64,000 nt of DNA from Leptolyngbyaceae cyanobacterium (GCA_965263355.1 CBDHHL010000032.1:2784001-2848000), one strand, 5' to 3'; counted from the first letter of the stretch, positions 1 to 64,000 are shown. The notes: a model not told the origin generated them from the sequence alone. Translations and numbers: made by a program.

Positions 1-3000
1 CATATTCTCCCAGACTATGACCCATAACCGCTGCAGGCTGAATCCCCCAAGACAGCCATAGTTGAGCTAAGGCATATTCAAAGGCAAACAGCACCGGTTG
101 GGTGTAGATCGTATCGTCAATGCCAGGGTCTCCTACCGCATCACCATAAAGCAGCTCTAATAAAGGAATATTCCAGGCCTGAAGGATCTCAGCACAGCGG
201 TTCAGGGTTTCCCTAAAAACAGGTTGAGTCTCATACAGTTCCCGCCCCATACCAACAGATTGAGATCCCTGCCCAGTAAAAAGAAAGACAATATCAGGTG
301 GATGGGGGAATGTTTTTGTTAACCGTAGGTTGGGTAGAGGCACGAAACCCAACTGCTCAGCAGACAACAAAGAAGAACCAATAGATTGATATTGTAGCCA
401 CGTTTGCAGCTGTTGTTGAAGATGATCAATAGAATCCACAACCAGACATAAACGGTGCGCAAAGTGTGCCCTACCAACACCTGTTGTAAAAGAGATATCA
501 ACTAAAGATAGATGAGAGTTTTCGGTTAGAAATATTTGATATCGTTTTGCTAAGTCACGGAGAGTGTTTTCTGTTTTTGCAGAGAGGGTAAACAGCTGCG
601 TGAGATTGGCGGTAGGTTGGCTGAGTTGTTGATTTGTGGCCTCTTCTAACACCATATGAACATTGGTGCCACCAATGCCGAGGGAATTAACGCTGGCCCG
701 TCGAGGATGGTCGCGCTGGGGCCAGTCGACTAGGTGGGTATTGACATAAAAAGGGCTATGGGCAAAGTCGATTTGGGGATTGGGCTTTTCAAAGTGTAGG
801 CTAGGGGGGATTTTGCCATGGTGAACGGCCAGGGCGGTTTTGATAAAACCCACCACTCCAGAAGCAATGTTGAGATGGCCCACGTTGGTTTTAACGGACC
901 CGATGGGGCAAAACTGCTGGGCCTGGGTACTGAGGCGAAAGGCCTGGGTGAGGCCAGCAATTTCAATCGGGTCACCGAGCTGGGTCCCCGTGCCGTGGGC
1001 CTCTACATACCCCAGGGTATCGGCAGGAATATTTGCGATCGCTAATGCCGCTGCCGCCACCCTGGCTTGACCCTCACTCAGGGGCGCGAGATAGCCCACC
1101 TTCTGGCCCCCGTCATTGCCCATGGCTGACCCCTTGATCACCCCATAGATAAAGTCGTTATCGGCTCGGGCCTCTGCTAATCGCTTTAGCACCACCAAAC
1201 CCACACCGCTGCCAAATAGGGTGCCTTGGGAGTTGGTATCAAACGCACGGCAATGGCCATCCGCCGACAAAATCATCCCTTCTCGATAAAAATAACCGAC
1301 TGTCTGGGGGGTTTCCACCGATACGCCCCCCGCCAGGGCCAGATCGCATTCCCCCTGCTGCAAACTTTGCGCTGCCAGGTGAATCGCTACTAGAGACGTG
1401 GAGCAAGCAGTTTGCACGTTGACACTGGGGCCACGCAGATTCAACTTATAGGAAACACGGGTGGTCAGATAGTCTTTATCATTGGCCACCGTCATCTGGA
1501 AGCCCGCCATGGAACTGAGGTTAAACACGTCCAGGGGATCTTGGGGGTCGAGGGTGTGGCGCTGGGGATAAACGTGGTTGAGTAAATAGGTATTCATCGA
1601 GGCCCCAGCATAGAGGCCGATGGAACCGTCATAGGTCAGGGAGTTATAGCCAGCATTCTCCAGACTTTCCCAAGCACACTCCAGTAAAAGACGCTGCTGC
1701 GGATCCATCAGTTCTGCTTCTTTGGGGCTATAGCCAAAAAAGTCAGCGTCGAAGCAATCTACCTCGTCCAAGGTTGGGCTGGCCTTGACATAGTCCGGAT
1801 GCTGGATAAAGGCCGGGTCCACCCCTGCCGCTAGAAGTTCCTCATCGGTAAAGAAGGTGATGGATTCTACGCCGTCCTGCAGATTTTGCCAAAATTCGTC
1901 TAGGTTTTGCGCCCCTGGGAAGCGACCGGCCATGCCAATAACGGCAATGTCAGTGGATTGTGGGGACTGCGATCGCACCCGCAGCCTTGGCAGCTCTATC
2001 TGTTGCCCTGGTAGCTGATCCGTTGGCGTTGCTGTTTGCTTTAAGTAAGCCGCCAGGGAAGCAATGGTCGGATATTGAAATAAGGTGGCCGCCTTGAGGG
2101 TAGGGTCCAGCTGATTTTGCAAATGGCCCAGCACCTGCATCAACCGTAGCGATGTCCCACCCAACTCAAAAAAATTATCGTCTTTGTTGACGGTATCCAC
2201 TGGCAAGACAGACTGCCAGATTTGGGAAATCGACCGGATCAAACGAGACAACGAGCGTCGGCTGGCCTGACCTGTCGCGGCCAACGCCTGAATAATCTGC
2301 TCACATTGAGACTCAAATGCCCCGGCTGTAAATTGCTGACTGAGTTGGCTGCGCTGAATCTTGCCAATGCTTGTTTTAGGAATCTCATGTTTAGCCAGGG
2401 GCACAACATAAGTAGGCGATATGCCAAGCTGCTCGATTATCTGGGACCGGATCTGTCGGATCAGAGGAATGGTAGCTTTGACCCCCTGCTCTAGTGACAT
2501 GCCAGCTGAGGGATGGAAAAAAATTGCCAGTTGCTCACTGGTATCGTCAGCCGTCTTGACGCTACAGGCTGCCGTAAAGGAAACTTCGACCCCATCTAAC
2601 GCTTCGACAATAGCCTCAATCCCATGGCTGTAGTAATTCACGCCATTGAGAATGATCATGTCTTTCTGGCGTCCTGTAATAGTGAGACAGCCCTGGTTTA
2701 ATCGGCCTAAGTCGCCAGTATTAAACCAATGATCAGCGGTAAATACCTCCGCAGTTAAGTCTGGTCGCTGATAATAGCCACCCATGACAGTTAAGCCTTT
2801 GACCTGTAGCCGACCAATCGTTCCTTCTGGCACCACCTGGTCAGCCTGATCCACAATTCGCACAGAAACCCCCGGAATCGGGTTGCCTAACTCTACAAAA
2901 TCATCGTCATCATCGGTGGAGTCTAAAGAAAAAGTCCTGGAATGCACAATGCCAGAGCAGGTTTCTGACATGCCATAACCGGGGCTGACCGCATTGGGTG

Positions 3001-4033
3001 CCAAGCCATGGGGACTGAGGAGTTGCAAAAATTGCCGGGCCGTTTTACCCACCACTGCTTCGGCTCCATTCCCCATCCATCGCAGCGAGGATAAGTCCCA
3101 TTGCCGCTGCGCAATAGTAGCCGCTTGGTCATTTATCAGACCATAGGCAAAGTTAGGCGCCCAAGTGGCGGTAACCTGATAACGCTCTAGCAAATCGAGC
3201 CAGGTCAATGGACTTTTGAGCACCAACTCCCGTGCTACATGAATTTGACAACAGCCTAGATAGACCTCGGTCAGGTGAAACATTACCAGACTGGCAACAT
3301 GTTCCAGAGGCATCCAGTTGAGCGTGACATCGGCGGCGGTCAGACCATTGACAGTGGCCATGCCATAAGCACTCACACGCAAATTACGATGGCTCAACAT
3401 CACCCCTTTGGGTGTACCTGTACTGCCCGATGTCAACAACAAAAGTGCCAGGGCATCCGGTTGCGGCACAACAGGTTCAGGGCTATCGATATTTTTTTTA
3501 TTGATTGATGGTTGAGTTTTGTCTATACGCAACGCTTCAATCGCCAGCTGTTTCACACTGAGGCCAGAGGTCTCCAGCTGATGAGAGAGAGCTTGCATCA
3601 GGGTTTGATCGGTCAGAATAATTGGTTGTTTCAACAACTGAACAGCTCCCAGCAAGGGTGAAACTGTGTCAGTCGTTTGAGCCATCTGGGGAGAAACAGG
3701 CACCGGGATACACCCCAACCAAATACAGGCCCAGAAAGCAGCTAATAAATCTGGACTATTGGCTAGCTGGAGAACAATAAAATCGCCAGCTGTGATTCCC
3801 TGGGACTGCATGGCAGCCGCTAACTGGATGGCATCGTCTCGCAGCTCAGCGTATAACTGTACTACTTCACTGCCATTAACATCAAGGTATCGAATGCATG
3901 CGTCGGTTTGCGCTGCTTGCAGCAGGGCCTCAATTAATGTGTGAGGCATTGTCACTGAGTCAGGAAAAGAGGGGCCGTTTGCGATTGATAAACCTGCGTC
4001 TTGACGCTCAAACTCCGGTTGTCCCAAGGTCAT
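1..4033 (-). CDS. Hybrid NRPS/PKS loading megasynthase (A/acyl-AMP ligase - ACP/PCP - KS - AT...), 3' end outside window
   Basis: Manual minus-strand translation from ATG 4033 (MTLGQPEFERQ...), in the same frame as the motifs at the window edge. A-domain motifs LLLTSGSTGTPKGVMLSHRN, WMPLEHVASL, GYGMSETCSG, WFNTGDLG, IPKTSIGKIQR; carrier motif DNFFELGGTSL (~2150-2180); KS motifs DIAVIGMAGRFPGA, MDPQQRLLLE, VQTACSTSLVAIH, GSVKTNVGH; AT motifs FLFTGQGSQ and GHSLGEY (2-22). Probably missing from the ORF track because no stop lies in the window. Confidence 0.92.
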   Translation of the reverse strand, partial: MTLGQPEFERQDAGLSIANGPSFPDSVTMPHTLIEALLQAAQTDACIRYLDVNGSEVVQLYAELRDDAIQLAAAMQSQGITAGDFIVLQLANSPDLLAAFWACIWLGCIPVPVSPQMAQTTDTVSPLLGAVQLLKQPIILTDQTLMQALSHQLETSGLSVKQLAIEALRIDKTQPSINKKNIDSPEPVVPQPDALALLLLTSGSTGTPKGVMLSHRNLRVSAYGMATVNGLTAADVTLNWMPLEHVASLVMFHLTEVYLGCCQIHVARELVLKSPLTWLDLLERYQVTATWAPNFAYGLINDQAATIAQRQWDLSSLRWMGNGAEAVVGKTARQFLQLLSPHGLAPNAVSPGYGMSETCSGIVHSRTFSLDSTDDDDDFVELGNPIPGVSVRIVDQADQVVPEGTIGRLQVKGLTVMGGYYQRPDLTAEVFTADHWFNTGDLGRLNQGCLTITGRQKDMIILNGVNYYSHGIEAIVEALDGVEVSFTAACSVKTADDTSEQLAIFFHPSAGMSLEQGVKATIPLIRQIRSQIIEQLGISPTYVVPLAKHEIPKTSIGKIQRSQLSQQFTAGAFESQCEQIIQALAATGQASRRSLSRLIRSISQIWQSVLPVDTVNKDDNFFELGGTSLRLMQVLGHLQNQLDPTLKAATLFQYPTIASLAAYLKQTATPTDQLPGQQIELPRLRVRSQSPQSTDIAVIGMAGRFPGAQNLDEFWQNLQDGVESITFFTDEELLAAGVDPAFIQHPDYVKASPTLDEVDCFDADFFGYSPKEAELMDPQQRLLLECAWESLENAGYNSLTYDGSIGLYAGASMNTYLLNHVYPQRHTLDPQDPLDVFNLSSMAGFQMTVANDKDYLTTRVSYKLNLRGPSVNVQTACSTSLVAIHLAAQSLQQGECDLALAGGVSVETPQTVGYFYREGMILSADGHCRAFDTNSQGTLFGSGVGLVVLKRLAEARADNDFIYGVIKGSAMGNDGGQKVGYLAPLSEGQARVAAAALAIANIPADTLGYVEAHGTGTQLGDPIEIAGLTQAFRLSTQAQQFCPIGSVKTNVGHLNIASGVVGFIKTALAVHHGKIPPSLHFEKPNPQIDFAHSPFYVNTHLVDWPQRDHPRRASVNSLGIGGTNVHMVLEEATNQQLSQPTANLTQLFTLSAKTENTLRDLAKRYQIFLTENSHLSLVDISFTTGVGRAHFAHRLCLVVDSIDHLQQQLQTWLQYQSIGSSLLSAEQLGFVPLPNLRLTKTFPHPPDIVFLFTGQGSQSVGMGRELYETQPVFRETLNRCAEILQAWNIPLLELLYGDAVGDPGIDDTIYTQPVLFAFEYALAQLWLSWGIQPAAVMGHSLGEY

Positions 4034-4205
4034 TCCTCACCCTCTGACGGATTGAATGAATATGTGCTTCTGAAGCAGCAGGATAACGGGTTACAGGCAT
4101 CTTGTAAAGATGATCGGGGCAACATATGAGATGATAATGGCTGCTAGTAAGTAGAATTTCAGGGTTACCTGTGATCTGTGACTATTCGCCCCTTTGTTTG
4201 AATGG

Positions 4206-5387
4206 ATGGAGACGCTCAACCTAATAATTTCCGATGAAACACTCCGAGAGGGAGAACAGCAGGTCGGGTTGTTTTTTGATGATAAGGCCGCACTTGCTCA
4301 ATTGATTTCCCAAACTGGCGTCCATCAGATTGCGCTGATGCCAGCCACCCATACCGCCGAGGCACAATTGGTTAAAAACCTGGCCAAACAGGGGCTACAA
4401 CAACAACTCGTTGCCTCTACCATGATGCGGCGATCAGCGATAGAGCATTCTAAAGATTGTGGTGTACGGCAAATAATTCTCTTTCATGCTGTCTCTGATC
4501 GACTCTTGTTTTTACGAGATCCAGCAGTTGCCGCTGATCCAAATCTGCATAGCAAAACAATTGATGAGGCGATCCCAGCGGCTGTTGTGCACCGCATTCG
4601 GCAGTCAATGTTAGCCAATGCCCTGGAACATGTGCGCTACGCTACTGATAAAGGATTGAGGGTTTGCTTTGCGGCTGAAGATGCTAGTCGAGCAGATTTT
4701 CACTTTTTGGTGGATTGTATTAATGCCTTAGGTCCCTATATTGACCAGTTTTTACTTTGCGATACGGTAGGCATTTTGACCCCTGAAAAAGCCTTTGTGT
4801 GGATTAGGGATTTACTGGAGTACACTCAATCGGTCCCCCTCTCAGTTCATTTTCACAATGATATGGGGCTGGCGTTGGAGAATACTATTCAAGCGGTACG
4901 GGCAGGGGCCATCGGTATTTCCGGGACGATGGGTGGGATTGGTGAACGGGCTGGCAATGCTCCATTGGATCAGGTACTGGGCGGTCTGCGGATGCGCTTT
5001 GGCTGGGAAGTGGCTGGCATTGATTACGATGCGGTTGATCGGGTGGTTGCTTATTTACACGATCAAGGTCACCGCCCCCATGCGCCCTATTCGCCTCAGG
5101 CCCAGCGCCATGAGTCGGGGATCCATGTGAGTTCATTGCTGCGCGATCGCAAAAGCTACACTGCCTTTCCCCACAGTCACCCTGATATTTGGTTTGGCAA
5201 ATGCAGCGGTGCCAGCAATTTGCAGTACCTGTTTGAGCATCACCTCAAGCAATCGCTCCAGCGCTCCCAGTATGAAAAGTTACGTTCAGCGATCAAAGCA
5301 ATTTCTATGCAAGAAAAACGCTCCTTTTCCGTCAACGAGGTGCTGGCCCTGATCGATGATCAGAACCTCCTCAGCAATCAAACATGA
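4206..5387 (+). CDS. LeuA/homocitrate-synthase-like acyl-CoA condensing enzyme (DRE-TIM metallolyase; HphA-like)
   Basis: ISDETLREGEQQVG, EDASRAD, LCDTVG, HFHNDMGLA, GIGERAGNA and HESGIH motifs; no C-terminal LeuA regulatory domain; ATG 4206 chosen over TTG 4194. Confidence 0.85.
   Translation: METLNLIISDETLREGEQQVGLFFDDKAALAQLISQTGVHQIALMPATHTAEAQLVKNLAKQGLQQQLVASTMMRRSAIEHSKDCGVRQIILFHAVSDRLLFLRDPAVAADPNLHSKTIDEAIPAAVVHRIRQSMLANALEHVRYATDKGLRVCFAAEDASRADFHFLVDCINALGPYIDQFLLCDTVGILTPEKAFVWIRDLLEYTQSVPLSVHFHNDMGLALENTIQAVRAGAIGISGTMGGIGERAGNAPLDQVLGGLRMRFGWEVAGIDYDAVDRVVAYLHDQGHRPHAPYSPQAQRHESGIHVSSLLRDRKSYTAFPHSHPDIWFGKCSGASNLQYLFEHHLKQSLQRSQYEKLRSAIKAISMQEKRSFSVNEVLALIDDQNLLSNQT
5124..5387 (+). 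repeat. Direct repeat copy 1 (264 bp; functional 3' end of the LeuA-like gene)
   Basis: catgtgagt...gcgatcgcaaaagctac...agcaatcaaacatga recurs at 6590-6852. Confidence 0.95.
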
Positions 5388-5551
5388 ATCATTATGCCTT
5401 CTACAACAAATCGATGCACAGACATAGTGGTCTTTTCAAAGGCAATGCGTTCCAAGGGGAAAAATAAGCATGAAAGTTTTCTGTAGCGTGGAATACATTC
5501 TATGCTTGCTGTCATGCTTTGCAGTCTGTCAAATACTGGTTGTTAGCACGC

Positions 5552-5863
5552 CTAATTATTATGCTTAGATTTTCGATTTAGTTCCAAAGCATTACAAAAG
5601 CTATTAAGACTATTCAGCAGCGAATTGTAATAAGCATAGGCATCATCCCGTTCATGCTGAAGACGCTCATATAGAGATAGCTCTGGCTCTGGCAGCAAAT
5701 CCTCCTTGGGAAAGTCTAAGCCCGCTGTAGCTAGGCGTGTTGAAGCAATAGTAATCAACAGTGCCCCAATTGAATCTCTTTTACCAGTCTGTAAATCTTC
5801 AACTCCAGGCAGAATCAACTCTGCCCCTGGCAAATCCTTTAGTCTCATCAGACGTTCCTTCAC
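5552..5863 (-). CDS. Small helical hypothetical protein, translationally coupled to the upstream nucleotidyltransferase (putative TA partner)
   Basis: 103-aa ORF whose GTG start overlaps the TGA stop of 5860..6399 by 4 nt. Confidence 0.7.
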   Translation of the reverse strand: MKERLMRLKDLPGAELILPGVEDLQTGKRDSIGALLITIASTRLATAGLDFPKEDLLPEPELSLYERLQHERDDAYAYYNSLLNSLNSFCNALELNRKSKHNN

Positions 5864-6399
5864 TGACTTTTATCTCTCATCTGTTTAATAAAAGTCTCAA
5901 TCCTGTCTTTGAGGATTTCAGGATCAATAGAAGGAAACCGAATTAGGTCAGGTTCAATCGCCTTGAAACAATTGTCCAGATTTTCTAACGAAAATAATTG
6001 TTGTGCATACATGGCTTGAACATCGCTAATATCACGTTCATAACCCCTGGAAAGTTTAGAGAGTGCCTGGGCCGTAAAATCATAGTGATAGAAGGAAACT
6101 TGGCCTTGTTTACCAATGAACACACTCCTATCCTTCCACCCTGGTAGTGGTGGTAAAAAATCTTGAGGAGATGCGAGTTCGATATTGATATTTAACTCTC
6201 GTTTGATTTTTGCAATAGCTTGAAAGACCCCTGAAGGTTCAGGATCCAATCGAATATCGATATCAACCGTTGAACTACGCCATCCAATCAATAGCGCACT
6301 GGCACCTCCAGTAAAATAAACACAGCCTGCACCAAGGGCTTCTCTGCCTAAGATATTCATCAGCTGCTTTATTTTTTTAGGATCAACCGTTGAACGCAT
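5860..6399 (-). CDS. DUF6036-like nucleotidyltransferase (Pol-beta superfamily)
   Basis: YFTGGASALLIGWRSSTVDIDI (GG...DxD) and C-terminal SKLSRGYERDISDV; start placed at MRSTVDP (6399). Confidence 0.75.
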   Translation of the reverse strand: MRSTVDPKKIKQLMNILGREALGAGCVYFTGGASALLIGWRSSTVDIDIRLDPEPSGVFQAIAKIKRELNINIELASPQDFLPPLPGWKDRSVFIGKQGQVSFYHYDFTAQALSKLSRGYERDISDVQAMYAQQLFSLENLDNCFKAIEPDLIRFPSIDPEILKDRIETFIKQMRDKSQ

Positions 6400-6589
6400 A
6401 CTTATAAAAAGTCTAAGGGGACAGTCATGTAAATCTATGGCCCATAATCGCCTATATTTTAAGGCTAGTTCATTAGCAAGGAGCAACCCCTTATTCTCTC
6501 ATTCTTATGATGCGATTTCATCCTGCGTTCTAATGCGCATTAATCATCATAAGGCTAGTTTCTGTCATAGAGGGTAGAATACGGCGCTG

Positions 6590-6852
6590 CATGTGAGTGC
6601 CTTACTACGCGATCGCAAAAGCTACACCGCCTTTCCCCACAGTCACCCTGATATTTGGTTTGGCAAATGCAGCGGTGCCAGCAATTTGCAGTAACTGTTT
6701 GAGCATCACCTCAAGCAATCGCTCCAGCGCTCCCAGTATGAAAAGTTGCGTTCAGCGATAAAGCAATTTCTATGCAAGAAAAACGCTCCTTTGCCGTCAA
6801 CGAGGTGCTCGCCTTGATCGATGACCAGAACCTCCGCAGCAATCAAACATAA
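6590..6852 (+). pseudogene. Direct repeat copy 2: decayed duplicate 3' end of the LeuA-like gene
   Basis: 263 bp nearly identical to 5124-5387, with a TAC>TAA nonsense change and a 1-nt deletion (gcgatcaaa>gcgataaa). Confidence 0.93.
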
Positions 6853-6928
6853 GCCATACCGCAGGGTGCGTTGGTCTGAGCCCAATGCACCGCTGATATT
6901 CTTTAAAGGACGGTGCGTTTGCTTTGCT

Positions 6929-8635
6929 TTAATCAGGTAACCGATCGCTAATTGCCCCACAGACAGCTGAAATTGCCACTGTACGCGGTGAAGCCAAATA
7001 GTTAGACGCCGATGGAGCACCACTGCGACCCTTAAAATTACGGTTGGTGGCATAGATACCCACTTCCTTTTGGCCCAGCACCCCTTGCCCCGCATTAATG
7101 CAAGCACCACAGCCCGACTTTAAAACCTGTGCTCCAGCCTTTTCCAACTGTTCCACATAGCCCAGCTCCTCAGCCTGCCGCCGCACTTCTTGGGACGCTG
7201 GCACCACAAATAAACTAACCGTCGGGGCGATTTGTTGGCCCTTTAGCACAGCTGCTGCCTCAGCTAAATCGTGTAGCTTACCCCCAGTACAAGAGCCAAT
7301 AAAGGCTCGCGTAATCGGTACATGGCCCAGCTGACTGATGGAGACCACCTGATCCGGTTTGGGTGGATTGGCCACCTGCGGTTCCAGGTCAGTCAAGTCA
7401 AACCGATGGCTTTGTTCATAATCAGCATCTGGATCAGAGGTGACCTCATTAAAGGGAATAGACGTGCGAGTCTCTAAATATTGCCGAGTAATGTCATCTA
7501 CGGGAATCAGACCACAGATAGCACCACATTCAATGGCCATATTGGCCAGGGTCATACGTTCGTCCATGGGCAACTGTTCAATCACGGTGCCGCAAAATTC
7601 AATCACGTTTCCCGTGGCTCCATCACACCCGAGCTTACCTAAGAGCAACAACATAATGTCTTTGGCGCTAATGTGAGGCGGCAATATGCCAGCCAGTTCA
7701 ATTTTGATCGTGGCCGGCACCCGAACCCACACATCGCCCATGGCAAAAATGTTAGCCATATCTGTGGTACCAACACCCATGGAAAAACAACCAAATGCAC
7801 CATAGGTACAGCTATGGGAATCCGTGCCCGCAATGACCATACCAGGACGGATAAAGCCCTGTTCCGGCAACAATACATGACAAATACCGGCAGCTTCGCC
7901 CGGAGAGATCACATCAAATAAATGGCAGCCTTGTTGTTGGGCAAAGTCCACCATTTGTTGATGCATCAAAACGGCCCCATTATCCGGTCGGATATCGTTA
8001 ATTTGGATAAAATGATCGGCAACAAAAACAACTTTATCAGGATCCCAAACCGATGCATTATCACCAAAGTGTTGATGGAAAAGTTGACCGACGGGACCTG
8101 CGATCGCATCGTGGGACATCGCTAAATCAACATTAGCAAAGACAACCTCCCCCGGCTGCACATATCGATTGCCTGACGCCTGGGCCAACAACTTTTCAGT
8201 CATCGTCATGGGGCGTTCTCGAGTCAGGCTAGAAAGCGTTGAGATTTCACCCTGACGACGTTTCTGATTGTAGGCGATCAGACCACCCGCCCGAATAATA
8301 TCGTCTACTGCAGCCGTTGGGTGAGACGACTCTATAAACTCAAGGAATAGACCAATATTAATACTGTTACGATAAAAAATTTCAGCAAAGGACTTCGCCT
8401 TAACAGTTTGAATCCCAGCCGCCTTAATCGCAATCGGCGCAAACTCACGACTGGAACCACAACCAAAATTATAGCCTGCCTCAATCATGTCATATTGGCG
8501 CAGTATCCCCGGTCCCAGTAAATGCTCAAACGCATAATAAGCTAGATGCTCCAAGTCATCATTCGTACCCCGCTGTGCAGGAATGATATCATCAGTATTA
8601 ATATCATCCCCTAAATAAAGAATAGAGTTAGGCAT
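6929..8635 (-). CDS. Fused LeuD(small)-LeuC(large) isopropylmalate-dehydratase/homoaconitase-like enzyme (HphCD-like)
   Basis: N-terminal DINTDDIIP, NFGCGSSREFA and SFAEIFYRNSINIG (small subunit), then MTMTEKLLA, SHD, DH, GTDSHSCTYGA, FIGSCTGG, CGAC, NRNFKGR (large subunit with 4Fe-4S cysteines). Confidence 0.9.
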   Translation of the reverse strand: MPNSILYLGDDINTDDIIPAQRGTNDDLEHLAYYAFEHLLGPGILRQYDMIEAGYNFGCGSSREFAPIAIKAAGIQTVKAKSFAEIFYRNSINIGLFLEFIESSHPTAAVDDIIRAGGLIAYNQKRRQGEISTLSSLTRERPMTMTEKLLAQASGNRYVQPGEVVFANVDLAMSHDAIAGPVGQLFHQHFGDNASVWDPDKVVFVADHFIQINDIRPDNGAVLMHQQMVDFAQQQGCHLFDVISPGEAAGICHVLLPEQGFIRPGMVIAGTDSHSCTYGAFGCFSMGVGTTDMANIFAMGDVWVRVPATIKIELAGILPPHISAKDIMLLLLGKLGCDGATGNVIEFCGTVIEQLPMDERMTLANMAIECGAICGLIPVDDITRQYLETRTSIPFNEVTSDPDADYEQSHRFDLTDLEPQVANPPKPDQVVSISQLGHVPITRAFIGSCTGGKLHDLAEAAAVLKGQQIAPTVSLFVVPASQEVRRQAEELGYVEQLEKAGAQVLKSGCGACINAGQGVLGQKEVGIYATNRNFKGRSGAPSASNYLASPRTVAISAVCGAISDRLPD

Positions 8636-8683
8636 ACCAACTGTAGAGATTAAGGACGTTTCCTAAATTCTTTCACAAAGCAG

Positions 8684-8728
8684 AAAAATAAGCAGCCTTT
8701 ACTATTAGCTAATAGTTAAACAGGCTGC
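8684..8728 (-). terminator. Intrinsic terminator downstream of the protease-TIMP gene pair
   Basis: Minus strand gcagcct...ctattagctaatag...aggctgc followed by ttattttt. Confidence 0.65.
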
Positions 8729-8880
8729 ACGGAAATTCTCTCCCTTTCAGAAAAACTATAGGAAGAACTGTATTGTTTCCGGAAAGGGAACACGGAGGGA
8801 CCCCAAGCAACATCTTTAAACTCTACACCAACCCCCCACTAAAACCTTAATCAGAAATACTCTTTACTTGTTAGCACCAC

Positions 8881-9324
8881 TCACAGACAAGGTCGAATCT
8901 TATGCAATTCCAATAAATCATCATTGGCTTGACTAAGCAACCGCGTGCGAGAACACTGATTAGTTCGCAAACTTCCCCCACGCTCTTGCCCATAAACCAA
9001 ATATGACTGCCCCACATCAAACATATAACCACAAGCAGCCATTGAAATCGGCGTTTGCACAACCACTGTATTCTCCAGATCACCTTTCCATATCTCGTCG
9101 ATGGCAAAAGTAACATTAAGTCTACCTTCACTGGTCTCTATCCCAGTCACCTCACCAGCAAAAACAACACTGGCCTCCATCAAAGCCTGCTCTGGAGGAA
9201 ATGGTGGTGCACAAGAGCATGAATAGGCCGGTTGGTTTGCCAGCACAATCAGACCTGTAGTCAATGTCAATCCGATTAGCAGAAAGAATTTGGCAGTTTT
9301 AGCGGGTATGAACTTGAGCATCAT
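8881..9324 (-). CDS. Secreted TIMP/NTR-like protein (putative metalloprotease inhibitor)
   Basis: Sec signal ending PAYS, mature start CSC-APP, then ASVVFAGEV, IWKG, ACGYMF, GQSYLVY and NQCS; the cysteine pattern matches the N-TIMP domain. Confidence 0.75.
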   Translation of the reverse strand: MMLKFIPAKTAKFFLLIGLTLTTGLIVLANQPAYSCSCAPPFPPEQALMEASVVFAGEVTGIETSEGRLNVTFAIDEIWKGDLENTVVVQTPISMAACGYMFDVGQSYLVYGQERGGSLRTNQCSRTRLLSQANDDLLELHKIRPCL

Positions 9325-9398
9325 GATTGAAATAGCCTTCTCTCATCACCCATGATAACGGTTGCAAGAGAAGGACTAGAACCGATTTGACATAGACC

Positions 9399-11132
9399 TT
9401 ATGCGTAAACAAAGTCTGCAGACGCAAACACATTAGTGGTGTCTTGCACTACTGCAATCACATCATCCTGGAAGGATATTACGGTATCAGTTGCACTGGT
9501 ACCAGCCCCTAGGCCAGTCCATTGTGTCACTTCTAAAGAATAATCGCTCAGCGTACCACTATCATAAACCTGGAATTTATCACCTTCTGCCCAATAGAAG
9601 TCAGTGATAATGGCATATCCAGCATCACCATCACCAGTGTAGTAGGCTCCTAAAGAATTTCCTAAAACAAACGTATCAGCACCGTCATTGGTGTCTTCAT
9701 CACCAGGTTGTGAGTAACCAAACTCTCCCGTTAAAGTATCAATCTCTCCTAAGGTACCGCCATAACCATTCAAGAAATCATCGCCACTTTCACCGATTAA
9801 TCTGTCTGACCCTGCCCCACCCAGGAGCGTATCATTGCCAGTCCAGCCAAGCAACGTATCCTCACCATTACCGCCAGACATCAAATCATCGCCAGTCCAG
9901 CCATCGATAAAATCGTTGCCTGATTCTCCATACAATGAATCATTCCCAGCACCACCATCGATAAAGTCGTTACCAAAATAGCCCAAGATAGTATCATCAC
10001 CATCTTTACCATAAAGGTCATCATCCCCAGACCAACCGTCGATGAGGTTGTTCGCAGCATTACCCGTAATCACATCATCACCAGCACCACCAATGGCATT
10101 TTCAATCACTACACCATTAGCAATGGTAAAGCCACCATAAATCCCTTCCACTGACGAGAGATAACCACCCGCATTCGGGCCAACGAGTGGAGCCTCATTC
10201 AGATTAATCGTAGCATCTCCCGTAGTGCTGTAGCCAACAGTGATAGTATCGACACCGCCTGCATCCCAGATACTGGAATAGAAAGTACCACTGGCATTAA
10301 CAGTTGGTAGCTCGTAGGTATCATTGCCGGTGTTGTAACTCATGTTAGCACCGTAAAGGGCCTGAATCGCTGCGATGTCAAGCGCCATAGGTGTGCCTTG
10401 ATAACCATAGCTGCTACCAACGGGCAAACCATCTGCAACGTTCCCATCGTTGTAGGTCATGGTTGTCCACAGACCCTGATTAAGTCCAAAATCGCCTGTA
10501 TCCCAGGGACTAGATACTCCTGGAAAAACAGAAGAGCCACCGCCTGCGTCATGGGGATGGGCAAGACCTAATCCATGGCCAATTTCATGGATCATCGTGA
10601 TAAAACCAAAGCCACCCTGCTGCAAGCCAGCAAAGTTCCAACCAAGACCTTGCCAGTTGAAATAGCCGATACCCATCCCTAAAGTGCCAGGAGGTTTCAT
10701 CATACCCAAGGCACCCAGCTGATTATCTGTAAGATACAGACCTAACGTGGCCTCTGCATCATTATCTGTAGACTCCACAAAGGTAATATTGGCGACGTTA
10801 CTCCAGGTTTCAAGCGCAGCTTCCATAGCTGCTTTTTCATAGTCAAACCAGTCATACGCTGTCGTTGCGTAGTTGCCATAGAAATCATCAAATGACTCTG
10901 ATCCATTTCCCCAAAAGGAATATTCGATCACGCCATCAGCCCCAACATCCCATTTATTACCGCCCCACAAAATGCTGTCGACATAGGTGTTACCGGTAAT
11001 CGGTGCATTGGTAGCAGGTAGAATTTTAGCTTCGCTGTTTTCAAGTACGCTACTTACTAGATCCTGATCGAGAAGACCATGTTTACAGCCAGAACCGCAA
11101 CCAGGGCCGCAAATGTGGTGATTATGAGGCAT
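9399..11132 (-). CDS. M10 family (serralysin/matrixin-like) zinc metalloprotease with RTX Ca-binding repeats
   Basis: HEIGHGLGLAHPH zinc motif, Met-turn TTMTY, TPMALDIAAIQALYG, IWDAGGVDT, IENAIGGAGDD and several GGxGxD repeats; no Sec signal peptide. Confidence 0.92.
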   Translation of the reverse strand: MPHNHHICGPGCGSGCKHGLLDQDLVSSVLENSEAKILPATNAPITGNTYVDSILWGGNKWDVGADGVIEYSFWGNGSESFDDFYGNYATTAYDWFDYEKAAMEAALETWSNVANITFVESTDNDAEATLGLYLTDNQLGALGMMKPPGTLGMGIGYFNWQGLGWNFAGLQQGGFGFITMIHEIGHGLGLAHPHDAGGGSSVFPGVSSPWDTGDFGLNQGLWTTMTYNDGNVADGLPVGSSYGYQGTPMALDIAAIQALYGANMSYNTGNDTYELPTVNASGTFYSSIWDAGGVDTITVGYSTTGDATINLNEAPLVGPNAGGYLSSVEGIYGGFTIANGVVIENAIGGAGDDVITGNAANNLIDGWSGDDDLYGKDGDDTILGYFGNDFIDGGAGNDSLYGESGNDFIDGWTGDDLMSGGNGEDTLLGWTGNDTLLGGAGSDRLIGESGDDFLNGYGGTLGEIDTLTGEFGYSQPGDEDTNDGADTFVLGNSLGAYYTGDGDAGYAIITDFYWAEGDKFQVYDSGTLSDYSLEVTQWTGLGAGTSATDTVISFQDDVIAVVQDTTNVFASADFVYA

Positions 11133-11543
11133 GACTTTTTAGCTCTCGTTAAATGCGTTGTTGATTATTTGGGCAAACTGATACTCACCCCTGATTGACT
11201 CCAGAGTAAGAAATATCTGTTGTAAAAACCTTGGTTCTTTGTGTCTGATTACCAACAGCTTTTGGAGAACGATCTTTCCGAAAAGTGCAATCTACATTTG
11301 AGCAGACATGACAGCCCCTAAAACTACCCGAGTGGGTACCTGCAATATCTCAATTCAAAGCCTACAATGGCTCGCCATGGGATCCACTAAGATTGGGTAT
11401 ACAAATTACAATGGAAGTGCTGGAGTTAGCAGATGGAGAGGGTAATGGCTAAGACTGCACTAAAGCTATGCCCCAAGGAATGGAAACACTGAATGGAAAC
11501 ACTACTCGACCACGCCTTACACCAGAGCCCGATGTAAGGACGC

Positions 11544-11880
11544 ATGGCAAAAGCAATTGACAGTAGCTGTCCATCTGATAGGAATTGGCACCAATTCCTA
11601 CTTGAGCAAATGGCAGCTGAGATTCCAGGAAAACGACCTGCTGTTAATGCCTCTTGCGTAGAACAGTAGCTGTCCATCTGATAGGAATTGGCACCAATTC
11701 CTACGCAAATGGCAGCTGAGATTCCAGGAAAACGACCTGCTGTTATAGAGCAGAGTATTAATGCTCTAAGCCTCTTGCGTAGAACGCGATATGTCACACG
11801 TCATATATACCCATTCAAAGTAGATGATTCGCGTATACAACAAGCTATTCAACAAATTAGATACTTGTTTAAGTTGTTTT
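11544..11880 (+). pseudogene. Degraded HepT-like (HEPN) ribonuclease toxin fragment with internal tandem duplication
   Basis: Translates as MAKAIDSSCPSDRNWHQFLLEQMAAEIPGKRPAV, then in a shifted frame ...IEQSINALSLLRRTRYVTRHIYPFKVDDSRIQ; resembles HepT-like WHxxLLxQM..EIP..RPAVI...RHxxRxxY. Stops and frameshifts are present. Confidence 0.6.
11561..11784 (+). repeat. Tandem duplication, ~103-bp period, 2 copies
   Basis: cagtagctgtccatctgataggaattggcaccaattcctac...ccaggaaaacgacctgctgtta...gcctcttgcgtagaa starts at 11561 and at 11664; the copies differ by small indels. Confidence 0.9.
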
Positions 11881-12540
11881 CTAGCCCAAACGCCAGCGTT
11901 GGGCGTATTTCCGTAAGTAGGTGCCGATGGCCTGCACCGACAAGAAAAGATGAGTAAACGTTGGTAGCATTGCAGAAATGCCAACAACAATACCAAAGTA
12001 AATATTCTTCAGATTGCGCTTATTAGTGGGATCAGTAACTGCTGCCATCACCCGCGATTCATACACTTCAGCGCGCGTTGTCAAGGATTCTGGTGAGTGT
12101 TGAACGAAACTAATTAACCAGCCCGAGAACGAAAAGACAAATAAAACCCACCATGTGGCAACAATGGCAATCACAATATCCACACTCAGGTGAGCGATAT
12201 AACTAGCCAGCGATGTTGTTTTTAATGCCCGCTTCGCAATCCAGACGGTGATAAAAAATGACAGGCTGTCGAATAATGCGCCTAAAATGCCTACAGGAAA
12301 CTGGAGCAGAAAATAATGCATGCGTTCATCACCAAACGCCTCTTCCGGATAAGCCGTCAACAACGCTAGCCAGTAGCAGCTCATGTTCAACAGCGTGAAA
12401 AATATAAAGAGCTTAGGAAAAAACGAGACTAAGCTACCGCGATGCGTTTCATAGTAATTTAATAACCGCGCTAAGGATCGCTTCCAAATAGCCATAATCG
12501 GGCGTACGCGCAGTTTACGTAAAGCGGTAGGAATTTTCAT
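11881..12540 (-). CDS. Hypothetical integral membrane protein
   Basis: 219-aa ORF with about 4 hydrophobic segments. Confidence 0.75.
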   Translation of the reverse strand: MKIPTALRKLRVRPIMAIWKRSLARLLNYYETHRGSLVSFFPKLFIFFTLLNMSCYWLALLTAYPEEAFGDERMHYFLLQFPVGILGALFDSLSFFITVWIAKRALKTTSLASYIAHLSVDIVIAIVATWWVLFVFSFSGWLISFVQHSPESLTTRAEVYESRVMAAVTDPTNKRNLKNIYFGIVVGISAMLPTFTHLFLSVQAIGTYLRKYAQRWRLG

Positions 12541-12748
12541 AATATGAGCTTAATTAGTCGACGAGTGAAGTCGTTTTTGATTTTTAGTTATTTTGCTTAA
12601 CATAACTGAAAAATTTTCAAACGTGTACCGTACTCTTTCTGGAAACTCGGTATTTATACATAGTGACGTACGCAAATATGAGTTGAGCGAGATCGCACCT
12701 CCCACACATGCGTAAAGAAAATCCATGATAAAAATCACAGTGAGATGT

Positions 12749-13435
12749 TTAAATCTCATTCGGGTCCACGCCCAATTCTCGAAGCTTGGCCACAAGTTGC
12801 TGATTTCGTTGCCGTTCTGCTTTAGCTGATTCCTCAGGCGTTGGGACTATCTGCCCATCAGCATCAAAGAAGCGTAGCTGCTCTTGATAAACGCCTAGAT
12901 ACAATCCTAACTGTTGACTCCAGCGCCACCCCTCTGCAGTGGGTTCAATCGGCTGGTAGGTGCCATCCACCAGATGAAAGCCTTCAAACTCAAAGCTATG
13001 GGGATCAAACCAGAAATAGTCTGGAGTACGGAAAATAGTCTGATAAATTTCTTTCTTCAAACCCCGATCCGTTTTTGCTGTAGAGTCTGACAGCAATTCC
13101 ACAATCACATTGGGATATTTACCATCTTCCTCCCACACAGTCCAACTCTTGCGGGGACGTTTTTCTGTCCCCAACACCACAAAAAAATCCGGCCCACGAA
13201 AATCTTCTGACTTTAACTTACGAGCACTGTAGTAGACCGTCAGGTTACCGGCAGCAAAGTAATCTTGACGGTCTTGCCACAACCAGTCTAAGCACTTCAT
13301 TAGAAGAAAAAGTTGTTGCAAATGCTGATAACTTTCCAATGGAGGTTCATCACTGTATAGGCCACAGGGAGGCAAGACAACTTCGTCAGCGCTACTTGAC
13401 TGCGTTGGTGAAACTTCCGTAGTTGAAGCGGACAT
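12749..13435 (-). CDS. Uma2 family (DUF820) restriction-endonuclease-like protein
   Basis: SDEPPLES..H, FRGPDFFVV, PNVIVELLSDST...DRGLKK, YFWFDP; typical cyanobacterial C-terminus KLRELGVDP. Confidence 0.9.
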   Translation of the reverse strand: MSASTTEVSPTQSSSADEVVLPPCGLYSDEPPLESYQHLQQLFLLMKCLDWLWQDRQDYFAAGNLTVYYSARKLKSEDFRGPDFFVVLGTEKRPRKSWTVWEEDGKYPNVIVELLSDSTAKTDRGLKKEIYQTIFRTPDYFWFDPHSFEFEGFHLVDGTYQPIEPTAEGWRWSQQLGLYLGVYQEQLRFFDADGQIVPTPEESAKAERQRNQQLVAKLRELGVDPNEI

Positions 13436-13479
13436 AGGCAAAGTCGTCCAATACACTAGTATTAGTGTAGCAATTTTTT

Positions 13480-16400
13480 CTACAGTGGTTGCCAGTTACC
13501 AGTGAGAATAAATGCTGCCCAATAGTAAGGATGACTGTAGGGTCCTTCCGAGGCAATCATCTCTAGCTGCACGTTGCGTAGCGCCTCACTACGACCTTGG
13601 CCAGCCGTCAGCTTTTCATAGTAGCGGCTCATCAGGCTCTGGGTACCGTAATCACTCACCGGCCATAGACTCATCAACTGAGCCTCAGCACCGGCCAGAG
13701 CAAAGGCTCGCCGCAGTCCATACACCCCCTCCCCGTTGGCAATATCCCCCAGGCCTGTCTCACAGGCAGACAGTACCACCAGCTGAGTGCCTAAAAGATT
13801 GAGCTGTGACGCTTCTAAGGCCGTAAAAACACCATCTTCGCGACCGCTACTACGAGGATTGAATCCTGCCAGAGCTAGGCCGGAGCGCAGCAGAGGATTT
13901 TCTACAGGCGCACTGCTGGAGAATTGAGTGGTGAAGACATTAAAACTCAGTTCAAAGGTCTCTACCTGAGGGGCCAGATAGTTTAAAGCAGGTAAGAAAA
14001 AGCTATGGGTCGCAATGTGCAGAATGCGGGGACTTTTGACTTGCTTTAGGCTATTTTCGGTAGCGTTAGTCCCAGTAAACATTTCAGCATCTGGGAGGAG
14101 GGCTGCGATCGCATCGGCTTCTGCGGCAGTTCCTGGTAACGGATCTACTCTCAGCTTGCTTAATTCAATCGAGTAATGATTATTGCCAAAATCACGATTT
14201 TCCTCTTGATCCTGCTGAGAACTCATAGATTCCTGTACTAGCTGCTCCCGTGCCTCAGCTATTTCATAATCAGGATTTGCCACAATTACAGATGGATTAA
14301 GACTGGACTCAACAACATTAAACCGAAGCAAATCACGTCCAGAATTGAGATAGCTAATTTGGTATTTCTGCACCAGATAGTCTCCCCCCGCCTCAGATTG
14401 AAGGGCCTCAAAGGGCAAACGGTTGAGCTGACCATCGGGAGAAATAAGCAGATGCTCTACACCTTGCAGATAGGAAGCCATAGGCTCGAACACTAGTTTG
14501 TGAATCGATTGAGTGGTCTTTACAACAATTTCGGACCCTACAGTTGGGAGGTTATTAGCTTGTTGTAGATTTTCATGAGTGTTCCGTAGGAATCGTGTAA
14601 ATGCCCATACGGCTGTATCAATGTCAGCTGCAGCACCCAAATCTACCGCTTCAATGCGTTTATCGGAGAATAGCAGATAAGCTGCATACCGAGGCTCCCC
14701 CATTTTCTCGGTCTCTGGATAGGAAGGCGTGTAAAGTACATACTCCAACAAAACACTATTATCTGGCAGACTAGCAACAACCGCGTCCCAATCAACCCGC
14801 TGGGTGTCGGCACAAAAAATAGCGTTATGACGAGCGAGTGCTGACTCTACCTGGGTGGCTTCCGCTGTTAGCTGATGTAGCTGTGTTCGATACTGATTTG
14901 ATGAGAAATGGTTGGGTGGATTAAACATCAACGCCGACAACTGTCGGCGGATTTGATTTAGCTGAGCTAGCAGTGCCTGAGCTTCTGGATTTAGGTTGTT
15001 TAGTAAACGCTGTTGGTTACCACTCAACATATCGAGGATAAACCCTTTACGTTGCAAAACTGTATTCAATGCGGTGCGTCTGGCTCGTTCATCTTGTGGC
15101 AGATGTTGAAGATTGAGTGAGATAATACTATCGTCCGTTCCTGCCATGGATTGAAGATAAGCTTGCTGTGTCTCCTCAGGTTGGCTGGCTAGGTTATAGC
15201 GAAGATACTCATCCAGAATCTGGAGACTTTGTTCCTCATAGTCAAGGGCCTGATAGTAATCGCCTTGAACCTTATATAAAAAAGCCAGATTGAACAAAGA
15301 CTGGGCATTGTTTATCGTTATTGAATTGTCATGAATCGCAATTGCTCGTTTGTAAAGGTTTTCGGCTTCTGGATATCGACGCATTGAACGATAGAGCAAG
15401 GCTAGGTTGTTAAGGCTTATGGCAGTGGAGGGGTGCTTCGAGCCTAATTTTTCTTCTAAAATATCTAGTGCACGAGTTAAAACATGTTCTGCATCTTGAT
15501 AACGCTTTGTCTCACGATACATCACCCCTAGGCTGTTCAGACTGGTGGCCGTAGATGGATGATTTGCGCCTAACTGTTCTTCTTTTAACTTCAAAACTTT
15601 GCTATAAAGAGATTCAGCTTGCTCATATTGCTGCGTTTCAACATACAGTGAGCCTAAATTATTCAGCGTCTTGACATCTTCTCGAATATTGAGAGCCTTT
15701 AAGTAAAGGGATTCGGCTTTTTTGTATTGACCTGTGGCTGAATAAATCAGCGCCAGGTTATTTAGACTGATCGCAATGTCTGGGTGATGAGGCTGGAATC
15801 TCGTTTCTCGGATTTCTAATGCTCTGATTAGTGAGTCTTCAGCTTCAGTAGAACGCCCCATGTCTTTATAAAGTAAACCAAGATTGCTCAGGCTAGTGGC
15901 AATACCAGGATGGTCCCCCTCCAACACCTGTTTTTGCATTGAGAGCACTTGCTTGTGGAGACGTTCTGACTCTTCGTACCGTCCCGTGACTTGATGTAGG
16001 TGAGCTAAGGAGGCAAGGCTGGTCAGCGTGTTAGGATGATCCTCTCCTAATATCTGCCGGTGGATATCGAGTGCTTGAGAGAACAGGTCATGGGCGTCTT
16101 CATAACGCCCCATTGCATCATAGACCTGGCCAAGATTTCGCAGACTTGTAGCAGTATCAGAATTAAAGTCTCCAAAGGCTGCTTTTTGACTTGCCACAAC
16201 TTGCAGAAATATTGCCTCCGCTTCTTGGTAGCGCTCCATTTTTTGATACAGAGAGGCTAAATTATTGAGGGCAATCACTGTATTAGGATGATTGTTGCCT
16301 AAACGCTGCTCAAGAATTTTCAGAGAACGCTGATTTAACGATAGGGCTTTTTCATAGCGCCCCATCAAATTGTACAAGCTGGCCAAATTATCCAAGCTAA

Positions 16401-17259
16401 TGGCTGTCTCAGGGTGATCTTCACCTAATTGTTCTACTTGAGCTGTTAAAACTCCGTAGTATGCACGCTTGGCTTGATCGTAACGTCCTGTCTCCTGGTA
16501 TAGACTAGCCAGATTACTCAGGCTGAGTAAGGTATGGAAATTATCAGCCCCTAATTGCTGTTCAAAAATGAGTAATGCTTTTTCATTGAAAGCCAGGGCC
16601 TGCTCATAGTTCCCTTTCATCTGATAAAGCAGTGCCAGATTATCAATGGTAATAGCTGTATCAGGATGATCAGTGCCCAGCTGCTGCTCCTGAATACTCA
16701 AGGCCTGTTGATAAACAAGCTCAGCCTTATCATAGGCTCCCATGCGCCGATGGAGCAGTCCCAGGGTATTCAAAATTTGGGCTACCTCTAGGTGGTTTTC
16801 ACCCAATTCAGCCTCACGGATGACAAGTAATCGTTGATAAAGGGATTTTGACTTAGTGTACTTACCAGCTTCTAAATAAACGCTCGCCAAGCTCTTAAGG
16901 GTGTCAATCGTTTCAGCATGATCACTACCGAGTTGTTCCTCTCTGATGGAGAAGGCTTGCTGATACAACGTCTCTGCTTTGTCAAAATTTCCCGATGCCT
17001 GATGTAGTCGACCTAACTTATTCAGACTGAACGCAGTGTAGCGATGTTGAGGGCCATACTGTGCTTGGTCGATGGCCAGAGCTTCCTCGGCCAGGGGAAT
17101 CGCTTCATCATAGCGTTCTGCTTGATAAAGTTCAGACACTCTCTCATATAGATACTTCACTCGCTGCAATGGATCTGCTGACTCTAGAGAAAGCTCTGAA
17201 TTGAAGCTCGGCATTGTCTGACTTCCTTGGCAAGCATCGGCTAGGAAATATGTCTCCAC
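13480..17259 (-). CDS. Tetratricopeptide-repeat + CHAT (caspase-like) domain protein
   Basis: Many 42-aa kinesin-light-chain-type TPRs (LGxDHPxTAxSLNNLA); CHAT motifs ISPDGQLNRLPFEAL, LPGTAAE, ILHIATH, LVVLSACETG, SLWPVSD, HPYYWAAF. Confidence 0.92.
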   Translation of the reverse strand: METYFLADACQGSQTMPSFNSELSLESADPLQRVKYLYERVSELYQAERYDEAIPLAEEALAIDQAQYGPQHRYTAFSLNKLGRLHQASGNFDKAETLYQQAFSIREEQLGSDHAETIDTLKSLASVYLEAGKYTKSKSLYQRLLVIREAELGENHLEVAQILNTLGLLHRRMGAYDKAELVYQQALSIQEQQLGTDHPDTAITIDNLALLYQMKGNYEQALAFNEKALLIFEQQLGADNFHTLLSLSNLASLYQETGRYDQAKRAYYGVLTAQVEQLGEDHPETAISLDNLASLYNLMGRYEKALSLNQRSLKILEQRLGNNHPNTVIALNNLASLYQKMERYQEAEAIFLQVVASQKAAFGDFNSDTATSLRNLGQVYDAMGRYEDAHDLFSQALDIHRQILGEDHPNTLTSLASLAHLHQVTGRYEESERLHKQVLSMQKQVLEGDHPGIATSLSNLGLLYKDMGRSTEAEDSLIRALEIRETRFQPHHPDIAISLNNLALIYSATGQYKKAESLYLKALNIREDVKTLNNLGSLYVETQQYEQAESLYSKVLKLKEEQLGANHPSTATSLNSLGVMYRETKRYQDAEHVLTRALDILEEKLGSKHPSTAISLNNLALLYRSMRRYPEAENLYKRAIAIHDNSITINNAQSLFNLAFLYKVQGDYYQALDYEEQSLQILDEYLRYNLASQPEETQQAYLQSMAGTDDSIISLNLQHLPQDERARRTALNTVLQRKGFILDMLSGNQQRLLNNLNPEAQALLAQLNQIRRQLSALMFNPPNHFSSNQYRTQLHQLTAEATQVESALARHNAIFCADTQRVDWDAVVASLPDNSVLLEYVLYTPSYPETEKMGEPRYAAYLLFSDKRIEAVDLGAAADIDTAVWAFTRFLRNTHENLQQANNLPTVGSEIVVKTTQSIHKLVFEPMASYLQGVEHLLISPDGQLNRLPFEALQSEAGGDYLVQKYQISYLNSGRDLLRFNVVESSLNPSVIVANPDYEIAEAREQLVQESMSSQQDQEENRDFGNNHYSIELSKLRVDPLPGTAAEADAIAALLPDAEMFTGTNATENSLKQVKSPRILHIATHSFFLPALNYLAPQVETFELSFNVFTTQFSSSAPVENPLLRSGLALAGFNPRSSGREDGVFTALEASQLNLLGTQLVVLSACETGLGDIANGEGVYGLRRAFALAGAEAQLMSLWPVSDYGTQSLMSRYYEKLTAGQGRSEALRNVQLEMIASEGPYSHPYYWAAFILTGNWQPL

Positions 17260-17328
17260 AGGTCAAGGAGTTATTCAAGTCAGGAGCATTTATCTGCCGT
17301 AGCCTCACCGTCTCAAGAGCCCAGTATT

Positions 17329-19083
17329 CTACATGCGCTCTAACACCGAAATCCCAAGTAGGGAAAGGCCTAACTTGAGCGTGCGTGCGGTTAAATCACA
17401 TAGCATCAGCCGTGAGGTCCGCTGAGGTTCATCTGCCTGCAGCACTGAGCAACGGTCGTAGAACTGGTTAAACTTTTGGCTGAGTTCAAACAGATATTGA
17501 CACAGGCGATTAGGATATAAATCCCGTGCTACTTCCATCACAGTAGTATCCAATTCTAATAAATGCTTTGCCAGGGTCAATTCTGCATCATTCTCTAACA
17601 GAATAGGGGCATCCCCTAGCTGAGTAAAGTCAATGTCACCCTTGCGGCTAATGCCCTGCACCCGCACATAGGCATACAGCATGTAAGGGGCTGTATTGCC
17701 TTGCAGAGCGAGCATTTTATCGAAGCTAAAAATATAATCACTGGTGCGATTTTGGCTCAAGTCGGCATATTTAACAGCACCCATGCCCACTGCCGTTGAA
17801 ACAGCCTGGATAAACTCTTGCGATTCATCTCGATTCTCATCCGTAATCCGCTGTTGCAAATCCTTTTCGGCACGATCTATAGCTTCATCTAACAAGTCCT
17901 TTAGTTTAATCGTCTCACCAGAACGTGTCTTGAGCTTTTTACCATCTTCTCCTTTGACAAGACCAAAGGGAACATGGACCAGTTCCACCCCATCGGGCAC
18001 CCAATGGGCTCGATTCGCCACCTGAAATACTTGGGCAAAGTGGTTAGCCTGCCCCGCATCAGTAATATAGATCACTCGCTTAGCCTTTTCATCAATGGTG
18101 CGCTGACGGATGGCAGCGAGATCAGTGGTGGCATAGTTAAAGCCGCCGTCAGATTTTTGTACAATCAATGGCTGCGGATCGCCATCTTTGTTAGTAAATC
18201 CTTCTAGGAAAACAACTTGAGCACCCTGATCTTCTTCTAATAACTCTAGCGTTTTGAGATCGTTGACAACAGCTTCTAAAAGAGGATTATAAAAAGATTC
18301 TCCCCGTTCTTCGATGGTAATATCCAACCGATCATAGATTTTCTGAAATTCTTGACGAGATTGGTTACAGAGCACTTGCCACGCAAGACGGGCCGTCTCT
18401 TCGCCTGACTGTAGGTCAACAACGGCTTCACGGGATGTGGTTTTGAAGTCTTCGTCCTCGTCAAACCGTTTTTTGGCCTGTTTGTAAAAGGTAACCAGAT
18501 CACCAATATCCACCGTTGATGCCTCGGTCATGGCCTCAGGACAGACATCTCGCAAATGGGTAATCAGCATGCCAAACTGGGTACCCCAATCACCGACGTG
18601 GTTTAACCGTAGTACGTCATGGCCCAAAAACTCTAGGGTGCGGGCAATGGACTCACCAATAATGGTGGAACGCAGGTGCCCCACATGCATTTCTTTGGCG
18701 ATGTTGGGACTGGAAAAATCGACGATGGTACGCTGGGTCGGATTAGCCACAGGAACTCCCAGCCGTTCATCGGCATAAACGGCTTTGAGCTGGGCTTGCA
18801 GATAGTCGGTTTTGAATTTGAGGTTGATAAAGCCAGGGCCAGCGATTTGGGGTGCTTCGCAGAGGTCTTCGATGGTCAGGTTTTCGACGATTTTGGTTGC
18901 GATCGCCCTTGGCTTATCCTTCAGTTGCTTAGCCAACGACATCGCTACATTCGCCTGATAGTCGCCAAACTTAGGATTATTCGTTGGCACCAATACCGGG
19001 TCTGTGCCCTCCAAATCAGGGCCAAATGCATTTACAAGGGCCGTTTGCAGGCGCTGTTTTAGATCATCGAGGGTGGATAACAT
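17329..19083 (-). CDS. argS: Arginine--tRNA ligase
   Basis: [57 protein letters not shown]-terminal LGI..LERM. Confidence 0.98.
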
Positions 19084-19255
19084 GGACACCGACTCACAAT
19101 AAGCAACCTATAGCCTATCAAGTCCTCTTACAGATTGCGCTACATCGTTTGCCAGTAGGCACAAAAAACTGTGGCCTATGGCTCATTGTTAGGTTTGGGT
19201 ATATGGCCTTCCCTAAAATATAGGAGGTCATTGCCTGAAAAGCGCACATGTCCCC

Positions 19256-20689
19256 ATGCCCCAATCAATTTTCAGTGAGTTCCCCATGGCTATGTTTTCT
19301 GGTTTTCCCTATTTAGCTCGCTTAGGTGTGAGTACCCTGACAGCCAGCACGCTGACTGTGACCAGTTGGCTCTCAATCGCCGCTATCGATATTTGTGGAT
19401 CGATGGCTCTGGCAAATTCTGGCATCCTGATCAGCCGTGATCATGAGCGATTTGGTCGGGATGGTCGCGACGGTCGGGATGGAGGCATTGGTCGAGATGG
19501 TCAAGATGGCGCTAACCAAACCATTCAGGCAACGGGGCAATCTATCCAGCTGAACCTGTCCGGTACCGATGGCGAAGATGGTGACTCCGGTGAAGATGCG
19601 GAATGGTTTCGCTGTCGCCGCCAGCCCTACGATGTTCGTCATGATTTAGACGCAGCAGATGGGGGTGATGGGGGTGACGGGGGAAATGGCGGTGACGGGG
19701 GGAATGGGGGTACCTTGACGATTCATTACACCAATCCCAGTGATCTGCGACAAATTTTAGTCTCTGCTACAGGCGGTCAGGGGGGGCGTGGAGGGCGTGG
19801 GGGTAAAGGAGTCGATGGCTGTGAATGCGATGATCGCCGTTGGACAGTCGAGGTCTGCAGAGATGGTACCTGTCGTCTGGAAGAATACGAATGTGACGAT
19901 GGGGACGATGGGGACGATGGCAGTAATGGTCGCAATGGCACACCAGGCAGCCTTGGCAAATTAGTGCTAATTAATCAACTGGAACCCTTGCCATCAGAAG
20001 CTCCTAGCCAGTCACGTTCAGTCGCCAGTTTGGCGGATGAAACCATTATGCTGTCACGGAACCTGTGGGAGACCCGCAGTGGTGCAACGGGGTTACTCGC
20101 CCCTGGGTCCACCATTGATAATAGCTATCAAGCCTACACTGGACATATTGAAAGGCAATTTACCCTTGATTGGCAGGCTCCCCAAGCGGCCCAGGAATTC
20201 ACGGACTTAATTGCCTTAGAACTGCAGCCCAATCGTCAAATTAGTATCAATTTCCCTGAAACCTATTGGTTATTAGGAGAAACGGTAGAACAAGATGCCC
20301 TGACCACCTATCGAGTAGATGGCATTGTGCCAGTAGCGGAAGTGACTCAGCTGGCGGTGGGGCGTGTGGATGGTCGCAGTCGTACGTTTGAAGTAAATGT
20401 GGTCGATCTGGCGCAGCGCTCAGATGTGATTGATACTCGATTTGAAGTACGCTACAGCACATCCAGTGATGATGGCCGCCGTCGTCGCTATGATTTGGAA
20501 TATGAGGGACCTATTCCAACTGATTTAATTCAACAAGATCATGATCGGTTTACGTTATCTCTCGGACGGTTACCAATTCGCTCACAGTTGCTCAGCGGGG
20601 GTACTCAGGCCCAAGTTGAGCTGAAAATTATCCGTTCCTATGGCCATAATTCAGCGGAACAAACATTAACCTGGCAAGGAGAAATCTAA
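19256..20689 (+). CDS. Exported collagen-like (Gly-X-Y) protein
   Basis: Hydrophobic N-terminal signal region; GRDGRDGRDGGIGRDGQDG, GGDGGDGGNGGDGG and GDDGDDGSNGRNG tracts; Cys-containing insert. Confidence 0.75.
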   Translation: MPQSIFSEFPMAMFSGFPYLARLGVSTLTASTLTVTSWLSIAAIDICGSMALANSGILISRDHERFGRDGRDGRDGGIGRDGQDGANQTIQATGQSIQLNLSGTDGEDGDSGEDAEWFRCRRQPYDVRHDLDAADGGDGGDGGNGGDGGNGGTLTIHYTNPSDLRQILVSATGGQGGRGGRGGKGVDGCECDDRRWTVEVCRDGTCRLEEYECDDGDDGDDGSNGRNGTPGSLGKLVLINQLEPLPSEAPSQSRSVASLADETIMLSRNLWETRSGATGLLAPGSTIDNSYQAYTGHIERQFTLDWQAPQAAQEFTDLIALELQPNRQISINFPETYWLLGETVEQDALTTYRVDGIVPVAEVTQLAVGRVDGRSRTFEVNVVDLAQRSDVIDTRFEVRYSTSSDDGRRRRYDLEYEGPIPTDLIQQDHDRFTLSLGRLPIRSQLLSGGTQAQVELKIIRSYGHNSAEQTLTWQGEI

Positions 20690-20900
20690 ATAACCGGGAT
20701 AGCTCAATCTCTTGGAATAGTAGATTCAGAACCATAGGAAAGCGATGCAGAAGGAAGCTACTGCATCGCTGAAAAATTTAACAAAGAGAAAACACAAATT
20801 TGTCCCTATATTCTCCTTACTAAAGTTCAGTTCAGTTAGTTCAATGGAAGCAACAAGATTTACCTCCATTAAACTGAACCATTGATAGAGAACAGAAAAC

Positions 20901-23900
20901 CTACCCAGCTACCTGGAAGTAAACATCCACCATGTCAATGGTGCTACCATGGCGCTTCGCAGTACTATGCTCACCGTGGACGTTGCCCTGAGCGTCAGCA
21001 CTAAATACGTTGGTGTAGTCAGTGCTCAGGTCAGTGATACCAGCGGATGTGAGGCTAGTTAGCTCACCTTCGTCAGTGAAGCCGTTCTCGTTAGAGTCTT
21101 GCCATAGACGAATCTCAGTAAACATGTCATCGGCTTCGTTGACCAGACCATCGCCATTGGAGTCAAAGGACTCAAGCTTAGCGAAACCAGCCCCGACAGT
21201 AGCACCACCGAACAGTTCAGCGCGGGAGGAGATGAGCCCATCACCATTGTTGTCAATGGCGAGGAATGCATCTTCACCGGAGAGCCATCCAGTATTGATA
21301 GCTGTGCCAGTGTTGCGCATGTCAAACATAACGCCTTCATCAATACTCAGGGTTTGAATGCCATCCCCATTAAGGTCGAAAGCTATGGGAGTTAGAGCGG
21401 TACCAATGGTGTTATTAATTTCACCTGCGTTTAGATTGAAAACACCGGTGCGCTGAGCAACTTTGGTACTAGTGCCCGAAATGATATCGGAATCTCTAGC
21501 ATCATCAGTGCCAGCATTGAACACGCTGGTAAAGGACCACCCTCTTTGTCCCGCAACTCCTGAAAATTGAGCGGTTCCATCTAATCGAGCCTTAGTGGTC
21601 AGATTAGTGGAGGCATCAAATTCAACATAGTAGGAGCCAGCCTTAACATTATCAAAGTTATAGAATCCAGATGTCCCAGTCAGAGTAGAATCCATTAGCT
21701 CACCACTTTGGGTGAAGAGGTTAACTAAGACATTAGAGAACCCCCCGGCTTCATAGTTGAGGTCGGCAGTATTTTGGATGCCATCATTACGATGACGGTC
21801 ATGCCACACTTGACCACCGACAGTCCCTAGCTTTTCAACAATTCCAGCGTCAATGGTAGAGTTGTGCTCACCAGGCTGTAGTGTAACAATCTGGCTCATA
21901 CCATTAGTAAGATTGGCATCAGAGTCAAGGGCATCGTTACCAATATTCTGTTGAGTAAACTCAAATGTAGATTCGGTCTCTACATCAAATTCAATACCGA
22001 ACTGATAATCCCGCTTGAGATGGGTCAACGTCCTGTAACCGGCTCTAGGAGAAGAGCCAATTTCAACTCCGCCAGCATGGTGCGCGTGCCATCCACCGGA
22101 GTACCAAATCTCATCGCCGCCATAGGTGAATCTAATGGCAGAATGCTGACTACCGGAGCCATCAGCATTGGCATCGATAAAGCCAATGGCCAATTTTTGA
22201 CCCGCCTCAAGGGTGACAGAAGGTGTACGACCATCAGCAAAGGCGAAGCTGTTCTGGCCTAACTGGTAGTTGGTCCGAGTAGTCCCTACTTCAAGGACAG
22301 TAAAGTCATTGTCGCCATTGACCAGAGCCACAAAGGGAGTGACAGGAGCCCCTGTTTTGCCAGCATTGAAATTGAAAGAGCTGAGGTCAATGGTCTGAGT
22401 TAAACCGGACTGGTTGGTATAGATATCGGCTTCGTTGACCACCATGTTGGACCGCCATCCATCAGTAACCCCACCACCTTTGAGTTCATTGCCCACTTGC
22501 CTCTGAGTGGGATGTTCATGGGAGTCACAGGTAACTAGTTGAACGTCATCAAGGAACGCCCCTAGACCATCAGAACGTCCAGCACCCCGAAATTCTAATC
22601 CAGTGGTAGCTTGATCACTACCTTCTACTTCGTAAGTGTAGGTTTTCCAACGGCTTTCGCGATGGCCAATGCCACTCTCTGAAATAGTATCAATGAGTTC
22701 ACCATTCCAGTACACTTCAATGGTGTTAGACCCAGCGCTTACCCCAGGACGACCCGCATAGGCAAAGGACAATTCGTAGGTTTGGCCAGTTTGAGTATCA
22801 ATCTCCTGACGGATGCCTGTATTTTCATAGCCATCCATTTCAACCCAAGATTGTCCTTCATCACCAGCACCAAAGTACTGATAAAGTTCTTGAACTTCGA
22901 TTCCTCGTCCCTGGGTAACTTGCCAGCCATCGAGACCAGACTCCACACGCCAGCGGTTCTGAGCTGTGTTATTTCGTTCGAAGCTACCATTCTGCACCAG
23001 GTTAGTAATTCCTTTGGCTTGAGGTAGACCGAAAGTGACTTTATATTCTTCGCCAGGATTAAGCTCATCGAAGCGGTAGTTGCCATTGGCATCGGTGATA
23101 GTTTCAGTAGTGGTGTCATCGTTACCAGTACCGATCACACCATCTGCACCACCGCCAGTTAGGGTAACCTTGACGCCTTCGACGCCCTGCTCACCAGTAT
23201 CTTGAATACCATCACCGTCAGTGTCATACCAGACACGATCGCCCAGGCTAGCGATCGCAGACTTAAAGAAGCCAGCATCCAACCGATCGTCAAAGTCCCC
23301 AGGCGCTAGGGTAATCACATTAGACATCAAACCAGCCCCTGCATCAGAATCGAAAGAGCTATCGAAACCGGCCTGAAAGGGGCTCACACCGTCAAACCCA
23401 TCGGGCTGAGTAAACATCACCCGGTAGTCGCCTTGAGTCAACCCAGTGAACTCATAGAAGCCATTTCCATCAGTGGTTGTGGTGTCCAACACATCATCAA
23501 CTTGACCATCGTTGTCAGTGTCGGCCAGCAGTTTCACCTCGACACCGGCAATTCCTTGCTCACCTGCATCTTGAATACCGTCAGCGTTGGTATCTTCAAA
23601 GACAAAGTTACCCAACCCAGCGGGTCTTACAATGCCTGCATCGAGAGTATCGTTGAAGTCGCCATCCTGGATAAAGACAGTTTGCGTGATCCCGTTTCGA
23701 CCCGCGTCAGAATCCAGCGCATCATCGCCACCTGCATTGGCTGTTGTAAAGACAAACCCCTCAGGGGCAACAAACATCACCTGATACTCACCGGGAGTGA
23801 GGTTAAAGAATGCGTAAGCACCCTGATTATCAGTGGTGGTTGTGATGGGGTTACCGTCATTATCAAGGGCAGCAGACCCATCAGGATTTAGCAATTTAAC

Positions 23901-25376
23901 AACAACGCCTTCTACACCTGCTTCATCAGCATCTTGAATACCATTGGCGTTATCGTCAAAGAAGACAAAATCACCTAAACCAGGGGTTCTTTGGTAGAAA
24001 CCAGCATCCAGCCGCTCGTCAAAGTCTCCTGGCGCTAAGGTGACCACATTAGACACTAGATTGTTGTCAGGATTTGCATCCGAATCTAGAGAGTTATCAA
24101 AGCCTGCCTGGAAGGGACTGACACTGTCAAACCCATCGGGCTGAGTAAACATCACTCGATAGTCACCTTGGGTTAAGCCAGTGAACTCATAGAAACCATC
24201 GGCATCTGTGGTGGTGGTCTTAACGACATCATCAACTTGACCGTCATTATCAGTGTCGGCCAGAAGCTTTACTTCAACACCTGCAATTCCCTGTTCGCCA
24301 GCATCTTGTTCTCCATTGGCATTGGTATCTTCAAAGACAAAGTTACCCAAGCCAGCCGATCTCACCAAACCTGCATCCAGGGTGCCATTAAATACATCAT
24401 CAGCTGCCATGACGATGGTTTGAGTCATCCCATTAAAAGGGTTAGCATCGGAATCTAGGGTGTCATCATTACCCACATTGGCATTGGTGAAGGTAAATCC
24501 TGCCGGTGGGATGAACATGACCTTATATTCACCAGCGGGCACTGTGAAGGAGTAAGCTCCGTTACCATCAGTGGTAGTAGTAATGGGGTTACCATTGCCA
24601 TCAACCACAGCAGAGCCGTCAGCATTCAACAATTTAACAACGACATCGCCTGCACCAAACTCATCGGCATCTTGCACACCGTTAGCATTGCTATCGTAGA
24701 AGACATAGTCACCCAAGCCTTTAAGATCCACAGCCGCAAACTGGATCTGGGCATCGGGGGCACCGTCACCATCGTTGTCAGGAACAATGATTACACCAAC
24801 TTTCTGACCATAGGTGGGGACAAAGCCTTCACCATTGGCACGGGCAGCCGCGACAATCTCATCTACCCGTTCTTGTTCCCAATATTGTCCTTCTTCACCA
24901 ACGCCACCAGCGGTCGAGTTTTCATCATCAATCAATGTCCAAATGGCTCTTTGGATATCGGCCCAAGTATAGTTACCACCACTGGGAGACGTTTGAAAGG
25001 TAAAATCTTGATTGATAATCCAGTTAAGTAAATCCAGGTTTTCTGGCTTTTCAATCAGACCTTGACCAACTAATTCATCCGGTAGGGGATCGTAGCTAGA
25101 ATAAACCTTGGCAGTGTAGCTGCCCCCTACTTCGTTGGTATTGGCATCAATTTGGCCGTTGAAGTTTTCATCTACACCAAAATCAATGGCTCGATCTGAG
25201 TCGATGCAAAAGCCATCAAAGGTACCATTTAACACGCCACCATCTTCGATCACCAGATCAACATAGCTAGTATCATTCGGATCATTCGGATCGCTGTAGT
25301 GATTATGAATACGATTAACAGCTTTCAATGTTAACTGTTGTGGCAAAGCCGCACTTAGAGATTTGATAGGATCCAT
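20901..25376 (-). CDS. Large surface adhesin: thioester-domain-like N-terminus, SdrD B-like repeats, DUF642-like carbohydrate-binding domain, C-terminal FrpC self-processing-module-like Ca-binding domain
   Basis: Repeats LG(D/N)xVFxDxNANGxQDAxE.G..GV.VKLL...TTTDxxGxYxF...DSDA...LDAG; NLVQNGSFE domain; N-terminal GFCID / IQRAIW; C-terminal TPIAFDLNGDG...TGW...DAFLAID.NGDG.I...ELFG. Confidence 0.85.
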   Translation of the reverse strand: MDPIKSLSAALPQQLTLKAVNRIHNHYSDPNDPNDTSYVDLVIEDGGVLNGTFDGFCIDSDRAIDFGVDENFNGQIDANTNEVGGSYTAKVYSSYDPLPDELVGQGLIEKPENLDLLNWIINQDFTFQTSPSGGNYTWADIQRAIWTLIDDENSTAGGVGEEGQYWEQERVDEIVAAARANGEGFVPTYGQKVGVIIVPDNDGDGAPDAQIQFAAVDLKGLGDYVFYDSNANGVQDADEFGAGDVVVKLLNADGSAVVDGNGNPITTTTDGNGAYSFTVPAGEYKVMFIPPAGFTFTNANVGNDDTLDSDANPFNGMTQTIVMAADDVFNGTLDAGLVRSAGLGNFVFEDTNANGEQDAGEQGIAGVEVKLLADTDNDGQVDDVVKTTTTDADGFYEFTGLTQGDYRVMFTQPDGFDSVSPFQAGFDNSLDSDANPDNNLVSNVVTLAPGDFDERLDAGFYQRTPGLGDFVFFDDNANGIQDADEAGVEGVVVKLLNPDGSAALDNDGNPITTTTDNQGAYAFFNLTPGEYQVMFVAPEGFVFTTANAGGDDALDSDAGRNGITQTVFIQDGDFNDTLDAGIVRPAGLGNFVFEDTNADGIQDAGEQGIAGVEVKLLADTDNDGQVDDVLDTTTTDGNGFYEFTGLTQGDYRVMFTQPDGFDGVSPFQAGFDSSFDSDAGAGLMSNVITLAPGDFDDRLDAGFFKSAIASLGDRVWYDTDGDGIQDTGEQGVEGVKVTLTGGGADGVIGTGNDDTTTETITDANGNYRFDELNPGEEYKVTFGLPQAKGITNLVQNGSFERNNTAQNRWRVESGLDGWQVTQGRGIEVQELYQYFGAGDEGQSWVEMDGYENTGIRQEIDTQTGQTYELSFAYAGRPGVSAGSNTIEVYWNGELIDTISESGIGHRESRWKTYTYEVEGSDQATTGLEFRGAGRSDGLGAFLDDVQLVTCDSHEHPTQRQVGNELKGGGVTDGWRSNMVVNEADIYTNQSGLTQTIDLSSFNFNAGKTGAPVTPFVALVNGDNDFTVLEVGTTRTNYQLGQNSFAFADGRTPSVTLEAGQKLAIGFIDANADGSGSQHSAIRFTYGGDEIWYSGGWHAHHAGGVEIGSSPRAGYRTLTHLKRDYQFGIEFDVETESTFEFTQQNIGNDALDSDANLTNGMSQIVTLQPGEHNSTIDAGIVEKLGTVGGQVWHDRHRNDGIQNTADLNYEAGGFSNVLVNLFTQSGELMDSTLTGTSGFYNFDNVKAGSYYVEFDASTNLTTKARLDGTAQFSGVAGQRGWSFTSVFNAGTDDARDSDIISGTSTKVAQRTGVFNLNAGEINNTIGTALTPIAFDLNGDGIQTLSIDEGVMFDMRNTGTAINTGWLSGEDAFLAIDNNGDGLISSRAELFGGATVGAGFAKLESFDSNGDGLVNEADDMFTEIRLWQDSNENGFTDEGELTSLTSAGITDLSTDYTNVFSADAQGNVHGEHSTAKRHGSTIDMVDVYFQVAG

Positions 25377-26298
25377 CGAAAATTGTGTTCCTTAGTGTGT
25401 TGAATCTAGTAAAAAGTGGTGAGCGGCATAACATTTTGGCAGGCAGTATCAACAACTGACTAATCAGTCAAAGGTGGATGCTCTGATTACAATGAATTCG
25501 ATGCAACCTACAAGGAGATGTGCCCAAGGAAATCAAACAGGCTGTAAGGGCTGAAGCCTAGTTGATTGCTTATAGTCTCTAGGCTCACTTAGAAACTGTT
25601 TTGGGAAATGACTACTGGTTATTCAGCAAGAAACAAGAACTGTACATTTGATATTGGAGTCCTGTACATGAGGAGCCTAAATTCAAGGAATAAATTGTTG
25701 ACATCCACTTCTTGCTTTTGTTGATACGCACTCAAAGTTACGTAGATATACCGCATTCACATTCTCAATATAGCTGTTGTGCGGATTCAAAACCATAAAT
25801 GAATTACAAAGTATAAGTGGTTCTTCTGTAAAACTAACAACTTAACTTGTTTTAGTCTGGTTAATTAGACGATCTATGCAATGGATGCTTTTCATACAAG
25901 GTTAAATCGTTGCTAAATAAGGCTTTTCACTGGCTCGGCAAGTTGTCAATTCAAATTAAAAAAAGATATTTAATGTTGTTGTATAAAAGTTGTCTTAGTA
26001 TTCTTAAGCAAAGTACCTGATAGGTTTAAGTATTTTTTGGGAGGACCCTACTGAAAACTTTCAATGTGTTGCTTCAGAGTGCGTAAAAAAACTAAGCTTA
26101 TTTGCGGAACATCCTAGATATTAAGAGCCAAGGGACTCACAGCTAAAGCAAGGGCCACCGATGAGCCTTTTCCCTTCTAATCCGAGGATCTGGTGTTTGG
26201 GCAGAACTCCCAATGCTTTGCTAAAGGATCCTTAAGAAGTATCCGACAGCAGTCTATTCTAAAAAGTCAAGGTTACCGAATACCATACCTTGAGGATA

Positions 26299-27534
26299 TC
26301 AGGCTTTCATGCCTTGCCCTGCTAGCCACCCCGTTGTCCAGGCACTCTGAAAGTTAAACCCTCCTGTAATGCCATCAATGTCAAGGATTTCCCCAGCAAA
26401 AAATACTCCCTTACATAAACGGCTCTCCATGGTTTTGAAGTTGATGTCTTTGAGGTGGACACCTCCACAGGTAACGAACTCATCTTTAAAGACACCTTTA
26501 CCTTGTAGTAAATAGTCTCCCTGACAGAGTTGTTGTGTAAGTTTATTGATGGATTTATTAGAAATTGTTGTCCATTGCGTTTGGGGTGCGATGTGAGATT
26601 GTTGTATAAAGTAAGTCCAGAGCCGTTTTGGAATGGGGGTAGGATTGTGATTTGAGATCGCTCGCTTACCGCCCTCCTCCCTTGCGCGTTGCAACATGGC
26701 CCTAACATCATCCTGACTCAGCTGCGGCAACCAATTAATAATTAACTGTCCTTGATACCCCTGTTCATAAAGACTACGAGCCCCCCAAGCTGAAAGCTTC
26801 AAAACGGCAGGACCGCTCAGCCCCCAGTGGGTTATTAAGACCGGTCCAGTTTGAGTGAGCGGTTTCTTTTGCCCTGACAGTTTGAGTTTTATCTCCACTG
26901 GATTCATGGACAGACCGCTACGTTGTCTCAAGGCCGCATCTTTAATAGTGAAGGTAAACAGGGAAGGCACCGGGGGCTCAATCCGATGGCCCAGGCTTTT
27001 GGCAATCCGGTGGCCTTGGGGGCTACTACCGGTAGCGAGGAGAATGCGATCGCACCCCACATCTCCATCTTTTAAACCAATGATGAACTCTGAGTCGGTT
27101 TTGCTCACATGCCTAACAGGAGACCGTGTTTTGATCGTCACCCCTGCTTTCACTGCAGTTTTCATCAGACAGTCCACAATGGTGGCAGAGTCATCGGTGA
27201 CGGGAAACATGCGTCCATCGGCTTCAACCTTAAGTTTGACACCGCGCTGCTGATACCAGGTAATCGTATCCTGGGGCTGAAATCGGGAAAACGCGCCCCG
27301 CAGTGCCTTGCCTCCACGGGGATAGTGTTGCACTAGCTGGGCCGGATCAAAACAATGGTGGGTGACATTGCAACGACCACCGCCGGAGATACGAACTTTG
27401 GCCAGACATTCGGGACCGGCTTCGTAGAGGGTTACAGTGGTTTGGGGGGTGGCAGCCGCGATCGCACCAAAAAAACCTGCTGCACCGCCGCCGATGACGA
27501 CTATTCGCCGATGGGTGGGGGAGTGAACGATCAA
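26299..27534 (-). CDS. HI0933/BaiN family NAD(P)/FAD-dependent oxidoreductase
   Basis: GGGAAG, KVRISGGGRCNVT, GRMFP, LITHWGLSGP, VTCGGV, GEILDIDGITGGFNFQSAW. Confidence 0.93.
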   Translation of the reverse strand: MIVHSPTHRRIVVIGGGAAGFFGAIAAATPQTTVTLYEAGPECLAKVRISGGGRCNVTHHCFDPAQLVQHYPRGGKALRGAFSRFQPQDTITWYQQRGVKLKVEADGRMFPVTDDSATIVDCLMKTAVKAGVTIKTRSPVRHVSKTDSEFIIGLKDGDVGCDRILLATGSSPQGHRIAKSLGHRIEPPVPSLFTFTIKDAALRQRSGLSMNPVEIKLKLSGQKKPLTQTGPVLITHWGLSGPAVLKLSAWGARSLYEQGYQGQLIINWLPQLSQDDVRAMLQRAREEGGKRAISNHNPTPIPKRLWTYFIQQSHIAPQTQWTTISNKSINKLTQQLCQGDYLLQGKGVFKDEFVTCGGVHLKDINFKTMESRLCKGVFFAGEILDIDGITGGFNFQSAWTTGWLAGQGMKA

Positions 27535-27993
27535 AATTGATTCCTTTGAACGATGGTATGGCCAGAATGGAGGTTACGGCCATAGTGGGCCATTTTCAGG
27601 TATTGTCAGTAGCTTAAAGGAGATGAGTGTTGCCTCTCTTAAGTTAATGAGGCTCGAATGACTGGAGGATAACCATCAAAATTATTCCAGCTCACAAGAA
27701 AATTAATATTTTGTACTTTTATTAGCTTATATTAATGAATGTGAAGGCATCTAAGGTTTCTTTAGTAGAAGTCATTGATGCTAAATAGTGATGATTGCCT
27801 CGGCTGTCTAGGACTTTGAAGGTTCTGGGCAGCCAATTTCTTTGCCCAGGTATCGTTACAAAGATTTCTAATTATTGAGAAAGGTTACAAGTCTAGGGTC
27901 TGCGTACCTTCCGACTGCGCTCAAAGAAAATCAGGTTTTGCTCCAGATGCATCAGTCTTTACTCAAACTAAACTGGTCTGCGCTGTTATCCTG

Positions 27994-28039
27994 TTGGCTG
28001 AGCAAAGCCGAATATTGGCTAAGCAAAGCCGAAGTCAAC
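27994..28039 (+). repeat. Short tandem ~21-bp repeat (REP/SDR-like) just upstream of yhcG
   Basis: ttggctgagcaaagccgaata followed by ttggctaagcaaagccgaagtcaac. Confidence 0.55.
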
Positions 28040-28049
28040 CTTCTGCCCT

Positions 28050-29111
28050 ATGGCCAATCCCCTGTCGCCCGATAATTATCGCCTGTTTTTGCAATCCCTA
28101 AAGGATCGCATTCGTTCGGCTCAAGTTAAGGCTGCTTTGGCCGTAAATCAGGAGCTAATCCTACTCTATTGGCAACTTGGCCGTGAAATTCTTGATCGTC
28201 AGCAGCAAGAGGGTTGGGGCTCCAAGGTCATTGATCGATTGGCCAAAGACCTCAAACGCGATTTTCCTGACATGACTGGCTTTTCAGCCCGCAATCTCAA
28301 GTATATGCGGGCCTTTGCCAATGCTTATCCCGATGCGCAGCAGGTGCAGCAGGTATTCTCGCAAATTCCCTGGGGACATAACGTACGCCTGCTAGATGCA
28401 CTTAAAGATCCGACAGAACGTCTATGGTATGCTCGCCAGACTATTGAGCACGGTTGGAGCCGAAATGTGATGCTCATGCAAATTGAGCAGGGTTTGCACA
28501 ACCAACAAAGTGCTGCAATCACCAATTTTGAGCGGACATTACCCCCCGATCAATCGGATCTAGCAAAAAATCTGATCAAAGATCCCTATAACTTTGATTT
28601 TCTAACCCTGGCAGCCGATGCCCAGGAGCGAGATCTGGAACAGTCTTTGTTATGCCACATTCGAGATTTTTTACTAGAGCTAGGGGTGGGCTTTGCTTTT
28701 GTGGGCAGCCAGTATCCCATTCAAGTGGGGAATAAGGAATATGCCATTGATTTACTGTTCTATCACCTGAAATTGCGCTGCTTTGTGGTGATTGACTTGA
28801 AATTGGGAGAATTTGAACCTGAATTTTCTGGCAAAATGAATTTCTTTGTCTCCGCCGTGGATGATCTGCTTCGTCATGCCGATGATCACCCCACCATTGG
28901 CATGATTTTGTGTAAGTCCAACGATGCAACAGTCGCAGAGTACTCCCTACGAGATGTCAATAAACCTATTGGTGTAGCCACTCATCGCCTGGGACGGGAA
29001 CTACCGGCGGATTTAAAGGGAACCTTGCCAACAGTTGAGGAATTAGAACAGCAGTTAGAAAACGCTCAGTTACCTGCAAAAACATCAGAGACCGCAGTTG
29101 AGCAACTGTAG
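28050..29111 (+). CDS. YhcG/DUF1016 family PD-(D/E)XK nuclease domain protein
   Basis: VNQELILLYWQLG, GFSARNLKYMRAF, KDPYNFDFL, FLLELGVGFAFVGSQ, IDLLFYHLKLRCFVVIDLK. Confidence 0.93.
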   Translation: MANPLSPDNYRLFLQSLKDRIRSAQVKAALAVNQELILLYWQLGREILDRQQQEGWGSKVIDRLAKDLKRDFPDMTGFSARNLKYMRAFANAYPDAQQVQQVFSQIPWGHNVRLLDALKDPTERLWYARQTIEHGWSRNVMLMQIEQGLHNQQSAAITNFERTLPPDQSDLAKNLIKDPYNFDFLTLAADAQERDLEQSLLCHIRDFLLELGVGFAFVGSQYPIQVGNKEYAIDLLFYHLKLRCFVVIDLKLGEFEPEFSGKMNFFVSAVDDLLRHADDHPTIGMILCKSNDATVAEYSLRDVNKPIGVATHRLGRELPADLKGTLPTVEELEQQLENAQLPAKTSETAVEQL

Positions 29112-29271
29112 TTTTCCAACAGGTATGAGCAATTTATAGCTGCTTTACAACCACTCCAAAAAGTTACTAATACACAGGGGTTGATAGTTAGGATGAATAC
29201 GGTTCAATGGTATCTGGGAATGGAGGATATCACCATAGATAAGATATGTCAGCATTATCCCTGCAAAAAAT

Positions 29272-29308
29272 AGTTCATTTGCACTAGAAAAAATAATTCA
29301 TTTGTACT
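29272..29308. promoter_or_regulatory. Tandem LexA-box-like sites
   Basis: agttcatttgcact (29272-29285) and aattcatttgtact (29295-29308) against the cyanobacterial LexA consensus RGTAC-N4-GTWC; both imperfect. Confidence 0.35.
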
Positions 29309-29566
29309 ATTATTTGATTAATAGTACTTCTTGCTTCTAATTCTGGAACAGGACTTTCTTTGTTAAAGACAAACCGTTGAGTTAACTGTGGATTATTCCA
29401 TTTAAAGTTAGCTCGAATTCAACCCATCAACTTGATAAATCGTAATTATCAAGCCATGGCAGCGTTGCCGACTATTGGGAATTCCTAGGCAAACATGGGT
29501 TTCCTGAAGAGTTTAGGTGAGTATGTATGAAGAAAGCGTAAGTCTCTAGTCCCAGAGGAAGTCTAG

Positions 29567-30067
29567 ATGTTGCCATTTCCAGAATCCATTAGCATTGATG
29601 AACTTAGGAATATGCTTGAAACTTTACGCAAACAAGGTGATTACGACAATAGAGAAAGCTGTCAGGAGAAACTAACATCCATTCGTGAAGCAATGGAAAA
29701 AGAAACTCTTCAGATCGCTGAAGGGTTTCGCCTTTATGGTGAAACCCTTCACGAGTACTACTCTAAGTTTCCTCCCTTTCAAGGGAAAACCTTCGCACTT
29801 GATCTAGAAGACTTTATCGAGTTAATCGGCCATTCAGTTGTGATCGGCAACTACTTCTTAATTAGTCAATGGGGCGTTGACTATCCCCTACTAAGCAAAC
29901 AAACCGTACTCGCCCATGGAGATGATAGACTACCAAATTACATTAGCGCCTTTAAAAAAGCGATTAATGAAGATTGGGAAAAACATCAAAATGAAGACGA
30001 TTGGCCGAAGGAGTGCAAACAATACTGGGAGTATTTAATCAAGGAGTGGGAAGATAAACTCTCATAA
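29567..30067 (+). CDS. Hypothetical protein; divergent phycobiliprotein/globin-like fold suspected
   Basis: 166 aa with an RBS-like gagga upstream; TFALDLEDFIELIGHSVVIGNYFLISQWGV and C-terminal YWEYLIKEW align by eye with allophycocyanin helices. Confidence 0.6.
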   Translation: MLPFPESISIDELRNMLETLRKQGDYDNRESCQEKLTSIREAMEKETLQIAEGFRLYGETLHEYYSKFPPFQGKTFALDLEDFIELIGHSVVIGNYFLISQWGVDYPLLSKQTVLAHGDDRLPNYISAFKKAINEDWEKHQNEDDWPKECKQYWEYLIKEWEDKLS

Positions 30068-30073
30068 CTCCCC

Positions 30074-30748
30074 TTAAGCTAACGTATCTGAGGAAATCGG
30101 CTCCGACTCTCTATTTTCGTCTAAATCTGTCTCAGAAAAACCATCTGCCATAGATGCCGCAGCCGATTTTTTAGTTTTAATCATCTGACCACCGCTCTTA
30201 ACCCGCTGGACTGCACTGTTAAACTCTCGCTTTTTAACACGTATATATTGACCAAGCTCTATCAGTTGATTTCGAGTGTTGTCTTCCTGGGTGTGCTTTT
30301 CTACAGTAGATAACTCATTTTCAATATGGTCCAAATAAGATCGGGCGCTTGTTATAGTATCGACCAGGCTTTTTTGAGATGCATTCACTTGCTCTACTAA
30401 AGTAGCTTTACTACCCTGTAGGCTCTCAATTTCGTCATCTCTTGCTTGAAGCTGATTTGTAGCTCTCTGACTGTCCTTAGTTTGTTTGGGAAGTACTGAA
30501 AAGGCTAGCCATAGTAAACTTACAGAAGTGGCAACAAATAATAAGACTTTGATGCCATCAGACAGCTTTGCAAATAGAAGCAGAATTAAAAAGGCAATAT
30601 AGATTAGTACTAAAGTAATCAATTGCGGACGTTGTTCTTCAGGAACTAAACTGGCTAAATTGCCAGTTGCGTTGAGCCATCCGCTAATACCCTCTTTTGT
30701 CTTTGGTGTATCGCTGGATTGATCCGACATAGATTTGGTCATGCACAT
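30074..30748 (-). CDS. Hypothetical protein with 2 TM helices and a coiled coil
   Basis: Two hydrophobic segments (~44-85) followed by a heptad-rich polar region. Confidence 0.7.
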   Translation of the reverse strand: MCMTKSMSDQSSDTPKTKEGISGWLNATGNLASLVPEEQRPQLITLVLIYIAFLILLLFAKLSDGIKVLLFVATSVSLLWLAFSVLPKQTKDSQRATNQLQARDDEIESLQGSKATLVEQVNASQKSLVDTITSARSYLDHIENELSTVEKHTQEDNTRNQLIELGQYIRVKKREFNSAVQRVKSGGQMIKTKKSAAASMADGFSETDLDENRESEPISSDTLA

Positions 30749-31159
30749 TATGGCTCTAATATATCATCGTTATTTAGTGTGAGAATGGAGCATCTGCATT
30801 AAACCGATTAAATATGAATGAGTAGCATAAGGTGTAACAAGGATTAGCGATGCCATTGCAGATACTGCATACCTATCAATAATTTTTCATCAACTCCTGT
30901 GAAGCTTTAGCACGTACCACAACTTGATATTACTGGCCCTTGTATTTATTGGCCCTTGTGTATAGTTAGAGAATTTTTGGTCGCTAAGCCTATAACCCTT
31001 ATAAATCAATAGACTGCAGGAATAAGCATAAATGCTAAGCAGTCAGGTGTTTCAGATTCGCTGAAAGACTGAAACCATTGAATTTTTCTATGCCCTCAAC
31101 TTAAAATCGCCCTTAGCGACCCAAATTTCTACATGTCTTAATAAAGGCTTTAGTACGAG

Positions 31160-31537
31160 TTACCCATTGATAGCTTCATCTAGGCTGATAGCACCAGCAC
31201 CGGTATAAATCACCATAAGCAGGCCACCGATCAGACCCAAATTTTTCAAAAAGGCATTGAGCTGTTCACCATCGGCTAAAAAGTTATGAAAAATCAGCGT
31301 TGCTGGCAGCAAAAAAATAATTAGCAGAAGCGCACCAATTTTGATTTTGTACCCCAGTAGTAGGGAAAGACCACCGGCTAGTTGAAATAGAATTGTGCCT
31401 GCAGCTAATAGACCACCCAGGAAAAGCCGTTGGCCAAGCATACCAGCAAATCCACCAAAGCCCATCAGGTGAGTAATACCAGCTTTGAGAAAAATGAGGG
31501 CTAAACAGATACGGGCAGCAAGGGGTAGATACTTCAT
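31160..31537 (-). CDS. DoxX family membrane protein
   Basis: ARICLALIF, GGLSLLLG, TLIFHNF, FLKNLGLIGGLL, GAGAISLD. Confidence 0.9.
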   Translation of the reverse strand: MKYLPLAARICLALIFLKAGITHLMGFGGFAGMLGQRLFLGGLLAAGTILFQLAGGLSLLLGYKIKIGALLLIIFLLPATLIFHNFLADGEQLNAFLKNLGLIGGLLMVIYTGAGAISLDEAING

Positions 31538-31755
31538 AGGTCAGACTGAGTAGCGTCGTATTCTTTGGGAACTAAATATAAAAACAGGTACCACCACACC
31601 AAAATCACGAATGTAGCGGGTGTGGTAATCCACCAGCGATGTAGCCATATCCAGCTCACAGTAGGAACAGCCATCCCAGTTAAAACAATGGACCATGGCT
31701 GACACCACCAAGGTTTTAAGTCCCACATAGATTGTGATTGCTTGGATGGTTCCAT
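31534..31755 (-). CDS. Small cyanobacterial membrane protein (DUF6737-like)
   Basis: WDLKPWWCQPWSIVLTG motif; stop overlaps the doxX start (ATGA). Confidence 0.8.
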   Translation of the reverse strand: MEPSKQSQSMWDLKPWWCQPWSIVLTGMAVPTVSWIWLHRWWITTPATFVILVWWYLFLYLVPKEYDATQSDL

Positions 31756-31814
31756 GAATAGATCGCCTTAATACATCACCTATGCTTAGGGTAGCTTGCG
31801 CCGTTTACATCCAT

Positions 31815-31856
31815 AAAAAAAAAGCGGTTGAAGCAACTACTGCTGCCTCGCCCGCT
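31815..31856 (-). terminator. Intrinsic terminator with no annotated gene directly upstream (candidate sRNA/leader 3' end)
   Basis: Minus strand agcgggcgaggcagc-agta-gttgcttcaaccgc followed by T9. Confidence 0.7.
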
Positions 31857-32248
31857 CCTTGTTAACCCACCCCAGGAGCTGCTCACTAAACGTAAACAGC
31901 CCCGGTTCTGAAATTGCCAGCATCAACAGACACTAGCAAAGCCTAAGGAGTTCATCGGCAAGCAACTTAGCAATGTGATGATGTGCTTAGAAACTGCCCT
32001 CACGTATCCAGTCGCAACATTCATGACTCAAATGTTTCAAAGCTGGTAGAAACGTGTTGAACTATCAACTTGAGTTAAGAATCCCATGAGAAGCTAACAA
32101 ATAGGTGTAATTACTTATTTTCTTTAGAATTGGTCTTAAACGGTTGCTATTGATACCGTTGCCTGGTCAAAGACGATGGGGTCAGTGGTGAGATCGCACC
32201 ATAAATCGTATAAATTCCCATGGTTTATTTTTTTGAGGTGCGTTAGAT

Positions 32249-33040
32249 ATGATTGATTTAGCCCATGCCTACGAAGTCAATAACCTGGACTTTTATCGTC
32301 AGCACCATGGTCAACAGCTGTATTACCGCTGGGAGGGTACGGTATGGTGGCGGCTATCGCCAGAAGCCAGCTTGGAGAAGGTATTTGCGATCGCAGGCAT
32401 GAATGCCACTAAAGTTTTCCTCTGCTCCGGTGAAAATGGTGAGTACGGCCATCGTATTAACCGGGAGCTAGGACTGTACTGTGACCCAGACACCGGTGAT
32501 GTCTTAACCCAATGGCAGCCACCTAATCAGCCTCCTGTCAGTGTTATGCCCATCGCCAACCGAATCGTTCAAGGCGATGTATCACCCAAAACAACCACAA
32601 TTCCTGCCGGTGAGCCTTACTTTCAGAAAGTACAGGAAATTCCCTTAACCTATCCCCATCCCCTGGCAGAGGATCCTAAATATCGCGACCATTGCCCTGG
32701 TCCGTTCTTCCAAGGCACTGAATATTTCACAACCTATGCTGTGCGCCCTGGGGTAACGGCTCCTAACCCCTTATGGGCCCGTGACTGCCCCTGGTTACCA
32801 TGGATGAAACTGGGCTATAAACATCCAGCTCGTCTACGGTTTGAAACCACAATCCAACGGGTGAATAGCTTTACAGACCTTAACCCCAAACTAATTGATG
32901 TCATCCGTCAGCGTGTCCCTATCTATGAGCACACCCCAGACACTACTGACGAACCTAATGTCACCAGCACCACCTATTTCAAACGGTATTTTGATGCCTA
33001 CCAAGCAGGTGAAGACTTTCCAATTAAGGAAACTGAATAG
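32249..33040 (+). CDS. DUF1838-like protein
   Basis: RELGLYCDPDTGDVL..W, IPLTYPHPLA, W.RDCPWLPWMKLG; RBS gaggtg upstream. Confidence 0.75.
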   Translation: MIDLAHAYEVNNLDFYRQHHGQQLYYRWEGTVWWRLSPEASLEKVFAIAGMNATKVFLCSGENGEYGHRINRELGLYCDPDTGDVLTQWQPPNQPPVSVMPIANRIVQGDVSPKTTTIPAGEPYFQKVQEIPLTYPHPLAEDPKYRDHCPGPFFQGTEYFTTYAVRPGVTAPNPLWARDCPWLPWMKLGYKHPARLRFETTIQRVNSFTDLNPKLIDVIRQRVPIYEHTPDTTDEPNVTSTTYFKRYFDAYQAGEDFPIKETE

Positions 33041-33955
33041 ACTTCCAGTGGGAGACTAGTGAAAAGAATAAAATCAGCTACCAAAAGTACCCCTGCGGGT
33101 ACCGCAGTAAGTTTATTTTTCTGATTCTGATGAGTCGGCTGATTGCCAGTGGCACTCTCGCACCTCTTGCTGCAGGCAGCCAACCAGAAGATGTGGGAAC
33201 AGGGATTGTCCAGGCACCATAAGGACCGGTTTTGTTGAAAAACTGACTGTAGGCCCCTGCGATCTCAGGGGCTATCAATTTGTAAAGAGGGAATCTAACC
33301 ATCTCCTCAACAGCACAGACCCTAACCAGCCAGAGCATAGCCAATCTGTTCGGCGCGATGACAAAGGCGCTTAAATCTGTCTTGCTGATAAGCTCCTTGA
33401 AAGGTTTGTCCATAGACGCCCTGAATGGCCAGATTAGGATCTTTAGGAGGTTCCTGTGTCGTTATCAACCGCTGAGTTTGCTTGAGTAGATAAGCCTGAA
33501 ATTTTTGCATACAACGGTGCTGAGCAAAGATAGGTTGATCCTCATCAAACGCAAGCTGAACAAAAAAATTGTATATTTTGGGGCATGCTTTGAATAGATG
33601 CCCTGCTAAGGACGGTAACCGCTGAATATGTCTCACCCCGTGGCTATAGTTACATGTTTCCAAAATATGTTGATCGCCACCCAAAGGAATAAGTAAAAAG
33701 ACCAGGGATGGGAATTCTATGGGGCCAGCTGTAAACATAAACGGCCCCTGAAAAGCAATATGGTGGAGCGCGCTAAGGGTCACGTGTCAACCATGGTTCT
33801 GCGTCACAGAGTGATTGATAAAAATAAGGAAATAAGAGTTGATCTACATTTGGAAAAGTCCAGGTTTTAAGTACTTGAGCAGTGTTGTTCATGATGAATC
33901 ATGATTGTTCTAGAATAAGGAACAATTATGCTCAGTATGATTTCGCATATATGTT

Positions 33956-33971
33956 TGTGATTTTAGTCACT
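33956..33971. promoter_or_regulatory. CRP-type binding site (near-consensus)
   Basis: TGTGA-ttttag-TCACT against TGTGA-N6-TCACA. Confidence 0.45.
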
Positions 33972-34199
33972 CATATATACCACGGATAGCAATTTTATCT
34001 ATTTTCCAAAAGTTAAAAAAACAAGTTTCAACTTTCCTCAGTTGGAGAGCTAGTGGTGCTTTTCGCTGTTATACTGTTGCGAATTTTATAAATGGCTAAA
34101 TAACATTTTTGAGATTATGACTTGAAATAAGAAAAAGCCCTTACCATAGTAGTAGAGGCTTTAGAGTGTGTGTTGTAGGGAAAAACAGATGAGAGAAAA

Positions 34200-34252
34200 G
34201 GGTGCCCTGGGAATGAGGCTTCATAGACTCATGAAGTCTTTACTGGGCACCC
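34200..34252 (-). terminator. Hairpin terminator downstream of the repeat-peptide gene
   Basis: gggtgccc...gggcaccc stem enclosing cttcat/atgaag; T-rich tail on the minus strand. Confidence 0.6.
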
Positions 34253-34277
34253 GAACCTGAGTCAATCCAACAAACTT

Positions 34278-34784
34278 TTAGTGGACAGACTTAGTACGGG
34301 CATCAAGGGCACTTAAACGAGCTTCCTGAATATTATCGACAGCTTTCGTGCGAGCATCCAGTGCTGCTAAACGAGCAGCTTGAATATCCTCAACAGCTTT
34401 GGTTTGGTTGTTGAGATGCTCAAGACGTAGCTTATGAACACTGTTCTTAGTACGAGCATCAAGGGCTGCCAAACGAGCAGATTGAATATCTTCAACAGCT
34501 TTGGTTTGGTTGTTGAGATGCTCAAGACGTAGCTTGTGAACACTGTTCTTAGTACGAGCATCCAGGGCCTCTAAGCGAGCGGCTTGGATATTGTCGATGG
34601 CCTTAGTCTGATTGTTGAGATGCTCAAGGCGTAGTTTATGAACAGAGTTCTTAGTACGGGCATCCAATGATTCTAGGCGAGTCTCTTGTAAGTTAAAACC
34701 AGTTGTTTCCACAGCGGAGGCAACCGGAGCAATAGCAGCGGAGGCAACGAGAACAGTTAAAGCGGAAAGAAGTGTGCGTTTCAT
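34278..34784 (-). CDS. Secreted protein built from tandem 16/18-aa repeats
   Basis: Signal peptide ending VASA; 8 units xxRLxxL(D/N)xxTK; 102-bp DNA period (ctgttcttagtacgagcatc at 34441 and 34543). Confidence 0.85.
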   Translation of the reverse strand: MKRTLLSALTVLVASAAIAPVASAVETTGFNLQETRLESLDARTKNSVHKLRLEHLNNQTKAIDNIQAARLEALDARTKNSVHKLRLEHLNNQTKAVEDIQSARLAALDARTKNSVHKLRLEHLNNQTKAVEDIQAARLAALDARTKAVDNIQEARLSALDARTKSVH

Positions 34785-34918
34785 AATTAAAGCTCTTTGG
34801 TATATCAGTGAAGTGTTAATTGCTTCATTGATTACAAGAATGCCGGGGATAACTGAGCCCTATCTGACCGATAACTGAAGATTGCTTAAAGGGTTTCTGA
34901 GATTAGCTGAGGAAATAA

Positions 34919-34934
34919 TGTGATGGAGATCACA
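34919..34934. promoter_or_regulatory. CRP (SyCRP1-type) binding site
   Basis: Perfect TGTGA-tggaga-TCACA with AT-rich flanks (taaTGTGAtggagaTCACAaat), in a divergent intergenic region. Confidence 0.7.
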
Positions 34935-35084
34935 AATTTCAAACCGTTAAAAAAAGCTCCCCCTCTACAAACCAATATGTAGTGAATTTGAGACGTACGA
35001 GGGACTACTTGTGATTCAAAACGCATCTTGCTCTGCCAGAGCCGTAAAATACTAAAGCTTGGTCTGGAATCTGGAGGATAGGGT

Positions 35085-36275
35085 GTGTCTAAATCGCGGG
35101 CAGTTGAACGTTCCGCTGATTGGTCGTGGCCATGGTGGCCACTAGTGCCGCTGTACCCCTATGGTCAGCGCCGTACGCTGCGTCGGGAGGTAATTAACAA
35201 TCAGGTTTGGACCTTTGACCAACTGCAGGGCATTTTGTACGTCGTTGTCCCCATTCGCATGACCGTTATTCGTTTAGCGACGGGTGGTTTACTGGTCTAT
35301 GCCCCCATTGCCCCCACACCAGAATGCATTCGTCTGGTTAATGAACTAGAAGAACTTTACGGTGAGGTGACGTATATTATTTTGCCAACGGTGACAGGTC
35401 TGGAACACAAGGTATTTGTGGGGCCGTTTGCCCGTAGGTTTCCCTCGGCCCAGGTGTATGTCGCTCGCCACCAGTGGAGCTTTCCGCTAAATTTACCCCG
35501 CAGCTGGCTGGGCTTTCCCATGGGGCGTACCCACTGGCTACCGGAAAATCCCGCCGATGCTCCCTTTGGCGATGAGTTTGATTATCATGTTTTGGGGCCA
35601 GTCAACCTCGGTCTGGGTCCCTTCTCAGAAGTGGCTTTTTTCCATAGAGCCTCTAAAAGCTTGCTAGTGACAGATTCAGTGGTTTCCATTCCAGCTGATC
35701 CACCACCAATTGTGCAACTAGATAGCTATCCGTTACTGTTCCATGCCAAAGAGAACGCTGCCGATGCACCCGCTGATACCGCTGAAAATCGTCGTAAAGG
35801 ATGGCAGCGGATTGCTCTGTTTGCGTTTTACTTTCGTCCTGATGCACTCAAAGATCCGCAATGGGGCCAGGTACTAACAGCCGCTAAGAACGCTTCAGAT
35901 CGATCAAAGCAGGCTTATTTCGGTCTCTTTCCGTTTGCATGGGAGCCTACCTGGCAGCAGTCGTTTGAGAAACTGTGTGGCAATGGCAGACTTTTGGTAG
36001 CACCGGTCTTGCAGTCTTTGATTTTTAATCGGGGGTCAAAGACAGTTCTAGCTTGGGCTAACCAGGTGGCTGAGCTGCCATTTGATTCGATCATTCCTTG
36101 CCATTTAAATGCGCCAATTAAAACGGATGGAGCAACCTTTCGTCAGGCGTTTAGATTTTTAGCGCCAGACAATACGTCGGGACGTGGGGGCAATTTACCG
36201 GAAGCGGATTTTGCCTTGCTGAATCGTATTAGTCAGCAGCTAGAGCGCACACGCATTACACCGCCGCCTGCCTAA
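35085..36275 (+). CDS. DUF4336 domain protein (metallo-beta-lactamase-like)
   Basis: WSWPWWPLVPLYPYGQRRT, IRMTVIRL, GLEHK, EVAFFH, IIPCH. Confidence 0.85.
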   Translation: MSKSRAVERSADWSWPWWPLVPLYPYGQRRTLRREVINNQVWTFDQLQGILYVVVPIRMTVIRLATGGLLVYAPIAPTPECIRLVNELEELYGEVTYIILPTVTGLEHKVFVGPFARRFPSAQVYVARHQWSFPLNLPRSWLGFPMGRTHWLPENPADAPFGDEFDYHVLGPVNLGLGPFSEVAFFHRASKSLLVTDSVVSIPADPPPIVQLDSYPLLFHAKENAADAPADTAENRRKGWQRIALFAFYFRPDALKDPQWGQVLTAAKNASDRSKQAYFGLFPFAWEPTWQQSFEKLCGNGRLLVAPVLQSLIFNRGSKTVLAWANQVAELPFDSIIPCHLNAPIKTDGATFRQAFRFLAPDNTSGRGGNLPEADFALLNRISQQLERTRITPPPA

Positions 36276-37323
36276 AAAGCAAGGTTGTATAAATCTGAAA
36301 GGCCGTGTCCCAGTCACTGGCTTTACGTTGATTGATGTCTAGATAAATCGGAATGTAAGGCAGTAGAGGAATCATCTCTAAAGCGCCCTGACCGAAGTTA
36401 GCAAAGTCTTCGAGTACTGTGCAATCGGTTGCTCGGGCAATATGCTGCATCAGGCCATTCCAACGTAGACGAGTGGAGGTGAGGTTGGTTTGATCCGGCA
36501 CTAGGGCAACGCTATTGCGGAATTCATAGGTGCGATCGCATACCCGCAAAATACTCTTGCGCCCATGCACATGCAGATCCATCACCTGGGCATACTCCTG
36601 CACCTGGTCTTTGCGCTTTGTTTTCCCCCAAGGTCCCCTGTCATTTACCTGCTCAAAGACTGGTAGCTGAGCCTTAACGATTTGGGTCACCTCAGACCAA
36701 TCAAACTGAATAGAACCCATTTGGCCAGCGGGGCTCTGACAAACCACCACCGGCTGTGGAGCCACCGCCCGAAAATGCTTAATCTGATAAATATCAACGG
36801 TTTTGAGCGCATCAACCGTCGACCAAACCGTAGGAATACCCACATCCTCTAAGGCCTTGCCGTAATACTCCATTTCCCCGATAGACCCCGTACGCTGTAG
36901 CCGCATACCCCGCTTTGGGAGTTGCAACCGAGCCATATACGGATCAATCCGCAAGACTTTCGCCAAACCCATCGCGGCCCGTTGTCCATCCTCCGGTGGC
37001 ATAATCACCAATAGCCCAGGTTCTTCACTACCTAAAACCGCCTTGGCTTCATCCAGGGCTTCTTGGCGATTGGCTTCCCTTGCCTGTTGAACTCGCTTAA
37101 GCCCAGCGCGGGCCTGCCCCATGAGTTTCGGGTTGTTCACCCGTTTGAGAAATGTCAGATAGGTTTTCTCCGCCGCATCCCACTGCAATGTGCCTTCCTG
37201 TAATCGACCTATCGAGAGCAGCATCAGCGGGTCCTTAGGCGCTGTCTTACGCCACTGTTTGATCAGCTGCGTGGCACGGCGATAGTCCTGGGCGTCAAGG
37301 GCAACAGTAACAAGTTGATGCAT
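36256..37323 (-). CDS. Conserved cyanobacterial TPR-containing hypothetical protein
   Basis: N-terminal TPR-like helices; 355-aa open frame. Confidence 0.75.
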   Translation of the reverse strand: MHQLVTVALDAQDYRRATQLIKQWRKTAPKDPLMLLSIGRLQEGTLQWDAAEKTYLTFLKRVNNPKLMGQARAGLKRVQQAREANRQEALDEAKAVLGSEEPGLLVIMPPEDGQRAAMGLAKVLRIDPYMARLQLPKRGMRLQRTGSIGEMEYYGKALEDVGIPTVWSTVDALKTVDIYQIKHFRAVAPQPVVVCQSPAGQMGSIQFDWSEVTQIVKAQLPVFEQVNDRGPWGKTKRKDQVQEYAQVMDLHVHGRKSILRVCDRTYEFRNSVALVPDQTNLTSTRLRWNGLMQHIARATDCTVLEDFANFGQGALEMIPLLPYIPIYLDINQRKASDWDTAFQIYTTLLFRQAAV

Positions 37324-37385
37324 GGCAAAGGCAACGACAAACGACCAAAATATTCCCCACGGTAATCATGGCACCTTGCCATCGA

Positions 37386-39425
37386 TTACCACACCCGCCA
37401 ATCTTCCCAATCCAGGTTAAAGATAGACGTATTGGGAAAGGCCGTCGGATTGCCACGGGCTTGCAATTTTTGCTGTAACTCCAACAACTCTGGCTCTGGC
37501 CGCGGCAAATCATCAACCAAACTGTAGGGCAATACTTGATTTTCTAAGGCATAGTCAATCGTTGCCCCAGCCGCAATCCCTGCCGACCATTCAAAGGAAT
37601 GGACTCGATAAGCGGCGGCGGCAATGGTACTGGTGGCAATACTTTTGCCAGCAACCAGCAAGTTGTCAATTTTCTGAGGAATCATTGCTCGCAGAGGAAT
37701 CTGCCCTGGATAGCTCTGGCCATGGGCCCGTCGTACGCCCTCGCGCTCGATGTTTCCCGGTAGCTCTGGCGGCGACAGCTGCATACAGGGATGAAAGTCA
37801 ATGGCATACTGGGCAATCCCTAAGGAATCAGGAAAGATAGTCGATCGGGTTCGCCGAGGAATATCAGCAGCGGACTTGTCTGTCTCAATTACAGAGGTTG
37901 TTTCTAGACCTGCCAGCGCCCGACGCAGCGACAGATACATACCATCAGGCAGCTGCGTTTGGTAGTACTCATCGTTGTAATCGACACGGGAAATATCGAT
38001 TTCATTAATCAAAAATCCCTCAGGATGACCATAGGACGGTCGCCCAACAATCCGTCGTCCCTCACGAATGTAAGGATGTTTGGATAACCCATGGGCCGTA
38101 TTCATCGGAGCATCAAATCCAGTTAAAAATCGATAGCGTAAATCGACATCCTTGATGCCGTAGCCCAATTGAGAATCTGTCAATCCTCCGATTAACCAGT
38201 GGTAGTAACTAAACGCATTTTCTTCACCGCGTCTCAAAGTCTCTACCCGCAAGCCCCCTAACCAGCCGCCTGGCTCCAGCTGTCCCGTAGCCTCCAACTG
38301 ATTGTGGGAATAAATCAGATTATCTGCCACGGTACCAGGACGATAATCATTGCCCCAGGTCCAGTTTTGCATGGAGATATCTCCCGGCTTGATGTCGCTA
38401 ACCCCAAAAATGCGTTGTTCAGGCCGATCTCCCGGTGCCAAAATGCGCCGATAGGTAAAGACAAAGTCGATGTAGTTAATATTCTCCCGTTCTCGCTCAA
38501 AGCTGAAGTAAGGGGCGTAGATATCATAGTAATCTGGTCGCTCCTGCACCTGAGACTCGGCAGTGCGCTCCATGGCAAAGGTGTAGGTAAAGCCCTGGGT
38601 GCAATAGGGATCCCCCGTTAAGGTGGGTGAAGACGGGTTGAGATAAGACTTAGGATCTAGGCCCAATTGATACGGCACACCAGACAACGCAATCACTTCA
38701 CCGGTTTCAGTAGCTTCAACCACGTACCAGTCAGCCGGTCCGTCATGCCCCATGGGCTCAAAGCGAATGATCTTTTTACTCAGACGCTCTGAATCGTCAT
38801 AGCGATAGATGTCTTCATAAACGGCGGATAGGGGTTCTGTGTTGAGGGGCGGTGTGCCAGGAGCTGGTCGGTGTTGGATTGCGATCGCACTCTCAATCAT
38901 CGCACCCTCAATATCCAGCTCTTTCACAACAGTTGACGGGAACCACTTCAGCGTCCCATCCCCCTCGCGAGCAGCCTCATGGAGCATGCTTACCAAAATA
39001 TCATGGGCATCCGCCGGTAAAAAACATACTGCACTTACCCAACAATCCCCTGGGTTTTGACGACCATAGTGTTCTAAAACACGCTGCCGTAGCTGCTTAT
39101 ACCCCGCCGCATAGAACTGTAATTGACGTTGCATTTTCGCTTCATCTAGCGCCGTCGTCCCCTGGGAGGTAAGCTGCCCCCCTAACCAATCAGTCATTTC
39201 TGTCAGACAAACCGTACGTCCCGCATGCAAACTCTCGTAGGCCGTAGCCACACCAGCTAGACCTCCTCCTACCACCAAAACATCACAACTCTCAGTCTGT
39301 TCAACGGATTGAGCGCTAGCGGTTGGCATAGCAGCCAATGGATTAACCGTGATTAGCGAAAGACCAATTGCCGCCAAAAATCTTTGACTGAGAGCGCTCC
39401 ACAATATACCGGCAGAACTGCGCAT
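37386..39425 (-). CDS. Exported FAD-dependent oxidoreductase
   Basis: Signal peptide; CDVLVVGGGLAG, WLGGQLTSQG, PYIREGRRI, YAIDFH, IPLRAMIP, NLLVAGK. Confidence 0.88.
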   Translation of the reverse strand: MRSSAGILWSALSQRFLAAIGLSLITVNPLAAMPTASAQSVEQTESCDVLVVGGGLAGVATAYESLHAGRTVCLTEMTDWLGGQLTSQGTTALDEAKMQRQLQFYAAGYKQLRQRVLEHYGRQNPGDCWVSAVCFLPADAHDILVSMLHEAAREGDGTLKWFPSTVVKELDIEGAMIESAIAIQHRPAPGTPPLNTEPLSAVYEDIYRYDDSERLSKKIIRFEPMGHDGPADWYVVEATETGEVIALSGVPYQLGLDPKSYLNPSSPTLTGDPYCTQGFTYTFAMERTAESQVQERPDYYDIYAPYFSFERERENINYIDFVFTYRRILAPGDRPEQRIFGVSDIKPGDISMQNWTWGNDYRPGTVADNLIYSHNQLEATGQLEPGGWLGGLRVETLRRGEENAFSYYHWLIGGLTDSQLGYGIKDVDLRYRFLTGFDAPMNTAHGLSKHPYIREGRRIVGRPSYGHPEGFLINEIDISRVDYNDEYYQTQLPDGMYLSLRRALAGLETTSVIETDKSAADIPRRTRSTIFPDSLGIAQYAIDFHPCMQLSPPELPGNIEREGVRRAHGQSYPGQIPLRAMIPQKIDNLLVAGKSIATSTIAAAAYRVHSFEWSAGIAAGATIDYALENQVLPYSLVDDLPRPEPELLELQQKLQARGNPTAFPNTSIFNLDWEDWRVW

Positions 39426-39536
39426 ATACGTCCTTCCTTAAGTCGCTAAAATCACTGCATCAAAAGTCTTGCCCACAACTATACCCAATCACCTGAGTGT
39501 TCAAGGCGAGGACAGCATAGTGGAGCAGCCTACACG

Positions 39537-39923
39537 TCAGCTACCACAGTAAACAATTAAATCGATTTCAACATCACCATACCCGGCCAAGGCCGTTATT
39601 CCTACTGTAGTGCGACTGGGTAACCGAGCATGGTCAAAGTAAGAAGCATACACCTGATTTACAACTTCGTAATACCGAAAATCGGTCACAAAAATACGCA
39701 CCATTACAACATTCTCAAAGCCAGTGCCAGCATGGGTTAATACCCGTCTGAGATTCTCCATAACTTGACGAGTCTGAGACTCGATATCTAACGTTAAGAC
39801 CTCTCCAGAATCAACATCCTCAGCCAGCTGACCAGTCACAAAGAGAAAGTCTCCTGCCCTGACAGCATGGGAATAAGGAGCTACAGGAGGCAAAACATCG
39901 GGCAGAGTAATAAATTCCAACAT
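39537..39923 (-). CDS. RidA/YjgF/UK114 family protein
   Basis: PYSHAVRAGDFLFVTGQ, QTRQVMENL, PSRTTV, VEIDLI; start placed at MLEFITL. Confidence 0.92.
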   Translation of the reverse strand: MLEFITLPDVLPPVAPYSHAVRAGDFLFVTGQLAEDVDSGEVLTLDIESQTRQVMENLRRVLTHAGTGFENVVMVRIFVTDFRYYEVVNQVYASYFDHARLPSRTTVGITALAGYGDVEIDLIVYCGS

Positions 39924-40162
39924 CTTAGTAGAGCAGCAAACTAGACCAGCGTGATCCAGTTTGGGCACCGAACAAGAATCTACACTGCAAACAAACTAAT
40001 TTATTAAAGAATTGCCCCTACACCCAAGACCCCGAATCGACCAAATACCCTAAAAATTAGAAAGTTTGAGCCAAAACCCTCAAACAAAGAACATATAAGC
40101 CCAGAGCAAAGTAATCCACATCTAAAATCTGCCTGAAATATGATCATTTCCCTGATATATAT

Positions 40163-40197
40163 GGTACATTTGTATCAATAAATAGATCATATGTTCT
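40163..40197. promoter_or_regulatory. Two LexA-box-like near-palindromes upstream of 40223
   Basis: ggtacatttgtatc (40163-40176) and agatcatatgttct (40184-40197). Confidence 0.5.
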
Positions 40198-40222
40198 ATT
40201 CGTTCCTGATCCCGTCTGCAAT

Positions 40223-41137
40223 ATGAACGATTTAGATATGGAACTTCAAACGATTCGACAAAAGCTGCAAACCCTCAAAGCTTCTCCACCAGAGATGGTG
40301 ACAGCTCCATGGAGTCCATCACGTCTCGCCGCTCCTTCACCCAATCTAGCGCAGATAACAACAGCGATTGAGACCCTACGGCAACGCTCCGGGCAAACCT
40401 TATCTCCTCCTGTCTCTAATACTAGTTTGCAGCAGTTCGATGCCGCTCTTAGCACCGTTGCTCAGCTAGCACAACAGCAACAGCAAGCCCTAGAACGCTT
40501 ACAGTCTCTAGGTAAAAGTCTAGTAGAGCAAAGTACTCCTGGCACATCACCAGATATTGATGACATTGCCCGCTTTCTAGCTGAGTATCCGACTATCCAG
40601 ATTCCCATGGTACAGCGGGACACAGATGGCTATCTGGATATGGTCTACCATGCAGTTTATTTGAATGGATCAGGACAAAGCAGTACTAACTCCTTAAAAT
40701 CTCGAACTCAACTTTTCGGGCATCCATTTAACAATACTCAACGCCAAAGTAGTTCGACAGAGTTAGATGAAAGCCCCTACGAAAATCCTCAGTTGCCCGG
40801 CCTCTTAGACGAATTGACACACTTTTGGCAAGTCAACTCCCAAGCATTTCAAAAATGGACCCATCACCAAATCAACTCTACTCAGCGATCTCGTAGTTCA
40901 AATTTCACACTTTTAGATGGGACAATTTGGTGCATTGGAGCCATCATTACGCGTGTCATTCTCAAGTCAATTTTTCAGTTTTATCCAGCTTCCTGGACAC
41001 CAATTGCATTTATGCTAATTGCCGGAATTATATTCACCCTCTACCGATCTATTTTTAGCCCTCGCCCCAACCCAGTAGTCGGCTATCGCACACTCATGAT
41101 CATCATCGGCCTATTAATTGGCGGTCGCTTTACCTAG
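40223..41137 (+). CDS. Hypothetical protein with C-terminal TM helices
   Basis: 304 aa; low-complexity/coiled N-terminus and about 3 hydrophobic helices at the C-terminus ending GGRFT. Confidence 0.75.
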   Translation: MNDLDMELQTIRQKLQTLKASPPEMVTAPWSPSRLAAPSPNLAQITTAIETLRQRSGQTLSPPVSNTSLQQFDAALSTVAQLAQQQQQALERLQSLGKSLVEQSTPGTSPDIDDIARFLAEYPTIQIPMVQRDTDGYLDMVYHAVYLNGSGQSSTNSLKSRTQLFGHPFNNTQRQSSSTELDESPYENPQLPGLLDELTHFWQVNSQAFQKWTHHQINSTQRSRSSNFTLLDGTIWCIGAIITRVILKSIFQFYPASWTPIAFMLIAGIIFTLYRSIFSPRPNPVVGYRTLMIIIGLLIGGRFT

Positions 41138-41270
41138 AAAAGCAAGCTCCAAACCATACTCCACAAGATATTAGACAGTCTACAAATAGTTTCTAAATAG
41201 CGTGTCTTTAAACAGATTTCTAATGTTGTTTATCTTACGCAATGTTCATTTCCTTTAGAGAGGTCTATCC

Positions 41271-41693
41271 ATGGTCTATCCCGCGAAGTTATCCCACCGT
41301 CCCCATTCCCAGAAATTAAGCCCTAAGCCTTTACTAGCCGTTAGTTTAACGATGATTTTAGCTGCGTTATTATTCGACTTTAACGGGCTCAAAACTTTCT
41401 TGCCGTCTTCAAATACCATCAGTCAACAGACCAATTGTAACAGTGTTGTCAGTGACAACGCTCAACTCTCTCGCGAACAGTTAGCTCAGTTACTAACCAT
41501 TCCTGAAAGAGATGCCAAATCGCGAGTACGACAAGTGGTTAGCGAGCCCTATTGCCAACTGCCCACCCTCAAAGTTCGCTCTGGTGTAGATGCTGAACGA
41601 GAAGCCTATCCTCTTGCGTTTGATCCTGGCACGACCCTTGTGATTTTATACGAAAACAATGAATATGCAGGCTATCGTTTCAGCTTTGAGTAG
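41271..41693 (+). CDS. Hypothetical membrane-anchored periplasmic protein
   Basis: RBS gagagg; N-terminal TM; LSREQLAQLL, PYCQL, EREAYPLAFDP. Confidence 0.8.
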   Translation: MVYPAKLSHRPHSQKLSPKPLLAVSLTMILAALLFDFNGLKTFLPSSNTISQQTNCNSVVSDNAQLSREQLAQLLTIPERDAKSRVRQVVSEPYCQLPTLKVRSGVDAEREAYPLAFDPGTTLVILYENNEYAGYRFSFE

Positions 41694-42237
41694 GCTTCAA
41701 CTAAATTTATGGACACCGGTCTTAGGACTGATACTTAGCAGTTGTCAGTCTCAAGCAATTCCACCACAACGCGTGATTAACATACAGCAACAATGGGAAC
41801 TAGAACCAGGTGATCTCATTGGTGATCATCTTGTTGTCGGCAGCTTAGGAGATATCTCTATTCAGCTCAAACACCAATCGCTGAGAGCCCCTTTCCCAGG
41901 CAAAGTGGAACCCAGTACCTTCGACCAATGTGTTATTTACTCCACACCTGAGGTTCCAGCCTATCTATTTCGATTTTGTGGGCTACGGCGACCTAGGTTT
42001 GGTCCTATTAAAGCTGGACAAAGCATAGGAGGTGGTAGTCACGTACAATTTGCGACCTTACGTCGTCAGCCCGATGGCACCTGGATCATTGTTGAACCCT
42101 CCACCGGGGTTCTGGAACGAGCTATTTCTCGTAACTCTCCTAACCCCACTCAAACAATACATCCAACCCCTGAAGCAATTGACCCAGATCAGGTCAAGTC
42201 GCCCCAGTTACTCAATGACAAAAGCTCTCTCAACTGA
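41659..42237 (+). CDS. Hypothetical lipoprotein
   Basis: Lipobox-like LSSC; WELEPGD, LGDISI, APFPGKV, FATLRRQPDGTWIIVEP. Confidence 0.75.
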   Translation: MNMQAIVSALSRLQLNLWTPVLGLILSSCQSQAIPPQRVINIQQQWELEPGDLIGDHLVVGSLGDISIQLKHQSLRAPFPGKVEPSTFDQCVIYSTPEVPAYLFRFCGLRRPRFGPIKAGQSIGGGSHVQFATLRRQPDGTWIIVEPSTGVLERAISRNSPNPTQTIHPTPEAIDPDQVKSPQLLNDKSSLN

Positions 42238-42297
42238 TCTAGTTTTATTGACATATTTTCTTCCCATTGTGTTTCCGTCTTTAGAGTCATAGCTACT

Positions 42298-43653
42298 ATG
42301 CTGCGCTTCAAGTTTCACCACCTCTTTGCACTTTCTCTTCTAGTCACTGGTTTATGTCACCATCCTGCCCAGGCAATGGGGGTACACTTTGAATTAACAG
42401 AACACAATTCAATTTCTCCCACATCTTACGATGAAGTCAAGGAGACATCCCAGCCCAACCAACTAGAGCTAGAAACATCCAGAGAACATAAGGAAAGCTT
42501 TCAACCTCTTTCGATTCCTCCAACAGCCAGTCAGCCACCAATTAACACCCACAACTTAAAAGCAACACTCCCCGACAGCGCTATTGCCGCTACCAGAGTT
42601 TTAACACCACCCCCGACGGAGGCTCTACCTACGTCTCGGATACTGTTACCTAATCACTCTCCTCTACAAATTAAACCTATCGCCCTCAGTTTCAATACCA
42701 CTCAAACTGACCTATCACCACACTCGCCTCAACCATTGGCAAAACCATCAGCACAATCGACATTACCCGACTGGATTTATGCAGGTGGGTCTGACTCCTT
42801 AGTGGCCCGGGTAATTGGTAGTGCTGAAGGTACCCGGACCACCAGTGGTAAACGTACACGAGCATATTATGGTCATACCGACCCAGGCAATGGTGTCTGG
42901 AACATGGGTACATTTTCCTATCAACATGGTGCAAAGTCGCCTCAAGAAGCTGATAAGAAACAATTAAAAAGGCTGCAAGCTCAAGGAAAAACAATGGCCA
43001 ATCAGGCCAATGAAGCAGAGTTGACCATGACCTTAGGTGAAATGCTCAACGGTCTAGACTTGGCTAATCAATCTCCTAGAGCTGCCCTTGAACAGGGTGG
43101 TTATGTCGATCGTCTGGCACAAGCTAAAGAGAAAGGAATGAAAAATAGCGATGCAATCGTCTGGGCTCGCACCTATTCCTATTTAGACCCTAAGACCCAA
43201 CGTTGGAATGCCCCAGGTTTAGGCAATACATTCAATGGCATTCAACGGGACCAAAATCGCCGTCATGATGCCATTGCTCAGGCATTTCATCAGTACCAGG
43301 TACAACGAGAAGATACAGATCAACCTCTAAAAGAAACGTTAACTGCCCCTGCCATAGCTTTAGGCAACCAGCCAGCGCAAACAATACAATCATCAAACAA
43401 CGCGCTTGGTGCATTTCCAGTAGCAGCAGCTATTGCCAAACAGACTCCTGTCATACCCCTGGAATTTACAGTAGCCAAATCGCTAGAGCTAACCCAACAA
43501 AATAGCCAGGGCAAAACTAATTCGACTGCTAGTACACCAAATTCAGATGCCGAGTTATCTCAAGCAGCAACAACTACATTAGCCACTGAAAATAGTTCTC
43601 AGGCCAATGCTCATTCTGAAATTGAGGTAACCGATCCACAAGCTCATAGCTAA
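42298..43653 (+). CDS. Secreted hypothetical protein with a central lysozyme-like domain
   Basis: Signal peptide (AQA); Pro/Ser/Thr-rich linkers around IGSAEGTR...YYGHTDPGNGVWNMGTFSYQHG...DLANQSP...WNAPGL. Confidence 0.7.
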   Translation: MLRFKFHHLFALSLLVTGLCHHPAQAMGVHFELTEHNSISPTSYDEVKETSQPNQLELETSREHKESFQPLSIPPTASQPPINTHNLKATLPDSAIAATRVLTPPPTEALPTSRILLPNHSPLQIKPIALSFNTTQTDLSPHSPQPLAKPSAQSTLPDWIYAGGSDSLVARVIGSAEGTRTTSGKRTRAYYGHTDPGNGVWNMGTFSYQHGAKSPQEADKKQLKRLQAQGKTMANQANEAELTMTLGEMLNGLDLANQSPRAALEQGGYVDRLAQAKEKGMKNSDAIVWARTYSYLDPKTQRWNAPGLGNTFNGIQRDQNRRHDAIAQAFHQYQVQREDTDQPLKETLTAPAIALGNQPAQTIQSSNNALGAFPVAAAIAKQTPVIPLEFTVAKSLELTQQNSQGKTNSTASTPNSDAELSQAATTTLATENSSQANAHSEIEVTDPQAHS

Positions 43654-43752
43654 AAACTCATAATCTAATGCCATAGGTTTTAACCCGAAAATAGACAACA
43701 GCAAAAAAAGCAAGCTAGAGTGAGTTTGGTGTCGGCTGGCCATGTAACGATC

Positions 43753-44184
43753 ATGCAACCTCCATCTTCTCCAATCTCATCGCTCTCAGACGCGATCGAA
43801 CGCTGTCAAGCCCTAGGCATGCGTTTAAGCCGTCAACGTCGCTACATTTTAGAGCTACTTTGGGATGTCCAATCCCATCTCTCTGCTCGCGAAATTTATG
43901 ATCAGCTGAATCAACGAGGTAAAAAAATTGGTCACACATCCGTTTATCAAAATCTGGATGCTCTGTTCGACCATGGCATCATTGAGTGCGTCGAGCGTTC
44001 AGATGGTCGATTATATAGTCATCTAAATAGCTCTCACAGCCATGTTACTTGCTTAGATAGTCAGAAAATTATTGACATCAATATTGAATTACCCAGTGCA
44101 GTGATTCAAGAGGTAGAACAACGCACTGGGGTTAAGATTACTGACTATCGTATTGATTTTTTTGGCACTACAACCAGCCAATAA
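43753..44184 (+). CDS. Fur family transcriptional regulator
   Basis: GMRLSRQR..ILE, HLSAREIY, TSVYQNL, HSHVTC. Confidence 0.9.
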   Translation: MQPPSSPISSLSDAIERCQALGMRLSRQRRYILELLWDVQSHLSAREIYDQLNQRGKKIGHTSVYQNLDALFDHGIIECVERSDGRLYSHLNSSHSHVTCLDSQKIIDINIELPSAVIQEVEQRTGVKITDYRIDFFGTTTSQ

Positions 44185-44419
44185 GCAACTTGTTCAGACT
44201 GCCTAAGCTCTTGGCTGTAGAGATTACTATAGCTTGATACCTTTAGTCACCTAATACGTCACGGCTAAAAAGCACAAATACCGTCCCAAATACGATAACG
44301 GCTAACGTCAAATCCATAGTTATATCCTCATCCAATTCTTGGCCATTACCAGAATGCCCTGCTCGATGTTCTAACACCAGTACTTAACATAAGTTTTTTT
44401 GAAATTTTTACAATCAGCT

Positions 44420-45547
44420 TTAGCTACGAATTTGCACAGGCATAACTAAATAGGTCATCTTCAAACCACTGACAGGCGTCAGAATTGCTGGACTCGTCGA
44501 TGAGTTACACTGCAGTTGAATTTCACTACTGGGCAAAGCTCGAAGCCCCTCTAACAGGTATCTCACATTAAAAGCAATATCCAGATCATCACCGGTCACT
44601 TGAGCAGCCATTTCCTCCCGGCCGCTGCCAACCTCCTGGGCTTCTACTGAAAGTGCCAATATCTGCTCTGAACCAGTAATGGACAACTTCACAATATTAT
44701 TACGCTGATCTGCAAGCACACCGATACGCTCTAAGGCCGACATAAGTTGCTTACGATCTATTGTCAGCTGCCGCTCAAACTGCTTAGGAATAAGTTGACG
44801 ATAGTTGGGATACTGACCTTCCAGCAGGCGAGTTGTAATGCGCTGATGTCCTAGTTCAAAGACAACTTGAGTGGGATTAAATCTGAGGGAAATCGGTTCA
44901 GTGCCTTGATAGGACTGCAGTAGACGCTCTAATTCTCGCAGTGCCTTGCCAGGGACAGTGACATCAATAGAAAGATCTACCCCTGAATCATCTACACTTT
45001 GCACTACGGCTAATCGATGACCATCAGTGGCAGCAAACTCTAAGTTTTCAGGCTCTGCGACAACATGGACACCAGTCAGTACTTGTTTTGTCTCATCAGA
45101 GCTAGTAGCAAATAAAGCCCCGCGTAAACCTTCTAAAATTGACTCTGCAGAAACGCTTGCTATCTGTCCATCTTCCACCAAAGGCAAATTAGGATAGTCA
45201 GTCGCTTCCATGCCCCGCACCTGATATTCCCCAGCCGAACAGGTGAGTGTGATTACCGGTTCTGTTGGTGATTGGCTAAAATCCAAATCTTCTGACGGAA
45301 GTTTAGCAACAATGTCACCTAGCAATTTGGCCGGCACAGTTAAAATACCCCCCTCATCCACATGGGCAGAGAAACTGGTTTGAATCCCAAGCGTTTCATC
45401 AAAGCTGGTAAGGGTTATGCGCTGTGAATCTTCATCCACATTGACCAAAATATTTGCCAACACGGGCTTGTTGGGCCTGGAAGGAACTGCCCGACTGACA
45501 ATTGAAAGGTGTGTGTTGAGATCCCCCTGGGAGCACACGAACTTCAT
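44420..45547 (-). CDS. dnaN: DNA polymerase III beta sliding clamp
   Basis: MKFVCSQ start, ATDGHRLA, GQYPNYRQLIP, IAFNVRYL, YLVMPVQIR; directly downstream of dnaA. Confidence 0.97.
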   Translation of the reverse strand: MKFVCSQGDLNTHLSIVSRAVPSRPNKPVLANILVNVDEDSQRITLTSFDETLGIQTSFSAHVDEGGILTVPAKLLGDIVAKLPSEDLDFSQSPTEPVITLTCSAGEYQVRGMEATDYPNLPLVEDGQIASVSAESILEGLRGALFATSSDETKQVLTGVHVVAEPENLEFAATDGHRLAVVQSVDDSGVDLSIDVTVPGKALRELERLLQSYQGTEPISLRFNPTQVVFELGHQRITTRLLEGQYPNYRQLIPKQFERQLTIDRKQLMSALERIGVLADQRNNIVKLSITGSEQILALSVEAQEVGSGREEMAAQVTGDDLDIAFNVRYLLEGLRALPSSEIQLQCNSSTSPAILTPVSGLKMTYLVMPVQIRS

Positions 45548-45659
45548 GGCTGACATATGTCTATCAAGAATGCTGGCCAATCGTAACACCCTGACAGAAG
45601 GATGGAAAGCCTTTATTTTAAGCAATTTTCATTACTCTGTTTTCTATATCTGTTTCCTT

Positions 45660-46000
45660 ATTAGATTTAAATCATAGTAGTAGTAGGGCTTGTGGAAACT
45701 GTGGAAAACCTTATCGTAAGCCTTCTATACAAGGCAATTGACTGAAAATAGCTATGGGGAAAAAGTGTGGATATTTAAGGACGTTTTCCACAGGATGTTA
45801 GAGAGTTAAATCTTTTTCCCCATTGCCTATGCCTTTCTCCCCAGCTAATCCCCAAACTTTCCACAGCTAAAATAGAGTTTTCCACAAGCTTATGCTCCCC
45901 CGTTTTGGAACTAAATTTAATATTTCCAATGCTTTATCAGATAAATATTTCGATTTTGAAAGTTCTGCAGTACTAGTTTTCCAGAAGCTTTTTCACAGGA
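45660..46000. other. Replication origin oriC (DnaA-box cluster, DnaA-trios, AT-rich unwinding region)
   Basis: Boxes tgtggaaac 45691, tgtggaaaa 45700, tgtggatat 45766, ttttccaca 45784, ctttccaca 45857, ttttccaca 45878 plus degenerate ones; tagtagtagtag trios at 45675-45686; lies between dnaA and dnaN. Confidence 0.9.
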
Positions 46001-46049
46001 TGCTACCCATAGAACGAGCCTTGAAGGATAGTTATTAACTACTTGGTCA

Positions 46050-47414
46050 CTAATTGGAGCGGTTACTCAGGCTGATTCGATCACTTAACTCACGTACTGT
46101 TTGAGCCATATTGAGATCTTTCTTAATCAGTTGAGTGATTTTATCGCAGCTGTAGAGTACTGTAGTGTGATCTTTTCCGCCAAAAACTTCACCTATTTTG
46201 GGCAGGCTTAAGTCCGTATGTTTTCGCATTAGGTACATTGCGACCTGACGAGCTTGACTAATTTCGCGTCGTCGAGAATTGCCCTTTAGCGCTTCTACAG
46301 GAATATTTAAAACTTCGGAAACGATATCGATCACTGATGTAGGAGAGGCATCTACTTTACCTGCGGGAGCATCAAGCACAGGCTTGAGGTTTTCAATGGT
46401 CATGGGTAGACCGGAAATGGATGTGTAGGCGATGGCTCGAATGAGTGCTCCTTCTAGTTCTCGAATGTTGGAGGTGTAACCAGAGGCAATGTACTCGGTT
46501 ACCTCGCGACTAAGTGTGACGTTCTCGTACTCGGCTTTTTTCTGCAGAATAGCCATCCTGGTTTCAAAATCAGGAGGCTGAATGTCAGCAATTAATCCCA
46601 TGGAAAACCGTGAACATAGTCTTTCCTGCAGCCTAGGGATTTTATTGGGTGGACGGTCGGACGCGAGTACAATCTGTTTGCCTGCTTCATGCAGTGTATT
46701 AAAGGTGTGGAAGAACTCCTCTTGCGTGTATTCTTTACCTTCAATAAACTGGATATCATCGACCATAATGATGTCAACTGCGCGATATTGCTCACGAAAG
46801 CGCTGCATGCTGTCACGGCGAATGGATGTAATCAAGTCATTGGTAAACTGTTCGGTGGAAACGTAGGCAATGCGAGCAGTTTTATCAATATCTAAACGGT
46901 AGTGGCCGATCGATTGCATCAAATGAGTTTTGCCTAGACCAACACCGCCACACAAAAATAAGGGATTAAATTCACGACCGGGTGATTCTGCGACAGCTAG
47001 GGCTGCAGCATGTGCCATGCGATTATTAGAGCCGACAACGAACCTTGAAAAGACAGCCTTAGGGTTTAGGTCTGGAGGGTTTGATTTGCTGCTATTTGTC
47101 CGCTCATTCGTTTGAACAGGTGGCCAGGCAACAGCTTCTCCTGTTCGATTGCTATTACCATTACTGGCTTCGCTAACGGTGACTACGATATTGATTTCCT
47201 GACCTAAGAGTTCTTGGGCAACATCGGAAATAACTTGAATGTAGTGTTTCTGGACCCAGTTTCGGGCGAAAGGATTGGGAGTGGAAATAGTCAGGGTGCT
47301 GTCAGCCAATGTTTGGAGGCGTGTTGGTTTGATCCACGTCTCAAATGTGGGACCACTGAGCTGGTCCTGAAGTTTATTGAGGACTTCATTCCAAAGACCA
47401 TCTACGTTATCCAC
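46050..47414 (-). CDS. dnaA: Chromosomal replication initiator DnaA
   Basis: [67 protein letters not shown]; start placed at GTG 47414 behind GGAGG. Confidence 0.98.
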
Positions 47415-47415
47415 A
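47407..47415 (+). promoter_or_regulatory. Perfect DnaA box overlapping the dnaA start codon
   Basis: TTATCCACA at 47407-47415. Confidence 0.6.
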
Positions 47416-47465
47416 ACTACCCCTCCGGCTAAAGGTAAGTGCACTCTGCACCGATCATTAAGTTT

Positions 47466-47507
47466 TTTCATAGCTGTGCTTTCCTAACGTTAAGCACAGC
47501 TATGAAA
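47466..47507. repeat. 16-bp perfect inverted repeat in the dnaA upstream/leader region
   Basis: tttcatagctgtgctt-N10-aagcacagctatgaaa. Confidence 0.85.
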
Positions 47508-48320
47508 GGACCTCAAAATTTCACACAACATTAGCTTAGTGTGTGCTGAAGTTAGAACTTTGTGAGGCAGATCCCTGGGATCGCAGATTGACTAACAGTC
47601 AACAATCGAACTAAAAAGTTTGAATAGGTTATAGCTCTGCATACAATAGTTGAACAAAACTAGACATTAAGCTGAGTCCCCAAGGTTCAGACTGAAAACT
47701 AAGGCAGTTTACGGAGCAGTACTTTAATACATCAAGCAATGATAATGATATTGATAGGCTAATCATCTTTACTCTAAAACGCTTGAGTTATCAGACAAAC
47801 CCGTATCAAGGATGCACGACTATTGGAGGGCTGATAATGTTAACGAAACTTCCCCTGAAAAATTAGCCATGCAAATAGTGCTCCACAAACTAGGCTGGCA
47901 TATCTACGTAGGTATAACTTCCTAAACCATTGAAAATTAATTAGCTCTAATACACTAACCTGTTGTTGCTCACATATCCAGAACGCACACAAGATAAATC
48001 TGGTACATGGATATAAGCTTATCTAAAGGATGTCATTAATAGCTTAATGGGGATCAGTCTATGGTCAAGCCGAACTGGCACAGCTTAGATGGCTGAAGTT
48101 TGATACGGCGTTTATATGAAAGTAGTGGATGAATGCCTGAATAATGGTGTTGCTAATTAGGGGTTTTGAGCGTGTGAATGTACTGCTACTTTCATGGCCT
48201 CTCCGGGGGGTGCCCGCGTCCAGTAGAAAAGTTGATGCATAGTCTGCAAGCTCTGAAAAATGGTGCTTCTTTGCAGTGCAGGTTCTTCAAATTTTTTGAT
48301 CAGATTCCTTACGAAAATTC

Positions 48321-49505
48321 ATGTCTAAGTCCATGTCTAAGTTACGCTCGTCCACTCTTCGGTTTGTTAAGTCATTAGCTGTTTATGGTGTGATTGCGGT
48401 TTCTAGTGCAACAGCGGCAGTGTTTACTACGGCACGACTAATGCCGACAACGGCGCAATCGTCATCATCGGGTTCCGGTCGTTTACTGACGGGGAGTAGT
48501 TTTATTGCGTCTGTTGCTGATCAGGTGGGGCCTGCGGTTGTTCGGATTGATTCATCTCGGACAGTAACTCGACGACCTGGGCCGTTTAATGATCCGTTTT
48601 TTCGGGAATTTTTTGGTGACATGTGGGAGCCGCCTTCTTCTCGAGTTGAGCGTGGTCAAGGATCTGGTTTTGTGGTTGAATCCGATGGTGTGATTTGGAC
48701 CAATGCCCACGTGGTTGAAGGGGCAGATACTGTGACTGTGACCCTCAAAGATGGGCGTGAGTTTAGTGGTGAAGTACTTGGGGAAGATCCTCTTACAGAT
48801 GTGGCGGTGATCAAGGTCCAATCTCGGGATCTGCCAACGGTAAATTTAGGAAACTCAGAGCAGCTACGGCCAGGGGAGTGGGCTATTGCCATTGGTAATC
48901 CTCTGGGGTTGGATAATACTGTGACTGCTGGGATTATCAGTGCGACAGGGCGTACTAGCGCCCAGATTAGAGTGCCGGATAAACGGGTTCAGTTTATTCA
49001 GACAGATGCGGCTATTAATCCAGGAAATTCAGGCGGTCCGCTATTGAATGAGCGGGGTGAAGTGATTGGCATTAATACAGCGATTATTGGTGGGGCCCAA
49101 GGGTTAGGGTTTGCAATTCCGATTAATGCCGCCCAGGGTTTAGCGCAAGAACTGATTGAAAAAGGTCGGGTGGATCATGCCTATTTAGGGATTCAGATGC
49201 GGACACTGACATCAGACCTGCGCCAACAAATTAATCGTGATTCACGCAATGATGTACGTTTATCTGCAGATGAAGGTGTGATTATTTTAGGGTTAATGCG
49301 CAATTCCCCAGCTGTTGAAGCTGGATTAGAGGTGGGGGATGTAATTGTTGCTATGAATGGTCGGACGATTACGAACGCTGAGCAAGTTCAACACATTGTT
49401 CAGGGGCTAGGGGTCGGTGAGTCGATTGCTCTGGAAATTGACCGTGGTGGTCGTCAAGTCGCGATAGATGTAGAAACGAAGGCACTGCCTCAGCAGCGAC
49501 GATGA
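48321..49505 (+). CDS. HtrA/DegP (HhoA/HhoB-type) serine protease with PDZ domain
   Basis: [42 protein letters not shown]; single PDZ domain. Confidence 0.95.
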
Positions 49506-50026
49506 GTATACGGTCTGTCATTGAGTTGGGGGATATGAGATTGAGATCGCATGCCCAACCCATCCGTGATTTTAACGATCCACAATTACAGTGTCTTATT
49601 GATGACCTGCTAGCAACGGCGGCGGCTAAAAATGGTGTTGGTATTGCCGCCCCCCAAGTGGCTGAGGGGCTACAGCTTTTTATCGTGGCATCTTGTCCGA
49701 ACCCACGGTATCCCAAAGCACCAACCATGGAGCCTTTAGCTATGATTAATCCACAGTTGCTGAGCCATAGTGAAGAGCAGGTCAAAGGTTGGGAAGGCTG
49801 CCTCAGCGTGCCAGGTCGACGGGGGTTAGTGCCTCGGTTCCGGGAAATCGAAGTGATTTACCAAGATCGCCATGGCGATGAGCATCGGCAATATTTACAG
49901 GATTTTGTCGCTCGGATCTTTCAACACGAGCATGACCATCTACAGGGCAAGGTGTTTCTGGACCGCATAGAGCATCCTGATGACGTTTTGACAGAGGCCG
50001 AGTATCAAAAACGATTTGTAATGTAG
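49502..50026 (+). CDS. def: Peptide deformylase
   Basis: [23 protein letters not shown]. Confidence 0.96.
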
Positions 50027-50049
50027 GGTCGTTGCATGCAATGACCCTA
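50024..50049. terminator. Hairpin between convergent def and deaD
   Basis: tagggtcgttgc-at-gcaatgacccta. Confidence 0.5.
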
Positions 50050-50077
50050 CGACCCTACATAATTGGTTACTGAGTTG

Positions 50078-51781
50078 TTAAGTGTTTTTAGTTTTTGGTT
50101 TTGGGCGGGTCCGTTTGCCCCCCCCTTTGCCAGTTAGGTCCCCTTCGAACTTGGAAATTCGTAAGGGTTGTCCACCAATGGATACCTTTTTTAAGTGCCG
50201 CATAATTTCTTTGGGCATACCCTCTGGTAAATCTACGGTACTGTGGCTGTCGTAGATGTTAATACGGCCAATATATCGACTTTCTAAACCACTTTCATTT
50301 GCGATCGCACCCACAATGTGGCCTGGTTTGACCCGTTGACGATGGCCTAATTCAATACGGTAGCGTTCCATCCCCTGCTCTGGTGGGGATACCTGACGCT
50401 CGCGCCGGGGGCGCTCGCGCCGATCGCCATTACGTTCAGGTCGCGATCGCTTACGCTCTTCCAATAAGAGCGGCTCCTCTCCTTGCACCAGTTTGGCCAG
50501 AGCTGCGGCAATTTCAATGGCAGGTACATTATGCTCCTGCTCATACTGCTCCATGAGGGTGGTAAAGAACTCTAGATTTTCCTCAGCAATGGTGTCAGTA
50601 ATCTGCTGCTTAAATCGGGCAATGCGCTTATTATTGACCATTTCTGTGGTCGGCAACTCCATTTTGGAGATTTTTTGTTTGGTAGCCCGCTCAATGGCAT
50701 ACAGTAGCCGGCGTTCTCGAGGGGCTACAAATAAAATGGCTTCACCATTACGCCCAGCACGCCCAGTACGACCCACTCGGTGTATGTAAGTCTCGGTGTC
50801 GTAGGGCATATCATAATTAATCACGTGGCTAATCCTATCCACGTCCAGACCCCGAGCAGCCACATCAGTGGCGACAACGATATCTAACTTGCCTGATTTC
50901 AGCTGCTCGACCGTCCGTTCTCTCTGTATTTGGGAAACATCGCCGCTGAGAGGAGCCGTTTCATAGCCACGGGCCTCCAGTTTCTCTGCCAGTTCTACCG
51001 TAGCTAAACGAGTCCTAACAAAGACGATCATGCCGTCAAAGGTCTCCGTTTCCAAAATGCGAGTTAAAGCATCTAATTTGTGGTAGCCGCTGACCATCCA
51101 ATAGCGCTGGCGAATCGTTTCAGCAGTGGATGTTTTAGACTTGATTAAAACTTCAGTGGGATGATCTAGATGACGCTGGGCAATATGGCGAATTTCCTTG
51201 GGCAACGTGGCCGAAAAGAGGGCTACCTGACGAGAATCAGGGGTTTTCTCTAGCACCCATTCCACATCGTCAATAAAACCCATACGCAGCATTTCGTCGG
51301 CTTCATCGAGCACCAGACACTTCAGTTCGCTCAGGTCCAGAGTTCCTCGTTTCATGTGATCCATCACCCTGCCAGGTGTGCCCACTACAATATGGACTGA
51401 GCGTTCTAGCTTACGTAGTTGAATACTATAACTTTGGCCGCCATAGAGGGGCAGTACATGAAACCCCTTCATGTGAGATGCGTAGCTCTGAAAGGCTTCC
51501 GCTACCTGAATGGCTAACTCCCGTGTTGGCGTTAGAACGAGGGTATGAGGTAAACGCTGACTAATATCCACACGGGATAGTAGCGGTAACGCAAAAGCCG
51601 CCGTTTTGCCGGTACCTGTTTGAGCTTGGCCAATAATGTCGGCACCGGCTAATACATGGGGAATTGTTTGTGCTTGAATCGGTGTTGGGCTTTCATAGCC
51701 CAAATCCTCCAAAGCCTTTAGTACCGGCTCACTTAAGGATAACTCACTAAAGCTTGGAGCCGATTCTACATCCATTGACAT
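50078..51781 (-). CDS. deaD: DEAD-box RNA helicase DeaD/CsdA-type
   Basis: Q motif, AQTGTGKT, PTRELA, DEAD, SAT, ARGLD, HRVGRTGRAG; C-terminal DbpA-type RNA-binding domain. Confidence 0.92.
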   Translation of the reverse strand: MSMDVESAPSFSELSLSEPVLKALEDLGYESPTPIQAQTIPHVLAGADIIGQAQTGTGKTAAFALPLLSRVDISQRLPHTLVLTPTRELAIQVAEAFQSYASHMKGFHVLPLYGGQSYSIQLRKLERSVHIVVGTPGRVMDHMKRGTLDLSELKCLVLDEADEMLRMGFIDDVEWVLEKTPDSRQVALFSATLPKEIRHIAQRHLDHPTEVLIKSKTSTAETIRQRYWMVSGYHKLDALTRILETETFDGMIVFVRTRLATVELAEKLEARGYETAPLSGDVSQIQRERTVEQLKSGKLDIVVATDVAARGLDVDRISHVINYDMPYDTETYIHRVGRTGRAGRNGEAILFVAPRERRLLYAIERATKQKISKMELPTTEMVNNKRIARFKQQITDTIAEENLEFFTTLMEQYEQEHNVPAIEIAAALAKLVQGEEPLLLEERKRSRPERNGDRRERPRRERQVSPPEQGMERYRIELGHRQRVKPGHIVGAIANESGLESRYIGRINIYDSHSTVDLPEGMPKEIMRHLKKVSIGGQPLRISKFEGDLTGKGGGKRTRPKPKTKNT

Positions 51782-52076
51782 CTAACTTCAATTTTATACG
51801 GGCGCTGTTACAGCCTGACAGATGTTGAGTCAAAAACCAACTACGGCGGCAAAATTAAGTACTGCACTCGGTAGCCTCCATAAGTTTACTGGAACCGCTC
51901 TATATTTAGAACAATTATATCGTTGGGGGGGCATCAATACCAATTCCAGGAAACTCCCATATTGCTTAAGAGAAATCTACTAATAATGCGTTGATCGATG
52001 AGATGGAATCTCGTAACAATCCTCTTCAAATGCTATCGCTTTACAATGCTTACGTAGCTTTTGAATCAATCAAGCA

Positions 52077-52526
52077 ATGGTATTTGAGTATATTTTTAAC
52101 TTTGGTAATTTGTTTGTACTGCCATTTTGGGCACTGATGGTGCTTGTGCCTAATTGGCAGGTAACTCGCAAAATCATGGCATCGTATCTTCCGTTTGTAA
52201 TCTTGGCGGTGCTGTATATTTATTGTTTTGTTGCCAGTTTGGATCCTGACAAACTTGAGCAGTTTGCCAACCCAACCCTAGCGGCTTTAGCCGATCTCTT
52301 TTCCGATGAAAAAGTCATGACCACTGGATGGGTTCATTTTTTGGTGATGGATCTGTTTGTTGGACGCTGGATTTATCTGCAAGGCCAAGAGAAACAGTTA
52401 TTGACTCGCCATTCCTTGACGCTGTGCCTATTTGCAGGGCCTATGGGATTGCTATCCCACGTGGTGACTGTTTGGGTGATGCCATTGTTTAAACCATCAG
52501 CTGAAACGGCTGAAACGGCTAACTAA
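52077..52526 (+). CDS. ABA4-like (DUF4281) membrane protein
   Basis: VLPFWALM..P.W..T, GWVHFLVMDLFVGRWI, GPMGLLSH. Confidence 0.9.
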   Translation: MVFEYIFNFGNLFVLPFWALMVLVPNWQVTRKIMASYLPFVILAVLYIYCFVASLDPDKLEQFANPTLAALADLFSDEKVMTTGWVHFLVMDLFVGRWIYLQGQEKQLLTRHSLTLCLFAGPMGLLSHVVTVWVMPLFKPSAETAETAN

Positions 52527-52534
52527 AAACGATG

Positions 52535-53002
52535 TCAGTCGATGGGCGCGCGCGTCAAGTGGGCTGACATCAACATGTATTTGTCACGTGGCCGAAAGTT
52601 TGCCTGGCCATAAAATCTCTGTGCCTTTGTGTTTTGTCGCGCTACCTCTAAATGTATGACTTGAATCTCTAGCGCTCGAGCTTCTTCCTGGATCTGATTC
52701 AGGGTCTCTGTGCCCAGACCCAGACCCCGAAATTCTGGTTTTATGTAGAGTTCATCGATAAAAGCATCTTTTCCCCCGAACTCGATACTGTAGCCAAACG
52801 TTAAGACAATGTAGCCAGCTATCTGGTTGTTTGCCAAAATTAGCCAAATCCCTCCCAGAGAGGAGTCGGATAATAGGTGATGTAATGCTTGTTTTCGACG
52901 GCTGTCAGGCATTTGGATGCCCTCAAACTGATGGTAAGCTTCAACAAATGGTAATAACTGTTGCAGATGATCAAGGGATGCAAATTTGAGCCTGGGTTTC
53001 AT
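52535..53002 (-). CDS. GNAT family N-acetyltransferase
   Basis: FIDELYIKPEFRGLGLG, LEV...N..AQRFY. Confidence 0.92.
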   Translation of the reverse strand: MKPRLKFASLDHLQQLLPFVEAYHQFEGIQMPDSRRKQALHHLLSDSSLGGIWLILANNQIAGYIVLTFGYSIEFGGKDAFIDELYIKPEFRGLGLGTETLNQIQEEARALEIQVIHLEVARQNTKAQRFYGQANFRPRDKYMLMSAHLTRAPID

Positions 53003-53086
53003 GATTCATATTAAAAATATGCAGATGGGAGTGAAGACCTTTGTGAGAGAAATATGTATGTGAAAGAAGAGTGAATTTGACTGTGG

Positions 53087-53671
53087 TTAGCGAAATGTTC
53101 TGTAGGGGATGTGGTGGTAATACTTTGGATAGCTATCTAACCGAATATGTAGCCAAGCAACCCCTCCGCCAGCTGTACTAAGCCAAACAGGTTGGTCATC
53201 GTTTATGCGTTGAGCCATGGCGTCACCAACGGCGGCCCATAGGGCATGCTGTTGAGAAAGCGGAGCATTTTGTATAAAGGCTCCTAAATGACCGTAATCA
53301 CAAGCAGAATTGGTTGGGCAGGGTGTAACAAGCATGGCATCCTGTCCCAAGTTCAAAAATGCAACGACGGATTGTTCTGCGTTGAAGTACGGTGAAAAGG
53401 TCTGGCGATCTGGTACTCGGGCTAGACTGGGACTGTCGATAATGACACACTCAAATGGTCGGTTGATGGTGGTATTTGTTACTGGCGGCGTTTCCCAGCG
53501 AAAAGCGCTAAAGGGCAATGATGACAATAATTGAATAAAAAATTCACGAAAGATAACATCGTGCTGCCATGCCTGAAGCACAGTGGCGTAAGAAACAGAA
53601 GATGAATTTTTCGTGATGACAATTCGAGTACTGTGAAGGTTATGTAATTCTTCGCTCCGTGAATTCCACAT
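53087..53671 (-). CDS. Conserved hypothetical protein (DUF6940-like)
   Basis: FRWETPP, F.NLG.DA.LV.P, YGHL..F, WLSTAGGGVAWLHIRLDSYPKYY. Confidence 0.75.
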   Translation of the reverse strand: MWNSRSEELHNLHSTRIVITKNSSSVSYATVLQAWQHDVIFREFFIQLLSSLPFSAFRWETPPVTNTTINRPFECVIIDSPSLARVPDRQTFSPYFNAEQSVVAFLNLGQDAMLVTPCPTNSACDYGHLGAFIQNAPLSQQHALWAAVGDAMAQRINDDQPVWLSTAGGGVAWLHIRLDSYPKYYHHIPYRTFR

Positions 53672-53919
53672 ATTACTTAGTTGATCCCCGACTATCGTAT
53701 GATATTAGCCTCATTTTCGTAGACTCTTCCTGGGATGTCTGGAGAGCAATGTAAATGTCAGTACATCTAGTGTCAGTGATTACACATTGGTTGCCTACTG
53801 AGATTTCATATTTTTGATGAGAAATTTGAGCATATTTGCGCGACCAATCTCACAGATTAACTAGGCATCATGGAAGCATAAAAATGTTGTTCCTGAATAG
53901 TTATCAAGAGAGCAGGGCT

Positions 53920-54120
53920 ATGATTGCCGTTAGAAAGACTGAACGATCACCAGAGATTATTTTGAGGCAGGTTTGGGATACTCATCAACTGACGCGTAAA
54001 GATCATGTCAGGTTGTCTTCCTTCTTGTTGTCCATTGTGGAGTTGACCCCTAAGCAGCGGGAGCAAGTTCATCATATTTTTGATGAGCTGAGTATGGGGA
54101 AGATTCAGCTGGTTGATTAA
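53920..54120 (+). CDS. Small hypothetical protein
   Basis: 66 aa ending IFDELSMGKIQLVD, similar to small cyanobacterial proteins; start placed at MIAVRK. Confidence 0.6.
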   Translation: MIAVRKTERSPEIILRQVWDTHQLTRKDHVRLSSFLLSIVELTPKQREQVHHIFDELSMGKIQLVD

Positions 54121-54163
54121 TGTGGTGACGTTCCATGGAACGTCACCACATTAGCAGGTGTTG

Positions 54164-56866
54164 TCATTCAAAGATATTTAGTTGTGAATCGGGATCAGCT
54201 TCTTGGACCTTTGCTTTTTTAGATGGCTGGCTAGAGCTACCTTTGCGCAGACCGACAGCGATTTTGCTATGTTTTTCAATCTGCCCCATCACTTGTTGGG
54301 CGCGTTTGATGACGCTCGGAGGTAAGCCTGCTAAACGACCTGCTTCAATGCCGTAGGAGCGATCGGCTCCACCTGGTTGTACCTGATGAAGAAAAATAAT
54401 CTGATCTGGCATTTCTTTAACGGTTACTTGAAAGTTCGCCACATTTTTTAGTAACGATGCTAATTCATTGAGTTCATGATAGTGGGTGGCAAAAATAGTT
54501 CGGGCTCGGATATCGCTGGCCAGATGTTCGGCGACGGCCCAGGCGATGGAGAGGCCATCAAAGGTGGCGGTACCGCGACCAATTTCATCCAGGAGCACTA
54601 AGGATTTGGGGGTGGCGTGATTCAGAATATTGGCGGTTTCGTTCATCTCTACCATAAAGGTGGATTGACCGGTGGCCAGGTCGTCAACCGCGCCAACCCG
54701 AGTGAAGATGCGATCGCACACACCCAACACCGCACTCTTCGCCGGTACAAAGCTACCCACCTGGGCCATTAGCTGAATCAACCCCACCTGTCTCAGATAG
54801 CAGCTTTTCCCGCTAGCATTGGGTCCCGTCAAAATAATCAGATCGGGCGTAGGCTGGGCATGGCCCATCGCTCCAACCGATGATTTCCCGTACCCCAGCC
54901 CCGTGGAATTAGGCACAAAAAATCCTGCAGGCAGCGACTGCTCTACTACTGGATGCCGTCCAGAGTCAATCGCCAGAGTTCGACCTTGAACGATGTCAGG
55001 CCGACAATAGCCCTGATAGATAGCCAGTTCTGCCAGACCACAGAGCACATCCGCCGTCGCTACATTAACAGCGACTTTACGAATCAGCTCAGCATGTTGG
55101 CCCACATCCTCCCGTAGCTCTAGAAAAATTTCATACTCAATTTGGTTAATCTCATCCTTCGCATTCAGAATGCGCGCTTCTCGTTCCTTCAGTTCAGGCG
55201 TAATGTAGCGCTCTTCGTTAGTCAGGGTTTGTTTGCGAATGTAGTCTTCAGGAGCTTGTTTACTCTTGGCCCGAGAAATACTGATGTAGTAACCAAAGGC
55301 TTTGTTAAACCCGACCTTCAGATTAGAAATCCCAGTACGTTCGCGTTCCGTAACCTCCAGGTTGGCAATCCAGCGCTGGTCGCTACTCACCTGATCCCGC
55401 AGACCATCCAAATGGGCATGAACGCCTTCGCGGATTAGACCGCCATCTGTCAGGTAGAGAGGAGGGCTATCGACTAGATGGGCCCTAAGTTTTTGCCCCA
55501 TCTGCTCTAATTCCGATGGCACGACCTGTAGTTTAACCAGATGGGGAGACTGAGCATGGGCCATCAGGGCCGCCAGGTCCGGTAGCTTTTCAAAGGACTC
55601 GGCCATCGCGACTAGATCGCGGCCGTTGGCGGTACCAGAGCCAGCCCGTCCGGCTAACCGTTCCAGGTCATAAATTTGCTTTAAAATCAGCTGTAGCTGC
55701 TGACGCAGGGTGCCGTTGTCTATCAGTTCACTGATGGTGTGTTGGCGCTGCTGAATTTTCTCGATACCCAGCAAGGGTTGAAGCAACCACCGTCGCAGTG
55801 CGCGACTACCCATGGCGGTGGTGGTTTTATCTAATGCCCATAGCAGTGAACCATGAAAGATTCCATCCCGCACGGTCTGGGTGATCTCTAGATTACGGCG
55901 GGTCTGGTTATCAATCACCAGAAATTCTGTTGTGGTGTAAGTGGAGAGGGGTTGCAGTGGGGCCAAACTTTCTTTTTGAGTGTCTTCAAGATAGTTTAAG
56001 AGACCTCCTGCAGCCCTGACCGCCAGGGGTAAATGCTCACAGCCAAAGCCTTCTAAAGAACGTACGCGGTAGCTTTGCAGCAGGCGTTGCTTCGCTTCAG
56101 CGTGAGTAAACGCTGTTTGGGAACGAAAGGTATAACAGAATTGCGCCGGCAGACCTTCTGGGAGTTTGTCCGAGGTTTCTCCGGGGCGTAGCAAGGCTCC
56201 TAAATCAGGTGCATTAGTGGGCACCAGCACTTCGGCAGGTTGCAGCCGCATCAGTTCTTGGGCTAACTGGTCAGTGGCAGTCCCCTGGGTGGTAAAAAAC
56301 TCGCCTGTGGAGACATCTGCATGGGCCAGCCCCCAATGGTTATCGGCGATGACCAGGGCGGCTAAAAAGTTGTTGCGTTTAGCCGTCAGCATACCCTCTT
56401 CGAGAATGGTGCCAGGGGTAATGACACGGGTGACTTCTCGTTTAACGAGTCCCTGGGCCTGGGCTGGATCTTCCACCTGGTCGCAAATGGCGATCGCAAA
56501 TCCTTTCTCTACCAGTAGGGCACAGTAGCGATCCAGGGCGTGGTGTGGAATCCCGGCCAGGGGAACTTTGCCAATGGCTTTACCGGCATCTTTACTGGTC
56601 AGAACCAGTTCTAACTCACGGGCAATTGCGATCGCATCTTGAAAAAATGTTTCAAAAAAGTCCCCGACGCGATACATCAAGAGGGCATAGGGATAGGCAT
56701 CCTTAACGTCGGCATAATGACGCATCATTGGCGTCAAATCGTCCCGGTTGATTTCTTGATAGTCGGTGTACCGCACCGTATGCTTGAGCAACCGTTCTGG
56801 AATGCCCATGTCTTGGGTTGTCTTACCAGAGCGGCTGGCTGCGGTTTTAGATGCAGATGCGGTCAT
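54164..56866 (-). CDS. mutS: DNA mismatch repair protein MutS
   Basis: [61 protein letters not shown]. Confidence 0.98.
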
Positions 56867-56996
56867 GGGGCGTTTGAACCGTGAGGACTCTGATTAATCT
56901 TATGATGTCTGCTCAGGTGCGATCGCTAAGATATCCAGGAAAATCCACAAACCCGTTTTCAGTGTCTAAAATCATCTGACGGATGCTTACTCGCCA

Positions 56997-57542
56997 ATGC
57001 TGACCGATATTCAGACGCGCAAGTTAACTAAACTCTTTCGCCTATATGATGCCAATGCTGATGGTGTGCTGGTAAGGCAGGATTTTATTGCCCTGGCTAC
57101 TCGTTTAGCTAATCTGCGGCAAGGACTGAAAGCGTCGCCTCACCATGGCCAAATTTTGAACCATCTGCAGCAGGATTGGGACTGCCTGTGTGCAGTGGCG
57201 GATCAAAATAGTGATGCGCAGATCACCTTGAACGAATGGCTAGCCTACTATGAGCAAGTTTTGAATGATATCAAGCAATATGCCAGTCGTGTAATTGCTT
57301 TGGTAACGTTACTGTTTGATGCGTTTGACCAGGACAATGATGGGCAGATTAGTGAACATGAATGGACTAGTCTGCTGTCAGTATTTAATGTGCAACCCAT
57401 CTATGCACGGTCAATTTTTATTAACTTAGATGTAAATCAAGATGATTGCCTGAACCAGGATGAGGTGTTGACCTTGATCCACGATTTTTTCTACGTCAGT
57501 GAGCCCTCAGCTCCAGCCAATTTTATGTTTGGCCCCTACTGA
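56997..57542 (+). CDS. EF-hand calcium-binding protein (calerythrin/SCP-like)
   Basis: Loops DANADGVL, DQNSDAQITLNE, DQDNDGQISEHE, DVNQDDCLNQDE; ends FGP. Confidence 0.88.
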   Translation: MLTDIQTRKLTKLFRLYDANADGVLVRQDFIALATRLANLRQGLKASPHHGQILNHLQQDWDCLCAVADQNSDAQITLNEWLAYYEQVLNDIKQYASRVIALVTLLFDAFDQDNDGQISEHEWTSLLSVFNVQPIYARSIFINLDVNQDDCLNQDEVLTLIHDFFYVSEPSAPANFMFGPY

Positions 57543-57578
57543 ATAGATTTTTATTAAGTTAATAACCCTATCTTTCGT

Positions 57579-58436
57579 ATGGTTTCCCTAAAAGCATCAG
57601 CGTCTGATTTCCCTAACCCAGTTACTTCTCAGTTATCCCCTGTACCGTTAGGGTGGTCAACGGACGATCGGATTGTGGTCCGTGCCCATCTTTTAGGGGA
57701 ACGTCTGGTGCTAAAAACGTTGGAAACGACGGAGGCCCTATCGACAAATCCGTTAATAGTTCGCGCAGGGGAGGCTGGTTGTGCGGTACTGCTGCGCTAC
57801 GGTGTAGTGGTGCTGTTTAACCTGGAAGCGGCTGAGGAAAAGACTTACTTAGGGTCGCTGACGCCACTGGTCAAAGAGCCGTCAGCAGAAGATGTGTTTG
57901 AGGAGCTGCTACTGGCGTTTCATCCCACGGCAAAAGAGCGTTTGGAGCAAGATACTCTCTGGCTCAGGGATTGTAGTGCTGAGCGGTTGCAAATTGTAGC
58001 AGAAGCATTGGCTAAAAGCGTCGTTTTGGACTATTACGAACAGAAGGTGTTTGACCTGTTTGCTCAAATTAAGCCGTTTACCACCGCGATTCAAAATCCT
58101 AAACAGCGGCCACCGAAAGAAAAGGAACTGTTGCGCTATATCGGTGGGACGTTATTAATTCAACAAAAGATGTTAGGCATTGTGGAGGTGGGGGATAAAC
58201 CCGATCCCATTTGGGATTTTCCGGATTTGAACCGCCTCTATTTGCGTTTAGAGGACGAATATGAACTGCGGGAACGCTTACTGATTCTGGAGCAAAAGCT
58301 GACTTTAATTTCCCGTAGTGTGGAGACAGCTCTGGGCATTTTGCAGCAGGCTAGTAGCCATCGGGTGGAATGGTACATCGTTATTCTGATTGTGGTGGAA
58401 ATTCTATTGTCGATCTACGAAATTTCGCTTCAATGA
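57579..58436 (+). CDS. RMD1/DUF155 family protein
   Basis: YGVVVLFN, ALAKSVVLDYYE, DKPDPIWD, EYELRER, EWYIVILIVVEI. Confidence 0.88.
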   Translation: MVSLKASASDFPNPVTSQLSPVPLGWSTDDRIVVRAHLLGERLVLKTLETTEALSTNPLIVRAGEAGCAVLLRYGVVVLFNLEAAEEKTYLGSLTPLVKEPSAEDVFEELLLAFHPTAKERLEQDTLWLRDCSAERLQIVAEALAKSVVLDYYEQKVFDLFAQIKPFTTAIQNPKQRPPKEKELLRYIGGTLLIQQKMLGIVEVGDKPDPIWDFPDLNRLYLRLEDEYELRERLLILEQKLTLISRSVETALGILQQASSHRVEWYIVILIVVEILLSIYEISLQ

Positions 58437-58762
58437 TTCCTAGAACGTTGGCGAGTATCGCCTGTAAATCAACGGGGAATCAGAGAAAAGGAGTCAAGGA
58501 TGTCCTGCTGCCAAATTCAAGTACGGAAAATATCCAATGGGATCTGTAGTTTAAGGTAGTCATCACCTGTATTTTTTCTGTCTGTTAGAGTGATTTGCTA
58601 CGAGGGTGCTTAAACCACTACAAAAATTTATCACCATGTGTTAGAAGGTCAAAAATCGTCCAAATTAACCACGTCCAAGGTGAAACCTGTAGGTTTTTCT
58701 ATGGAGAAACATCGTCTTGAACCTGGAAAAGGGGTATTTAGCATCTTGTCAGGGAGAATAGT

Positions 58763-60751
58763 ATGGAATCTAAACCATTGCCAGTGATCCTGCGAAAGTT
58801 TGTCTTTCGAGATGCGTTATTGCCAGGGTATGAATGTTACCTGGATCACGATATTGATGCGGGACAAGAGTTGGCCCAGGTCAGACTGGTCAAGATTGGC
58901 ACCCCTGAACAAGAGCAGGTTTCAATTCCTGGCTACTTTGTAATGAGTAGCGCACCACCCAATATTGAAACCGCTGAAGAAATGGAGGAGTCTGAATTGC
59001 AGGCGTCAGCACGGGGCGTGAAGGAAATTGCTAAACATCTCTACGATATCTACACCCAACAAGATGGCCCTGACCCTGAATTGATGATTACCGTCCATGG
59101 GTACAACAGTGGCCGCAGTTCTGTGCGGAACTGGTACAAGAATATTTTTCAGTATATTAATCAATACGATACAGCGATTCCCCTTCAGGGTAACCAGGTT
59201 TTTATTGGCTATCGTTGGCCATCAGAAAGTATTGAGCTGCAGCGTTTAGGTGAAGCCTGTAAAGCCCTGCCACCCTTGCCACGAGACTTGATGTTTACAG
59301 GGATTGTCGGGGCGCTCATTTTACTGTTGTTAGAACTCACAACATTTCGTGATACGGTTGCTGGGGTTGCGATCGCGTTCCTATTAGTCCTCCTTTTAGG
59401 CATATCCACCATCATGATTACCCTGGTCATCCTGCGCATGGTGGTTTATTTTCGCGATCGCTACCGCGCTCAAAATTTTGGTGTTCTAGACCTGGTTGAA
59501 TTACTCAGACAACTTGACCGGGAATTAGTGAACCTAAAGGCAGCTGATATCAAACGACAAAAACCTGATGAACAGACCCCCTGTGAGGTAGCCGCTAAAT
59601 TCTGGAAACAGACTGATTGTAAGGTAAAACTCTCGTTTCTAGGCCATAGCATGGGGGGCTTTGTTGTTACGAATGTGGTCCGCATTTTGTCCGATGTGTT
59701 TGATACACGCTCCATTAGTAATAAACCCCCAGCGGACATTGGTTCTGTTTTTCGCTTAGAACGATTGATCTTAACCTCTCCTGATATTCCCATTTTGACC
59801 ATTGTGTCAAGTCGGGCAAATTTTCTGTCGTCTTCCCTGCGACGGTTTTCTGAATCGTACTTATTTAGCAGCGAAGGTGATTTGGCGTTACGGGTTGCCT
59901 CTGCTACGGCCAATTATTTTACCTTTCCCAGCAATACAGAAGATATGGGCTATCGCCTTGGCAATGTTTCCCTCAAAGCAGGCTCTAAAAAGTCCACAAC
60001 CTATGGCATCGTAAATCTCTCTGCTTTAGATGAACACTTTTTTCAGGGAACATCGTTAGCGGAGGCAATTGCCCGTAACCCAGATAAGGTGATGGATCGT
60101 TTATTCTTGACCTATAATTGGGGTAAGAAGGGGGGCTACAACACATTAGGCCAGTTGTTGGCAGACCGTACCCAAGCTGATCACTTATCAGCGAGTCATG
60201 GTGCTCAGACGGAACAATCTCCTAACATTACCATTGCTGATTTCTTTACCTACTTTGACTGTACTGACTATAAAGATGTGACATTCTCGGTAAAAGACGG
60301 GATGATTAGTCAAGAGCCTGCAGGATTATTGACCCGTGCCAAAGGTAAAAAGGCGCTGAATTGGTGGGATTATTTTCTACTAACTTTAGATGGAGCGCTT
60401 GGGAGACGAGATGTGCATGGGGGCTATTTTCAGGGAAGTTTTACCCAAGCCATGATTTACCGCATCGCATTTTTAGGATTTACAGGATATCTAAAAACGT
60501 TGGATGATGATCCAACCATGGCCTTTGACCCCCATGTGGCGTTAAGTAAGTTGCATATGCAATGTCGAACACTGGGCATTCAAAGTTTTCTCTCTCCTAT
60601 GCGCTACCGTGTGAATATTCAGGGCGAAAATATTATGCATAATAAGCAAGAACTGATTGATGTCATTGATCAAGAATCTACTCAAATTTTGCAGCCGGAA
60701 CAGATGATAAAATCCTTAGAAAATCAGGGTTTTGACGTTATCGTCAAATAG
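58763..60751 (+). CDS. Alpha/beta hydrolase (DUF900-like) with an inserted 2-TM hairpin
   Basis: VHGYN, GYRWPS, GHSMGG nucleophile elbow, SPDI, SEGDLAL, VHGGYF. Confidence 0.8.
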   Translation: MESKPLPVILRKFVFRDALLPGYECYLDHDIDAGQELAQVRLVKIGTPEQEQVSIPGYFVMSSAPPNIETAEEMEESELQASARGVKEIAKHLYDIYTQQDGPDPELMITVHGYNSGRSSVRNWYKNIFQYINQYDTAIPLQGNQVFIGYRWPSESIELQRLGEACKALPPLPRDLMFTGIVGALILLLLELTTFRDTVAGVAIAFLLVLLLGISTIMITLVILRMVVYFRDRYRAQNFGVLDLVELLRQLDRELVNLKAADIKRQKPDEQTPCEVAAKFWKQTDCKVKLSFLGHSMGGFVVTNVVRILSDVFDTRSISNKPPADIGSVFRLERLILTSPDIPILTIVSSRANFLSSSLRRFSESYLFSSEGDLALRVASATANYFTFPSNTEDMGYRLGNVSLKAGSKKSTTYGIVNLSALDEHFFQGTSLAEAIARNPDKVMDRLFLTYNWGKKGGYNTLGQLLADRTQADHLSASHGAQTEQSPNITIADFFTYFDCTDYKDVTFSVKDGMISQEPAGLLTRAKGKKALNWWDYFLLTLDGALGRRDVHGGYFQGSFTQAMIYRIAFLGFTGYLKTLDDDPTMAFDPHVALSKLHMQCRTLGIQSFLSPMRYRVNIQGENIMHNKQELIDVIDQESTQILQPEQMIKSLENQGFDVIVK

Positions 60752-60800
60752 TTGAGACAGAGCTTAATCAGGCGAAATTTTTCAAAATCTTATTGTCTTA

Positions 60801-62540
60801 TCACTCAGAAAAGATTGGCTGGAAATCATATCGCTCATCGTCTTGATCGGCTGCATCAGTGGGTAAAAGCTTTACCAACTTCGCATGGCCTATGCGGTCA
60901 CCATTATTATCGAACTTAACAATACCGGTCGCCCCATCTATCGAAAACCTATCCGCAGCCAGACTAACCCCAATGCCAGTACGGGTGGGTGATGGATGAT
61001 TTTCGTCTAATGCTTTGCCAAAGGTCAAAATAGCATCATAGGCCATGGCAGATAGCCAATGAATGTCTGTATCCCAAAGTGAGTTAGCCTGATCAGGACT
61101 TGACGCTCTATCAGCAAATTCCAAGGGAATTGACGATATGCTCGTGCGAGCAAAGTTCATATCCCAAAATGAAACAGCGACCAGTTTATTAACCTGATCG
61201 CCGCATTTTGAGATTCTGGAGTCATACATGGCATTGTTGCCAATGATTAGAATGCTGTCAGATAGTTGACGGCTCAAAGTGCCAACTTTCAGGGCATTTG
61301 CAATAGATTTATCGGAATGCGAAGGTAATAACATAATAGTGTCGATTGCTCCTGAGCTAATCAACTGTTCGAGGGAGTTAATCAAAAACTCACTTTTATC
61401 AGAGTCAAGATCAGATAAATTAAACGACTTAACAACTTGTCCATTAGGAATATTGTTGTTGATGAAAGTTTCAAATCGCTCTTTTACAGGCTCACTATAG
61501 CCTGTAGCCTCTTTCTCATTATCTTCTGTGTAGAAGACCGCAACCTGACTGCGATTCTGGGCTAGTAAATATGCCCCAATTTTTTCGACTGCGATAATGT
61601 CATTGGGTACGGTACGGAAGCCAAATGTGTTGCCTGGTGGAAGTTCTGCAGAGGTGCTTGTTGGTGAGATTGACGTTAACCCACTGTTTGCATATACTCT
61701 TCTTGCTGCTAACGTTGCCTTGCTAGCATTGTGGCCGACAACTCCCAAAATATTTTGCTGCTTGACCAGCATCTGAGCAACAGTCTCGGCGCTCTGTGGG
61801 CTGTTGGCAAAATCATTAACAATCAATAGCTTCAGGGGGACGCCCTGAATGCCTCCGGCTTTATTAATATCATCCTGGGCCTGAGCGGCACCTCTTAAAA
61901 CTGCCATGGCCGTGTTAAAGCCAGAACCAGGTTCGCCACTCTGTAAGGACACAGTGACTGCTAACCCGTAGGAACGGCTAGATTGGTTGGCTAATGCATT
62001 GTTGAGATAGATCAGTGTTTCAGGCGAATTTTTATGAATAGTTCTGGCGGCTTTAAATCTGTTGATAGCCGTCTGATATTGACCAGCAGCATACTGTTCT
62101 ATACCCTCTCGTTTGGCTATTCTGAAGTCCTCAACTTTCTTTCCGTAGTTCTCGACTGATTGGGGAATAGTTGTTTCCTCTTGAATGAGGATTCTTTCTC
62201 CAGAACTAGTGATTTTGTTTTCCAGTTCTGGAAAGTCTAGTTTGAAAAGTTCCTGGGGTAGAATTATGCTATTTGCTGACTCTGATTCAGGGGGAGTGAC
62301 AGCTGTATCATTTATCTTGAAACAAACTAAGCTGTTAGCATCAAATTTAGTTGATTCAGTAATTTGAGGGGTGCCTGATTCGGGAATTTGAGATTCTCTA
62401 GAGATAGCACTTCTATATATAGTGATTCCAGATATGACTATGCCAGATAACGTGGCGGCAATTCCGATGACAGCTAGTGAAGAGTAAGCAACCAAATTTA
62501 GCCCTGATGCAACAGTATGGCTTCTGCTACGGTCTCGCAT
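60801..62540 (-). CDS. Membrane-anchored branched-chain-amino-acid-type substrate-binding protein
   Basis: N-terminal TM, PETLIYLNNA, LRGAAQAQ, GVVGHN.S, ISPTSTS, FRTVPND, AYDA, GATGIVKFD.NGDR. Confidence 0.85.
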   Translation of the reverse strand: MRDRSRSHTVASGLNLVAYSSLAVIGIAATLSGIVISGITIYRSAISRESQIPESGTPQITESTKFDANSLVCFKINDTAVTPPESESANSIILPQELFKLDFPELENKITSSGERILIQEETTIPQSVENYGKKVEDFRIAKREGIEQYAAGQYQTAINRFKAARTIHKNSPETLIYLNNALANQSSRSYGLAVTVSLQSGEPGSGFNTAMAVLRGAAQAQDDINKAGGIQGVPLKLLIVNDFANSPQSAETVAQMLVKQQNILGVVGHNASKATLAARRVYANSGLTSISPTSTSAELPPGNTFGFRTVPNDIIAVEKIGAYLLAQNRSQVAVFYTEDNEKEATGYSEPVKERFETFINNNIPNGQVVKSFNLSDLDSDKSEFLINSLEQLISSGAIDTIMLLPSHSDKSIANALKVGTLSRQLSDSILIIGNNAMYDSRISKCGDQVNKLVAVSFWDMNFARTSISSIPLEFADRASSPDQANSLWDTDIHWLSAMAYDAILTFGKALDENHPSPTRTGIGVSLAADRFSIDGATGIVKFDNNGDRIGHAKLVKLLPTDAADQDDERYDFQPIFSE

Positions 62541-62727
62541 GGGAAGAAAGTAATTGAATCGTACTGAATTCTCTACATGAAAAAATTACACTTCGTCCCC
62601 ATATATTTAGCTTACACAAAAAATATGCTTAAATTCCTAAATCCTTATGATTTGTATCAATAGCCTACTTATGGGCCTGAATAAATATCAGGCCCATAAG
62701 CTATGGACAGTGAGCTGAACGTTTTAT

Positions 62728-63210
62728 CTATACGAGTTGAGCTTGAGCCCGTTTCTCCAATGCTGCCCAGGTTTTGGGGCCAACGATACCGTCTGCATAA
62801 ATTTTGCTAGCAGCTTGATATGCTTTGACAGCCGCTTCAGTACGAGGACCAAATATGGCGTCAATTGGCCCCACATCTTTGGGATCCAATGTAGTTTGTA
62901 GTACGGTAACGTCGTTACCTTGGTCCCCTCGGCGAACTATAGGAAGTTGATTGATGAGGGCCGTATTTGCTTTCAGCGAACGCCATGTGAGAGGACCGGC
63001 AATACCGTCTTGGAATAACAGATAGCGAAATTGAGCAATACGAACAGCAGCTTCTGTTTTGGGGCCATATAGACCATCTAGCTTGAGAGCTGTGATGACT
63101 CCGCCGACAGGATTGCCTGCAAATCGATCATTGAGCACAGATTGTAGATCAATGACTGCGGGACCGCGATCGCCAATTTTAAGTGTTGGAAAGAAGGTTG
63201 TAGTTTGCAT
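62728..63210 (-). CDS. Peptidoglycan-binding domain protein (2x PG_binding_1)
   Basis: Two LxxGDxG..V..LQ...DG.(Y/F)GP.T..AV...Q....DGI.GP.TW units. Confidence 0.9.
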   Translation of the reverse strand: MQTTTFFPTLKIGDRGPAVIDLQSVLNDRFAGNPVGGVITALKLDGLYGPKTEAAVRIAQFRYLLFQDGIAGPLTWRSLKANTALINQLPIVRRGDQGNDVTVLQTTLDPKDVGPIDAIFGPRTEAAVKAYQAASKIYADGIVGPKTWAALEKRAQAQLV

Positions 63211-63421
63211 AGAATTAACCCTGAAAGTGTGTAGTACTACAGTGATACGGTTGCAGGGTTAAAAATTACGGAAATCAAACAAATAATATTAAATTGGCAT
63301 GTCTTAACCTTGATTCAAATGTCCTAGATGCGAACAAGGTTGAAATAAAAAAGTTATGCCTTGTTCAGACATAACTCTTTTGTAAAAGTATGAAGGGGTA
63401 TTTGTGAGCTATCGGTTTCGT

Positions 63422-63970
63422 TTAACCGCCAACACGAATTAGTTCTACGTCAAAAATGAGGGTAGCATTGGGTGGAATGACACCACCTGCACCACGAGGA
63501 CCATACCCTAACTCAGGGGGGATAACTAGTTTGCGGCGACCACCAACACGCATAGTGGCGACACCTTCATCCCAACCTTTGATTACTTGACCAACGCCAA
63601 TGGTGAATGAGAAAGGGCGGTTGCGATCGCGACTGCTATCAAACTTTTCACCATTTTCTAAAGTACCCGTGTAGTGTACTGTCACTGCCTGGCCCTTGGT
63701 AGGGAGTGCGCCAGTACCGACCTCAAGGTCTTCATACATAAGGCCAGAGTCCGTGGTTGTCATATTGTCGGACATGTTAGTATTAGTTTCCTCGGTTTCT
63801 GCGGGGTTTAGATCAGACGCTGCCTGAGCCACTAATGTGGATTGTTCAGTTTTGCCAGTCATATCTGTGCTCACATTACTGGCGACAGCCTCACTGCCTC
63901 TAAGCTGTGTAGCTAACGCTACAACACAGCAAATTGCGAAAACCCCCAGACTAATAAAAACTTCTTTCAC
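63422..63970 (-). CDS. FKBP-type peptidyl-prolyl cis-trans isomerase
   Basis: [50 protein letters not shown]. Confidence 0.96.
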
Positions 63971-64000
63971 AGTTTGTTCTCCCAGTGCGATAGCAGAAGT

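Follow-up and report, generated by a model that had tools for sequence, protein, structure and literature searches.

A TIMP-family gene beside a serralysin-like protease gene in a cyanobacterium: a candidate protease-inhibitor pair

Does a small protein encoded next to a bacterial metalloprotease gene inhibit that protease, and might it do so in the manner of animal TIMPs? The question is raised by a 64,000-nucleotide stretch of DNA from a Leptolyngbyaceae cyanobacterium (GCA_965263355.1, CBDHHL010000032.1:2784001-2848000; hereafter the window). In the preliminary description, an M10 RTX protease gene was followed 74 bp later on the same strand by a TIMP-type gene, and the two were taken as a protease/inhibitor module. 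Both open reading frames and the gap were confirmed, and for each gene those close relatives that are named belong to cyanobacteria. Two contigs from public runs span positions 8794-11600 without any difference, although they may be the window's own source.

The protease and its small neighbour

The 577-aa open reading frame at 9399-11132 on the minus strand encodes a serralysin-like M10 zinc metalloprotease with RTX repeats (P0002), as judged from profile matches and from sequence matches in the structure database. Matches above the Pfam cut-off were obtained for M10_C (PF08548, E 2.9e-15) and RTX (PF00353, E 3.4e-27), while the matrixin match falls just under its cut-off. The features of a serralysin (M10B), namely an HEXXHXXGXXH motif with a Met-turn and a C-terminal RTX domain, are all present. 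The zinc motif HEIGHGLGLAH occupies residues 182-192 (10557-10589, minus strand) and is supported by the aligned relatives. The Met-turn TTMTY lies at residues 223-227 (10452-10466, minus strand), its M225 being invariant across 106 aligned relatives, and the calcium-binding RTX repeats form five PF00353 stretches at about residues 348-460 (9753-10091, minus strand). All three had been named in the preliminary description and were recovered. Searched against the PDB, its sequence matches protease C and serralysin best (E 1e-20) and MMPs far less well, at E 1.6e-4 at most. Since the NCBIfam serralysin model NF035945 scores 164 bits (E 6.7e-48) against a subfamily cut-off of 500 bits, we call the enzyme serralysin-like.

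No hydrophobic N-terminus was seen on reading the protease sequence. Its C-terminal tail (9402-9770, minus strand) recurs in many cyanobacterial RTX proteins, with matches in 37 of 52 genomes from a single taxonomic family, and is probably a type I secretion signal. A His/Cys-rich segment at residues 1-18 (11079-11132, minus strand) is a possible cysteine-switch propeptide; it showed no conservation among the close relatives aligned.

Downstream of the protease gene, the 147-aa open reading frame at 8881-9324 on the minus strand encodes a single-domain N-TIMP protein (P0001) by profile, alignment and predicted fold. It passes the PF00965 TIMP profile with 24.9 bits against a cut-off of 23.1 over residues 35-126, and in the alignment its residue 36 falls opposite the first residue of N-TIMP-2. 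The structure predicted from a 100-row alignment has a pLDDT of 93.5, and a Foldseek search with this model returned TIMP chains at all of ranks 1-18, headed by TIMP-1, TIMP-3 and TIMP-2 (best E 2.3e-8). In a wide structure search, model residues 36-147 were superposed on residues 1-119 of N-TIMP-3 with a Z-score of 15.7 and an rmsd of 2.5 over 111 aligned residues, and other NTR domains scored lower, with Z-scores of at most 11.1 (PCOLCE1 NTR, 11.1). The model comparisons confirmed a predicted OB/NTR fold of the N-TIMP type, which resembles TIMPs more than it does other NTR domains. P0001 is a TIMP-family member. The Inh/AprI profile (PF02974) gave no match in P0001 at E ≤ 0.1.

A predicted signal peptide covers P0001 residues 1-35 (9220-9324, minus strand) and ends in P-A-Y-S, with a hydropathy of up to 2.7 and a helix at residues 8-28 in the model. 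It precedes Cys-Ser-Cys (9211-9219, minus strand), the predicted mature N-terminus and zinc-binding wedge, which aligns with TIMP residues 1-3 by both sequence and structure and is invariant in the 10 proteins of the clade described below. Among 169 relatives with an early Cys-X-Cys, 120 have Ala at -3 from Cys1, 153 have Ala at -1 and 151 have Ser at +2; in P0001 the context is A-Y-S before and C-S-C after the cut. This conservation strongly indicates a putative signal-peptidase-I type site directly before Cys1 of P0001, a cleavage context that fits the mature N-terminus predicted in the preliminary description.

The mature protein has cysteines at positions 1, 3, 63, 89 and 111. The four core cysteines are invariant across the clade; C98 and C124 (mature 63 and 89) align with the TIMP-2 partners of Cys1 and Cys3, and the alignment to TIMP-1/2 suggests Cys1-Cys63 and Cys3-Cys89 disulfides. 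Met49 occupies the Cys13 position of vertebrate TIMPs and the third N-domain disulfide pair is absent, which leaves Cys111 (C146) without its usual partner; the Cys13 disulfide is a vertebrate TIMP feature outside the family cut-off. The final cysteine, formerly listed among the N-TIMP motifs, is thus present in P0001 but lacks this partner, and it is missing from three of eight clade members.

Between the protease and TIMP genes, the 74-nt gap contains a hairpin (9333-9378, minus strand; z -2.09, 5 of 200 shuffles as good). Another with a T-rich tail (8684-8728, minus strand; z -2.08, 12 of 200 shuffles as good) is a possible terminator; it lies 152 nt past the stop codon of the TIMP gene, and the next start codon follows after 48 nt. 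The hairpin described earlier as the terminator of the pair thus exists, but as a candidate: a terminator scan made no call at this site. Because this element is weak and a similar hairpin lies in the gap, a single transcript for the protease and the TIMP is no more than possible. A short element 3' of the TIMP gene (8773-8830), with read depth about sixfold up and many unrelated contigs matching, is a repeat dispersed in the organism's genome; a second copy was not found in the window.

Linkage to M10 genes within one clade

In a 103-row tree of 118 columns, from which five short or weak rows and two duplicates were dropped, the window TIMP falls within a 10-row cyanobacterial clade with support of 98/93, the bootstrap being not fully settled. 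The DNA context covers eight of the 10 rows. An M10 gene lies within about 3 kb of the TIMP gene at six of these eight loci, one further locus is a probable case, and at the remaining one the contig ends too early. The gene order at the seven linked loci is tandem in two and convergent in five, and two protease subtypes are involved.

The M10 gene is directly upstream on the same strand in the window and at L002 (G002), at 74 and 92 nt, respectively. At L001 (G001), the genes converge at 133 nt, and the C-terminal half of the M10 gene is followed by the contig end. At L214 (G328), an IS605 TnpB gene lies between the TIMP gene and a convergent M10 gene. L213 (G316) has a convergent M10 gene for a 1,509-aa protein 3.05 kb away, beyond two intervening genes; on its other side, the TIMP gene is flanked by a divergent gene for an S8 RTX protease. 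This G316 partner is 33% identical to the catalytic region of the window protease, and the G001 partner is 82% like that of G316. At L224 (G506), the convergent tail is 91% identical to the M10 protein P0032, and the contig overlaps by 55 exact bases another contig ending in an M10 gene 91-94% identical to P0032; the overlap and the identity of both parts to P0032 led us to count this locus as linked. In the same genome (L265:75-2653), two M10 genes stand in tandem, and in the copy that faces the TIMP gene a frameshift follows the catalytic domain.

At L249 (G648), a convergent tail at 32 nt is 68% identical to the M10 protein P0033, and a cut-off M10 half is found elsewhere in the assembly. 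The strongest 10 tail matches in 52 genomes fall five on M10 genes and five on frames of 274-325 aa, and the C-terminal tail alone was therefore rejected as an M10 marker and L249 is counted as probable only. The contig of L226 (G433) ends 151 nt downstream, and no M10 gene was found in the incomplete G433 genome with the query used.

Outside the clade, neither an M10 gene nor a tail match was found at any of 91 loci (93 TIMP frames; 80 with at least 1 kb and 58 with 3 kb on both sides), and the idea that all bacterial TIMPs pair with M10 proteases was rejected on this count. The chance rate of an M10 gene so close is about 0.0007 per locus (24 M10 matches in 394 Mb). The linked loci share descent, amounting to one change on the tree, and are not independent counts; Fisher tests, which take no account of kinship, were therefore not read as probabilities. 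Our argument thus rests not on their number but on the linkage having persisted where genes were inverted or inserted, where the flanks are new and where the protease is of a second subtype. Separate searches found the linkage in Coleofasciculaceae and in two or more further groups of cyanobacteria. The TIMP genes of the clade are under purifying selection (dN/dS of 0.08-0.54 in 12 of 15 pairs from six genes, the other three pairs being saturated). The G002 TIMP is shortened to 97 mature residues and lacks the last helix. G002 and G328 each hold TIMPs of other clades too, and those are not near M10 genes. The TIMP-M10 linkage is confined to one small cyanobacterial clade.

Seen from the protease side, the picture differs. 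Among the 14 close M10 orthologues of the genomes searched (at least 60% identity over the catalytic region), a TIMP gene lies beside three (G002, G328 and G506) and probably a fourth (G648), nine have none nearby (one of them with just 674 nt downstream), and one runs off its contig. None of 79 metagenomic M10 loci has a TIMP gene, and 40 of these loci extend 700 nt or more downstream. In G103, the FhaB-M10-ShlB arrangement seen in G002 recurs with a protease 94% identical, but there is no TIMP gene. The link is thus one-way, kept from the TIMP side in the clade and mostly absent from the protease side. Since most close M10 orthologues have no TIMP, the proposed inhibitor is optional. The neighbourhood survey called for by the preliminary description therefore bears out the M10 linkage in the TIMP's own clade and not beyond it. 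The module proposal is likewise upheld by the clade linkage but not as an operon in general, because five of the seven linked loci are convergent; a fixed operon closed by a terminator was rejected given this mostly convergent order and the weak hairpin.

A proposed inhibitor and its alternatives

Compared with animal TIMPs (PF00965, MEROPS I35), whose hallmarks we took from what PMC9409782 gives of them, P0001 has the same predicted OB/NTR fold, a predicted signal peptide ahead of Cys-X-Cys, and aligned partner cysteines of Cys1 and Cys3. It differs in being bacterial and single-domain, with 21-25% identity and no Cys13 pair, and its proposed target is a serralysin-type enzyme instead of an MMP or ADAM. 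Eubacteria are already reported to have TIMP-domain proteins (Brew and Nagase 2010, as cited in PMC3516229), and the idea that P0001 is the first bacterial TIMP was rejected for this reason. For the same reason, the label of a prokaryotic analogue of the MMP-TIMP system, used in the preliminary description, has to be replaced: the inhibitor side is a homologue and not only an analogue, and the protease is of the serralysin type, not the MMP type. Other bacterial TIMP-domain proteins are of the same family as P0001, but its clade is tied to M10 genes and the others sampled are not. In the open-access literature, we found no paper giving bacterial TIMPs a target, none connecting a PF00965 protein with a gene of the serralysin type, and none on cyanobacterial TIMPs.

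Serralysins of Pseudomonas, Serratia and Erwinia with Inh/AprI (PF02974) resemble the pair in combining an RTX M10 protease with an adjacent exported inhibitor whose free N-terminus sits on the zinc (PMC4070987). Here, by contrast, the partner matches PF00965 and not PF02974, the order is often convergent, and no type I secretion genes were found among the window's scanned ORFs of at least 150 aa. The Listeria Mtz-Tim pair likewise consists of adjacent metzincin and TIMP-like genes in bacteria; in the sections of PMC8235301 consulted, Tim differs in being a lipoprotein with a TIMP likeness by Phyre2 only that is cleaved by Mtz, and no inhibition is described. The potempins of Tannerella, exemplified by PotA with karilysin, are encoded next to the bacterial M10 protease that they specifically inhibit, and PotA has an OB barrel; PMC9890683 describes potempins as lipoproteins with another binding mode, unrelated to TIMPs in the authors' view, and reports that PotA did not inhibit serralysin. 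The pair is thus a variant of the known design of a protease with an adjacent inhibitor, built from two known families.

We consider it reasonably probable that the small gene encodes a cognate inhibitor of the adjacent protease, with the free Cys1 capping the catalytic zinc and doing the job of AprI. To go by its family, the protease would leave the cell without a signal peptide via type I secretion and fold on calcium through its RTX repeats. The TIMP would be exported by Sec, and cleavage after A-Y-S would free Cys1, with the two predicted disulfides holding the wedge. By analogy with animal TIMP-MMP pairs, for which entry of residue 2 into S1' is established, the amino group and carbonyl of Cys1 would cap the zinc and Ser2 would enter S1'. 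In the animal proteins, the Cys1 amine and carbonyl occupy the zinc, according to the sections of PMC9409782 and PMC4860685 on this point. According to PMC4070987, AprI also uses a free N-terminus to bind the serralysin-type zinc, and fusing a partner to that end blocks it; serralysin active sites thus accept an N-terminal zinc mode. The inhibitor would shield the cell envelope, as AprI/Inh does in Pseudomonas, and would be an optional accessory acquired by one cyanobacterial TIMP clade, not part of a fixed operon. A type I substrate should bypass the periplasm, which counts against this reading; how periplasmic AprI meets a protease that is not normally periplasmic is a puzzle already raised in PMC4070987.

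It is tempting to speculate further, in a version we regard as doubtful, that the clade consists of true Cys1-wedge inhibitors of serralysin-type proteases that act extracellularly, within the sheath or the mat matrix formed by filamentous cyanobacteria. Protease and inhibitor would be expressed separately, which would account for the convergent genes, and would balance matrix turnover like animal MMPs and TIMPs. On that account, the TIMP-metzincin mechanism would not be an animal invention, and thousands of other bacterial TIMPs would inhibit other metzincins.

The TIMP fold, the core cysteines, the clade linkage, purifying selection and AprI's N-terminal mode count for a cognate inhibitor, and the one-clade descent, the TIMP-less M10 orthologues, G103, the shortened G002 TIMP and the frameshifted G506 protease count against it. 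The TIMP could instead be a broad inhibitor of foreign or several of its own metzincins, or a non-inhibitory NTR-type binder, placed near M10 genes via secreted-protein gene regions or by one joint transfer. This would fit the lack of M10 genes at all 91 out-of-clade TIMP loci, the many M10 orthologues without a TIMP, the restriction of linked loci to a single clade, and the presence nearby of FhaB/ShlB two-partner secretion genes and of a gene for an S8 RTX protease. However, the linkage holds across at least three cyanobacterial groups despite inverted gene order, inserted genes, changed flanks and a different M10 subtype, and the other TIMP clades in G002 and G328 are not near M10 genes; we thus find this explanation unlikely.

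Linkage alone leaves the sign of an interaction undefined, and the TIMP might be a functional partner of another kind, a substrate, chaperone or activator of the protease, as the Listeria metzincin that cleaves its TIMP-like neighbour illustrates (PMC8235301). But Tim, in the same paper, is a lipoprotein resembling TIMPs by Phyre2 only and "not in sequence", and P0001 keeps a complete inhibitory N-terminus and a putative signal-peptidase site before Cys1 that such roles would not need, which makes a role of this kind improbable. Chance adjacency of two unrelated genes could draw on the hairpin between them and on both families being common. With an M10 gene at six of seven judged clade loci, against none of the 91 others and the very low chance rate, this repeated and rearranged linkage largely refutes chance, and we hold it to be highly improbable.

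Bacterial TIMPs, on record since 2010, run into thousands, and this clade names a candidate target next door. Inhibition of metzincins by a bacterial TIMP becomes testable with two small recombinant proteins. If it holds for the cognate inhibitor proposed here, TIMP specificity would extend to serralysin-type enzymes and a second scaffold would be found doing AprI's job, with a bearing on the origin of the animal MMP-TIMP system.

The wider TIMP family and other genes of the window

In the family at large, 9,651 clusters of PF00965-type relatives (50% identity) matched at E ≤ 0.001. Bacterial TIMPs are very common and most have no M10 neighbour; since most lack a metzincin neighbour, the family is likely to have other targets or roles. 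Among 52 genome loci from many phyla, an M10 match was seen at L001 and L002 only. Cyanobacterial genomes with a TIMP match numbered 32 of 301, 23 of 52, 13 of 172, 11 of 401, 1 of 17 and 29 of 401 in overlapping sets; 9-20 candidates were scored per genome in the larger sets, and context comprised wider stretches for 46 matches and 1.5-kb flanks or none for the remainder. One unpublished genome (G309) enters only the denominators of the 52-genome searches, the M10 genome search and the 394-Mb size sum. No further clade member was found in 17 genomes of the order of G648, and 401 genomes of the order of G002 held only G002 and G316. A plasmid search gave three weak matches.

Several relatives have unusual contexts or architectures. 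At the myxococcal locus L050, the TIMP gene has an M66-like metzincin gene (L050:4325-6292) directly upstream on its own strand, which may be a separate instance of pairing, here with a different metzincin family. Among cyanobacterial TIMPs from outside the clade, fusions to PrcB_C, DUF6174 or META domains occur (L177:4994-5851, L170:4605-5441, L168:2159-2965). PrcB is part of a Treponema protease complex, and the PrcB_C fusion hints at other protease partners for these TIMPs. A 654-aa relative (P0258) combines a TIMP-like domain, a membrane segment and a serpin within a single frame, which may in fact join two neighbouring inhibitor genes. P0146, P0147, P0148, P0153 and P0163 contain two or three TIMP-like domains in tandem, with long repeat regions after them in some cases. 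Divergent cyanobacterial TIMP-like domains (L159-L161, L163, L164 and L166) start with A-C-S-P or A-C-K-P instead of C-X-C and bear repeated TW..GCLG modules.

Elsewhere in the window, an HMGL-like gene of the homocitrate/isopropylmalate synthase type (4194-5387) and an aconitase-family gene encoding a single chain that begins with the fused small-subunit domain (6929-8635) flank a DUF6036 nucleotidyltransferase gene and a 103-aa ORF. A 1,491-aa protein with seven SdrD_B repeats (20901-25376) is likely a surface adhesin. The region 44420-47471 holds dnaN and dnaA, the cumulative GC skew has its minimum at 44-46 kb, and a replication origin is probably located near these two genes.
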